NCBI RefSeq assembly: GCF_000172995.2
Contig: NC_014729.1
Coordinates: forward strand, 150,001-182,000
From: Halogeometricum borinquense DSM 11551
GTDB lineage: Archaea > Halobacteriota > Halobacteria > Halobacteriales > Haloferacaceae
Reading direction: 5' to 3'
DNA length: 32,000 nt
The notes beneath the pieces are model-generated. The model was given only the letters and a program-made list of their open reading frames with translations, was not told the DNA's origin and ran no database searches. Positions 1 to 32,000 of the stretch are shown here, piece by piece. Positions within the stretch are counted from its first letter, which is position 1. Each line of letters begins with the position of its first letter. The translations under genes and the position numbers were made by a program.

Positions 1-243
1 ACGATCAAATTCGAAGGCGGGCAGGCCCGTCCGGTCGGCCGCGAGTCCGAGTACGCCGCCTACTCCGAGTCGGCCGCCTCGTTCAACACCGAAACCGTAG
101 ACGGGATCACCCAAGAGGACGCCACCGGCGTCGCCAAGTACCACGGCTTCCAGACGCGCATCGCCAACGCGGCGTTCGAGTCCGCACAGAAGGAAGCGCC
201 CGAACTCGCCACTGACGGCGGCGTGAGCAACGACGGACAGTAA
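1..243 (+). CDS. argG: argininosuccinate synthase, C-terminal fragment (5' end lies outside the window)
   Basis: Frame 1 is open from base 1 to TAA at 241-243. The translation TIKFEGGQARPVGRESEYAAYSESAASFNTETVDGITQEDATGVAKYHGFQTRIANAAFE looks like an ArgG C-terminus. It sits 3 nt upstream of argH. Confidence 0.7.
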   Translation, partial: TIKFEGGQARPVGRESEYAAYSESAASFNTETVDGITQEDATGVAKYHGFQTRIANAAFESAQKEAPELATDGGVSNDGQ

Positions 244-246
244 ACG

Positions 247-1716
247 ATGAACGAGGAGGGAGGAGACGAAGGCGTGGTTCGCCGCGACCGCTTCAGCGGC
301 GGCCCCGCCCGCGGCTTCATGTCGAGCCTTGCGGCTGATGAGCGCATCTTCGCCGCCGACGTGGCGGTTGATCGCGCGCACGTGGTGATGCTTGAAGAGC
401 AGGAAATCGTCGAGTCCGACGTAGCCGCGGAGATTCTGGCCGCCCTCGACGACGTCGAGAGCGAGGGCCACGCCGCACTCCCCGAGGGTGAGGACGTTCA
501 CGAGGCTATCGAAACGGCCGTCGTCGAACAGGTCGGTCCCGACGGCGGGAAGATGCACACTGCACGCAGTCGCAACGACGAAGTGGCGACGTGTATCCGC
601 TACCGCCTGCGCGAAGACCTCCTCGACGCTATCGAGGCGACACTCGCACTCCGCGAGGCTCTCGTTGATGCCGCCGAAGCGGAGGTAGAGACAGTGATGC
701 CGGGCTACACGCACCTGCAACCCGCCCAACCCACCACCGTCGCACACTATCTGCTCTCGTACGAAGCGGCGTTCGCCCGCGACACCGCCCGTCTCCTCGA
801 CGCCTACGACCGGACGAACCAGTCGCCCCTCGGGGCGGCCGCGTTCGCCGGGACGCCGTTCGACATCGACAGAGAGCGGACGGCAGAACTGCTCGGTTTC
901 GACGGCGTCCTCCGCAACTCGATGGATGCCTCGTCGGCGCGCGACTTCCTTCTCGAATCGGTGTCGGCGCTTGCGACGCACGCGACGACACTTTCGGGAT
1001 TAGCGGAGGATTTGGTCATCTTCTCGAACAAGGGGTTCGTGGAGCTATCGGACGACTACGCCTCTACCTCCTCGATCATGCCGCAGAAGGTGAATCCGGA
1101 CACGCTCGAACTCGTCCGTGCAACCGCGGGCGACGCGGCGTCCGGACTCTCCGGACTGCTGACGACGTTGAAGGGACTTCCGCGCGCGTACAACCGCGAC
1201 CTCCAGCGTGCGACGCCGCACGCATGGGATGCAGTCGATTCGGTGTCCGAGGCGACAGCCGTCGTCGCCGGTGCGGTGTCGTCGGCGTCGTGGCCGGAGG
1301 AGACACTTGAGTCGGCCGCAGGCGACGGCTTCTCGACGGCGACGGGCGTCGCCGACGCACTGGCGATGGCCGGACTGCCGTTCCGCACGGCGCACGAAGT
1401 CGTCGCGGCCGCCGCCGAACGCGCCGAGGGGACGCCCGACCTCGCAACACTTGACGCATCCGCGGAAGAGGTATTAGATGCGTCCCTCTTCGAGTATGTG
1501 AGCCGTGCGGACGTACAGCAGACGCTCGACCCAACCCACAGCGTCGAGAGCCGTGACTCCACAGGTGGTCCCGCACCCGCCGCAGTCACAGCGCAACTCG
1601 ACGAAGCGACGGTCGAACTCAACGACCACCGCACGGAACTGAACACACGCACTGACGCGCTCGAATCGGCGACCGAGAAACTAGCGGCGGAAGTAGCGGT
1701 GATTACTCGTGACTGA
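247..1716 (+). CDS. argH: argininosuccinate lyase
   Basis: 489-aa ORF with fumarate-lyase superfamily signatures (TGYTHLQPAQPTT, SSIMPQKVNPD). Adjacent to argG. Confidence 0.93.
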   Translation: MNEEGGDEGVVRRDRFSGGPARGFMSSLAADERIFAADVAVDRAHVVMLEEQEIVESDVAAEILAALDDVESEGHAALPEGEDVHEAIETAVVEQVGPDGGKMHTARSRNDEVATCIRYRLREDLLDAIEATLALREALVDAAEAEVETVMPGYTHLQPAQPTTVAHYLLSYEAAFARDTARLLDAYDRTNQSPLGAAAFAGTPFDIDRERTAELLGFDGVLRNSMDASSARDFLLESVSALATHATTLSGLAEDLVIFSNKGFVELSDDYASTSSIMPQKVNPDTLELVRATAGDAASGLSGLLTTLKGLPRAYNRDLQRATPHAWDAVDSVSEATAVVAGAVSSASWPEETLESAAGDGFSTATGVADALAMAGLPFRTAHEVVAAAAERAEGTPDLATLDASAEEVLDASLFEYVSRADVQQTLDPTHSVESRDSTGGPAPAAVTAQLDEATVELNDHRTELNTRTDALESATEKLAAEVAVITRD

Positions 1717-1885
1717 AACGGATACGACGCAGACCGCCACGCACTGCATCGATCAGACGCCAGTTCGACCAGTCCCGCGACCGCCGCGACGACCGTCCCC
1801 GTCTGGGGACAAATAACATATGAAATCTGATACTGATTTCACACGGCCGGTTTGTTCGACCCAATAAGCACCGTTAGACCCCTCT

Positions 1886-1926
1886 CTGTTTACTTAATTT
1901 ATCTGATAAGTTCGGTGGATTTAAGT
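1886..1926 (+). promoter_or_regulatory. candidate archaeal promoter (AT-rich tract with TATA-like TTTAAG) for the lysW-argF operon
   Basis: In the 235-bp gap after argH there is an AT-rich stretch tttacttaatttatctgataag. It is followed by TTTAAG at 1920-1925, about 28-33 nt upstream of the lysW ATG (1953). That spacing fits a leaderless or very short-leader transcript. Confidence 0.35.
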
Positions 1927-1952
1927 CTCTTCCTCGCCGAGCGGAGAGTACA

Positions 1953-2132
1953 ATGGCAGACACCATTACCGCAGAAGACCCGCTCACTGGCGAAGAAATA
2001 GAGCTCCCCGGAGACGTCGAAGTCGGGGAAATCGTGGATAGTCCCGCCACGGGCGCGGAACTCGAAGTTGTCTCCGTCGATCCCGTGACACTCGAAGAAG
2101 CGCCCGAACTCGAAGAGGACTGGGGCGAGTAA
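1953..2132 (+). CDS. lysW: LysW/ArgW amino-group carrier protein (59 aa, below the ORF-track cutoff)
   Basis: ATG at 1953, TAA at 2130-2132. Translation: MADTITAEDPLTGEEIELPGDVEVGEIVDSPATGAELEVVSVDPVTLEEAPELEEDWGE. It has the hallmark C-terminal EDWGE and the GAELEVV..DP..LE.AP core of LysW. It lies 1 nt upstream of the lysX ATG. Confidence 0.88.
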   Translation: MADTITAEDPLTGEEIELPGDVEVGEIVDSPATGAELEVVSVDPVTLEEAPELEEDWGE

Positions 2133-2133
2133 G

Positions 2134-3009
2134 ATGAAGGTTGGACTGCTCTACTCCCGGATCCGCAGAGACGAGAAGCTCCTCCTCACGGAGCTACGCG
2201 AGCGCGGCCACGAGGTGGCGAAGATAGACGTCCGGAAAGAGCAGTTCAACATCTCGGAACCGCCAGCGGCGTTCGAAGACGTGGACATCGTCCTCGACCG
2301 CTGTCTCGCAACGAGCCGTAGTCTGTATACGACGCGCTTCCTCGACGCCTACGACATCCCTGTCGTCAACTCCGCCGACACGGCTGACGTGTGCGCGGAC
2401 AAGGTGAAAAACAGCCTCGCCTTAGAGCAGGCGGGCGTTCCCACGCCCAACACCGAAGTCGCGTTCACCACCGACAGCGCGATGAAATCCATCAAAAAGT
2501 TCGGCTACCCCTGCGTCGTCAAACCCGTCGTCGGGTCGTGGGGTCGGCTGATGGCGAAGATAGACTCGCCTGCGGCCGCCGAAGCCATTCTCGAACACAA
2601 GGCGACGCTCGGCCACTACCAGCACAAAGTGTTCTACGTGCAGGAGTTCGTGAAGAAACCCGGCCGTGACATCCGCGTCCTCGCGGTGGACGGCGAACCC
2701 ATCGCGGCGATGACTCGCTCTTCGGACCACTGGCTGACGAACGCCGCGAAAGGCGCGGACGCGGAAGCGTTCGAACTCGATGACCGCGCGAAAGAACTCG
2801 TACAGAAGGCGTCCGACGCCGTCGGCGGCGGACTGCTCGGCGTGGACCTCATGGAGACGGGAGACGATTATACCGTCCACGAGGTCAACCACACCGTCGA
2901 GTTCAAAGCGCTGAACAACGCCGTCGAGAAGGACGTTCCCGCGGCAGTGGTCGATTGGCTCGAAACGAAAGCGAACGGCGACGCGAAAGTTGCAGAGGCG
3001 ACGGCATGA
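2134..3009 (+). CDS. lysX: RimK-type ATP-grasp ligase LysX/ArgX (glutamate--LysW ligase)
   Basis: 291-aa ORF with ATP-grasp features (PCVVKP..GSWGR, VQEFV, GVDLME..DDYTVHEVN). Directly follows lysW. Confidence 0.88.
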   Translation: MKVGLLYSRIRRDEKLLLTELRERGHEVAKIDVRKEQFNISEPPAAFEDVDIVLDRCLATSRSLYTTRFLDAYDIPVVNSADTADVCADKVKNSLALEQAGVPTPNTEVAFTTDSAMKSIKKFGYPCVVKPVVGSWGRLMAKIDSPAAAEAILEHKATLGHYQHKVFYVQEFVKKPGRDIRVLAVDGEPIAAMTRSSDHWLTNAAKGADAEAFELDDRAKELVQKASDAVGGGLLGVDLMETGDDYTVHEVNHTVEFKALNNAVEKDVPAAVVDWLETKANGDAKVAEATA

Positions 3010-4064
3010 AGAGAGAAACGACTGAAAGCGAGTACACCGCCGCCGTCGTCGGCGGAACCGGCTTCACGGGCGGCGAACTGCTCCGCCTGCTCTACCAGCA
3101 CCCCAATTTCGATGTCGTACAGGCGACCAGTCGCTCGAAAGAGCGCAAAACCGTCGGCCACGTCCACCCGAACCTGCGCGAGATGGACCTGCGCTTTACC
3201 TCGCCGGAAGATCTCGAATCCGTGGACGTGCTGTTTGCGGCGACGCCGCACGGCGTCTCGATGGAACACATCGACGCGTTCCAAGACGCCGCGGATACGG
3301 TCGTTGACCTCTCGGCCGACTTCCGACTGAATACGGAAGCACAGTACGACGAGTGGTACGACGGGCACGTCTGCCCCGAATATCTGGAGCAAGCCGAGTA
3401 CGCACTGCCCGAGATAAACCGCGAGAACCTCGCGGGAGCGGACCTCATCGCCTCCGGCGGGTGCAACGCGACGGCGACTATCCTCGGTCTCAAGCCCCTG
3501 TTCGACGCCGACGTTCTCTCCGGCGACGAGCAGGTGGTCGTGGACGTGAAAGTTGGCTCCTCGGAAGGTGGCGCTGGCGGCGGCGACGCCTCCAGTCACC
3601 CCGAGCGCTCGGGCATCGTTCGCCCGTACGCGCCCACCGGCCACCGCCACGAGGCCGAAATCGAGCAGTTCCTCGGCGTCTCCGTCTCCTTCACCGTCCA
3701 TGCCGTGGACATGGTCCGCGGCGCGAGTGCGACCTGCCACGTCTTCCCCGAATCGCCCGTCTCGAAGGGCGACCTGTGGAAGGCCTACCGGGGAACCTAC
3801 GCCGACGAACCGTTCGTCCGCACTGTCGCGGGCGGCGGCGGCGTCTACCGCTATCCCGAACCGAAGTCCGTGGCCGGAACGAACATGGCCGAAGTCGGCT
3901 TCGAACTCGACCCCTCGAACCGGCGCGTCGTCGTCTTCTCGGCCATCGACAACATGATGAAAGGCTCCGCCGGGCAGGCGGTCCACGCCGCGAACGTCGC
4001 CCTCGGGGTAGAGGAGACAGCAGGGCTGGAGTTCACCGGTCTGCACCCGGTCGGAGCGCCCTGA
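3006..4064 (+). CDS. argC: N-acetyl-gamma-glutamyl-phosphate reductase family (ArgC/LysY; here LysW-glutamyl-phosphate reductase)
   Basis: The ORF-track entry 2955..4064 contains an internal ATG at 3006 that overlaps the lysX stop (ATGA). From there the N-terminus has the Rossmann motif VVGGTGFTGGELLRLL. It also has the active-site region SGGCNATA and the C-terminal DNMMKGSAGQAV. Confidence 0.9.
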   Translation: MKRETTESEYTAAVVGGTGFTGGELLRLLYQHPNFDVVQATSRSKERKTVGHVHPNLREMDLRFTSPEDLESVDVLFAATPHGVSMEHIDAFQDAADTVVDLSADFRLNTEAQYDEWYDGHVCPEYLEQAEYALPEINRENLAGADLIASGGCNATATILGLKPLFDADVLSGDEQVVVDVKVGSSEGGAGGGDASSHPERSGIVRPYAPTGHRHEAEIEQFLGVSVSFTVHAVDMVRGASATCHVFPESPVSKGDLWKAYRGTYADEPFVRTVAGGGGVYRYPEPKSVAGTNMAEVGFELDPSNRRVVVFSAIDNMMKGSAGQAVHAANVALGVEETAGLEFTGLHPVGAP

Positions 4065-4138
4065 ATCGACTGCCCACGCGAAGAAAAACCCGCTCGACAA
4101 CACCGCACCACCACCTCACTATCAGTTTCACACAACCG

Positions 4139-5116
4139 ATGACACACTACACCCGTGACGAACTTGCCGCGTTACACGACGAACTGGCCGACAACGAACC
4201 CACGCTCTGCGCCGACGGCGGCACTGTCCCGGCGGACGACCCGCCGGTCGTCGTCAAAGTCGGCGGCGCACGAGCAGTGGACCCGGCCGGTGCCGTCCAA
4301 GACGTTGCACACCTCGTCGCTAACGGCCGCGACGTGGTCGTTGTCCACGGCGGTTCGACCGCGGTAGACGACACGCTGGAAGAACTCGGGGAGGAACCCA
4401 CCTACGTCGAGACGCCGTCGGGCGTTGTCGGGCGCTTCACCGACGAGCGCACCATGGAAGTGTTCTCGATGGTGATGCCCGGCAAACTCAACACCGACTT
4501 GGTGACGACGCTCCGCGAAGCGGGTGTTGACGCCCTCGGTCTCTCGGGCGTTGACGGTGGTCTACTCACCGGACCCCGTAAATCCGCGGTGCGCGTCGTC
4601 GAAGACGGGAAAAAGAAGATCAAACGCGGCGATCACTCCGGGAGGATCACCAACGTGAACGCCGATCTGCTGGAGACGCTCATGGCAGACACCTACGTCC
4701 CCGTGGTCACCGTGCCGATGCTGGCCGACGACGGTGTCGCGGTCAACGCCGACGCGGATCGTGCGGCGGCAGCCGTCGCGGGCGCACTCGGTGCGGAACT
4801 CGTCGTCCTCACGGACGTATCGGGCGTCTACGAGGACCCCGACGACGACTCGACACTCATCGAATCGGTGACGACGGCCGACGAGTTCGAGGCGCTCGAA
4901 TCCGCCGCTGAGGGGTTCATGACGAAGAAGGTCATGGCCGCAAAGGAGGCGCTGACCGGTGGCGCGATGAAGGTTATTGTCGCTGACGCCAACGTGAACG
5001 ACCCCATTATAGAGGCACTCCACGGCGGCGGGACGCACGTGGACGCCGCCGCAGTCGGCGGGGCCGACAACAAGACTGACGACAGTGACGCCGACGCCGA
5101 GGAGGTGGACGCATGA
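4139..5116 (+). CDS. argB: acetylglutamate kinase family (ArgB/LysZ)
   Basis: The track ORF 3353..5116 is an R/P-rich read-through. The plausible start is ATG 4139 (MTHYTRDELAALHDE...). Amino-acid kinase motifs are present: VVKVGGA and VVVHGG. Confidence 0.85.
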   Translation: MTHYTRDELAALHDELADNEPTLCADGGTVPADDPPVVVKVGGARAVDPAGAVQDVAHLVANGRDVVVVHGGSTAVDDTLEELGEEPTYVETPSGVVGRFTDERTMEVFSMVMPGKLNTDLVTTLREAGVDALGLSGVDGGLLTGPRKSAVRVVEDGKKKIKRGDHSGRITNVNADLLETLMADTYVPVVTVPMLADDGVAVNADADRAAAAVAGALGAELVVLTDVSGVYEDPDDDSTLIESVTTADEFEALESAAEGFMTKKVMAAKEALTGGAMKVIVADANVNDPIIEALHGGGTHVDAAAVGGADNKTDDSDADAEEVDA

Positions 5117-6249
5117 GCGGATTCGTCTTCAACGAGAAGCCGATCAATATCGAATCCGGCGAAGGTGCGTACCTGTACGGCTCTGACGGCACAGAATATC
5201 TCGACTTCGGCGCGTCGTACGCCGTCGCTGCACTCGGCCACGCCCATCCCGCCGTCACCGACGCCGTGCAGAAGCAAGCGGAGAAACTGACGTACGTGCA
5301 GGCGTCGTACCCTGTAGACGTTCGCACCGAACTGTACGAGAAACTGGCCGCCGTCGCGCCCGACGGACTGGAGAACGTCTGGCTCTGCAACTCGGGGACG
5401 GAAGCGAACGAGGCGGCGATGAAGTTCGCTCGTTCAGCGACGGATCGTTCGAAGATCATCGCCACCAAACGCGGCTTCCACGGCCGGACGATGGGTGCGC
5501 TGGCGATGACGTGGAAAGACAAGTACAAGAAGCCGTTCGAACCCCTCGCTGGCGATGTCGAGTTCGTCACCTACGGCGACGAGGCGGAGTTGGCCGAAGC
5601 GATAGACGAGGAGACGGCCGCCGTCTTCCTCGAACCCGTGCAGGGCGAGGGGGGGATCCATCCCGCCGGGACAGAGTATCTACAGACGGCCCGTAAGCTG
5701 ACAGAAGAAGCGGGCGCGGCGCTCGCGTTTGACGAGATTCAGACCGGAATCGGCCGGACGGGGACGCTGTGGGCTTGCGAAGGTGCGGGTGTCACCCCTG
5801 ACATCCTCACCTCGGCGAAAGGCATCGCAAACGGTCTCCCGCTCGGGGCGACGCTGGTCGCAGACTGGATCGCCGAGAACCCCGGAAACCACGGTTCGAC
5901 GTTCAGCGGCGGTCCCGTCGTCTGCGCGGCGGCGAACGCAACCCTCGATACCATTGTCGAAGAGGACTACCCGAGTCACGCCGCGGCCGTCGGCGAGTAT
6001 CTGAAGGCCGAACTGGAGGCGGCCGCCGAGGAACACGACCTGCCCGTGCGCGACGTGCGCGGACAGGGACTCATGCTCGGCGTACAGGTGAAACGCGGTG
6101 CGAATCGCGTGCTGAAGAACCTCGCTATCAGCGAGCAGGTGTTGGCGCTTCCGGCCGGACGGACCGTCGTCCGTCTGTTACCGCCGCTCGTCGTCACCGA
6201 AGGCCACGCCGACGAGTTCGTCGAGTCGTTCGTGGAGGTGACGAAATGA
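5113..6249 (+). CDS. argD: acetylornithine/LysW-linked aminotransferase (class III PLP)
   Basis: 378 aa. Class-III aminotransferase motifs: LCNSGTEANE, FDEIQTGIGRTG, and TSAKG with the PLP lysine. The start overlaps the argB stop (ATGA). Confidence 0.9.
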   Translation: MSGFVFNEKPINIESGEGAYLYGSDGTEYLDFGASYAVAALGHAHPAVTDAVQKQAEKLTYVQASYPVDVRTELYEKLAAVAPDGLENVWLCNSGTEANEAAMKFARSATDRSKIIATKRGFHGRTMGALAMTWKDKYKKPFEPLAGDVEFVTYGDEAELAEAIDEETAAVFLEPVQGEGGIHPAGTEYLQTARKLTEEAGAALAFDEIQTGIGRTGTLWACEGAGVTPDILTSAKGIANGLPLGATLVADWIAENPGNHGSTFSGGPVVCAAANATLDTIVEEDYPSHAAAVGEYLKAELEAAAEEHDLPVRDVRGQGLMLGVQVKRGANRVLKNLAISEQVLALPAGRTVVRLLPPLVVTEGHADEFVESFVEVTK

Positions 6250-7319
6250 GCGCCGAACTCGATGACGAAGCGTTCGACGTGCAGACGGACCTCACCGACG
6301 GACTCGACGAGGCGCAGGCCCTGCTTGCTGATCTGGTCTCGATACCATCCGTGTCCGGTGACGAATCTGCCGCCGCGGAGCGTCTGAAATCGTTCTTCGA
6401 GACGCACGACCGCGAGGTGTGGATCGACGAGGTGGGAAACGTCCGCGCGCCCGCCGACGACTCGGTGCTTTTGACCTCGCACATCGACACCGTTCCCGGT
6501 GAAGTTCCCGTCAAAATAGAAGACGGCGTGCTGTGGGGCCGCGGCAGCGTTGACGCCACCGGACCCCTCGCAGCGATGGCTGTCGCCGCCGTCGAGACCG
6601 GCGTCTCCTTCGTCGGCGTCGTCGAGGAGGAGACGAGTTCGACGGGCGCGTGGCACTTGCTCGAAGACCGCGAGGAACCCGATGCAGTAATCAACGGCGA
6701 ACCGTCCGGCTGGGACGGGATCACGCTCGGCTATCGCGGGTTCCTCTCGGGGACGTACGTGGCCACGAGCGAACTCGGCCATTCATCGCGCCCGGAGAAC
6801 AACGCCATCCAGTCGGCCGTCGATTGGTGGTCGCGCGTCGCCGACTTCTTCGAGGCGGAAGACGAAGATGGCGTCTTTGATACGGTGACGACGAAACCAG
6901 TGAACTTCGAGGGCGGGCCGACCGAGGACGGACTGGCGGTCGAAGCGACCGTAGACGTGCAGTTCCGCGTGCCGCCCCACCTCACCATCGAAGATATCCA
7001 AGAAGTCGCCGAGGGAGAACTCGTCGAGGGAAGCGTTCACTGGGAAAAGCCCATCCCGCCCGTTATGACAAGCCCGCGGACGGAAGTCGCGCGGGCGTTC
7101 CGCGTCGCCATCAGAAACGCCGACGGCGACCCGCGACTCCTGCGGAAGACCGGCACCAGCGACATGAACATCTTCGCCAGCGAGTGGAACTGCCCGATGG
7201 CGACGTACGGTCCGGGTGACTCGGACCTCGACCACGCGCCGAACGAACATCTCGATTTGGCCGAGTACGACGCCGCCATCGAGGTGCTGACCAACGTCTG
7301 CGAAACGCTCACGGAGTGA
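6246..7319 (+). CDS. argE: M20-family deacylase ArgE/LysK (LysW-ornithine hydrolase)
   Basis: 357 aa. Peptidase M20 features: SHIDTVP, GRGSVDATG, EEETSS. The start overlaps the argD stop. Confidence 0.85.
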   Translation: MSAELDDEAFDVQTDLTDGLDEAQALLADLVSIPSVSGDESAAAERLKSFFETHDREVWIDEVGNVRAPADDSVLLTSHIDTVPGEVPVKIEDGVLWGRGSVDATGPLAAMAVAAVETGVSFVGVVEEETSSTGAWHLLEDREEPDAVINGEPSGWDGITLGYRGFLSGTYVATSELGHSSRPENNAIQSAVDWWSRVADFFEAEDEDGVFDTVTTKPVNFEGGPTEDGLAVEATVDVQFRVPPHLTIEDIQEVAEGELVEGSVHWEKPIPPVMTSPRTEVARAFRVAIRNADGDPRLLRKTGTSDMNIFASEWNCPMATYGPGDSDLDHAPNEHLDLAEYDAAIEVLTNVCETLTE

Positions 7320-7324
7320 GAGGA

Positions 7325-8224
7325 ATGCTTGAAACGACACACTTTCTCGACATCGACGACTTGACGACGACCGAACTGCACCACGTGTTAGACCGCGCCG
7401 CCGCCATCAAGGCCGGCAAGGAGGACCCGCGACTCGAAGACCAGACGCTCGGCATGCTGTTCGAGAAGCCGAGTACGCGCACGCGGATTTCCTTCGAGAC
7501 GGGGATGACGCAGTTAGGCGGTCACGCCATCTTCCTCGGGCCCGAAGACATCCAGCTCGGCCACGGCGAACCCCTCTCGGACACCTCGCGCGTTCTCTCG
7601 CGTTACGTGGACGTAGTGATGGCTCGTCTGTTCGACCACGAGGACTTGGTGGAGATAGCCGACTACGCCGACGTGCCCGTCGTCAACGGCCTGACCGACG
7701 ATGCGCATCCGTGCCAGACGCTCGCGGACCTGCTCACGATACGGGAGGCGTTCGGCGGATTCGAGGACGTGCAGGCGGCGTGGGTCGGCGACGGCAACAA
7801 CGTCGGCCAGTCGTTCGTCCTCGGATGTGCGATGGCGGGACTGGACCTCACCGTCGCCACGCCTGAGGAGTACGGGATCGACGAGGAAGTGCTGGCCCAC
7901 GCCGCCGAGTACGGTGGCGAACCGACTATCGCAGAGACGCCCGCACAGGCAGTCGCCGACGCCGACGTGGTGTACACCGACGTGTGGATTTCGATGGGAC
8001 AAGAGGACGAACGCGACGAGAAAATCGCCGCCTTCGAGGGCTATCAAGTGAACGAGGGCCTGCTGGCGGAGACGGACGCGGAGGTGATGCACTGTCTGCC
8101 CGCCCACCGCGGTGAGGAGATCAGTCACGACGTGCTCGAATCGGACCGCGCGCTGGTCTGGGATCAAGCCGAGAACCGCCTGCACGCACAGAAGGGGCTG
8201 CTGGTCGAACTGTTGAATAAGTAG
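7325..8224 (+). CDS. argF: ornithine carbamoyltransferase
   Basis: Carbamoyl-phosphate site STRTR, HPCQ, and HCLPAHRGEE. The track start 7316 is GTG. ATG at 7325 (MLETTHFLDIDDL) looks like the usual N-terminus. Confidence 0.92.
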   Translation: MLETTHFLDIDDLTTTELHHVLDRAAAIKAGKEDPRLEDQTLGMLFEKPSTRTRISFETGMTQLGGHAIFLGPEDIQLGHGEPLSDTSRVLSRYVDVVMARLFDHEDLVEIADYADVPVVNGLTDDAHPCQTLADLLTIREAFGGFEDVQAAWVGDGNNVGQSFVLGCAMAGLDLTVATPEEYGIDEEVLAHAAEYGGEPTIAETPAQAVADADVVYTDVWISMGQEDERDEKIAAFEGYQVNEGLLAETDAEVMHCLPAHRGEEISHDVLESDRALVWDQAENRLHAQKGLLVELLNK

Positions 8225-8230
8225 GCGAGG

Positions 8231-8240
8231 TTGATTTTTA
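8231..8240 (+). terminator. candidate oligo-T archaeal terminator after argF
   Basis: ttgattttta with a T5 run at 8235-8239, 11 nt after the argF stop. The next gene is convergent. Confidence 0.35.
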
Positions 8241-8263
8241 TAGCGAGTCGAGAAGGGGCGGCT

Positions 8264-8725
8264 TCAGAACCGGTCGCGAACCGCGGAATACGCCACACCC
8301 ACCACACCGCCATAGACGACGTGCCCGACGAGACTCGTCACGTTCACGTTCGGAAGCGGCGGGTTCGCCGGAGAGCCGACGACAGAGAGCCAAACAGGCA
8401 TGACGAAGACGGCTAGCACCGCCCAGAGGGCGACGCCGTAGGCGACACCGAGTCCGAGACTCTGACCCGTCGAAAGGTTCCGTGTGGCCGCAACAGCCGC
8501 GAATACGACACCGAGAATCGCCCCGTGTGCAACGTGGATAGTGAACCCCGCAAGACCGCCGCTGAAGAAGTACATCGACGGAATCGCCACTTCGAGAGCG
8601 GACCGCATCTGCACCACCATCATCGCGCCCATCACGATTCCGCCGATAATCCCGGCGAGGACGCCCGCCTGCCAGTCATCGTTCGAAGTCGATTCAACCG
8701 TCTGCATGGTTGCCTCCGTTGCCAT
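8264..8725 (-). CDS. small multi-pass membrane protein, tandem paralog A (function unknown)
   Basis: The track ORF 8264..8965 has an R/P-rich N-terminal extension that would overlap the next gene. The internal ATG at 8725 gives 153 aa (MATEATMQTVESTSNDDWQAGV...) with about 4 hydrophobic segments. It aligns clearly with the neighbouring gene: WQAGV, AIPSMY, SGG.AG..IH..HGA.LGVVF, VFVMP.WLS.VG, SLVGHV.YG. Confidence 0.7.
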   Translation of the reverse strand: MATEATMQTVESTSNDDWQAGVLAGIIGGIVMGAMMVVQMRSALEVAIPSMYFFSGGLAGFTIHVAHGAILGVVFAAVAATRNLSTGQSLGLGVAYGVALWAVLAVFVMPVWLSVVGSPANPPLPNVNVTSLVGHVVYGGVVGVAYSAVRDRF

Positions 8726-8841
8726 GACTGAGCATAGCCCCATACGATGAGATAACGGCATCTCGGACAGGTGTGGCCGCCGCACGACGGGGATACCTTT
8801 AGGTAGATAGTGAGAACAACAGTCCGAGTTAGAAAAGAGCG

Positions 8842-9336
8842 TTACCGGCGCAAGCGGGGGTATGTCGCGCCGAGAACGATACCGTACAGCACGTGGCCGA
8901 CGAGGCTCATCAGGTCGAACGCGGGAAGCGACGGCGCGCCCGCGAACCCGACCGCCGAGAGCCAAAGCGGCATCACGAACACCGCGAGAATCCCCCAGAG
9001 AACAACGCCGTAGGCGGTTCCGGCAATCGCCGCGCGGGTGACCGTGCGCCCGGGGTCAGGCCAAAGGCGAAGGACAGCCACGAACACGACGCCGAGGAGC
9101 GCCCCGTGCGAGAGATGGATACCCATTCCCGCCATGCCGCCGGAGAGGCCATACATGCTCGGGATGGCGGCCGTCAGCGCTGCGGGAGCGGAGATGGCCA
9201 ACAACGCGCTGAACGCGACGGCACCAAGAAGCCCGGCGACCACACCGGCCTGCCAACGCTCAACCCCAGTCGTCAGTTCCGACTGTTCATCTCGTTGCTG
9301 CTGTTCCACTGATCCAGTCGTTGCTTTTGTAGACAT
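8842..9336 (-). CDS. small multi-pass membrane protein, tandem paralog B (function unknown)
   Basis: 164 aa with about 4 hydrophobic segments. Shares the motif set listed for paralog A. Confidence 0.72.
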   Translation of the reverse strand: MSTKATTGSVEQQQRDEQSELTTGVERWQAGVVAGLLGAVAFSALLAISAPAALTAAIPSMYGLSGGMAGMGIHLSHGALLGVVFVAVLRLWPDPGRTVTRAAIAGTAYGVVLWGILAVFVMPLWLSAVGFAGAPSLPAFDLMSLVGHVLYGIVLGATYPRLRR

Positions 9337-9537
9337 AACGCCGGATAGAAGCGCTCTGAGAGCATAACCCTCTCTCGGTCAGGACACCACCACGCACAGG
9401 ACCGGTCGGGTGCACGAAACGCGGTCGCACTCAACGGACTGCAAGCGAGTCAAGGTTGCAGTGATAAATCGAAACGCCCCGCAACCAAACGTCCACTCAA
9501 CCGGGACGTTATAACCGATGCCGCGCAAGAACGCATC

Positions 9538-11715
9538 GTGGCAGAGACGAGCGGATACATGCGGTTCTTCCCGTACGACCGCCCGTACCCGAACCAGGGC
9601 GAAGCGATGGACGGCATCGCAGAGGCCCTCGAAGCGGAACGCGACGTACTCGTCGAGGGTGCGCCGGGGACGGGCAAGACGCTCTCGGCGTTGGTTCCCG
9701 CCGTAGAGTACGCCCGACAGGAAGACAAGACGGTGGTCATCACGACGAACGTCCATCAGCAGATGCGCCAATTTGTCGAAGACGCGCGCGCCATCACCCG
9801 AACGGAGCCGATACGCGCCGTCGTTTTCAAGGGGAAGTCGTCGATGTGTCACATCGACGTTGAGTACCAAGAGTGCCAGACGCTCCGCGATACGACGCGA
9901 AGTCTCGTCGAGAAAGAGCAGGACAAAGCGGAACTGTCCGAGCAAGCCGACGCACTCGTAGACCGGATGCGCGCGGGCGAGCAGGGCGCAGCGGACGCGC
10001 GGACGGCCGTCACCGACGAGCTCGATACGCTCGAAGACGAACTCGAAGACCTGCGTGAGGGCAACATCTGCGAGTACTACTACAATAACCTCACCGAGGA
10101 CACGGACGAGTTCTTTTCGTGGCTGTTCGACGACGTGCGGACCCCCGAGGACATCTACGAGTACGCCGACCAGCGGAAACTGTGCGGCTACGAGCTGCTG
10201 AAAGAAGGGATGGAAGAGGTGGATCTCGTCGTCTGTAACTACCACCATCTGTTGGACCCGAACATCCGCGAGCAGTTCTTCCGATGGTTGAACCGCGAAC
10301 CCGAGGACGTGATCACCGTCTTCGACGAGGCGCACAACATCGAGTCGGCCGCGCGCGACCACGCCAGTCGGGCGCTGACCGAGAACACCTTAGAGCAGGC
10401 GTTGAACGAACTCGAAGACACCGACGACTCCCGCGCCGACTCGGCGGAAAACGTCATTTCGGCGTTCCTCGATGCACTCAAAGAAACGTACGACGAGGCT
10501 TTCGGCTTCGGCGAACGCGAACAGGTCGGCGAGGACTGGTACGACCTACCGATTGCCAACAACGACAGGCGCGACGACCTGACGCTCGCGTTTCTCGACA
10601 GATACGAAGGCCGGGGGATCAGCACGGAAGTCGAGTTAGCGCTCCAGTTGGGCAAGCGCCTCGACGACGAGTACGAGGAAGCGTACAAAGATGGCGAGGC
10701 GACGACGCGACAGGAGTGTCAGACCCTCCAAGCCGCCACGTTCATCGACACGTGGATGGCCGACGGCGGGAAGTTGGGCCAGCATCCCATGTGTTCGGTT
10801 CGCCGCGACGGCGGCACCGACGAAGTGTACGGTCGCGCCGAACTGTACACCTGTATCCCGCGGGAGGTGACCGAGACGCTGTTTGAGGAGGTACACGCGA
10901 GCATCCTCATGTCGGCGACGCTCCGGCCGTTCGACGTGACCGAAGACGTACTCGGGCTGTCGGATCCGGCGACGATGGCGTACGGACTGGCGTATCCAGA
11001 AGAGAACCGGCACACGATTGCCGTGCAGACGCCCGCACTGTTCAGTTCCGAACGCGAGGAACCAGCGACCCAAGAGACGCTGACGCAGGTACTCACGGAT
11101 GCCTCGCGGTTCACACCGGGGAACACGCTCGTATTCTTCCCGTCGTATGCCGAGGCGGAACGCTACCACGAACGCCTGCAAGCACGGATGGATGTAACGG
11201 ACCGTCTGTTCTTAGACGAATCAGGGACGCCGACTGAAGAGATCCGGTCGAAGTTCGTCGAGAGTCAGAGCGCGATACTGCTCACTTCGTTGTGGGGAAC
11301 GCTCGCAGAGGGTGTGAGTTTCGACGGCGATGATGCCAGAACCGTCGTCGTTGTAGGCGTGCCGTACCCGCATCTCTCAGAGCGGATGGAAGCGATTCAG
11401 GACGCCTACGACAGAGTGTACAGCAGTCGGCGAGAGGCGGGGTGGCGCTACGCCGTCGAGATTCCGACCATCCGCAAGACGCGGCAGGCGCTCGGACGCG
11501 TCATCCGGTCGCCAGACGACTTCGGCGTGCGCATCCTCGCGGACAAACGCTACACACGCGCGAGTTCCGAGATGGGTAAGTACGGCGTGCGTTCGACGTT
11601 CCCGCCCGAAGAGCGTGCTGAAATCGTAGACGTCTCCGCGGAGAAGTTGAAGTTCGCCATGTTGAATTTCTACGGCGATCACGACGCCTACGACGGCGAT
11701 CCACCCCGACCCTGA
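9538..11715 (+). CDS. XPD/Rad3-type (DinG family) Fe-S DNA helicase
   Basis: Walker A GAPGTGKT and DEAH box VFDEAHN. Four cysteines in the Fe-S region (SMCH, ECQ, ICEYYY, LCGYE). C-terminal helicase motifs: GTLAEGVSFDGD, QALGRVIRS. The start is ambiguous: GTG 9538, which sits about 27 nt downstream of TTATAA at 9508-9513, or ATG 9559 (MRFFPYDRPYPNQ). Confidence 0.88.
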   Translation: MAETSGYMRFFPYDRPYPNQGEAMDGIAEALEAERDVLVEGAPGTGKTLSALVPAVEYARQEDKTVVITTNVHQQMRQFVEDARAITRTEPIRAVVFKGKSSMCHIDVEYQECQTLRDTTRSLVEKEQDKAELSEQADALVDRMRAGEQGAADARTAVTDELDTLEDELEDLREGNICEYYYNNLTEDTDEFFSWLFDDVRTPEDIYEYADQRKLCGYELLKEGMEEVDLVVCNYHHLLDPNIREQFFRWLNREPEDVITVFDEAHNIESAARDHASRALTENTLEQALNELEDTDDSRADSAENVISAFLDALKETYDEAFGFGEREQVGEDWYDLPIANNDRRDDLTLAFLDRYEGRGISTEVELALQLGKRLDDEYEEAYKDGEATTRQECQTLQAATFIDTWMADGGKLGQHPMCSVRRDGGTDEVYGRAELYTCIPREVTETLFEEVHASILMSATLRPFDVTEDVLGLSDPATMAYGLAYPEENRHTIAVQTPALFSSEREEPATQETLTQVLTDASRFTPGNTLVFFPSYAEAERYHERLQARMDVTDRLFLDESGTPTEEIRSKFVESQSAILLTSLWGTLAEGVSFDGDDARTVVVVGVPYPHLSERMEAIQDAYDRVYSSRREAGWRYAVEIPTIRKTRQALGRVIRSPDDFGVRILADKRYTRASSEMGKYGVRSTFPPEERAEIVDVSAEKLKFAMLNFYGDHDAYDGDPPRP

Positions 11716-11784
11716 ACGACCACATTACTGTCAACTACTAGAACATCCGAGTCGTTCATACGCGTCCAGGCTAACCCCCACGCG

Positions 11785-13143
11785 ATGAGTACGCGACCGC
11801 CGGGGCCGAAGGGCGTGCCGTTGTTCGGAAACAGCCGAGAGTACGCGAAGGACCCGTTCACGTTCCTGAGGCAGGTTTCGGAAGCGTACGGCGACGTGGT
11901 GTACTTCGGTCTCGGCCCGCTCGACACTTACATGCTCACCAACCCCGCCGACATCGAACGGGTGTTGGTGTCCGAAGACGCGAAGTTCCACAAGCCCGAC
12001 TTTCAGGACGACGCCATCGGGACGCTTCTGGGTGACGGACTTCTGCTGAGCGAAGGCGAGACGTGGCGGAAACAGCGCGAACTCGCCCAACCGTCGTTCG
12101 ACCCCCGGCGCATCGCAGCGCTGGGCGAGACGATGACCGATCACGCGACGGCCATGGTCGAAGGGTGGAACGACGGCGAGGTGCGCGACGTACAGTTGGA
12201 GATGGCGCGCGTCACAGTGAAAATAATCGTGGACGCCATGTTCGGGTCGTCGCTTGCGGACGAACGCGTCCGGACAGTACAGGAGAATCTCGAACCCCTC
12301 GGCAAGCGTTTCGAACCCGACCCGTTGCGGTTTCTCATCCCTGACTGGGCACCCACGCGGGAGAACCGCGAGTACAAGCAGTCCATCTCGATTCTGGAGG
12401 GAATCATCGACGATGTGGTAGCCGAACGACTCGGGACTGAAAACGACCCATCGGCCGCAGTGGCAGGCGAAGACGGCGCGCCGATGGACCTCCTATCTGT
12501 TCTCCTCCGGGCGAAACAGCGCGGTGAACAGACCGACCAACAGATACGCGATGAAATGATGACGATGCTGTTGGCGGGCCATGACACCACCGCACTGACG
12601 CTGACGTACGCGTTCTATCTGCTCTCACAGCATCCCGAATCGGAGGCGAAAGTGCAGGCGGAGGTGGACAAGGTGTGCGGCGGCGAGACTCCAACTGTCG
12701 CCGACGTTCGGCAGTTCGACTACCTCGAACGGGTGCTACAGGAGGCGATGCGCCTCTATCCGCCCGTCTACGTCATCTTCCGCGAACCGCAGGTGGACGT
12801 GCGTCTCGGCGGCTATCGGATCCCATCGGGGTCTGCTATCATGCTCCCGCAGTGGGTGGTCCACCGGTCGCCGCGGTGGTACGATGCGCCTACCGAATTC
12901 GACCCGGACCGGTGGCGTCCCGAACGGCGGGCGTCGCGCCCGCGCTTTTCGTACTTCCCGTTCGGCGGTGGACCGCGTCACTGCATCGGCAAGCAGTTCT
13001 CGATGATGGAAGCGAAACTCATCCTCGCCACCGTCGCGCAGGCGTACGAACTGGATTACGTGCGCGACCGACCGTTCAGCCTCCGCGGGTCGTTGACGAT
13101 GCATCCCGAAGAACCGATGGGAATGCGACTGCGGGCGCGGTAG
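11785..13143 (+). CDS. cytochrome P450
   Basis: 452 aa. Heme-thiolate loop FPFGGGPRHCIGKQF, I-helix LLAGHDTT and the ExxR motif (QEAMR). Confidence 0.92.
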   Translation: MSTRPPGPKGVPLFGNSREYAKDPFTFLRQVSEAYGDVVYFGLGPLDTYMLTNPADIERVLVSEDAKFHKPDFQDDAIGTLLGDGLLLSEGETWRKQRELAQPSFDPRRIAALGETMTDHATAMVEGWNDGEVRDVQLEMARVTVKIIVDAMFGSSLADERVRTVQENLEPLGKRFEPDPLRFLIPDWAPTRENREYKQSISILEGIIDDVVAERLGTENDPSAAVAGEDGAPMDLLSVLLRAKQRGEQTDQQIRDEMMTMLLAGHDTTALTLTYAFYLLSQHPESEAKVQAEVDKVCGGETPTVADVRQFDYLERVLQEAMRLYPPVYVIFREPQVDVRLGGYRIPSGSAIMLPQWVVHRSPRWYDAPTEFDPDRWRPERRASRPRFSYFPFGGGPRHCIGKQFSMMEAKLILATVAQAYELDYVRDRPFSLRGSLTMHPEEPMGMRLRAR

Positions 13144-13202
13144 GGGATTCGGACACGATAGGGAGCTGCGGACGCGATAGGGGACTTCAGGTACAGTAGT
13201 GC

Positions 13203-13715
13203 TCACCGAAGCGGAATGCGCGCGGCATCCTCGCGGTACCGCGAGTCCCACACGCGAACCTCCCCAACGGTCCAGCGAACGGCTTCTATCTCCCGTTCTG
13301 CGAGTGCCGCCGCGTCGTCGATGCGTCCCCCGCGAGCGAGCGTCACGTGAGGCGTATATTCGTCACCCTCCATTCCTTCGACAGTCCCGAACTCCGTGCA
13401 GAGTCGGCGGTGAAGTTCGTGGAGACCGGAACTCTCGACGCGGAGATAGACGACCGGTCCGTCCCCGCGTGTGGGGCGTTCGAAGTAGTCGATACCGTCG
13501 ATTCGCGCCTCGAACGGGGCGACACTGCGAAGCGTCTCGCGGAGTCGTTCACGGAGTCGCGGGAGCGAATCAGCGTCCGGATCGAGATTCGTATCGAATC
13601 GCTTGACGACGAGCGTGTGTCGGTCGCGGACGGCGTCGAACGGAGTCAACGCGGGATGGAGGTCTCCCGCAAGGCGTTCGACCTGACCGGGAACAGGCAC
13701 GTTGAGGCTGAACAC
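13203..13715 (-). CDS. 2H phosphoesterase / 2'-5' RNA ligase (LigT-like) family protein
   Basis: 170 aa with two H-x-T/S-x type motifs (RHTLVV and PHVTLA) at the spacing typical of the 2H fold. Confidence 0.7.
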   Translation of the reverse strand: MFSLNVPVPGQVERLAGDLHPALTPFDAVRDRHTLVVKRFDTNLDPDADSLPRLRERLRETLRSVAPFEARIDGIDYFERPTRGDGPVVYLRVESSGLHELHRRLCTEFGTVEGMEGDEYTPHVTLARGGRIDDAAALAEREIEAVRWTVGEVRVWDSRYREDAARIPLR

Positions 13716-13762
13716 GTCCGAGCGTCGGTGTCGTGGGTGAAAAGTCGTCGGATTCTACGGGA

Positions 13763-13987
13763 TCAGATTCGATCCAGTAGCCAGAGAACGATCAGGACGA
13801 GAATCACGACACCGAGAAGTGGCTGGAGGGGACCGAGAAGGTGCGTAACGAAGCCGACGACATCGCCGACGATTTTGAGGACGAGCCAAATCACGACGAG
13901 GACGAGGATCAGTTTCAGAAGGTCTTCCACGTCGATTCCGCCGCGCGTTCCGGGGAACATAGGAGCCACGTCATCCTCGAACTGCAA
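13763..13987 (-). CDS. small hydrophobic protein, about 2 TM helices (function unknown)
   Basis: 74 aa, MQFEDDVAPMFPGTRGGIDVEDLLKLILVLVVIWLVLKIVGDVVGFVTHLLGPLQPLLGVVILVLIVLWLLDRI. An alternative start is ATG 13960. It lies 81 nt downstream of the toxin-like cassette on the same strand. Confidence 0.55.
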   Translation of the reverse strand: MQFEDDVAPMFPGTRGGIDVEDLLKLILVLVVIWLVLKIVGDVVGFVTHLLGPLQPLLGVVILVLIVLWLLDRI

Positions 13988-14068
13988 GTGTCTTGCGGGG
14001 AGCCACTTCAGATACGCCGAACCGGAAACAGCAGAGATAGGATCCAGTCGAATACTCGTGACGGCGTT

Positions 14069-15034
14069 CTATCCGAGCAGTGGCGTATGGTTGCCGTCGC
14101 GTTTGTGGACTTCGGGATACATCTCGAAGTGGTCGTAACGGCGGGAATCCCGGAACTTCCCGAAGCCGACGACGTGGAATTCCTCGGGCGGGACGACGCC
14201 CATCTTCAGGAAGCAGTCTCGGACCTGACAGCGCAGGTGGTGATCGAGATATGCCGGGAATTCATCGAACGATTCGGGTGCGTACGGGAGCAGTGACAGA
14301 CGGGCATCAGCCTGGTGAGTGAACGGTGAGTCGGCTTCATCGACCTCGTGTTTACCCAGTCGATTCGGATAGCCGATGTGGAGTCCGGAAACACCAGTAA
14401 TCGTCAGGTTTGTTGTGAGGTCCTCGCGAGTGACGATAGCTGCAAGATCGTCTCCGAAGGCTTTCCAACGGCTGAGCGTCTCGTCGCTGAGTTCCGAAAC
14501 GGGCTGGACTTCGGCACTTTCCTCAAGATCGAACCCGTGGGCAGTCGCCAGTGCTTGGGCGCGCTCTGCGACATCTTCACCGACGGCTTCTAAGCCGAGA
14601 TAGATCTCTGGTTCGTAGACGACTGCATCCGGTTTGCGGACGCCTGAGGGGAGTTCTCGAGGTCGCTCGGTGTCGTCGTGGTGGCTGCGGAGTTGCCTGT
14701 AGAGCGCTCCAAAGTACCGCTTGAATTCTGCCGGTGACAAGTCCGCGATGGCCCGGCGCACTGCATCCACGTACGCCGGATTCTCTATATGTTCGACGGT
14801 GTCGTACCCCCGCTGGGCGAATACGTAATACTTCGCGTAGCGTCGCGCTTGATTATTGTATTCGTTCTCCTCGGAGGTACGGCGATTGGCATCGTCTGCG
14901 TACGCATCACATTGGTGGTACGGGATATCTCCTGAATTCTTGTCAATAGTCAATTCATGCTCTGAATCAAGGTTATCTGTAATATACACCTTAACATAAT
15001 TCTCGTCTTCACCTTCGATAGTGGATTCCATCAT
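14069..15034 (-). CDS. unknown-family acidic protein, partner 2 of the cassette (candidate immunity/accessory protein), paralog of 15613..16647
   Basis: 321 aa. Its ATG overlaps the stop of the upstream orphan gene (tcat at 15031-15034, i.e. ATGA). It shares blocks with the 344-aa paralog: NQARRYAKYYVFAQRGYDT vs NQARRFAKYWVYRKRGYDT, and HHLRCQVRDCFLKMGVVPPEEFHVVGFG vs HLLCQIRDCYLTMGIAPPEQFRILGHG. Confidence 0.8.
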   Translation of the reverse strand: MMESTIEGEDENYVKVYITDNLDSEHELTIDKNSGDIPYHQCDAYADDANRRTSEENEYNNQARRYAKYYVFAQRGYDTVEHIENPAYVDAVRRAIADLSPAEFKRYFGALYRQLRSHHDDTERPRELPSGVRKPDAVVYEPEIYLGLEAVGEDVAERAQALATAHGFDLEESAEVQPVSELSDETLSRWKAFGDDLAAIVTREDLTTNLTITGVSGLHIGYPNRLGKHEVDEADSPFTHQADARLSLLPYAPESFDEFPAYLDHHLRCQVRDCFLKMGVVPPEEFHVVGFGKFRDSRRYDHFEMYPEVHKRDGNHTPLLG

Positions 15035-15564
15035 TGACCACCTCCACTATACGGGTCAGAACCACCATGATCGTTCCTTGCCTCGATGAACTCTTGATAC
15101 ATCTCGGCCATTTCGTAGTACATCTGCTCTAGTTTGTCGGCTTCGCCACCGGGACGATTATTCATCATTGTCCCGACAAACTCTCTGGAAACGGTTTGGG
15201 CAATGGAGGTAACGCCCCCTATAAACGCGGCTGCGCCAGTCGCTTCTGGACTCCCAGTCATGGCACCGATACCGAGGCCGACACCTACGCCGGTCGCCCC
15301 CTTCATGCTGGCACCTTGCCAATCGAAGTCTTCGGGTGCGCCCGGCGAGGCTTCCAAGAGCGTTCCCATCATCTGCTCTTGGCGGTCTTCGATGTTCTTG
15401 ATATTCGTCTTGTGGGTCTCGATACTCTCATCGTGCTCGCTGACTTGCTGTTGGAGGTCTTCGACCGCTCCGTACAGCATTCCGTCATCGGCTTCTGCGG
15501 GCATCCGCTGAACGTGCACGTCTGAGTGCTCCATGCGATGCACGCCGATTTTCCCGCCTTGCAT
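15031..15564 (-). CDS. orphan toxin-like C-terminal module: conserved junction peptide plus a glycine-zipper/hydrophobic C-terminal domain. It lacks the DUF4157 domain.
   Basis: 177 aa. The first 22 residues, MQGGKIGVHRMEHSDVHVQRMP, are identical to residues 268-289 of the 429-aa protein (65-bp DNA repeat). The rest is unrelated and contains GATGVGVGLGIGAMTGSPEATGAAAFIGGVTSIA. An in-frame TAG lies 3 codons upstream of the ATG. Confidence 0.72.
   Translation of the reverse strand: MQGGKIGVHRMEHSDVHVQRMPAEADDGMLYGAVEDLQQQVSEHDESIETHKTNIKNIEDRQEQMMGTLLEASPGAPEDFDWQGASMKGATGVGVGLGIGAMTGSPEATGAAAFIGGVTSIAQTVSREFVGTMMNNRPGGEADKLEQMYYEMAEMYQEFIEARNDHGGSDPYSGGGQ
15500..15564. repeat. 65-bp direct repeat, copy 1 (junction of the orphan module)
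   Basis: ggcatccgctgaacgtgcacgtctgagtgctccatgcgatgcacgccgattttcccGccttgcat. It matches 17068-17132 at 64/65 positions. The single difference is at 15556 vs 17124 and is a synonymous Gly codon. Confidence 0.95.
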
Positions 15565-15612
15565 TGCGTGCTAGCGGACCCCTCGAATACTGCGGAATAA
15601 CTTCATGGCCGG

Positions 15613-16647
15613 TCAGGCCTTGGTTTGAACGTTTTTGTTAGCGGGCTCGTGTTCGTAGGCACCTTCGGGTGTGTTCTCTACGTACCACGTGTCAATCTCG
15701 GCGTTGGGGTCGAAGTATTCATCGTAGATGTCGTAGCTGGCGTATAACCCCGTGGCTTCGTGGCGACCGTGGCCGAGGATACGGAACTGCTCAGGTGGTG
15801 CGATTCCCATAGTGAGGTAGCAATCCCGAATCTGGCACAGCAGATGTCTGGCGACTTGGGCCTGCAGTTCGGTAATCGAGTCCGGCTCGAAGGGGAAGAT
15901 TTCGATGCGGGCGGCCGGGTCACGACCAAGGTCAGGTTGGTCTCCCCATTGGGTATGGTACTCGCCCGGCGGGTCATCCCAGTGTACATGAATACCCGAA
16001 GTAGCTTCCAGTAGGAGTCCCTCGCTGAGGCTTGGGAGTGAATCAGAGTCCCGGTCGGATGCCTCTGCGATTAGTTCTTTGAAGGTCGGAACGTACTCTG
16101 CTCCAACCAGGGATTCTCCGCCAACGCCGACAGACTTGCCGACCAGTTCCATCAGTTTGGGATCCGCAAGGAGATCAGCCGCGATTGTCCCCAGAGTCTC
16201 GTCTTCAAGGCCAACGTAGATGTCTTTCTGATAGACTGTTCCACCGCCCTGTTCGGGAACGCCCTCGGGCATTTCGACCGGCGAGTCAGCAGTTCCATTG
16301 ATACTCTGGAAGTGCTGATAAAAGTCGCCTAAATGGGTTTCCGCAGTTTCGGGTTCCAGTGGTGTCAGAGCAATTGCGGCTGCTATGATCCGATCTGGGT
16401 TCTCCGTTGGGGGAATCGTGTCGTATCCGCGCTTGCGGTACACCCAGTACTTCGCAAAGCGGCGAGCCTGATTGACGTGGATGTTTCCGGCTCTTGTCCG
16501 CTCACTCGGGTCATCCGGGTAGCCATCCTGTTCGTGGTAGGTGATTTCGCCATCGAAGTTGACAGAAATCCCATGACTCACTTCGTTATTATCAATAACT
16601 CTCAGTCCGACACCACCATCATCTTCCCCGCCAAGAACTGCTCTCAT
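15613..16647 (-). CDS. unknown-family acidic protein, partner 1 of the cassette (candidate immunity/accessory protein), paralog of 14069..15034
   Basis: 344 aa. Its ATG overlaps the stop of the DUF4157 gene (tcat at 16644-16647). Conserved blocks are shared with the 321-aa paralog at both termini, and the middle is variable and acidic. Confidence 0.82.
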   Translation of the reverse strand: MRAVLGGEDDGGVGLRVIDNNEVSHGISVNFDGEITYHEQDGYPDDPSERTRAGNIHVNQARRFAKYWVYRKRGYDTIPPTENPDRIIAAAIALTPLEPETAETHLGDFYQHFQSINGTADSPVEMPEGVPEQGGGTVYQKDIYVGLEDETLGTIAADLLADPKLMELVGKSVGVGGESLVGAEYVPTFKELIAEASDRDSDSLPSLSEGLLLEATSGIHVHWDDPPGEYHTQWGDQPDLGRDPAARIEIFPFEPDSITELQAQVARHLLCQIRDCYLTMGIAPPEQFRILGHGRHEATGLYASYDIYDEYFDPNAEIDTWYVENTPEGAYEHEPANKNVQTKA

Positions 16648-17933
16648 TTGCTCACCTCATCAGCAGAAGGGACTCTCTCTGGCCGGTCTCCCGACCCAGT
16701 CCCATCAGACACTTCTTGGGCAACCCGTCTGGCTTCGTCGAGCCATGTTTCTGGTGGGTCCATTTCAGCGAGTTGGCCCTTCCACGAGTCCGGGAAGTTG
16801 GCCTCGGCGAGTCGGTCTTGGAAGTTGCTCTCTTTGAATTGCTGTTGCGCGTTGTTTTTCGCGGCGCGTACGCCTTTGACGCCCGGAATGATGTTTGCGT
16901 AAGCCGCCATTTGAGCTTTGAACCCTTCATAGGCAACTTCGTGGCCGTCAATATCATCCCAGTTTTCCCGGATCTCCTGCAACTGCTCGCCTTCCTCCAG
17001 CATCTTCGGAATCATCATCTGACTGGCCACCAATGCAGTTGCACCGCCAAGAACGGTTTCTGCGCCAGGCATCCGCTGAACGTGCACGTCTGAGTGCTCC
17101 ATGCGATGCACGCCGATTTTCCCACCTTGCATCACGCGCTGGGCGGTTTCTTCGGCTTCCCGTTCCAAGCGTGGGTCAGGATCAATCTCTAACTCGCCTT
17201 CTTGGGGAAGCATCGACACCGCGCCGCCCGTTTGCTGGCGCACGTGTGCTAACTCGTGGGCGAGAATATGCTGGCCTTCAGCACTCGATGGATCGTACTC
17301 GCCGTGGTTGAACGCGATGTGATTGCCGACGGTAAACGCGCGGGCGTTGATATCCTCGCAAGCTTTCGCGGCCGATGGACCCGTGTGGACGCGTACATCG
17401 CCCAGATTGTCGCCCATCCGATCTTCCATCGCGCGCTGGATGCTCGTGTCGAGTTGCTGGCCGGGCGAGGAAATCACGTCTCGCACTGAGTCGGGCACGT
17501 TCGCGTCACCAGCCTTGCTTGCTTCGTGATGCGCGCCGCGACTGCGCTGGACGGATTTAGCGTTCCGGCGTTCGATGTCCTTTGGGACTTCCGCGGGCCG
17601 TTCTTTCTGACGCTGGCGGAACGCGCGCATGTCGCGTGGCTTGCCCATCGTATCGACGGTCATGCCTTCGTCGGCCCACTGCCGAACTTGATCTGCGCCG
17701 TGTTTCTTGGCCAGTCGCTGAATCTTCGTATCCAGCCCATCCATGTAGATCTCTACCCCGAAGCGAGACTCACACTCTTGGGGTGTTAGCGAACCACCGC
17801 CACCACGACTCTGATTTCGATTCGAGCCTCCCGTCAGCTCTTGAATAGACGGAACGGACGAGGACTCTTTGCTCGGAGTCGTCCGTTCGTTCGCAGACCG
17901 AAATCTCATTCTTACTGCAAACTTGATAGCCAT
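16644..17933 (-). CDS. DUF4157 (zincin-like HExxH metallopeptidase / pre-toxin) domain protein with a variable C-terminal domain; candidate polymorphic toxin
   Basis: 429 aa. Residues about 150-234, GQQLDTSIQRAMEDRMGDNLGDVRVHTGPSAAKACEDINARAFTVGNHIAFNHGEYDPSSAEGQHILAHELAHVRQQ, match the DUF4157 consensus as I recall it (L....R..ME..fG.dfs.VRvHt...A......A.AfT.G..I.F..g.y.P....G..LLAHEL.HV.QQ). The start is ambiguous. TTATATA at 17936-17942 (minus strand) and a TT at -10/-11 fit a leaderless start at the second ATG (17909, MRFRS...) at least as well as 17933. Confidence 0.85.
   Translation of the reverse strand: MAIKFAVRMRFRSANERTTPSKESSSVPSIQELTGGSNRNQSRGGGGSLTPQECESRFGVEIYMDGLDTKIQRLAKKHGADQVRQWADEGMTVDTMGKPRDMRAFRQRQKERPAEVPKDIERRNAKSVQRSRGAHHEASKAGDANVPDSVRDVISSPGQQLDTSIQRAMEDRMGDNLGDVRVHTGPSAAKACEDINARAFTVGNHIAFNHGEYDPSSAEGQHILAHELAHVRQQTGGAVSMLPQEGELEIDPDPRLEREAEETAQRVMQGGKIGVHRMEHSDVHVQRMPGAETVLGGATALVASQMMIPKMLEEGEQLQEIRENWDDIDGHEVAYEGFKAQMAAYANIIPGVKGVRAAKNNAQQQFKESNFQDRLAEANFPDSWKGQLAEMDPPETWLDEARRVAQEVSDGTGSGDRPERVPSADEVSK
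17068..17132. repeat. 65-bp direct repeat, copy 2 (internal to the 429-aa gene, encoding M268-M288 and the first two bases of the P289 codon)
   Basis: See copy 1. It marks the boundary between the conserved N-terminal part and the variable C-terminal domain. Confidence 0.95.
17232..17486 (-). other. DUF4157 zincin domain segment within the 429-aa protein (HELAH encoded at 17244-17258)
   Basis: Coordinates come from a residue count of the ORF. cacgagttagcacac (HELAH) was read on the minus strand at 17258..17244. Confidence 0.8.
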
Positions 17934-17935
17934 CC

Positions 17936-17947
17936 TATATAATTATT
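17936..17947 (-). promoter_or_regulatory. TATA-like box upstream of the DUF4157 gene
   Basis: The minus strand reads AATAATTATATAGG-ATG. The box lies about 27-33 nt upstream of the second in-frame ATG (17909). The whole 17934-18137 intergenic region is AT-rich and is shared with the divergent SPFH gene. Confidence 0.4.
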
Positions 17948-18137
17948 CGTTCCTCGGCTTCGTGGTGTGCAAATATGGGCGACGGATCGGCGTGGTTACC
18001 GGTCATCTCAGATATTCGCAGCCAAATATCGCTAAAAGATGATTCCAGGTGTTTGTGTTTTTCTTGAATCGGGGTACTGAACAATTCCATGTGAAAATGA
18101 GACGTACGCTTAATGTCGTCGGGACTAAAATACGGGT

Positions 18138-19271
18138 ATGGCCAACCTCTTCCGCCAACTCGGCCGCATGTCCGCTCAGGGACCGCCGGACTGGCTCCTG
18201 ACCGGAATCGGGCTGATCGTCGGGTTTGCCGCCGTGTTGGCGGTATTCGGATTGGATCCTGTCGTCCTCATCAGCGTTCTCGCCCTCATCCTTCTCGTAG
18301 CGACAGTTCTCAGCGCCATCGAAATCGTCAACGCCTACGAAAAGCGCGCGTTGACCGTGTTCGGAGAGTACCGCGGCCTCCTCGAACCGGGATTAAACAT
18401 CATCCCGCCGTTCGTCGCGCGCACGTACACGTTCGACATGCGTACCCAGACGCTGAACGTGCCGCCGCAGGAAGCGATCACCGAAGATAACTCGCCGGTC
18501 ACCGCCGACGCTGTCGTCTATCTGCGCGTGAAGGACGCCAAGAAGGCGTTTCTCGAAGTGGACCAATACAAGACGGCGGTATCATACCTCTCGCAAACGT
18601 CGCTTCGGGCCGTCATCGGCGATATGGAACTGGACGAGACACTGTCGCGGCGCGAGGAGATAAACCGCCGCATCCACAGAGAACTGAACGAACCGACGGA
18701 CGAGTGGGGTGTCGAAGTCGAATCCGTCGAAGTGAGCGAGGTGAAGCCGTCGGCAGACGTGCAGAGCGCGATGGAAGAACAGTCCTCCGCGGAGCGCCAC
18801 CGTCGCGCCATGATTCTGGAAGCGCAGGGGAAACGACGCTCTGCCGTCGAACGGGCACAGGGAGACAAGCAGTCGAATATCATCCGCGCGCAGGGTGAAA
18901 AGCAGAGTCAGATCCTCGAAGCGCAGGGAGACGCAATCTCGACCGTCCTTCGGGCCAAATCCGCCGAGTCGATGGGCGAGCGCGCCATCGTAGATAGAGG
19001 ACTGGAGTCGCTGCAGCGCATCGGCGAGTCGCCCTCCACGACGTACGTCCTCCCGCAGGAACTCACCAGTCTCCTCGGACGGTACGGCCGCAGACTCACG
19101 GACGCGAGCGTACAGGAAGCGCCGGGATTAGAGAGTCAGGATTTCGACATGGAGACACGCGAACTCCTCGGACTAGATGACGTAGACGACATCGCCGAGG
19201 GAGTCGAATCACTCACGAACGGCGACACCAACAACACCGAAATACGTCTCGAAGAGACAGAAGAAAACTAA
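18138..19271 (+). CDS. SPFH/band-7 (stomatin/prohibitin-like) membrane protein
   Basis: 377 aa. An N-terminal TM region is followed by an SPFH domain (YEKRALTVFGEYRGLLEPGLNIIPPFV...TEDNSPVTADAVVYLRV...LRAVIGDMELDETLSRREEIN) and a coiled-coil AQG-repeat tail. Confidence 0.9.
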   Translation: MANLFRQLGRMSAQGPPDWLLTGIGLIVGFAAVLAVFGLDPVVLISVLALILLVATVLSAIEIVNAYEKRALTVFGEYRGLLEPGLNIIPPFVARTYTFDMRTQTLNVPPQEAITEDNSPVTADAVVYLRVKDAKKAFLEVDQYKTAVSYLSQTSLRAVIGDMELDETLSRREEINRRIHRELNEPTDEWGVEVESVEVSEVKPSADVQSAMEEQSSAERHRRAMILEAQGKRRSAVERAQGDKQSNIIRAQGEKQSQILEAQGDAISTVLRAKSAESMGERAIVDRGLESLQRIGESPSTTYVLPQELTSLLGRYGRRLTDASVQEAPGLESQDFDMETRELLGLDDVDDIAEGVESLTNGDTNNTEIRLEETEEN

Positions 19272-19658
19272 AACACCGCACCGAATCAGACACAACGCCG
19301 CCTTCGTCGCACAACGTTTATGAACAATCATGCACATATTTATCATATGAGCCACGAACGCGGTTCGACCGGGCCGCAGGGAGCGTCGGTTCCGCGACCA
19401 ACGACGGCCGAAACGGGAGTTATCGCTCGGTTGAAACGCCACCTTCGGACGTGGCCCGACCGTTACGTCGAGATGCGAATCGGGACCGTTACAGCGAGGT
19501 ACATGGATTCAACGGCGACGAAACGGACGGCTGACTGACCGAGTCGGATACGTAACCGACGGCGAGGCCGCCGGAGCCTCGGCGGACGGGACAAATTCTA
19601 CGAGCGTCGAACAAGTCCGAAGTAGACGAGCGAAGGCGTATAGTGTCAAGTAGCGCAA

Positions 19659-19745
19659 CTGACGGGTGCCGTATCCGGGAACGCACTAACGGGTGCCGTA
19701 TCCGGGAACGCACTAACGGGTGCCGTATTCGGGAACCTAACGGTG
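19659..19745. repeat. 27-bp tandem repeat, about 3.2 copies (ctaacgggtgccgtatccgggaacgca)
   Basis: Copies at 19659-19685 (1 mismatch), 19686-19712, 19713-19736 (24 nt, 1 mismatch) and a partial copy at 19737-19745. It lies in the 544-bp convergent intergenic region between the SPFH and TauE-like genes. Confidence 0.9.
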
Positions 19746-19815
19746 ACGACCATACGACGGGCAAAAATCGAATCGGGACCCGGACGCTACCGGGTCGTAT
19801 GTGATCGAGTGTCGA

Positions 19816-20901
19816 TTAGGCGATGCCCGCAGCCATGAGGAACAGCGCGACGGAAATGACGGTGAACAGAACACCGACGAAGTTCTTGATAGTGTCCGTC
19901 TCCAGCGCGTTCGACACATAGGGGGCAATCTGGCCGCCGATAACCGTCGCCGGGACGGTGAAGACGACCATGTTCCACGGCGTCGTCGCCAGACTCAGCG
20001 AGTGACCGCCGACCAACCCGCCACCGAAGACGTGAACGAGGGAGGCGAGGACGGCAGTGAGTGCGACGACGATGTGGTTTGTACCGATAGCGACGCGGAC
20101 GGGGACGTTCGTCCCGAGCATCGAGATGATGCCCAGTTCACCGACGCCGAACCCAGCGAGACCCTGGAACAGGCCGCCGATGCTGTAGTTACCGAACCGG
20201 CGGAGGTATCCGCCGCGCGTGTAGGTGTAGTCGTCGCCCTCACGGTCCACCCGGGTGACGGTGCCGTTGTCGTCCGTGCGGACGCCTGCCGGTCCGAGTT
20301 TCCCCGCGTCGTTCGGCAGGTCCGTATTGAGAGAGCCACCGTCTGCAACCGCCTCGGAGTCGTCGCTACTGCCCGCACCCTCGTGTCCAAGGTCGGCGCG
20401 GAACAGCAGGTACGCCGACGCCAACAGCGCGAGACCGAGGAGCGAGTGGAACACCATCTCGGGAATGATGAATGACAGCAGTGCGCCCGCGATGACGAAC
20501 GGAACCGACCCGCCGACGAGCGTCAGTGCCAGTCGGCGGTCTACGAGACCGTACTGGACGAACGCAACCGCCGAACTCGACAGGCCGAACGCCTCACTGA
20601 TGAGACCAACCTTGACGATGGTCGTGGGTGAGAGCGGTTGGGCAAACTGCGGGAAGATGAAGATAAGGAACGGCACGAACAGCGCCGAACCGCTGATACC
20701 GACCGTGTTCACGATGGTTGCTCCGGTGAGGAACACCGGGAACAACCACCAGTATTCGAGCCAGTGGTCCAAACCGCCCGCGCCGTCCGTCGGGGCCCAC
20801 AAGAGGACGGCCGTAACGAACACGACGGGAGCGATGAGGACGAACAGGTGTTGATGTCTCAAGAACGACTTCTGTAGCCGACTGTAGGAGTCAATATTCA
20901 T
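19816..20901 (-). CDS. TauE/SafE (TSUP, DUF81) family anion-exporter-like membrane protein
   Basis: 361 aa and highly hydrophobic, with two repeated halves separated by an acidic loop. It has glycine-rich TM motifs typical of TSUP (GISGSALFVPFL, GFGVGELG). The family assignment was made by eye. Confidence 0.65.
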   Translation of the reverse strand: MNIDSYSRLQKSFLRHQHLFVLIAPVVFVTAVLLWAPTDGAGGLDHWLEYWWLFPVFLTGATIVNTVGISGSALFVPFLIFIFPQFAQPLSPTTIVKVGLISEAFGLSSSAVAFVQYGLVDRRLALTLVGGSVPFVIAGALLSFIIPEMVFHSLLGLALLASAYLLFRADLGHEGAGSSDDSEAVADGGSLNTDLPNDAGKLGPAGVRTDDNGTVTRVDREGDDYTYTRGGYLRRFGNYSIGGLFQGLAGFGVGELGIISMLGTNVPVRVAIGTNHIVVALTAVLASLVHVFGGGLVGGHSLSLATTPWNMVVFTVPATVIGGQIAPYVSNALETDTIKNFVGVLFTVISVALFLMAAGIA

Positions 20902-21228
20902 TGTACTGTATTAGTTGTCCAGACCGCTCACGTCGGTTCGTGGCCGGGGTGAGAGAACGAGTGCATCGGGGCTGTTCGGTACGGCATCGGTGCGAACAGG
21001 CATTCAGGATATACCCCCCGTCGGAAGTGGGACGTGACGGTCGAGTTCGACGCTATGGTTCGTCGAATGGCAAACCATCGTGACGCGGCCATAACGACGA
21101 ACCAGTAAAAAGTCTTGAGGTTACAGACAGTATTCGTGACTCAGTACCAAGCGAGGAGCGAGAGCTGTTTATTGACCGCTAGACGGACGATTTCGCGTTC
21201 GAGAACCCTACCAACGTCGAAGTCGGTC

Positions 21229-23343
21229 TCAGAAATCGTCCGGCGGTGCGAGGCCATCGTCGTCCGTGGGGACACCGTCGTCTAGTGGGTCCGCCTCGGG
21301 TTCGACGCCCTCCTCCTCGTCAAACAGGTCGAACTCTCTCCGCAGGTCGCGGATGCGGTCGCGGATGTCTGCGGCGAGTTCGAACTCTAAGTTGTCTGCG
21401 GCCTCCTGCATGCGGTCTTCGAGGTATTCGATCTGTTCGCGCGCGTCGTCTTCGTCGGTCGGTTGCTCGGATGCCGACCGAGTTGCACTCGTCTCGCTTC
21501 CGGGGAGATTCGTCTCGCCAACGGCTTTGTCGATGGTTGTCGGTTCGTAGCCGTGTTCTTCGTTGAACGCTTGCTGAATCGCGCGACGGCGCTGAGTCTC
21601 TTCGATAGCCGCCTCCATGGAGTCGGTCGTCTCGTCGGCGTAGAGGATGACCTCACCGTTGACGTTACGGGCCGCCCGACCCATCGTCTGGATCAGCGTG
21701 GTCGTCGAGCGGAGGAAGCCCTCTTGGTCGGCGTCGAGGATGGCAACCAAGGAGACTTCAGGAATGTCGAGGCCCTCACGCAGGAGGTTGATACCGACGA
21801 GGACATCGATGTGTCCGAGTCGGAGGTCGCGGATGAGTTCGTGGCGCTCCAGCGTATCGGTCTCGTCGTGCATGTACGCCACGTCTACCCCCGCTTCTTC
21901 GAGGTACTCGGTCAGATCCTCGGCCATCCGCTTCGTGAGCGTCGTCACCAGCGTCCGCTCGTCGCGTTCGATTCGGGTGTCGATCCGATCCAGCAGGTCG
22001 TCCACCTGCCCTGTGGCGTCGGCCAACTCGACTTTCGGGTCTACGAGGTGGGTCGGACGGACAATCTGCTCGGCGATCTGCTCTGAGTGTTCGCGTTCGT
22101 AGTCGCCGGGCGTCGCGGAGACGTACAGCGTCTGGTCGGTCTTCTCCTCGAACTCCTCGAACGTCAGCGGGCGGTTGTCGTACGCGGTGGGAAGACGGAA
22201 GCCGTTTTCCACGAGCGAATCTTTCCGCGCTTTGTCGCCCGCGAACTGCCCGCGAATCTGTGGGAGCGTCTGGTGGGACTCGTCGATAACCGTCAGGAAG
22301 TCGTCGGGGAAGTAATCGAGAAGCGTGTACGGCGCGTCGCCCGACTCCCGGTTCGACATGTGGACGGAGTAGTTCTCGATACCGGAACAGTAGCCCGTCT
22401 CCTGTAACATCTCGATGTCGAACGTGGTCCGTTCTTCGATTCGCTGGGCGGCGACGAGGTCACCCTGCCGCTCGAAGTACCGGACGCGCTCTTCCATCAA
22501 CTCCTCTATCTCGGATATCGCTTGTTCGAGTTGGTCCTCCGGGATAGAGTAGTGCTCCGCCGGGTGGATGAGAACCGCAGGTTCGGTCGATTTGACCGCT
22601 CCTTGGAGCGGGTCGAGTTTCTGCATCCGGTCGATTTCGTCGCCCCAGAACTCGATGCGGACGGCGTAGCGGCCGTACATCGGAAACACCTCGACGGTGT
22701 CGCCGCGGACGCGAAACGTCCCCTGTTGGAAGTCCACATCGTTTCGCTCGTAGTTCAGATCGACGAGGCGGCGAAGCAAGTCGTCGCGGTCCATCCGGTC
22801 GCCCACCTCCAGACGGAGCGACATATCGGTGTAGTTTGCGGGATCACCGAGACCGTAGATAGCCGAAACAGAGGCGACGACGATGACATCATCACGGGTG
22901 AGGAGCGACCGAGTGGCCGAGTGGCGCAGACGGTCGATCTCCTCGTTGATGGACATGTCCTTGTCGATGTAGGTGTCCGTCTGTTCGATGTACGCCTCCG
23001 GTTGGTAGTAGTCGTAGTAGGAGACGAAGTACTCTACTGCGTTGTCGGGAAAGAGATTCTTGAACTCCTCGTACAACTGCGCGGCGAGCGTTTTGTTGTG
23101 CGCGATGACGAGCGTCGGTTTTTGAATCTCTTCGACGGTCCACGCAACAGTATTCGTCTTCCCCGACCCGGTGACGCCGAGGAGCGTCTGTTTCTCCATT
23201 CCCGCCTCGAACCCGCGGGCCAACTGCTCGATGGCTTCGGGTTGGTCCCCGGCGGGGTCGAACGGCGCATCGACGCGAAAATCGCGGTCCACCTCAGGGT
23301 GGTCCGGGGTCAGGGCACCGCCGGAACCGGACGTGTCACTCAT
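21229..23343 (-). CDS. uvrB: excinuclease ABC subunit B
   Basis: 704 aa. Walker [19 protein letters not shown], a DEAD-like VIDESH, helicase C motifs, and a C-terminal UVR domain ([16 protein letters not shown]). Confidence 0.96.
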
Positions 23344-23477
23344 CGGTCTTCGGTTCGGGTTACACGTACTTGAGACGGTCGGTCACCCGGTTTTCCACCG
23401 CATCAAGCGCGTCCGAGTTCGACGCGAAGACGGCCGCCGTGGCAAGTGTTTTGCGCGGAGAAACCATATGATACAGC

Positions 23478-23747
23478 ATGACACGTGAACTACTCAGTGC
23501 GGCGAGCGAGGAACTGAGCGATGCCGCAGACACCGCAGAAGACGAACTACGGGAACGGATCAGCGACCAAGCTGACGCGTTAGCAGCGCTCGCAGAGGCG
23601 GACCGAGGGCCGGATCACGGCCGGTTGGCACGACATATGAACGCCCTTTCGGAAATCGCAGAGCAAGCCTCCGAGGACATCGAAGAACGCGTCGAGTCCG
23701 CCCGCGACAAAGTGTCGGAGTACCGCGAGGGCGTCGAAGGCGTTTGA
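23478..23747 (+). CDS. small acidic helical protein (function unknown)
   Basis: 89 aa with the very acidic composition typical of haloarchaeal proteins. Divergent from uvrB. Confidence 0.55.
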   Translation: MTRELLSAASEELSDAADTAEDELRERISDQADALAALAEADRGPDHGRLARHMNALSEIAEQASEDIEERVESARDKVSEYREGVEGV

Positions 23748-24141
23748 GACAGGTTCACTAACCCCTTTGTTTCGGGTGGAGATTGAAACCCATTCTCAGA
23801 GATTGCACGGGCTAGAAGCGGGTGCAGACGTAGGATATTGGAGAGAAGCGTGCAGCGTGTACCGGAAACGAACGGGTTCTGTCTGGTGCGAGAGCGATGT
23901 GAGAGCGGAAGCGATGCAGAGCAGTGAGCGTGCAGTGTGAAGTACCTCGGGGTCAAGCCCCGAGGCACTCGCCTTGTCCACCTGGAGAAACTGTGTGAAA
24001 GTCATCTAAAAGCGGTGTGGGGGTGTGTACCTCGAGGCTCGCAGTCGCTCGCTCGCGGCCGTTCTTTGGTCAAGATTTGTTCGTGGATTCGAGGCAACGG
24101 CTTCCTCGTCGCCGAGGACTCCCGAAAAGAACGGTAGGAGT

Positions 24142-24822
24142 CTAGCAGACGTTCTTCGGCTTCACGCCCATGCGTTCGAGCGTTTCGACGTAGTCGTCGT
24201 ACGCCGCCTCGACGACGGCGTCTGCGGCCTCGTGTGCGGCGTCCCAATCATCGTCGCTCTCGCACACTTCAGCCAGCGTTTCGACGACCCGGTCGCGTTC
24301 GTCTTCTATCGCGGAGCGAAGCGTGCGGAATTCGGAGGCGGTCGTGGGGTCGGCGTCACCGACGAAGAAGCCGACCATCTGTCCGGCGTACTCGGATACG
24401 ACAAGGTAGCGACCGAGGAGACCACCGATGCGGCCCGGTGTGTCGTCCTCGAATGCGAGACGGTCGTACAGCGCGGGGTCGTCGCCGCGGTCGTACCCGT
24501 CGGGTTCGGCCGACTCGGCGTGGTCGCGCATCTCGTCTGCGAGGTCCGCGAGAAGCACCGCGGCGTCGCCGTGTTCGACCATCGCCCAGTCTTCGAGCAC
24601 GTCCGCGGCGGCGTGTTGGTCGTCCGCGGCGGCGGCTCGAACCGCATCGGCCTCCATCTCCCCGCCGGTGAGAGCGTACAGCGCCTTCGAGGACCCGAGA
24701 CGAGAGAAGGCTGTTTCGTGGTCGTCACGAATTCGGTCTACGAGGTCGTCTCCGTTCATGAGTCGTGGTACGACGTGTCCCCGTTTGTAGCCATCGACAC
24801 CCGTAATCCTATGATGATTCAC
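24142..24822 (-). CDS. acidic helical protein, possibly ferritin-like/rubrerythrin-like (tentative)
   Basis: 226-aa ORF with coding-like acidic composition. An internal ATG at 24759 (MNGDDLVDRIRDDHE...) is a plausible true start, because the divergent neighbour begins at 24838. The functional guess comes only from the helical, His/Asp/Glu-rich pattern. Confidence 0.6.
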   Translation of the reverse strand: MNHHRITGVDGYKRGHVVPRLMNGDDLVDRIRDDHETAFSRLGSSKALYALTGGEMEADAVRAAAADDQHAAADVLEDWAMVEHGDAAVLLADLADEMRDHAESAEPDGYDRGDDPALYDRLAFEDDTPGRIGGLLGRYLVVSEYAGQMVGFFVGDADPTTASEFRTLRSAIEDERDRVVETLAEVCESDDDWDAAHEAADAVVEAAYDDYVETLERMGVKPKNVC

Positions 24823-24837
24823 TGAGACGAAGCGACC

Positions 24838-26319
24838 GTGAATATCTCAACTGCCCTCCGCGCTGGTGTTCGAATGCTCTCAGAGCGTTCCGCGTCGGTG
24901 CTTCCCGTCTACCTCCTCACTACGGGGTTGTTCGGTATCGCCCGCATTCCGATTATGCTCGCCGGGTTGGCCGCGCTCGCCCTCATCTCGATAGATGGCC
25001 GTCTCGGGGATCTCCTCACGACGCTCAAGGATATTGATCTCTCCACAATAGATTCCCAATCACCCCCGCCGGAGGTGACCAAAGCGATGGAGAGCCTCAT
25101 CTCGCCGGAGATTGTATTACTCCTTCTTGGCGGCGTTCTCATCTCACTCATCCTCGCGTTCGTCGCCTCAGTGCTGGCAAGAGCCACAGTGCTGAACGCG
25201 ATTGTCGGACTACTGCGCGACGAAGACGGCGTTCGCGCCGCCATCGTCGGCACACGGGAAAACTGGCTATCCTTCCTCGGCGTCCGATTCCTTCTTTTCG
25301 GTGCGCTGGCTGTCGTTACCGTTCCTATCGGGATTCTCGGATTGGGACTCATTGCCGTCGCTGGCGCGGTCGGAGTCGTGGGGATGGTCCTCGGCGGTCT
25401 GTTCTCGTTGCTGTTGGTACTGATCGTACTCGCACTGTTCGCATTCACCGAACAGGCTATCGTCGTCGATGATGTCGGAACGGCCGGCGCGATCCGCCAG
25501 AGCGTCAAATTTCCGTTCCGTCGTCCCGGCGCGTTCGTCGGCTACATCGCCGTCGCCCTCGGTGTCGGAGTTATTGGCACAGTGGTGCTAACAGCGGCGT
25601 CGTTCAGCGAGGCACCGCGTGTGACTGCACTCGTCGGACTCGTCTTGCTTCGACCAGTGCTCGACGGCTTCAAGACGGCGTTATATGCCGAGCGCGACTT
25701 ATCTGCTCACGAGACGCCATCCCTGGGTAATCGGGGTTGGCAGGCGTTCGGCGGCGGACTGCGGGCACTGGGCGCGTTCGTCCGCGATCACCCGCTGGCG
25801 AACGCCGCTTCGGCCGTCATCTTCGGTGCCGGTATCGTTGGCGGATGGGCGACCACCGCACCGTACGGTCCGTCACTCCCGGTTCAAGGGGAGATCTCGA
25901 ACGTGTTCGGGTCGCTGCCGGTCGGGACGTTCGTCAATCTCGCCGTGAACAACTGGCTGGTCGCGGTCGATACCGCCTACAGCGGCGTTGCCGTCGGCGT
26001 TCCATCGGTGGTAAACTTAGTCTTCAACGGTGTTCTCATCGGCGCACTCGGCGGCGTGTTCGACCCGACGGCGTTCACCGCGTTGGTCGCCCCGCACGGT
26101 ATCATCGAGGTTCCGGCGCTCGTCCTCGGCGGCGGCCTCGGTCTGTGGTTGGGGGGCGTCGGCTACCGCACGGCCCGCGGACAGACCGATGCTGACGGCC
26201 TCGCAGCGGCACTTCGACGGACTTACCGAGTCCTTCTCGGTCTGGTTACGCTGTTCGTCGTCGCCGCGTTCATCGAGGCGTTCCTCACGCCCGCTATCGC
26301 GTCGGTCATCGTCGGCTAG
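24838..26319 (+). CDS. multi-pass membrane protein with a C-terminal SpoIIM-like (DUF95) domain
   Basis: 493 aa with many TM segments. The C-terminal part has NNWLVAVDTAYSGVAVGVPSVVNLVFNGVLIG....APHGIIEVPALVLGGGLG, reminiscent of stage II sporulation protein M family proteins. The start is GTG 24838 or ATG 24874. Confidence 0.65.
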   Translation: MNISTALRAGVRMLSERSASVLPVYLLTTGLFGIARIPIMLAGLAALALISIDGRLGDLLTTLKDIDLSTIDSQSPPPEVTKAMESLISPEIVLLLLGGVLISLILAFVASVLARATVLNAIVGLLRDEDGVRAAIVGTRENWLSFLGVRFLLFGALAVVTVPIGILGLGLIAVAGAVGVVGMVLGGLFSLLLVLIVLALFAFTEQAIVVDDVGTAGAIRQSVKFPFRRPGAFVGYIAVALGVGVIGTVVLTAASFSEAPRVTALVGLVLLRPVLDGFKTALYAERDLSAHETPSLGNRGWQAFGGGLRALGAFVRDHPLANAASAVIFGAGIVGGWATTAPYGPSLPVQGEISNVFGSLPVGTFVNLAVNNWLVAVDTAYSGVAVGVPSVVNLVFNGVLIGALGGVFDPTAFTALVAPHGIIEVPALVLGGGLGLWLGGVGYRTARGQTDADGLAAALRRTYRVLLGLVTLFVVAAFIEAFLTPAIASVIVG

Positions 26320-26353
26320 TCGGCAAGCACAGCGACTCGGAGCGGCATCGCAT

Positions 26354-26358
26354 AAAAA
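26354..26358 (-). terminator. candidate oligo-T terminator for the minus-strand rhodanese gene
   Basis: The minus strand reads ctgatttttatg, about 45 nt downstream of the stop at 26402. It sits in a convergent intergenic region. Confidence 0.25.
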
Positions 26359-26401
26359 TCAGATCGGGGTGTGCGGGCGTTTAATTGCCCTGTGTACGGT
26401 C

Positions 26402-27262
26402 TCAGTTGCCCTTCTCGATGGGCGCGCCGACGAGGTTGCCCCACTCGGTCCACGAGCCGTCGTAGTTGACGACTTCGTCGTAGCCGAGCAGTTCGTGGAG
26501 CGCGAACCACGCGATGGACGAGCGTTCGCCGATCCGGCAGTAGGCGACGGTGGTTTCGTTGCCGTCGATACCCTGGTCGGCGTAGAGTTCTTCGAGTTCC
26601 TCGGCGGACTTGAACGTCCCGTCGGCGTTGACCGTCGCGGCCCACGAGATGTTCTCCGCGCCGGGGATGTGACCGCCGCGCTGGGCTGTCTCCTGCAGTC
26701 CCGGGGGTGCGAGGATTTCGCCGGAGAACTCCTCGGGCGAACGAACGTCCACGAGGGGAAGGCCTTCGTCTACGGCGTGCTGAACATCGTCGCGGTACGC
26801 ACGGATGGACTCGAACGGCCCCTTTGCGTTGTATTCGACGGCGTCGAAGTCGGGAGCTTCCTCGGACAGCGGGAAGTCGTTCTCAAGCCAGTAGTCGCGG
26901 CCGCCGTTCAGCAGGCGAACGTCGTCGTGGCCGTAGTACTTGAACTGCCAGTAAGTGTACGCCGCAAACCAGTTCGAGTTGTCGCCGTAGAGGACGACGG
27001 TGGAATCCTCGCTAATTCCGTGACTGCCGAGCAGGTCCTCGAATTCCTCCTTCGTGAGGATGTCACGGGTCGTCTGGTCCTGCAGTTGCGTCTCCCAGTT
27101 GAACCCGATAGCGCCGGGGGCGTGGCCCTCGTCGTACGCCTCGGTGTCAACGTCTACTTCCACGAGTCGATACGCCGGGTCGTCGGACTGGAACTCGTCG
27201 AGGTGGTCCTCCACCCACTCCGGCGAGACGAGAACGTCCTTCGCGTAACCGTCAGTTGACAT
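26402..27262 (-). CDS. tandem-rhodanese sulfurtransferase (thiosulfate/3-mercaptopyruvate type)
   Basis: Two rhodanese domains. The catalytic loop is CRIGERSS in the C-terminal domain. The likely start is ATG 27262 (MSTDGYAKDVLVSPEWV) rather than the track start 27307. Confidence 0.88.
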   Translation of the reverse strand: MSTDGYAKDVLVSPEWVEDHLDEFQSDDPAYRLVEVDVDTEAYDEGHAPGAIGFNWETQLQDQTTRDILTKEEFEDLLGSHGISEDSTVVLYGDNSNWFAAYTYWQFKYYGHDDVRLLNGGRDYWLENDFPLSEEAPDFDAVEYNAKGPFESIRAYRDDVQHAVDEGLPLVDVRSPEEFSGEILAPPGLQETAQRGGHIPGAENISWAATVNADGTFKSAEELEELYADQGIDGNETTVAYCRIGERSSIAWFALHELLGYDEVVNYDGSWTEWGNLVGAPIEKGN

Positions 27263-27537
27263 TGCATTTCTCCCTATGAGCGCATCCGGCTTAATCCCCC
27301 CATCCACGGCGTGTACTGCCCACCATCACGTCAGGAGGATATTGTTGCCGCATCAACCGAGCATGACACGTTTTCGGGATGGGTAGCACTCGGACACAAG
27401 GCATGCGAGCGGTTGCGAAAGGCGAACACACAAAAAGTGTCAAACGAATATCGGCAACATGTTCTCCTTTCTCTGACGCGCGGCGAACGACTCCCCCATC
27501 AACCGGGTTGAAGACACCGTAGCGGTAACGTCGTCGT

Positions 27538-28323
27538 ATGTACGAAACCGTCGTCGTGTCGCCCGATTGGGTCGAGTCACGACGCGATGAGATTCGCCTC
27601 GTGGATGTGCGAGACGCGTGGGAGTTCGACGGCATCGGTCACGTTCCCGGCGCGGTCAACATCCCGTTCGACGAGTTCCGGTCGGCAGACGGAGACGAAG
27701 GGATGCTCCCCGGTGCGGACGTGTGGGAGTCGTTGCTGTCAGCGGCGGGCATCGGCCCGGACGACCACCTCGTCGCCTACGACGACACGCACGGCGTCTT
27801 CGCCGCGCGCTTTCTCGTCACTGCCGAACTGTACGGCCACCCGACGGAGCGTCTGCACCTCCTAGATGGCGACTACAGCGCGTGGAACCGCGACCGCGAG
27901 ACGACGAGTGCGGCGACGGACGCGACAGAGACGACGTACGAAATACGCGATCCCGAGCACTCGCCGTTGGTGGAGTACGAGTTTGTACTCGACAGTTTGG
28001 ACGACGAAGCGGCCGTCGTCGTGGATACGCGCGAGGCGTGGGAGTTCGAAGAAGGCCATCTGCCCGGCGCGGTCAACCTCGACTGGCGCGAACTCGTTGA
28101 TGACGAGACCCGCGGGCTCAAACCCGCCGACGAACTCGAAGCCATTCTCGATGAAGTCGGAATCACACCCGACCGACGCGTCGTGCTCTACTGCAACACC
28201 GCCCGACGCATCAGCCATACCTATGTCGTGTTGCGGTCGCTGGGTTACGAGAACATCGCGTTCTACGAGGGAAGCCTCACCGAGTGGGAGGAACGCGGCG
28301 GCCCCATCGAGACGGCGGAGTGA
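27538..28323 (+). CDS. tandem-rhodanese sulfurtransferase, second divergent paralog
   Basis: 261 aa with two rhodanese-like halves (DVRDAWEF....HVPGAVNIP and DTREAWEFEEGHLPGAVNLD). The catalytic loop is CNTARRIS. Confidence 0.85.
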   Translation: MYETVVVSPDWVESRRDEIRLVDVRDAWEFDGIGHVPGAVNIPFDEFRSADGDEGMLPGADVWESLLSAAGIGPDDHLVAYDDTHGVFAARFLVTAELYGHPTERLHLLDGDYSAWNRDRETTSAATDATETTYEIRDPEHSPLVEYEFVLDSLDDEAAVVVDTREAWEFEEGHLPGAVNLDWRELVDDETRGLKPADELEAILDEVGITPDRRVVLYCNTARRISHTYVVLRSLGYENIAFYEGSLTEWEERGGPIETAE

Positions 28324-28329
28324 GCGCGC

Positions 28330-29397
28330 TTAGTCGTCTTCAACCGGGACAGCGTGGAGTTCTGTCGTGAGCAACGACGCGGCTTCCACGAACAGACCGA
28401 CGACGAGTGGACCGGCGACGATGCCGACAGCACCGAGAGTGAGCGTCCCGCCGAAGAAGCCGACGAAGTAGAGGCTTCCGGGGATATCAGCCGTTTGCTT
28501 GGCGAGTGGCGGACGAATGAGAACGTCCGGAAGCCACGCGACAAGGGCACCGCCGACGGTGACGACGAGGAGCGCCTGAACCGTGTGTCCGAGCGCGAGT
28601 TGGTACGCAGCCAATCCGAGAAGAAGGAGCGTCGGACCGACAATCGGAACAAACTGAAGGACGGCAGCGACGGTGGCGAGTGTCACGACAGCGTCGTAGC
28701 CGAGGAAAAAGAAGACGGGCACCGCGAGGACGAACGTCCCAGCGGCTGTCGCGGCCTGTAGAACGTAGATAGCGAACAGTGTGTCTCGCGCGCGACTGTT
28801 CAATGCTCTCGCAGCCGACTGGTACGACGACGGAACAACGGCGAGCGCTGCCTGCTGGGCGTCCTCGCCGTGGTAGAGCAGTGAATAGACCAAAAAGACG
28901 AACAGCGTCACCTTCACCAAGAGGACGGGTGTCGCTGCCGCAACAACCGTTGCCAGCTGTCTGAGATACGCCACGGTGAACGTGGTCACTTCCGCGAGTG
29001 TGAGAGCGTACGTCATCCCGAACAGTTCGAAGCTGAGGTTCGACGGGAGGAGACCGACGAGCGTCGTCAACGAGTCGAAACGGAGGTAAACAACGATAGC
29101 GAGCGGTGTGAGCCCAGCGAGTACCGCAAGAAACGCACCCGCAGTGGCGAGACCACTCGCAGCACGAGGTGACCAACCACGGCGGACTACCGCTTGTCGA
29201 ACAGGCCAGAGCAAGTACGCGACGGTGACAGAGAAGAAGACGGTGCCGAGCACAGAGCGGAGGAGGAACGCGGCGGCGACGCCCGCGAGAACGAACAGAC
29301 TGCCGAAGACGTACCGACGTTCGAGTGTCACGCATGGAGGTGCGCGTGGAGAAACAAAACCGTTCCTCCGCAAGACACCCGCAGGAAAGACGAGCAT
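28330..29397 (-). CDS. AI-2E family transporter (PerM/UPF0118-like) membrane protein
   Basis: 355 aa with about 8 TM segments. The C-terminal pattern LPDVLIRPPLAKQTADIPGSLYFVGFFGGTLTLGAVGIVAGPLVVGL resembles the AI-2E family signature. Confidence 0.6.
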   Translation of the reverse strand: MLVFPAGVLRRNGFVSPRAPPCVTLERRYVFGSLFVLAGVAAAFLLRSVLGTVFFSVTVAYLLWPVRQAVVRRGWSPRAASGLATAGAFLAVLAGLTPLAIVVYLRFDSLTTLVGLLPSNLSFELFGMTYALTLAEVTTFTVAYLRQLATVVAAATPVLLVKVTLFVFLVYSLLYHGEDAQQAALAVVPSSYQSAARALNSRARDTLFAIYVLQAATAAGTFVLAVPVFFFLGYDAVVTLATVAAVLQFVPIVGPTLLLLGLAAYQLALGHTVQALLVVTVGGALVAWLPDVLIRPPLAKQTADIPGSLYFVGFFGGTLTLGAVGIVAGPLVVGLFVEAASLLTTELHAVPVEDD

Positions 29398-29442
29398 CGA
29401 GGATGACGCAGGTTAAGTATGACCAAGTGGGACTACTCAGTA

Positions 29443-30585
29443 ATGAGACGACGGAGCTTCCTTACGGCGGCAGGCGCAAGCGGTGTTGCGGCCCTCGCCG
29501 GCTGTGTCGGCAACGGTGACGGAACAGAGACGGACAGCGGCGCAACGGAAACTGAAACCGCGACGGAAACGACGACGGGAACGACCACCGGAACGGCAGC
29601 GGAGGAACCGCCGGAGTTGGTCGTGGGGACGTACAGTTCGTTCGTTGACGCACCGAGTACGAGTCCGGGACCGTGGCTGAAAGAGACGTTCGAGTCGGAG
29701 TTCGACGCGACGATTCGCTACGAGACACCCGACAACGAAGTGAACCACTACATCGAACGCGCATCCCGCGGCGTCGATATTGCGGCAGACCTCTACGTCG
29801 GTCTCGACGTGAACATGCTCATCCGCATCGACGAAAACCTCGATTCGCCCATGTTCACGTCTGTCGATGACCTCTCGAACCGCGGCGACGTGAAAGAGTC
29901 CCTCGAATTCGACCCGGATGGTCGTGCCGTCCCGTACGACACGGGCTACATCTGCCTCGTCTTCAACAAGTTGTTCGGTGACAGCGAGTTCACCGCTCCG
30001 GAGACGTTCGATGGGCTTCTCAAAGAGCAGTACGCGGACGACTTACTCGTTCAGAACCCCGTTTCCAGTGCAACGGGCAAAGCGTTCCTCCTGCACAGCA
30101 TCAAGGCGAAAGGCCGGGACAGCTACCTCGACTTCTGGCAGAAGCTAAAGGAGAACGGTGTGCGCGTCCTCAAAGACTGGGGCACCTCCTACGACGCCTA
30201 CTCGAAAGGCGAGGCTCCGATGGTCGTCTCCTACTCCACCGACCAAGTGTACGCTCACGAATCCGGCGAAGACCTCGCAAAACACCAACTGCGCTTCCTG
30301 AACGATCAGGGCTACGCCAACCCCGAAGGGATGGCGCTGTTCGAAGGCACCGACCAACCCGAACTCGCGCGGACGTTCATGGACTTCATGCTCCGGCCGG
30401 AGATTCAAGCGGAAATCGCCGTTCGTAACGTCCAGTACCCGGCGACGACGACCGCAGAGTTGCCCGAGTCGTTCGGCAAATACGCGCAGGCACCGCCCGA
30501 AGCGGTCACGTTCAACTACGACACGCTCCGAGACAACCTGAGCGACTGGACCAACGCGTGGGAGCGGCAGTTCATCGGGAACTGA
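29443..30585 (+). CDS. ABC transporter substrate-binding lipoprotein, thiamine/Fe(III) (ThiB/TbpA-like) type, with a Tat signal
   Basis: Twin-arginine motif MRRRSFLTAAG followed by the lipobox LAGC and a Thr/Glu-rich linker. The body is a periplasmic binding protein fold. The track start 29419 is possible, but ATG 29443 gives a canonical Tat signal. Confidence 0.75.
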   Translation: MRRRSFLTAAGASGVAALAGCVGNGDGTETDSGATETETATETTTGTTTGTAAEEPPELVVGTYSSFVDAPSTSPGPWLKETFESEFDATIRYETPDNEVNHYIERASRGVDIAADLYVGLDVNMLIRIDENLDSPMFTSVDDLSNRGDVKESLEFDPDGRAVPYDTGYICLVFNKLFGDSEFTAPETFDGLLKEQYADDLLVQNPVSSATGKAFLLHSIKAKGRDSYLDFWQKLKENGVRVLKDWGTSYDAYSKGEAPMVVSYSTDQVYAHESGEDLAKHQLRFLNDQGYANPEGMALFEGTDQPELARTFMDFMLRPEIQAEIAVRNVQYPATTTAELPESFGKYAQAPPEAVTFNYDTLRDNLSDWTNAWERQFIGN

Positions 30586-30640
30586 ACGCAAGAGACAACG
30601 AACTAAACACAGACAACAGACACGAGTAATTGATACACGG

Positions 30641-32000
30641 ATGAACGTCACGGCACTCGCTCGATGGACCGAACGCCGTGCGTTGGGTGTCGTCGCCGCC
30701 GTGACCGCGGCTATTCTGATTGTTCTCTTTTATTACCCCGTCGCCACGGTGTTCGTCGATGCCGTGTACGTCTCCGAAGCGTGGACGCTCACGCCTCTCG
30801 TAGACGTTCTGACATCACCGTTCTTCCAGGGACGGTTCCGTTTTACCGCGTATCAGGCGCTACTCTCCACCGTTGCGTCTGTCGCACTCGGTCTCCCTGG
30901 TGCGTGGGTTCTGTCGCGTTTCGAGTTCCCCGGCCGTGAGACGCTTCGCTCGCTCACCATCCTCCCGTTCGTCATGCCCTCTATCATGGTCGCCATCGGC
31001 TTCGTCGCCACGTTCGGCCAGAACGGGACGCTCAACGACGTGCTGACGGCGCTCGGTCTTCCCAAGGTAACGCTTCTGTACTCGCTTCCGGCGATACTCG
31101 TCGCACACGCCTTCTACAACGCACCGCTCATCACCCGCGTGACGACGGCGGCGTGGGAGAGTGTGGACGCCTCCGCCGTTGAGACGGCTCGAACACTCGG
31201 CGCGTCGCCATATCGCGCCTTCTTCGACGTTGTCGTCCCACAACTCCTCCCGGCAGTCGCCGTCGGCGCGACGTTGACGTTCATTTTCACCTTTGCCTCC
31301 TTCCCTATCGTCCTTGCTCTCGGCGGGACCCAACTCGCTACCGTGGAGGTACTCATCTACTCGGGTGTGCAGAACCTCGACTTCGCGGAGGCGGCGTCGC
31401 TGGCAGTGGTGGAAACGGTTCTCTCGCTGGGACTCACGTACGCATACCTCCGATACGAGGCGAGTCGAGAGTCGAGCGGCCGTGGCGCGCGTCCGCAACG
31501 CCGTCGGTCCATATTGCCGTCGTCACTCTCCGTGAGCGAACTCGCTACCACGCTCGCTCTCGTCATCTATGGCATCGTCACGCTGATCGTATTCGTTGCA
31601 CCCATCGCATCGATGCTCCTCGCCAGCGTCACCGGTCCGGAAGGTGGGTTCACGCTGGACCACTACCGGTTTCTCATCGAACGACAGCAGACAGGTGCCA
31701 CCTATCAAGTCCTTCCACTGACGGCGATTCGGAACTCGCTCGTCTTCGGACTCGGAACGCTCGCGCTCGCTCTCCCGATGGGCGTCGTAATGAGCGTATT
31801 GACGACGCGCGACTTCCGCGGGCGGAAGATTATCGACGCTCTCTCCATGGCACCGCTGACGGTTTCAGGCATCGTCGTCGGTCTCGGACTCCTCCGCGGT
31901 CTCGTCTTCGGTGTCGAGGTATTCGGTACGCGCGTGCAGGTGACGGGCGCGTTGGCCATCGTCGCCGCACACGCCGTCGGCGCGTACCCATTCGTCACGC
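30641..32000 (+). CDS. ABC transporter permease, duplicated (ThiP/Fe(III)-type), 3' end outside the window
   Basis: Read manually from ATG 30641: MNVTALARWTERRALGVVAAV... The frame stays open to the end of the window. It has the EAA-loop-like ETARTLGASPYRAFFDVVVPQLLP and a second permease half begins around 31520. It is not listed in the ORF track because it lacks a stop. Confidence 0.8.
   Translation, partial: MNVTALARWTERRALGVVAAVTAAILIVLFYYPVATVFVDAVYVSEAWTLTPLVDVLTSPFFQGRFRFTAYQALLSTVASVALGLPGAWVLSRFEFPGRETLRSLTILPFVMPSIMVAIGFVATFGQNGTLNDVLTALGLPKVTLLYSLPAILVAHAFYNAPLITRVTTAAWESVDASAVETARTLGASPYRAFFDVVVPQLLPAVAVGATLTFIFTFASFPIVLALGGTQLATVEVLIYSGVQNLDFAEAASLAVVETVLSLGLTYAYLRYEASRESSGRGARPQRRRSILPSSLSVSELATTLALVIYGIVTLIVFVAPIASMLLASVTGPEGGFTLDHYRFLIERQQTGATYQVLPLTAIRNSLVFGLGTLALALPMGVVMSVLTTRDFRGRKIIDALSMAPLTVSGIVVGLGLLRGLVFGVEVFGTRVQVTGALAIVAAHAVGAYPFVT

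Follow-up and report, generated by a model that had tools for sequence, protein, structure and literature searches.

Four co-directional genes on the minus strand of the Halogeometricum borinquense DSM 11551 chromosome raise the question of why a DUF4157 protein and its downstream partner are followed by a second, shorter pair that opens with a peptide from the middle of the first protein. Within the window (the whole 32,000-nt stretch that was analysed), the four ORFs were confirmed at 16644–17933 (429 aa), 15613–16647 (344 aa), 15031–15564 (177 aa), and 14069–15034 (321 aa), corresponding to Hbor_01880 to Hbor_01850; all features described below lie on the minus strand. As a first-pass annotation had it, the genes form two coupled pairs, each joined by a 4-nt ATGA stop/start overlap (16644–16647 and 15031–15034). 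One flank carries arginine/lysine biosynthesis genes, an XPD-type helicase, a P450, LigT, and DUF7554, and the other SPFH, TauE, and UvrB. The remark in that annotation that no secretion machinery is nearby holds for the window, which has no contractile-injection genes, but the injection machinery is encoded on plasmid pHBOR03.

Hbor_01880 (ADQ65799.1; 16644–17933) was identified from its ORF and protein identity as a full-length polymorphic effector. The 429-aa length first given to it is that of the ORF, but the true start is probably ATG 17909 (M9 of the ORF; 421 aa), because homologs open with MGFRS..., which aligns with MRFRS, and because a TTATATA box lies ~30 nt upstream (TATA-like box at about 17936–17942); a start at 17933 and the 366-aa start of GenBank/RefSeq are both less likely. 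A conserved helical domain at the N-terminus (aa ~50–135; 17529–17786) was modelled by AF2 with a pLDDT of 91–97 over aa 50–130, within a model that is poor as a whole, and possesses many invariant residues in the homolog alignment. The domain gave no match in a comparison to the PDB, is confined to full-length toxins (it is missing from the orphan and from truncated paralogs), and may be the loading or secretion determinant. It is followed by a DUF4157/eCIS_core/PVC-metallopeptidase zincin domain (aa 160–237; 17223–17456), for which an HMM search with PF13699 (now eCIS_core, formerly DUF4157) bore out the original assignment (aa 160–237, E = 9.6e-32, 109 bits; cut-off, 22 bits). The HELAH motif (17244–17258) reads HELAHVRQQ, and the columns of the domain were 83–96% identical over 120 homologs. 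Identity to these homologs was 0.83–0.96 up to aa 270 and fell to 0.10–0.26 past aa 290, the collapse beyond the junction with conserved N-termini that had been anticipated.

The constant part gives way to the variable C-terminal domain at junction copy 1 (17068–17140, encoding ..AQRVMQGGKIGVHRMEHSDVHVQRMP), as identified by the identity drop, a 73-nt direct repeat, and the disorder predicted by AF2 for aa 276–301. The second copy of the repeat (15500–15572) is 95% identical to the first and contains the start of the 177-aa ORF, at a Met equivalent to M268 of the full-length toxin. This ORF opens with MQGGKIGVHRMEHSDVHVQRMP, identical at 22/22 positions to aa 268–289 of the long protein, confirming that the second pair begins at the junction peptide. 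Hbor_01860 (15031–15564) is an orphan made of a 22-aa junction and C-terminal domain B (155 aa), with both the N-terminal domain and DUF4157 missing. The two C-terminal domains are unrelated, as originally read (no relation by BLASTP; profile-profile hhalign probability between the families, 0.3%). C-terminal domain A (aa 290–429; 16647–17066) is helical, has a 17-residue uncharged segment directly after the junction, and ends in a tail (RPERVPSADEVSK; 16647–16685) typed as ‘RPDRVPS’; it is one of the 7 members of C-terminal-domain family 4, had no match in a Pfam search, and was modelled by AF2 with low confidence. Domain B belongs to the largest family (55/129) and has a Gly/Ala-rich uncharged segment (GATGVGVGLGIGAMTGSPEATGAAAFIGGVTSIAQ; 15196–15300) with eight small-xxx-small motifs that is glycine-zipper-like and putatively membrane-active; one related domain had a weak match to Gly-zipper_Omp.

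The repeat spacing of 1,568 nt defines a 1,568-bp unit with repeat copies at both ends (15573–17140), consisting of the junction, C-terminal domain A, its partner, and a spacer. The GC content of the unit was 55–58% compared to 61–66% in its flanks, and collinearity with two other strains (93.8%) breaks exactly at the repeat edge, 15572, upstream of which these strains possess a different first cassette. Repeat spacing, strain comparison, and GC content identify the unit as an inserted or replaced cassette. The 48 nt that separate partner A from the orphan (15565–15612, as read from the sequence) include an in-frame TAG 9 nt ahead of the orphan ATG. No recognisable promoter was found in the spacer, nor an archaeal promoter for the orphan, with a scan model that is bacterial and uninformative here.

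The downstream partners, partner A (Hbor_01870 by gene order; ADQ65798.1; 15613–16647) and partner B (Hbor_01850 by gene order; ADQ65796.1; 14069–15034), are paralogs, as had been noticed (32% identity, E = 6e-53), and their family, at first considered unassignable, is DUF7958 (PF25858) in both cases. Among 1.84 billion representatives, DUF7958 has 191 clusters, all haloarchaeal, and it includes Hbor_38750, Hbor_38770, and Hbor_38910, the partners validated in PMC11566945. Partner A is homologous to Hbor_38910 (E 1e-53) and Hbor_38770 (E 7e-30), and partner B to Hbor_38750 (E 3e-36), suggesting that A and B are the cognate immunity proteins of C-terminal domains A and B, respectively. The AF2 model of partner A (pLDDT 85.6) matched no known fold; its first 40 residues (16528–16647) form a beta-module of four strands (pLDDT 95+).

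A survey of haloarchaea recovered 129 toxin–partner pairs across 74 loci, frequently in tandem arrays, with a stop/start gap of −4 nt in 38 pairs and of 1–6 nt in most others. Full-length toxins occupied the first array position in 55/75 cases and truncated toxins the second in 23/35, and from position 2 onward a truncated toxin followed by an intact partner was the rule. The toxin-partner-orphan-partner layout recurs at Hbor_38900–38930 and Hbor_38720–38780, arrays in which the truncated/orphan 38740 and 38760 have been shown to be toxic. Hbor_38780 is a 79-aa fragment and an obvious remnant. Junction DNA similarity was 0.68 within loci compared to 0.49. Partners of related C-terminal domains had a median identity of 52%, compared to 36% for unrelated domains, and partners sharing 60% identity or more had related C-terminal domains in 147/148 cases. 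In 84/129 C-terminal domains (background, 13), 20 or more consecutive residues are uncharged, in line with membrane activity. Arrays, breakpoint, co-variation, and strain comparison all agree with the first-pass reading of a full-length toxin and protector followed by an orphan module and a paralogous protector; this comparative support for the orphan logic (pairs and arrays, breakpoint, end of collinearity at the repeat edge) is new here.

Co-variation occurred along two axes. One links the C-terminal domain of the toxin to the body of the partner; the other links the last ~10 residues of the toxin to the first ~40 residues of the partner, such that the N-terminal module is decoupled from the partner body and coupled to the toxin tail type (the module type of partner A goes with the RPDRVPS tail). 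The tail and module form a ~190-nt block that has been swapped between strains as a unit, including at the window locus: in strain L080, an RPDRVPS-type tail and its matching module take the place of 14895–15084, which in the window spans tail B (..DHGGSDPYSGGGQ), the overlapping stop and start codons, and partner B's N-terminal beta-module (MMESTIEGEDENYVKVYITDNLDSEHELTI..), with flanks 87–100% identical. The block may be a physical lock-and-key. In the CdiA-CT/CdiI (EC869) complex, a toxin peptide reportedly completes the beta-sheet of the immunity protein (beta-augmentation). This sets a precedent for the toxin tail docking on the four-stranded module, as proposed here, though the EC869 strand is part of the toxin domain, whereas the tail here is a separable typed tag shuffled independently of the toxin. 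Such modularity along two axes, through which the immunity proteins would recognise their toxins via two independently shuffled parts, is apparently unreported.

The suggestion that the locus belongs to an undescribed archaeal system did not hold, as the toxin–immunity system of H. borinquense is already described. Polymorphic toxins with DUF4157 (‘PVC-metallopeptidase’) and variable C-termini, several of them in H. borinquense, were predicted in 2012 (Zhang et al. 2012, PMC3482391), and Hbor_01880 itself was found in the T6SS-dependent (sheath-dependent) secretome, with its downstream partner remarked on (PMC11566945, Sci Adv 2024). In that study of the same organism, protein families, and gene, with the same order of DUF4157 effector and DUF7958 partner, four paralogous pairs were validated (Hbor_38740, 38760, 38900, and 02990 toxic and neutralised by their downstream partners) and lysis of target cells was reported. 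The study neither names the partner family nor mentions Hbor_01860/01850; it never uses the terms orphan, truncated, or polymorphic, and it does not present the toxins as orphan modules or as N-terminal truncations. Toxins 38740 and 38760, both truncated, were missing from the secretome, which could reflect a lack of expression rather than of an export signal. The proposal of toxicity neutralised by a partner stands for the four paralogous pairs, but expression of Hbor_01880 in H. volcanii had no toxic effect (PMC11566945), a point against a toxin–immunity explanation, as is the lack of a match between the C-terminal domains and any known toxin family.

PVC/eCIS toxins (PMC3482391, PMC11297309) similarly place an HExxHxxQ zincin ahead of a hypervariable C-terminal toxin and occur as multiple paralogs per genome, but many PVC toxins have no immunity gene beside them (PMC3482391), whereas here a dedicated immunity family is the norm, as are orphan arrays, and the PVC/eCIS machine is released while the one here is membrane-anchored (T6SS-like). 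The CDI/Rhs signature noted at first is an analogous layout: CDI (CdiA-CT/CdiI) and Rhs loci share the constant N-terminal part, a conserved junction motif as recombination site, a variable C-terminal domain with a cognate immunity gene, and downstream displaced orphan pairs without the N-terminus. It is an analogy only; the domain search of the window proteins found no CdiB/CdiA, FHA, RHS repeats, VENN, or PxxxxDPxGL motif, delivery here is by a phage-tail-like machine, and all immunity genes come from one homologous family. Diversification of one immunity scaffold against many unrelated toxin domains is shared with Imm-SUKH, Imm-SuFu, and Imm-ank (Zhang et al. 2012), from which DUF7958 differs in sequence and fold, in its restriction to haloarchaea, and in its extra, independently shuffled N-terminal module.

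Overall, the locus is best explained as two toxin–immunity pairs from the contractile injection system (archaeal T6SS) arsenal of H. borinquense, the second pair being a displaced orphan (probability of roughly 0.85). It is possible, though rather unlikely, that DUF7958 acts mainly as a chaperone or adaptor that keeps hydrophobic C-terminal domains soluble and passes the effector to the spike, instead of countering incoming toxin, or does both jobs. One conserved family occurs beside about 20 C-terminal-domain families that are unrelated in sequence; for immunity proteins this is unusual and leaves room for such a role, as do the long uncharged Gly/Ala-rich segments of most of these domains, the tether-like coupling of tail and N-module, and the cytosolic, acidic nature of the partner, which has no hydrophobic segment. 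The chaperone reading also fits the other partners that accompany toxins with enzymatic C-terminal domains (e.g., GH-E with an ankyrin protein); in H. borinquense, an ankyrin immunity gene follows a GH-E toxin. Bacterial T6SS chaperones and adaptors (Eag/DUF1795, DUF4123, DUF2169) likewise sit as conserved families beside diverse effectors with hydrophobic segments, but no homology or fold similarity to DUF7958 was detected, and co-expressed DUF7958 homologs abolish toxicity in a heterologous host, H. volcanii, that has no such T6SS (PMC11566945). Solo DUF7958 genes also occur without an adjoining toxin (e.g., Hbor_38800), which orphan immunity would predict. The two roles are not exclusive, as a chaperone masking the toxic segment would in practice serve as an immunity protein.

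Less probable still is that Hbor_01860/01850 are what is left of a once full-length toxin locus, now decaying, functionless, and awaiting deletion. The missing N-terminal parts, the in-frame stop just ahead of the orphan with no promoter identified by the bacterial-model scan, the absence of this pair from the reported secretome (PMC11566945), and clear remnants elsewhere (e.g., Hbor_38780) would fit, and dN/dS (Hbor_01860, 0.41; Hbor_01850, 0.39) exceeds that of flanking genes (0.05–0.09). Values of about 0.4 nonetheless place the orphan pair under purifying selection, and constraint so much looser than in the flanks fits either diversifying pressure or relaxation. Moreover, orthologs of Hbor_01860 are intact in other strains, with both ORFs and the ATGA coupling retained in at least three; the tail/N-module block has been exchanged in frame as a unit, implying continued selection; truncated toxins with intact partners are the norm at later array positions; and toxicity and protection have been shown, respectively, for the analogous orphan Hbor_38760 and its partner (PMC11566945). 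Intracellular type II toxin-antitoxin (addiction) modules with no tie to secretion, suggested by two translationally coupled genes with the protector second and by island-like GC content, are very improbable and already disfavoured, given the sheath-dependent secretion of Hbor_01880 (PMC11566945), DUF4157 as a mark of contractile-injection cargo, proteins of 320–420 aa in a toxin-first order atypical of type II, and no matches to TA families.

As a pair of injection-system toxin–immunity modules, the locus would operate through a five-part effector, in which the N-terminal helical domain would serve loading or secretion, the DUF4157 zincin would act as a releasing peptidase or loading aid (as proposed in the literature), and a disordered, conserved junction would lead to the variable helical toxin domain and its short tail. 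The translationally coupled downstream gene would supply a cytosolic DUF7958 protein, which would neutralise the cognate C-terminal domain by binding it and so shield both producer and kin. The orphan, a junction and a glycine-zipper-like, probably membrane-active domain with its own DUF7958 immunity gene, is probably not exported because its N-terminal parts are missing, but the immunity gene may protect against neighbours deploying that toxin. Recombination at the 73-nt junction repeat may join the exported N-terminus to the C-terminal domain of the orphan, allowing H. borinquense to switch toxins.

The cassette at 14069–17933 comprises four minus-strand ORFs running in the same direction and arranged as two pairs, in each of which a toxin ORF comes first and its partner second, the two translationally coupled by an ATGA overlap. 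Exact look-ups identified the long gene as Hbor_01880 (ADQ65799.1) and the orphan as Hbor_01860, both from the DSM 11551 chromosome, and the partners as ADQ65798.1 (Hbor_01870, partner A) and ADQ65796.1 (Hbor_01850, partner B), with locus names assigned by gene order. The N-terminus of the orphan is identical over 22 residues to aa 268–289 of Hbor_01880, and this junction peptide is encoded in a 73-nt direct repeat (17068–17140 and 15500–15572; 95% identity, copies 1,568 nt apart). Past the junction, C-terminal domains A and B are unrelated (hhalign probability 0.3% at the family level), and partners A and B are paralogs (32% identity, E 6e-53). The ORFs, ATGA overlaps, junction peptide and paralogous partners described in the first-pass annotation were borne out in every particular. 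GC content is 55–58% over the cassette vs 61–66% in the flanks, which consist of housekeeping genes. Within the window, there were no injection-machinery genes among the neighbors of the cassette and zero matches in tRNA and Rfam scans; the promoter and terminator scan relied on bacterial consensus sequences and is uninformative for an archaeon.

Reading the architecture of the locus as polymorphic toxins with predicted immunity partners and an orphan module was correct; calling it undescribed was not, since DUF4157 toxins of H. borinquense were published in 2012 and, with Hbor_01880 among them, in 2024. Zhang et al. 2012 (PMC3482391), who coined ‘PVC-metallopeptidase’ and read it as the releasing peptidase of phage-tail-secreted polymorphic toxins, singled out H. 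borinquense for several such toxins with variable C-termini. A 2024 study of the T6SS (PMC11566945) reported that H. borinquense kills Haloferax volcanii by contact, via a membrane-anchored contractile injection system with its cluster encoded on plasmid pHBOR03, and that five DUF4157 proteins, among them Hbor_01880, were enriched in the wild-type vs the sheath-mutant (cis2::novR) secretome; sheath-dependent secretion was reported for Hbor_01880, not for Hbor_01860. In the same study the toxins Hbor_38740, 38760, 02990, and 38900 entered H. volcanii only along with their downstream genes, and Hbor_01880 was non-toxic in H. volcanii, its downstream gene being remarked on (PMC11566945). It therefore holds that no secretion machinery lies near the cassette, but not that a machine is absent, as the cluster resides on pHBOR03. 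The cassette is a genuine polymorphic toxin locus with predicted immunity genes and an orphan module in the H. borinquense T6SS arsenal, of a kind already known, and pair 2 adds another pair to that arsenal. Archaeal toxin/immunity interference having been published for this organism and gene, the finding is confirmatory there; the new content is the assignment of the partner family, the junction-bounded cassette replacement, and a coupling between the toxin’s last residues and the first residues of its partner.

In Hbor_01880, PF13699 (DUF4157, now eCIS_core) matches aa 160–237 over profile positions 1–78 of 79 (E 9.6e-32; 109.4 bits vs a cut-off of 22), confirming the domain that the first-pass annotation had proposed to check by HMM search. 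The predicted HExxHxxQ zincin signature is HELAHVRQQ (aa 226–234), of which H226, E227, H230, Q233, and Q234 are invariant across 54 homologs and are followed by conserved glutamates, E257–E261. Upstream, an N-terminal domain (aa ~50–135; window 17529–17786) is confidently helical in the AF2 model (pLDDT >90), has many invariant residues, is restricted to full-length toxins, and has no Pfam, PDB or Foldseek match. A search of PDB sequences with the toxin profile found nothing, and as the AF2 model of the full-length toxin is poor overall (pLDDT 60), the Foldseek result for it is meaningless. The secretome included the full-length toxins 01880, 38720, 38900, and 02990 but neither of the truncated proteins 38740 and 38760 (PMC11566945), which is weakly consistent with an export role for the N-terminal domain. 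Homologs begin with MGFRS, aligned with M9 of the 429-aa ORF, and a TTATATA box occurs at about 17936–17942, upstream of the corresponding ATG at 17909. Judged from the sequence (window 17742–17933), translation most likely starts at this ATG (421 aa), and the GenBank/RefSeq start (M64, 366 aa) probably lies too far 3′. The 366-aa annotation drops about 55 N-terminal residues, by which expression constructs built on it would be short, and assays of secretion or toxicity may be affected by the loss.

The breakpoint expected after the junction was found among 120 homologs, with column identity to Hbor_01880 of 0.83–0.96 over aa 160–270, 0.46–0.60 at the junction, and 0.10–0.26 afterwards, conservation collapsing after aa 290. 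A survey of 74 loci from about 29 haloarchaeal genomes yielded 170 partner-family ORFs and 129 adjacent toxin-partner pairs in that order, with a stop/start gap of −4 nt in 38/129 pairs and of 1–6 nt in most others. The PLSDB plasmid search contributed only four haloarchaeal plasmids. Tandem arrays hold up to four pairs within 13 kb; the toxin in array position 1 is full-length in 55/75 cases and that in position 2 is N-terminally truncated in 23/35, with truncation points that vary from mid-DUF4157 to the junction. Orphan modules and arrays of this kind are familiar from CDI and Rhs loci in bacteria. Within H. borinquense, the order toxin-partner-orphan-partner recurs at Hbor_38900–38930 and Hbor_38720–38780, where Hbor_38740 starts mid-DUF4157 and Hbor_38760 past the HExxH motif; because both truncated proteins proved toxic in 2024, orphan modules can encode active toxins.

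The CDI/Rhs signature claimed at the outset stands as a functional likeness and fails as family membership: CDI/Rhs Pfam domains (two-partner secretion, FHA, RHS/YD) are found in none of the four proteins or their neighbors, and the junction motif differs from the VENN or PxxxxDPxGL junction of those systems. The locus works like CDI/Rhs orphan systems yet belongs to neither family. Zero matches to TA families and the secretion of the toxin speak against a type II toxin-antitoxin system. For the Eag/DUF1795, DUF4123, and DUF2169 adaptors, the partner had no Pfam or NCBIfam match and no fold similarity.

Junction DNA is more alike within than between loci (median similarity, 0.68 vs 0.49), with ≥90% identity in 9/78 within-locus pairs vs 21/7,797 between-locus pairs. 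Two other H. borinquense strains align collinearly with the window (93.8%) over 11001–15572, that is, as far as the repeat's outer edge; past it, their first cassette is a different one and their orphan is longer, retaining the 3′ half of DUF4157. Because collinearity ends at the repeat edge, the 1,568-bp unit bounded by the direct repeats, which runs from the junction through C-terminal domain A and partner A to the spacer, is read as a cassette that was inserted or replaced. A recombination event joining the two repeats would put the exported N-terminus in front of C-terminal domain B, switching the toxin. The orphan and partner B are under constraint, but loosely so (dN/dS, 0.41 and 0.39, respectively, vs 0.05–0.09 for the neighboring LigT and P450 genes). 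Directly 3′ of partner B, and inside the strain-shared stretch (11001–15572), lies a gene for a hydrophobic DUF7554 protein of 74 aa (13763–13987), which still adjoins the cassette in other H. borinquense strains (as a 65-aa gene in strains L079 and L080). On the upstream side of the orthologous cassette in strain CP048739 (L079, 1129–2489), DUF7845 genes replace the SPFH gene of the window, so the outer boundary of the island varies among strains.

The partner family, which the first-pass annotation could not assign, is DUF7958 (PF25858, named DUF7958 in gene tables). PF25858 is carried by all 120 listed homologs of partner A, and on this basis, together with the match between the two partners, both window partners are assigned by sequence to DUF7958. 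An exhaustive profile search recovered 191 clusters among 1.84 billion representatives (178 below 1e-10), and every named match is haloarchaeal. DUF7958 was not mentioned in the literature searched, the main survey of polymorphic toxins in archaea (Makarova et al. 2019, mBio 10:e00715-19) lying outside that search. On plasmid contig L076 of H. borinquense, DUF4157/DUF7958 pairs have sheath (PF04984) and tube (PF06841) genes on either side. L076 covers the stretch of plasmid that separates the two halves of the T6SS cluster, and L078 the region upstream of the cluster; their genes were assigned via accession arithmetic and the protein sizes in the PMC11566945 supplement. Under this assignment, each of the protectors Hbor_38750, 38770, and 38910 belongs to DUF7958, with E values of 3e-36, 7e-30, and 1e-53 against the window partners. 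The AF2 model of the partner (pLDDT 85.6, pTM 0.87) had a best Foldseek E of 0.68 vs PDB and 0.33 vs BFVD.

DUF7958 accompanies some, not every, DUF4157 toxin. In locus L075 (5001–6776), the gene after a DUF4157 toxin whose C-terminal domain is a GH-E nuclease encodes an ankyrin-repeat protein, a pairing listed in Zhang et al. 2012 (PMC3482391), so different immunity families serve one N-terminal chassis according to C-terminal-domain class. Within the family, the motif CQIRDCY..MG..PPE.FR..G.G is nearly invariant. The central region (partner A aa 145–215 in alignment A1) is an insertion of variable length that some members lack, among them the validated Hbor_38750 and 38770, which the DUF7958 profile matches as two stretches, 1–144 and 201–315. 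Apparent toxin-DUF7958 fusion ORFs or annotations (locus L007, 7091–8350; protein P0248, 557 aa) may be artefacts of frameshifting or annotation, or may arise by read-through over the ATGA overlap. The T6SS cluster itself (L076, 9032–11539; Hbor_38780–38800) contains a 79-aa DUF4157 remnant, a gene for a ParA/ArsA-like ATPase and, on the opposite strand, a solo DUF7958 gene, which may be orphan immunity without a toxin.

The 129 C-terminal domains sort into 20 BLAST families. A single divergent superfamily for all of them was not supported by hhalign comparisons, in which 3/66 family pairs reached a probability ≥50%, with the caveat that low-complexity helices could hide homology. Partner identity follows the C-terminal domain, with a median of 52% between partners with related domains vs 36% with unrelated ones (p about 1e-231), and among partners ≥60% identical the C-terminal domains were related in 147/148 cases. 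This co-variation is as expected for cognate immunity, and Hbor_01870 and Hbor_01850 are accordingly predicted immunity proteins. Pfam searches of 27 representative C-terminal domains gave one weak glycine-zipper match and nothing else, and NCBIfam gave zero matches. Most C-terminal domains share a common plan of a stretch of coiled coil, an uncharged segment rich in Gly/Ala, and an acidic end, with an uncharged run of ≥20 residues in 84/129 compared to a background of 13; C-terminal domain B, from the largest family (n = 55), contains eight small-xxx-small motifs. A lysis phenotype has been reported for target cells (PMC11566945). Composition and lysis suggest that the C-terminal domains may be membrane-active toxins held by a cytosolic binder.

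The first ~40 residues of DUF7958, modeled by AF2 as a four-stranded meander (pLDDT >95), follow a different rule. Partners with bodies 93–99% identical share only about 50% identity in this module, which is uncoupled from the body and co-varies instead with the extreme C-terminus, or tail, of the upstream toxin. There are at least 12 tail types (..GDAQSRR, ..KVDF, ..RPDRVPSAEEV, ..DPYxGG, ..SRFD, ..ADELGK, and ..GxGGHV among them), and these recur over unrelated C-terminal-domain families. Module identity is 0.64 within the same tail type vs 0.44 between different types, with body identity at 0.34 either way, and the association between module and tail persists in different-genome pairs only (p = 4e-145). 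De novo clustering gave the same separation, with adjusted agreement between module and tail (AMI 0.68) and between body and C-terminal family (AMI 0.69) vs that between module and C-terminal family (AMI 0.11) and between body and module (AMI 0.10). The tail peptides are RPERVPSADEVSK and DHGGSDPYSGGGQ, and both window pairs fit the rule, RPERVPSADEVSK occurring with module MRAVLGGEDDGGVGLRVIDNNEVSHGI and the tail DPYSGGGQ with module MESTIEGEDENYVKVYITDN; the T6SS-cluster pairs 38720/30, 38740/50, and 38760/70 also follow it. The co-varying tail and module regions lie at window 14895–15084 and 16528–16685. At the orthologous locus in strain L080, C-terminal domain B and the partner-B body are conserved (87–100% nt identity), and a block of about 190 nt (~14895–15084) is exchanged, with an RPDRVPS-type tail and the matching module in place; between strains L079 and L080, the first pair differs in tail and module only. 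Block edges were set by strain alignment, the ungapped stop/start codon profile being blurred by indels and over-long ORFs. Tail and module co-vary, and the ~190-nt block has been exchanged between strains.

We consider it possible, with a probability of about 0.4, that DUF7958 recognises its toxins via two separable, independently recombining interfaces. The partner body (aa ~50–320) would neutralise the toxin C-terminal domain, and in a hypothetical ‘addressing’ interface the last ~8–14 residues of the toxin would dock on the beta-module (aa 1–40). As a ribosome that crosses the ATGA ends the toxin with the tail and begins the partner with the module, the tether could arise co-translationally, and at least a dozen ancient lock-and-key types, seldom repeated in one genome, could prevent mispairing among paralogs. 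The coupling could also be pure linkage, in which the ~190-nt block moves as a unit and physical docking of tail and module is not needed, crossovers then being confined to conserved flanks ([DE]TGxG in the toxin and QDGYPDDP in the partner). Function is modestly favored over linkage by the peptide-level conservation of the tails and by over-dispersion within genomes, where same-module-type pairs are rarer than chance (11/468 observed vs 19.2 ± 4.5, P = 0.024) and same-body-type pairs show no such under-sharing (35 vs 27.3 by chance).

Two other explanations of the tail/module types were rejected. Third-position identity at identical codons is 0.453 for same-type modules vs 0.454 for bodies, which argues against recent DNA transfer and, as synonymous-site identity equals that of the body, indicates that the types are old. 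Toxins with enzymatic C-terminal domains (GH-E, deaminase or colicin-D) and other immunity families are without tails, so the tail is not a general secretion signal and is tied to DUF7958 rather than to secretion generally. The 2024 study (PMC11566945) contains neither the DUF7958 family name nor the orphan logic nor the tail/module coupling, and this coupling is a new point that deserves experiment.

The protectors validated in 2024 and both window partners form one haloarchaea-only family without a known fold, an assignment that expands six anecdotal pairs to several hundred family members and makes DUF7958 a marker for locating archaeal T6SS cargo distant from the machinery. The orphan and array logic of bacterial CDI/Rhs is at work in archaea too and uses a defined recombination junction; it suggests a route by which haloarchaea diversify their arsenals and a reason for the accumulation of immunity genes. 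The tail/module tether, if physical, would constitute a new principle by which paralogous toxin-immunity pairs are insulated, and a handle for engineering cargo and immunity specificity.

Follow-up and report, generated by a model that had tools for sequence, protein, structure and literature searches.

DUF7958 proteins as probable immunity partners of polymorphic toxins at a chromosomal locus of Halogeometricum borinquense

Injection-system toxins and their downstream partners

The demonstration of contact-dependent killing in archaea dates only from 2024, and annotation of the immunity proteins involved has not gone beyond 'hypothetical' or DUF. The closest described system shares strain, gene family, and gene order with the locus discussed here. 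Zachs et al. (2024, Sci Adv, PMC11566945) reported that the T6SS-like contractile injection system (CIS) of H. borinquense secretes DUF4157 proteins, including Hbor_01880, only when its sheath is intact. Four genes (Hbor_38740, Hbor_38760, Hbor_02990, and Hbor_38900) showed toxicity in H. volcanii, and in each case the downstream partner gave rescue (PMC11566945). Hbor_38760, which resembles an orphan cassette, was toxic on its own and rescued by its own partner. Hbor_01880 showed no toxicity in this host (PMC11566945). The rescue assays consisted of cytoplasmic co-expression only; they demonstrate neutralization and do not separate immunity from chaperoning (PMC11566945). DUF7958 proteins, the subject of this analysis, were absent from the CIS-dependent secreted set (PMC11566945).

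A wider frame is provided by the PVC-metallopeptidase polymorphic toxins (Zhang et al. 2012, Biol Direct, PMC3482391), which have the same N-terminal module, junction, variable C-termini, downstream immunity gene, and junction-sharing orphan cassettes. H. borinquense is already listed there among the species carrying PVC-type toxins with variable C-termini (PMC3482391).

A four-gene toxin locus on the chromosome

The window analyzed is a 32,000-nt stretch of the H. borinquense DSM 11551 chromosome. Within it, four ORFs, all intact, occupy 14.07–17.93 kb on the minus strand, in an island of lower GC content (55–58% versus 61–66%). Several of the polymorphic-toxin hallmarks defined by Zhang et al. 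(2012) are present here: a conserved N-terminal trafficking/processing module, joined through a conserved junction to a C-terminal domain that varies, accompanied by a co-oriented, tightly coupled downstream gene and by an orphan cassette (the 177-aa ORF with paralog B) that shares the junction.

The first gene, Hbor_01880 (16644..17933, minus strand; 429 aa as the longest ORF), encodes a DUF4157 (PVC-metallopeptidase or 'eCIS_core') polymorphic toxin. Its identity is established by the published forward primer, which matches exactly at 17744..17725. GenBank and the published study (PMC11566945) place the start at M64 (17744), whereas the true start is probably M9 (17909); an M[GR]FRS motif at the N-terminus is kept in homologs. 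The toxicity construct began at M64 and lacked this conserved N-terminus; against H. volcanii as host the protein may have no toxic activity. The DUF4157/HExxH metallopeptidase-like domain (PF13699, E 9.6e-32, aa 160–237) lies at 17223..17456 on the minus strand, and the translation contains the motif HELAHVRQ. The junction, or pre-toxin segment, encodes ..VMQGGKIGVHRMEHSDVHVQRMP and coincides with the first copy of a 73-nt direct repeat (17068..17140, minus strand).

Directly downstream, paralog A (15613..16647, minus strand; 344 aa) matches ADQ65798.1 / WP_006055579.1 exactly and corresponds to the 'closely associated downstream gene' of Hbor_01880 in PMC11566945. Its presumed role is to confer immunity to the C-terminal domain of Hbor_01880, its cognate toxin end. 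The next gene is an orphan toxin cassette of 177 aa (15031..15564, minus strand), composed of the junction peptide, a coiled-coil, and a Gly/Ala-zipper C-terminal domain assigned to C-terminal (CT) cluster 0. It has neither a DUF4157 domain nor a leader and begins with the repeated junction; its counterpart in the published set is Hbor_38760. The second junction copy, recovered by a direct-repeat search at the 5' end of this cassette (15500..15572, minus strand), is 95% identical to the first over 73 nt and, judged from this repeat structure, is presumed to be a recombination substrate for swapping toxin ends. Paralog B (14069..15034, minus strand; 321 aa) closes the locus and presumably provides immunity to the orphan cassette. 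The cluster into which it falls contains ADQ65796.1, the GenBank version of the protein, which begins at the second ATG and has 320 aa.

The preliminary description of this DNA had pointed out that both paralogs sit in the position of immunity genes with a 4-nt overlap, and this is correct: the start codons of A and B each overlap the stop of the upstream gene as ATGA, the start of B reading ATGATG over the stop of the orphan cassette. Neither protein contains a transmembrane segment, and both are acidic (pI 4.4–4.8). In another H. borinquense strain (P0127), a deletion has taken out the toxin end and fused the junction to the A homolog at residue ~57.

One protein family facing diverse toxin ends

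The paralogy proposed for the 344-aa and 321-aa ORFs was confirmed together with their coordinates; the BLASTP alignment between them spans 318 aa (identity 32%, positives 53%, E 6e-53). Precomputed Pfam annotation assigns both proteins, and likewise 120 of the 120 listed homologs, to PF25858 (DUF7958); the earlier remark that no known domain could be recognized therefore holds in the sense that no domain of assigned function is present. The N- and C-terminal motifs that had been read from the two sequences alone turn out to be the most conserved columns of a 30-sequence family alignment, namely NQARR[FY]AKY, CQ[IV]RDC..MG..PPE, and G.G. Across 119 members, mean identity falls from 47% in the N-terminal core to 26% in the middle and rises again to 43% in the C-terminal core; the 'variable centre' is therefore real. 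Invariant or near-invariant polar residues comprise H38, Q40, D45, R50, E56, Q60, R62, R63, C271, Q272, R274, and D275, and every invariant family residue is retained in A and B. The insert is almost absent from short-form members (~235 aa), in which the NQARR motif is altered; in P0204 it is longer than 300 aa. The family is confined to Halobacteria and is small, with only 192 clusters at 50% identity. A literature search found no mention of DUF7958 or PF25858.

AF2 models of A (pLDDT 82.7, pTM 0.80) and B (pLDDT 90.0, pTM 0.81) suggest a scaffold in which an N-terminal beta-sheet and three helices pack against C-terminal helices, with a variable insert between them that is predicted to be folded rather than disordered. 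Foldseek searches of the PDB with these two confident models gave best E-values of 0.53 and 0.15 (TM <=0.15), and PDB sequence searches, with a single sequence and with a family profile, found no relative. Similarly, A and B had no match in NCBIfam or in a Pfam copy lacking the PF25858 model, and none of the four proteins of the locus matched the PADLOC anti-phage defense models. No similarity to SUKH, SuFu, other Imm families, DUF1795, or DUF4123 was detected by sequence or fold.

Gene neighborhoods were surveyed for 120 full-length DUF7958 members at 74 other haloarchaeal loci. Homologs commonly found away from DUF4157 or junction-peptide genes would have spoken against an immunity role. Instead, 119 of the 120 come behind a DUF4157 gene or another ORF adjoining on the upstream side: a DUF4157 ORF lies directly upstream in 99 cases, and in 20 the adjacent ORF has no DUF4157 match and is mostly an orphan beginning with the junction peptide. 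A single member has no upstream ORF. The DUF7958 start lies between -11 and +14 nt from the upstream stop in 118/119 pairs, and the 4-nt overlap seen at A and B recurs in 33/119. Most loci of the survey form D-F-D-F arrays. A sheath or neighboring CIS gene occurs within 6 kb at just 2/74 loci. Stand-alone members without a toxin also exist (Hbor_38800 and L064:10998-11999).

The genes upstream of DUF7958 have in common, almost without exception, the junction motif [VI]H[VI]QR, and their C-termini separate into 17 sequence clusters, mostly of Gly/Ala-zipper types. The C-terminal domain of the orphan cassette groups with 49 others, and a small-xxx-small zipper is present in 49 of these 50 sequences. 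Such motifs give most partner toxins the look of proteins that act on membranes, not of enzymes. The C-terminal domains upstream of A and B belong to different BLAST clusters (hhalign probability between them, 0.3%), in agreement with the observation that the two partners are homologous while the ends they accompany are not. Distant homology of all toxin ends was considered and rejected, since CT cluster 1 shows no relation to any of the others (hhalign probabilities <=0.3%). Cluster 2 is unrelated to cluster 1 and weakly linked to clusters 0 (59%) and 4 (45%). Six Gly-zipper clusters are weakly connected as well, with hhalign probabilities up to ~91% that possibly reflect a composition effect.

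Similarity between toxin ends follows similarity between their DUF7958 partners (Mantel r 0.78, reached by 0/999 permutations), a signal that co-inheritance of adjacent genes also predicts. The proposal that the variable middle determines specificity did not gain from this comparison: the middle is no better a tracker of the toxin end than the cores (Spearman 0.36, 0.36, and 0.40; equal partial correlations), the N-core, middle, and C-core co-varying equally with toxin similarity. A specificity-determining middle therefore keeps the standing of a hypothesis.

Immunity, alternative roles, and related systems

Primer mapping identifies Hbor_38750, Hbor_38770, and Hbor_38910 as DUF7958 genes. Three of the four rescuing partners of PMC11566945 thus belong to this family, in the toxin/partner pairs 38740/50, 38760/70, and 38900/10. 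A search with the primer-derived termini of the fourth pair, Hbor_02990/03000, gave no match in the sequences covered. By analogy with these same-strain paralogs, the immunity reading offered in the preliminary description gains support. We consider it likely that A and B are cognate cytoplasmic immunity proteins of a CIS polymorphic toxin locus, A paired with the full toxin and B with the orphan. This reading draws on what is shown, namely homology, gene order, co-diversification, the identity of the locus, and the protection conferred by three paralogs (PMC11566945). That the proteins bind directly and act in the cytoplasm, that A and B themselves protect, and that recombination takes place, we infer. 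The locus would serve the T6SS-like CIS encoded on plasmid pHBOR03. Hbor_01880 is laid out as an N-terminal leader, the DUF4157 domain, the conserved junction, and a variable C-terminal domain, followed by paralog A; next comes the orphan cassette, a junction with a Gly-zipper C-terminal domain, and its own partner B. DUF7958 members would be soluble, acidic proteins of the cytoplasm whose synthesis keeps pace with that of the toxin by translational coupling; there they would bind their cognate C-terminal domain and thereby protect the producer and its sister cells. A single conserved scaffold would have diversified alongside the toxin ends, and recombination at the 73-nt junction repeat could replace the expressed toxin and immunity pair with the orphan cassette.

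A bolder version, which we regard as rather doubtful, treats DUF7958 as an unseen fold and a modular, near-universal immunity scaffold: the core would dock the junction peptide, the size-variable insert would neutralize unrelated toxin ends, and the protein might double as a holdase that keeps Gly-zipper toxins soluble until CIS loading. Closely allied, and unlikely in our assessment, is the idea that DUF7958 acts mainly as a chaperone or adaptor whose N- and C-terminal core recognizes a shared cargo feature (e.g., the junction peptide), maintains the Gly-zipper in solution, and hands the cargo to the CIS, neutralization being a by-product. The core is indeed conserved whatever the toxin type (identity of 47% and 43%, compared with 26% for the middle), DUF7958 exceeds the usual size of immunity proteins, and it partners unrelated toxin ends. 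Moreover, the junction peptide is kept in every cassette, orphans included, and the hydrophobic zipper of most toxin ends would need cytoplasmic shielding; the published rescue assays cannot distinguish the two roles (PMC11566945). However, orphan cassettes keep their partner although they are without the leader and DUF4157 parts to which loading is attributed, toxin-less stand-alone members occur, DUF7958 is not among the CIS-dependent secreted proteins (PMC11566945), and no similarity to known T6SS chaperone families appears in Pfam or the PDB.

Could the locus instead be a stockpile or a set of decaying remnants, with Hbor_01880/A inactive and orphan/B silent, any B that is expressed being confined to 'orphan immunity' against other strains' toxins? 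The missing toxicity of Hbor_01880 in H. volcanii (PMC11566945), the loss of leader and DUF4157 domain from the orphan, and the P0127 deletion of the toxin end would fit. The intact state of all four ORFs and the retention of every invariant residue in A and B make this quite improbable, as do the production and secretion of Hbor_01880 and the toxicity of the analogous orphan Hbor_38760 with rescue by its partner (PMC11566945). An enzymatic role, in which the conserved polar residues (H38 to D275) would reverse or prevent a toxin-induced modification or process the toxin, appears scarcely credible. Such residues are unusually many for an immunity protein, yet no enzyme family or fold was matched in Pfam, NCBIfam, PDB sequences, or Foldseek, the NQARR motif is changed in short-form members, and the partner toxins for the most part do not have an enzymatic appearance.

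On the likely reading of A and B as immunity proteins, their position and function are of a kind already known, and the finding is real and largely explained. Unpublished so far are the single-family scaffold, a fold without a PDB match, and its pairing with unrelated toxin domains. A DUF4157 gene followed by a DUF7958 gene offers a simple genomic marker of a CIS toxin cassette, which permits cataloguing of toxin repertoires and orphan cassettes across Halobacteria. The structural question is how one soluble scaffold without a PDB match neutralizes several unrelated toxin domains that appear mostly membrane-active. The practical message for this window is modest: it carries, on the chromosome, a satellite of a plasmid-borne system that is already published, and Hbor_01880 was inactive against the sole prey assayed (PMC11566945). 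Judged by its text, that study makes no mention of the partners being a single family, nor does it describe the orphan cassette with B or address structure and mechanism.

Several other systems invite comparison. The effector chaperones of T6SSs (Eag/DUF1795 and Tap/Tec DUF4123) are soluble, cytoplasmic, and encoded beside their effectors, and Eag proteins shield hydrophobic effector segments. No homology between them and DUF7958 was found in Pfam; they usually precede the effector and do not neutralize it, whereas DUF7958 follows the toxin and its paralogs rescue. The S. aureus T7SS toxin EsxX is reported (PMC12744356) to be, as is proposed for many of the DUF7958 pairs, a Gly-zipper toxin, dangerous from the cytoplasmic side and neutralized by a soluble protein encoded nearby. 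The likeness is drawn from the motif content of the toxin ends; EsxX belongs to another secretion system, another domain of life, and other protein families.

Imm-SUKH and Imm-SuFu (Zhang et al. 2011, NAR, PMC3113570) likewise represent one immunity scaffold for many unrelated toxin domains. This precedent removes the objection, raised when the two paralogs were first described, that homologous partners could not serve non-homologous toxins. DUF7958 proteins differ from both in being about twice as large, restricted to Halobacteria, and without detected similarity in sequence or fold. Finally, many PVC-type toxins have no adjacent immunity gene (PMC3482391), whereas in the haloarchaeal arrays such a partner is almost always present and comes from one family, DUF7958.

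Organization of the four-gene locus

Four ORFs are closely packed on the minus strand at 14069-17933. They encode a 429-aa DUF4157 protein (16644-17933), paralog A (344 aa, 15613-16647), a 177-aa protein (15031-15564), and paralog B (321 aa, 14069-15034). The 429-aa protein matches PF13699 (E 9.6e-32; DUF4157, now named 'eCIS_core') and carries an HExxH motif; a domain search found none in the 177-aa ORF. The latter opens with MQGGKIGVHRMEHSDVHVQRMP, a junction peptide also present in the 429-aa protein just after DUF4157, and is referred to here as the orphan cassette. A 73-nt direct repeat encodes this junction (15500-15572 and 17068-17140, 95% identical). Paralogs A and B can be aligned over their full length (32% identity, E 6e-53), and the start codon of each overlaps the stop of the preceding gene as ATGA, so the preliminary description of two coupled paralogs was right in every particular. 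Paralog A is identical to ADQ65798.1/WP_006055579.1 of H. borinquense DSM 11551 (2.82-Mb chromosome), and paralog B corresponds to ADQ65796.1 with one additional N-terminal Met.

GC content is 55-58% in the 14-18 kb stretch (14001-18000) against 61-66% in its surroundings, which is consistent with a horizontally acquired toxin/immunity island. Flanking genes are of housekeeping type (XPD-like helicase, P450, LigT-like, Band 7, TauE, and UvrB). A 74-aa hydrophobic ORF on the minus strand (13763-13987) comes just after paralog B and contains LILVLVVIWLVLKIV and LQPLLGVVILVLIVLWLL; the draft assembly calls a 65-aa gene in the matching stretch (L078:8688-8885).

The DUF7958 family and its neighborhood

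The searches returned 183 homologs among 5.8 billion proteins, with all named matches from Halobacteria. Precomputed Pfam assignments place PF25858 (DUF7958) on 120/120 among the matches listed of these 183, and on the genes of A and B themselves. The family is small: searching 1.84 billion representatives with a profile yielded only 192 clusters at 50% identity. Since A and B lack hydrophobic segments and have a pI of 4.4-4.8, they are predicted to be soluble and presumably cytoplasmic. Among 119 members, mean pairwise identity falls from 47% in the N-core (residues 1-118) to 26% in the middle (119-252) and rises again to 43% in the C-core (253-312). The middle is almost missing from short forms of ~235 aa, and one member carries an acidic insert of >300 aa there.

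The family takes several architectures. The short forms P0243, P0250, and P0260 retain barely any middle and have an altered NQARR motif, and the >300-aa insert of P0204 is of low complexity. The long forms P0249 and P0264 (750-800 aa) bear a ~480-aa N-terminal helical-repeat domain. In P0146, DUF7958 is joined to a membrane/TPR-like N-terminus whose composition is non-halophilic; this could be an assembly chimera.

AlphaFold2 models of A (pLDDT 82.7, pTM 0.80) and B (pLDDT 90.0, pTM 0.81) are both confident and share a predicted order of elements. An N-terminal sheet of four strands is followed by three helices and then by a middle made of strand, helix, helix, and hairpin; a long C-terminal helix with CQ[IV]RD and a short last helix complete the order. 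Foldseek found no match for either model in the PDB (best E-values 0.53 and 0.15, TM <=0.15), nor did PDB searches with the single sequence or the family profile.

Genomic context was surveyed at 74 loci of a species-representative genome collection, using one HMM made from the DUF4157+junction segment of the window and another from paralog A. DUF4157/junction genes (D) and DUF7958 genes (F) form D-F-D-F arrays on a single strand. Homologs do not commonly lie apart from DUF4157 or junction genes, the pattern that would have counted against the preliminary description. Among 120 full-length members with upstream DNA at hand, a DUF4157-positive ORF lies directly 5' in 99; in 20, the adjacent ORF has no DUF4157 match and is mostly an orphan cassette starting with the junction motif ..RMGTDVHVQR..; no ORF precedes the remaining one. 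In 118 of 119 pairs, the first in-frame start falls -11 to +14 nt from the preceding stop; 33 pairs show the same 4-nt overlap as A and B. Contractile injection system (CIS) structural genes occur within 6 kb of only 2/74 loci; satellite loci such as the chromosomal one studied here are the rule.

Natronobiforma cellulositropha JCM 31939 contributes at least 12 separate loci (L003, L004, L006, L008-L010, L026, L036, L041, L045, L047, and L058). Many are located at the ends of contigs, pointing to a large D-F array expansion whose repeated junctions break the assembly. Two DUF7958 genes are preceded by neither toxin nor cassette, namely Hbor_38800 (L075:10541-11539, minus strand), located inside the CIS cluster, where a ParA/ArsA-like ATPase gene (L075:9438-10403) lies head-to-tail with it, and L064:10998-11999 (minus strand). 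Both could represent 'orphan immunity' or serve a different function.

Toxin ends and published experiments

Experiments in the same strain have already described the system of which the locus is part. H. borinquense was listed early on with PVC-type toxins of variable C-termini (Zhang et al. 2012, PMC3482391), and Zachs et al. 2024 (PMC11566945) showed that it kills Haloferax volcanii by contact, with a membrane-bound CIS whose genes lie on pHBOR03. Secretion of five DUF4157 proteins, Hbor_01880 among them, requires an intact sheath, and Hbor_38740, 38760, 02990, and 38900 can be expressed in H. volcanii only when the immediately downstream gene is co-expressed (PMC11566945). We mapped the primers of that study (Table S4) onto the sequences analyzed here. 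The Hbor_01880 forward primer matches 17744..17725 exactly; hence the 429-aa ORF is Hbor_01880, annotated from M64, and its downstream gene in that work is paralog A. The primers delimit Hbor_38750 (L075:6242-7219) and Hbor_38770 (L075:8154-9017), and the reverse primer sets the end of Hbor_38910 (L077:620-1555). All three are annotated DUF7958, and the same annotation applies to Hbor_38730 (P0110) and to Hbor_38800, which stands alone. Of the four partners shown by experiment to protect, three therefore belong to the family of A and B, in support of the immunity-like reading proposed earlier; the fourth, Hbor_03000, was not found in the sequences analyzed. Hbor_38760 is toxic and lacks DUF4157, and its first 20 nt match an internal Hbor_38720 site with one mismatch, suggesting an orphan cassette like the 177-aa ORF.

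The start of Hbor_01880 differs among sources. GenBank and the published construct begin at M64 (17744), and the draft assembly gives 391 aa. Homologs in other genomes and in strain G3I44 (P0127) start with a conserved M[GR]FRS..., equivalent to M9 (17909), so the 'non-toxic' construct lacks ~55 conserved N-terminal residues. At 17933..17916 there is also an exact match to the Hbor_38900 forward primer (ATGGCTATCAAGTTTGCA). In P0127 (WP_239524397.1; 3.99-Mb contig), from another H. borinquense strain, the locus has a deletion in the part corresponding to ~16480-17100. It joins the junction (..VMQGGKIGV) in frame with residue ~57 of the homolog of A (QNIHVNQARRF..), and both the toxin end and the N-terminal sheet of the partner are lost. 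Microhomology (IGVH/NIHV) may have mediated the deletion.

The upstream proteins extend 107-235 aa past the junction, and these toxin ends form 17 BLAST clusters (50, 17, 14, 9, 7, 5, 5, and 3 members plus nine singletons). The end of the orphan cassette (15031-15500) falls in the largest (cluster 0), which has a coiled-coil and, after it, a Gly/Ala-rich small-xxx-small zipper, the latter present in 49/50. That of Hbor_01880 (16644-17070) falls in cluster 1, which hhalign relates to every other cluster, cluster 0 included, at a probability of <=0.3%. The earlier observation that homologous partners accompany non-homologous toxin ends thus stands. A coiled-coil, Gly/Ala-zipper, and acidic-tail layout is common to six of the eight multi-member clusters, some pairs of which are weakly linked (hhalign probability up to ~91%); clusters 1 and 2 have a different layout. 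The zipper layout would fit the cell lysis reported for prey.

Probable cognate immunity and a chaperone alternative

On the evidence, A and B are best read as cognate immunity proteins in a polymorphic toxin locus of two cassettes that feeds the archaeal T6SS-like CIS. A would serve the expressed toxin and B the orphan cassette. Translational coupling would produce toxin and partner in step, and the partner would bind the toxin end in the cytoplasm, to which the CIS of a sister cell would also deliver toxin. The conserved scaffold would have diversified along with the toxin, and the junction repeat would allow cassette exchange. Partner similarity follows toxin-end similarity (Mantel r 0.78, reached by 0/999 permutations), a correlation that adjacency alone could give. 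The N-core, middle, and C-core correlate equally, so the proposal that the variable middle determines specificity finds no middle-specific signal.

A chaperone or holdase role for DUF7958, alone or in addition, is the main rival and is plausible given the conserved core of the family, the universally kept junction peptide, and the hydrophobic zipper in most toxin ends. The published co-expression assay is compatible with it.

The text of PMC11566945, as far as it shows, makes no statement on homology among the partners, and DUF7958 has no mention in the literature searched. Also absent from that literature are a single family as partner of essentially all these toxins, the predicted fold of this family, unmatched in the PDB, the way it pairs with toxin ends that are unrelated, and the orphan cassette with B. 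The SUKH and SuFu superfamilies of immunity proteins (PMC3113570) provide a precedent for homologous partners serving non-homologous toxin ends.

Follow-up and report, generated by a model that had tools for sequence, protein, structure and literature searches.

The locus described here lies in a 32,000-nucleotide stretch of the Halogeometricum borinquense DSM 11551 genome (the window) and is formed by four toxin and partner genes encoded on the minus strand. The full-length polymorphic toxin gene, Hbor_01880 (ADQ65799; 16644..17933), was identified by an exact protein match and has an open reading frame of 429 amino acids; its homologues mostly begin at Met9, i.e. at 17909. With limits taken from an AlphaFold model, its product consists of an N-terminal helical domain, a DUF4157/PVC-metallopeptidase domain, a junction and a variable C-terminal domain, CT-A. 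The DUF4157 domain (eCIS_core; amino acids 160-237, minus strand, 17223..17456) matches Pfam PF13699 with an E value of 9.6e-32 and 109.4 bits (cut-off 22) over profile positions 1-78 of 79, and contains the sequence HELAH at 17244-17258. The HExxHxxQ...E zinc-binding signature given by Zhang et al. 2012 (PMC3482391) is present, with H226, E227, H230, Q233 and E257 invariant across 54 aligned sequences. CT-A (amino acids 290-429 plus stop, minus strand, 16644..17066) is helical and belongs to no known family, having no match in Pfam, NCBIfam or PDB. Downstream, and likewise on the minus strand, follow partner 1 (ADQ65798, 344 aa; 15613..16647), which overlaps the stop of Hbor_01880 by 4 nt, a 48-nt spacer (15565..15612), the orphan toxin module Hbor_01860 (177 aa; 15031..15564) and partner 2 (ADQ65796, Hbor_01850, 321 aa; 14069..15034), which overlaps the orphan stop by 4 nt. 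The orphan comprises a 22-aa junction segment and a second C-terminal domain, CT-B, in which a coiled-coil segment precedes a glycine-rich hydrophobic stretch. Neither CT-A nor CT-B shows a recognisable toxin fold or belongs to a known toxin family, and the window holds no CIS structural genes, which makes this a stand-alone locus.

Secretion of Hbor_01880, with which the window protein is identical by exact sequence, is known from the literature, where it is one of five DUF4157 proteins in the T6SS-dependent secretome of H. borinquense (Zachs et al., Sci Adv 2024, PMC11566945). The literature is also the source for toxicity coupled to immunity in sister pairs: Hbor_02990 and Hbor_38900 are toxic and each is neutralised by the downstream gene, while Hbor_01880 was without toxicity in Hfx. 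volcanii (Zachs et al. 2024, PMC11566945). CT-A is hence a putative toxin domain. A role of DUF4157 in the autoproteolytic release of toxin domains is a prediction of the literature (PMC3482391), and cleavage would be expected at or near the junction. The junction has low pLDDT in the AlphaFold model, which suggests a flexible linker, a feature compatible with cleavage without constituting evidence for it.

The end of the constant region of Hbor_01880 recurs at the start of the orphan. Repeat copy 1 (minus strand, 17068..17132) covers amino acids 268-289 of Hbor_01880 (...VHVQRMP), where the constant region ends, and copy 2 (minus strand, 15500..15564), recovered by both a repeat search and a 65-mer scan, forms the handle retained at the orphan start. 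The preliminary description had reported these copies to be identical at 64 of 65 bases and to differ at one synonymous position, and both statements were borne out by direct comparison, by the repeat search and by the scan; the sole mismatch (15556 G versus 17124 A on the plus strand) corresponds to GGC versus GGT on the coding (minus) strand, at Gly270. Both copies are in frame on the minus strand and encode MQGGKIGVHRMEHSDVHVQRMP, which represents amino acids 268-289 of the 429-aa reading frame and amino acids 1-22 of the 177-aa orphan. When the window was compared with itself to settle the limits of the repeat, the 65-mer scan (up to 3 mismatches) returned exactly two sites, with 0.00 expected in 100 shuffles, and the repeat search extended the pair to 73 nt at 95% identity. 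The short 3' continuation with a 3-nt indel that had been described earlier is likewise correct: the repeat is followed by a 1-nt difference, a 3-nt indel (GGC, Gly290 of the full-length gene) and then CGCAGAA[A/G]CCG, and once the indel is allowed similarity at copy 2 continues to 15488. Thereafter the orphan C-terminal domain has no detectable similarity to CT-A, in keeping with the earlier remark that the two could not be aligned.

The 3' end of the repeat is the exact point at which 120 family members stop resembling each other. Conservation across these homologues is 0.83-0.97 per column at V283, H284, Q286 and R287 and falls to 0.2 or lower directly after VHVQR, and because of this collapse after R287 we regard the repeat as the place where the constant part of a polymorphic toxin family meets the variable one, a result that supports the earlier likening of this site to the VENN and PxxxxDPxGL boundaries. 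Many paralogues are 63-99% identical over their N-terminal ~290 amino acids and diverge after VHVQR, and some C-termini in the family are Pfam toxin domains, namely PF14410 (GH-E nuclease), PF14424 (deaminase) and PF11429 (colicin D). The Met268 codon, which serves as the ATG of the orphan, is conserved at 0.93 in the family. Among H. borinquense junction copies 0-3 of 20 codons are synonymously diverged, compared with 18-37% across the 107 codons upstream, a comparison made on non-independent pairs and small counts, and seven such copies contain only three variable sites. These junction haplotypes are sorted neither by strain nor by genome, and ongoing intragenomic conversion is therefore not demonstrated. 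It had also been proposed to ask whether the repeat is equally conserved at the nucleotide level in other contexts; it is not, the Haloferax copies of the 65 bases showing 85-88% identity.

The sequence immediately upstream of the orphan calls for a different account from the one first given. Three codons ahead of the orphan ATG, at 15571-15573, stands an in-frame TAG that is aligned with the CAG of Gln265, as had been stated, and the surrounding bases had been read as the orphan's own decayed homology. That reading is ruled out by a relic locus in another strain and at another site (L024), in which the spacer following a partner-1-type gene is homologous to ours at 36 of 48 positions. Since the homologous spacer occurs in this other setting, the 48-nt spacer is, judged from sequence, inherited with the upstream partner-1 module and travels with it. 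In L024 the segment TAG CGC GCG ATG meets the constant region at Met169, not Met268, which places the contact at the first copy of a 12-nt motif, CAGCGCGCGATG (QRAM, codons 166-169; minus strand, 17427..17438). The second copy, CAGCGCGTGATG (QRVM, codons 265-268; minus strand, 17130..17141), runs across the 5' edge of repeat copy 1, and its position matches the 5' breakpoint of the orphan handle. An AT-rich element, AGTATT, does lie 22-27 nt upstream of the orphan ATG as described, but the idea that it is an independent promoter is weakened because the L024 spacer reads AGTCTC in its place; this does not speak against co-transcription.

Each C-terminal domain is inherited together with its own type of partner. 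CT-A is always paired with a partner-1 type (~90% identity) and CT-B with a partner-2 type (72-90% identity) across genera, and partner 1 shows a dS of 0.02 between Haloferax and Halogeometricum. The two partners share 32% identity (E 6e-53), consistent with the distant similarity noted previously. Both are placed in DUF7958 (PF25858) through precomputed matches on orthologues or cluster mates, the match being recorded on partner-1 cluster members 88-90% identical to partner 1, on partner-2 orthologues and also on 120 homologues. A link to immunity is provided by the published reverse primer for Hbor_38910, whose gene-specific 20 nt coincide exactly with the 3' terminus of the DUF7958 gene located after the Hbor_38900-type CT; by this sequence match the validated immunity gene Hbor_38910 is shown to be a member of DUF7958. 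Because this published, validated immunity gene belongs to DUF7958, we assign the family to immunity; partner 1 is probably the cognate immunity protein of CT-A, and partner 2 probably that of CT-B. The orphan pair is under purifying selection, dN/dS being 0.13-0.42 in CT-B and 0.10 in the core of partner 2; partner 1 has a dN/dS of ~0.2.

Modules are exchanged between strains and genera. In three other H. borinquense strains a syntenic orphan CT-B with partner 2 (92.6-96.4% nucleotide identity) lies behind a different upstream module, and homology to the window begins exactly at the orphan ATG. CT-B (73% identity) and partner 2 occupy the full-length position in Natrinema thermotolerans (L016). 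Conversely, Hfx. larsenii JCM 13917 (L003) carries CT-A and partner 1 as an orphan pair, with only ~12 nt of the handle retained, and a second Hfx. larsenii (P0002) has CT-A at full length with a partner-1 type. Strain JAXCMF (L028) carries the CT of the verified toxin Hbor_38900 as an orphan, at a sister locus beside CIS genes that adjoins sheath, tube and AAA genes. The same domains thus occur in both "expressed" and "orphan" positions, which upholds the earlier proposal that the orphan and its partner constitute an exchangeable cassette, and the junction does bear alternative C-terminal domains in related strains and genera, a point on which that proposal had been made to depend. Orphan arrays of this kind are common: fourteen distinct orphan fragments reach the junction, with handles of 66-426 nt, variable 5' ends and a 3' end always at amino acids 287-289. 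The window handle is the shortest intact one in the sample, and recombination through it should therefore be rare. Of the recombination-handle claim, the boundary and cassette roles stand, but a recombinant through the 65-bp handle was found neither in the four H. borinquense strains, all of which carry the CT-B orphan, nor in two metagenome scans, which were empty; same-strain assemblies simply break inside the repeat.

Sliding identity located a further discontinuity, which begins ~17 codons before the end of CT-B and reaches ~60 codons into partner 2 (minus strand, 14850..15084). This mosaic patch is unrelated to the version in other strains, its flanks being 92-100% identical, and three strains carry three different versions; no source for it was present among the fetched loci. 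From its sequence, the patch marks a second recombination boundary.

Taken together, we consider it probable that the locus belongs to the polymorphic toxins of the DUF4157 class, serves the H. borinquense T6SS and retains a displaced CT-B with its immunity gene as a spare cassette. In this reading amino acids 1-287 of Hbor_01880 are the constant part, for delivery and processing, which ends in the conserved junction (...GGKIGVHRM....VHVQR) and is followed by the variable toxin domain CT-A and its matching DUF7958 immunity gene. The downstream cassette opens with only the final 22 codons of that part and continues with CT-B and a DUF7958 immunity gene of its own. The 65-bp repeat would then be a scar, left when recombination brought the CT-A module ahead of CT-B, and at the same time the sole homology able to rejoin the constant part to CT-B; a crossover between the copies would remove 1,568 bp and yield a 444-aa toxin such as that of Natrinema. 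Recombination through this particular short handle in this strain is inferred. We further put forward, as a tentative and rather improbable extension, that the junction is more than passive and belongs to a two-boundary archaeal cassette system in which frequent conversion or selection preserves the very homology used for switching, a notion prompted by the near-identity of synonymous sites among paralogues that differ by 18-37% just upstream. If true, the tail of the toxin would be exchanged as one unit with the N-terminal domain of the immunity protein, and pieces of the toxin/immunity interface would be shuffled semi-independently of the toxin core.

Other explanations of the orphan and its handle were weighed against the spare-cassette reading. 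Hbor_01860 could be a stand-alone gene, expressed from Met268 by co-transcription or from its own promoter, in which the 22 residues are kept for the protein and not for recombination. Its ATG is the family-conserved Met268 codon, a different orphan (P0125) is annotated from the same Met, the junction peptide is conserved family-wide and the array is tight and co-directional, with its 48-nt spacer and 4-nt partner overlap. We nevertheless consider this unlikely, as the beginnings of other orphans are scattered over the constant region and often lack a proper start codon, the L024 spacer does not preserve the AT-rich element, and the product would lack the N-terminal 267 amino acids common to all secreted family members. 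Under such a scheme the peptide might be handled by a DUF4157 protein in trans or bind the secretion machine. The orphan might instead be an inert scar, i.e. debris of the CT-A module insertion in a decaying cassette, with the 65 bp reflecting a recent event together with ancestral peptide conservation. Many related relics are indeed broken or fall short of the junction, through a TAG replacing Gln286 (L024), a frameshift (L010) or reduction to fragments (L004, L007, L013 and L019), and both the ~12-nt handle of the L003 CT-A orphan and the shortness of the window handle fit this view. It is quite unlikely in our judgement, given that the orphan reading frame and its partner are intact in four H. 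borinquense strains differing by ~4-7% in flanking DNA, that dN/dS is below 1 for CT-B and low for the partner-2 core, and that the same CT types hold the full-length position elsewhere.

The near-identity of the repeat could also have arisen from gene conversion only, by repeated short tracts among the junction copies of the genome and with no cassette switching at this locus. In most paralogue pairs the junction is synonymously less diverged than the constant region next to it, the seven H. borinquense copies hold few variable sites and a clear conversion-like patch lies 400 nt downstream; against this, haplotypes are not sorted by genome and switching between strains is directly seen. Conversion and cassette switching share the same homology and are not exclusive, and as a complete account conversion appears very doubtful. 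That the 65 bases act as a nucleic-acid element, either a structured RNA or a site-specific recombinase target, is scarcely credible: reduced synonymous divergence is the one feature in its favour, whereas their predicted RNA fold is no better than that of shuffled sequences (z = +0.76), the Haloferax copies are diverged, the island consists of the four toxin and partner genes only, the window contains no tRNA, and no recombinase or reverse transcriptase is annotated around the syntenic loci.

That the archaeal T6SS works has been known only since 2024, and its effectors have so far received little characterisation. The spare-cassette reading provides a practical rule by which every effector of this family may be split after VHVQR into a delivery part and a warhead, and an uncharacterised family, DUF7958, gains an immunity assignment through a published, validated member. 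It also indicates that haloarchaea keep reserve toxin-immunity cassettes that are exchanged between strains and even genera, as the dS of partner 1 illustrates, and it yields simple predictions open to test in an archaeon amenable to genetics. No new principle is involved, the logic being that of the CdiA, Rhs and MafB systems, here in an archaeal T6SS effector, and the polymorphic nature of the DUF4157 family in H. borinquense has been known since 2012.

The closest relatives of the locus are the PVC-metallopeptidase (DUF4157/eCIS_core) toxins, which were called polymorphic in 2012 with H. borinquense as a named example (Zhang et al. 2012, PMC3482391). The species and gene family are the same as for Hbor_01880, and the class shares with it a constant metallopeptidase-like N-terminus, variable toxin modules, the HExxHxxQ...E signature and delivery by contractile injection. 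For haloarchaea that work described variable C-termini only, without cassettes, and reported most immunity families to be absent from archaea (PMC3482391), and Zachs et al. 2024 mention neither Hbor_01860, Hbor_01850, the orphan modules nor the junction and leave the immunity family unnamed (PMC11566945). Beyond the 2012 description, the present locus has orphan cassettes of CT plus immunity gene, a junction defined as VHVQR and, in DUF7958, an immunity family dedicated to it.

Similar arrangements exist in bacterial systems. The CdiA-CT/CdiI orphan modules of contact-dependent inhibition systems are displaced CT-immunity pairs situated downstream, which retain a remnant of the constant region up to the VENN boundary peptide. 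The short conserved boundary peptide, the displaced pairs, the retained piece ending at the boundary and the immunity gene after each CT are all shared with the locus described here, which differs in having an archaeal host, a handle of 65-77 nt and neither VENN, filamentous haemagglutinin repeats nor type V secretion. Neisseria MafB toxins draw on alternative C-terminal cassettes in maf islands; they are likewise small toxins whose N-terminus is constant and whose alternative 3' cassettes, promoterless and each with an immunity gene, form arrays. Neither their N-terminal domain nor their secretion route nor their boundary motif is related to that of our locus. For Rhs orphan modules, which have a PxxxxDPxGL boundary, recombination between main and orphan copies has reportedly been selected experimentally in Salmonella, whereas none was observed here. 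Shared with Rhs are a T6SS-linked effector, an orphan with a short core stretch and a recombination that would delete the intervening toxin-immunity pair, but RHS/YD repeats and PxxxxDPxGL are missing from our locus and its constant part is a small metallopeptidase-like protein, not a shell. A Pfam search of the constant part found no FHA or RHS repeats and the boundary is VHVQR; the locus works like the CdiA and Rhs systems and is a member of neither.

The 65-bp repeat that the preliminary description had placed at the domain junction of a toxin gene and at the start of an orphan gene was recovered as two copies, 15500-15564 and 17068-17132, which match at 64 of 65 positions. With a repeat finder the match lengthened to 73 nt at 95%, and a 65-mer scan allowing up to three mismatches returned these two sites only, compared with zero in 100 shuffles. 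The copies lie within a four-gene toxin island on the minus strand, in which a 429-aa ORF (Hbor_01880, 16644-17933) is followed, with a 4-nt overlap, by the gene for a 344-aa protein (partner 1, ADQ65798, 15613-16647), and a 177-aa orphan (Hbor_01860, 15031-15564) is followed, again with a 4-nt overlap, by the gene for a 321-aa protein (partner 2, ADQ65796, 14069-15034). Both copies encode MQGGKIGVHRMEHSDVHVQRMP in frame, corresponding to residues 268-289 of the 429-aa protein and 1-22 of the orphan, and protein comparison revealed no likeness between the two products beyond this segment. The sole mismatch (GGT/GGC) is synonymous, a 3-nt indel and then eleven bases with one difference follow on the 3' side, and the two partners share 32% identity. 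Re-analysis therefore bore out every factual claim made from the sequence, namely the repeat, its single synonymous mismatch, the indel and the diverged C-termini and partners. G+C content is 55-58% over the island (14000-18500) versus 61-66% in the flanks, which is consistent with a horizontal origin; no tRNA genes were found in the window. Elsewhere in the window, three tandem copies of the 27-nt unit ACTAACGGGTGCCGTATCCGGGAACGC (19658-19736, 96% matches) are flanked by a convergent SPFH-like gene at 18138-19271 and by a gene for a membrane protein at 19816-20901, and the 19-nt unit CTGCGGACGCGATAGGGG forms a threefold repeat (13129-13183, 73% matches) close to the 3' end of the P450 gene.

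The 429-aa protein is identical to Hbor_01880 of H. borinquense DSM 11551; it matches Pfam eCIS_core/DUF4157 at residues 160-237 (E 1e-31), and its HExxHxxQ...E zinc-binding signature did not vary among 54 aligned relatives. H. borinquense kills Haloferax volcanii on contact using an archaeal T6SS, a contractile injection system bound to the membrane, and five DUF4157 proteins including Hbor_01880 are secreted only when the sheath is intact (Zachs et al. 2024, PMC11566945). That study found Hbor_02990 as well as Hbor_38900 to be toxic in Hfx. volcanii, toxicity being prevented by co-expression of the downstream gene, and Hbor_01880 to be non-toxic. Both toxic proteins belong to the same family as Hbor_01880, and Hbor_38900 is 98% identical to it over the N-terminal part and has its junction peptide unchanged. 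Neither variable C-terminal domain of the window (CT-A of Hbor_01880, CT-B of the orphan) resembled a known toxin in Pfam or in sequence searches against PDB chains and NCBIfam, and a DUF5798 match on CT-B was rejected as weak, below the cut-off and confined to a coiled-coil segment. In CT-B this segment is followed by a glycine-rich hydrophobic stretch, an arrangement also seen in the verified Hbor_38900 domain. The model of the full-length toxin (pTM 0.37) yielded no meaningful fold match in the PDB. With regard to gene starts, the 429-aa ORF begins (17909-17933) eight codons 5' of Met9 (MRFRS/MGFRS), which is nearly invariant in the alignment of Hbor_01880 homologues and serves as the start of nearly all of them; the GenBank version of Hbor_01880 has 366 aa and runs from Met64, and the published Hbor_38900 primer uses the long start (ATGGCTATCAAGTTTGCA), a sequence present in the window at 17916-17933.

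A homology search with the 429-aa protein returned 1,312 relatives. In the closest of these, many of which come from the same genome, the match (up to 99% identity) covered just the first 45-67% of the query and gave way to unrelated C-termini; on some relatives the C-terminus bears a Pfam toxin domain (GH-E nuclease, deaminase or colicin D). Across an alignment of 120 relatives, the frequency of the commonest residue was 0.86-0.96 over residues 221-260 and 0.83, 0.95, 0.97 and 0.96 at V283, H284, Q286 and R287, falling to 0.2 or less from residue 288, and so the constant part ends exactly at the 3' end of the repeat. AlphaFold confidently predicted a helical domain at aa 50-135 and the DUF4157 domain at aa 150-235, with a further helix at aa 254-268; its low confidence at aa 269-290 suggests that this segment is a flexible linker. 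The DUF4157 peptidase has been predicted to free the toxin by autoproteolysis (Zhang et al. 2012, PMC3482391), and its role has also been regarded as open (Geller et al. 2021). A putative cleavage at the junction would thus offer a plausible explanation for the conservation of the junction peptide.

Comparison between strains and genera supports an exchange of the modules that follow this junction. The pair of CT-B and partner 2 is retained, at 92.6-96.4% nucleotide identity, in three further H. borinquense strains at the same chromosomal site, where the neighbouring genes encode a 65-aa protein, a 2',5'-RNA ligase, a P450 and a helicase. Upstream of this orphan, G3I44 and JAXCMF carry another C-terminal domain and another DUF7958 gene; their orphan holds 141 extra constant-region bases, and homology to the window starts exactly at the orphan ATG. 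When the C-terminal domains and partners were mapped by tblastn in 27 loci, CT-B (73%) proved to be fused to a full-length N-terminus and accompanied by partner 2 (72%) in Natrinema thermotolerans. In Hfx. larsenii JCM 13917, CT-A (92%) with partner 1 (90%) is an orphan and the third module of the locus, and CT-A occupies the full-length position in another Hfx. larsenii. Similarly, the verified Hbor_38900 C-terminal domain is present in JAXCMF as an orphan behind another full-length gene, directly adjoining sheath, tube and AAA genes. Constant-region fragments occur downstream of about half of the full-length genes; the 14 distinct fragments that reach the junction have 5' ends scattered at residues 148-268 (handles, the retained pieces of constant region, of 66-426 nt) and 3' ends that all fall at residues 287-289. 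Each C-terminal domain retains its partner type across genera.

These data uphold the cassette reading of the preliminary description, in that alternative C-terminal domains stand at the junction in other strains and the same domains recur in both full-length and orphan positions. Exchange through the repeat itself, which it further proposed, is inferred for this strain, as no allele recombined through the 65-bp handle was found and the CT-B orphan is present in 4/4 H. borinquense strains. Scans of metagenomes for the CT-B junction, at the DNA level and then at the protein level, gave no match, and a search of a plasmid collection returned only one Haloferax larsenii plasmid (82.6%). In Logan short-read assemblies made from the same strain the sequence is broken within the repeat, at about 15528, an assembly-graph effect that is uninformative on recombinants.

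Several arrangements at these loci were observed in addition. In G3I44 and JAXCMF the first module at the site (L021 4091-5065; L022 73-1056) is 5'-truncated, starting inside DUF4157 at about aa 189, and the site thus comprises two orphan modules and no full-length gene; its upstream flank consists of DUF7845 and DUF488 genes, versus the SPFH gene in the window. In three strains a conserved set of seven genes (about 945, 98, 97, 930-1030, 126, 119 and 127 aa), without Pfam matches and absent from the window, lies directly 5' of a full-length DUF4157 gene (L025 1-5914, L026 1-6912, L027 1-6912), and could represent an accessory or loading module for DUF4157 effectors.

Both partners are members of Pfam DUF7958, whose observed occurrence is confined to haloarchaea. 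The 20 gene-specific bases of the published Hbor_38910 reverse primer match exactly the 3' end of a DUF7958 gene that, in JAXCMF, directly follows the Hbor_38900-type domain; given the published validation of Hbor_38910, an immunity function thus has experimental support for at least one DUF7958 member. Assignment to the family is not possible for the immunity protein of Hbor_02990, since the C-terminal IGYGGK of Hbor_03000 is absent from every retrieved DUF7958 protein. Values of dN/dS were 0.10 for the partner-2 core, about 0.2 for partner 1, and for CT-B 0.13 when compared with the Natrinema copy and 0.27-0.42 for comparisons inside the species (small counts); these low values argue that the orphan pair is maintained rather than decaying, and selection on it is consistent with function. 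The confident DUF7958 AlphaFold model (pLDDT 87, pTM 0.88) combines an N-terminal beta-sheet unit with helical parts. No PDB entry proved structurally related to it (best E 0.29, TM <=0.12), and the predicted structure may represent an immunity-protein fold that is as yet undescribed. Partner-1-type genes from Hfx. larsenii JCM 13917 (L003 12579-13613) and H. borinquense G3I44 (L024 9001-10035) differ by a dS of only 0.021, the copy in the window being about 0.33 from both, which points to a very recent transfer of the partner-1 module between these genera. A lone partner-1-type gene, 88% identical to that of the window, closes the orphan array by the contractile injection system genes in JAXCMF (L028 11773-12810); lacking any preceding CT-A, it is an orphan immunity gene that has no toxin.

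The short handle in the window may itself record a breakpoint. The 48-nt spacer 5' of the orphan ATG is homologous (36/48) to a spacer that follows a partner-1-type gene at a different G3I44 site (L024), where "TAG CGC GCG ATG" enters the constant region at Met169 (MEDRMGD...) as against Met268 in the window. The simplest reading of these sequences is that the spacer and the in-frame TAG in it represent the 3' flank of the CT-A module. The preliminary description had correctly positioned the TAG opposite Gln265, and the bases over which it saw homology decay are, on this reading, part of the CT-A flank; the AGTATT that it had noted upstream of the orphan is present, and it is not a conserved promoter element, because the L024 spacer reads AGTCTC. 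The full-length gene carries CAGCGCG[C/T]GATG at codons 166-169 and again, 297 nt away, at codons 265-268, and a deletion between these motifs, or else a crossover at the second, could have trimmed a longer handle to the short one. The G3I44 locus (L024 8882-10462, 1.58 Mb) is a relic island with no full-length toxin gene, comprising the last 28 CT-A codons, an intact partner-1-type gene and a constant-region fragment with TAG at Gln286 of VHVQR.

Whether the near-identity of the repeat reflects recombination, gene conversion or constraint on the DNA itself was weighed by comparing copies. Over 20 junction codons the H. borinquense copies show 0-3 synonymous differences, versus 18-37% of same-residue codons over the 107 codons upstream (one-sided Fisher p 0.001-0.5, the pairs being non-independent), and Haloferax copies are 85-88% identical to the repeat over the aligned part; the junction is thus unusually uniform within the species. 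Such uniformity is compatible with recombination or conversion that repeatedly terminated at the junction, as well as with recent spread. Strain-specific junction haplotypes, considered as a sign of concerted evolution, were rejected once a further JAXCMF locus was added, as this strain has both haplotypes; the three variable sites are unsorted by strain, and ongoing intragenomic conversion is therefore not demonstrated. The idea that the junction forms a structured element, in RNA or in DNA, was likewise rejected, the fold energy being no better than that of shuffles (z = +0.76).

A second recombination boundary appears to lie within the orphan module. A patch of about 235 nt (14850-15084, minus strand), which takes in the tail of CT-B together with the ~60 initial codons of partner 2, is ~50% identical to other strains, and the module outside it is 92-100% identical. 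Three unrelated versions of the patch occur in three strains, one of which (L025) has its first ~25 residues as in the paralogue P0240. The patch looks like such a boundary, near the conserved DUF7958 motif NQARR(F/Y)AKY.

Previous work noted that H. borinquense possesses several PVC-type toxins in which a constant metallopeptidase is joined to variable C-termini, with recombination as their mode of evolution; haloarchaeal cassettes were not described, and known immunity families were reported as lacking in archaea (Zhang et al. 2012, PMC3482391). Secretion and toxin-immunity pairs have since been proved, in a study in which the orphans, the junction and the immunity family were not analysed (Zachs et al. 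2024, PMC11566945); Makarova et al. 2019 may cover part of this ground. Our analyses support, with the qualifications given, the interpretation of the repeat as a recombination handle for exchangeable cassettes. The locus is not a member of the CdiA or Rhs families, since both the boundary motifs (VENN, PxxxxDPxGL) and the FHA and RHS repeats are absent from it; its cassettes nonetheless follow the pattern for which CdiA, Rhs and MafB loci are known, and resemble the CdiA-CT and Rhs orphan systems in the way they work.
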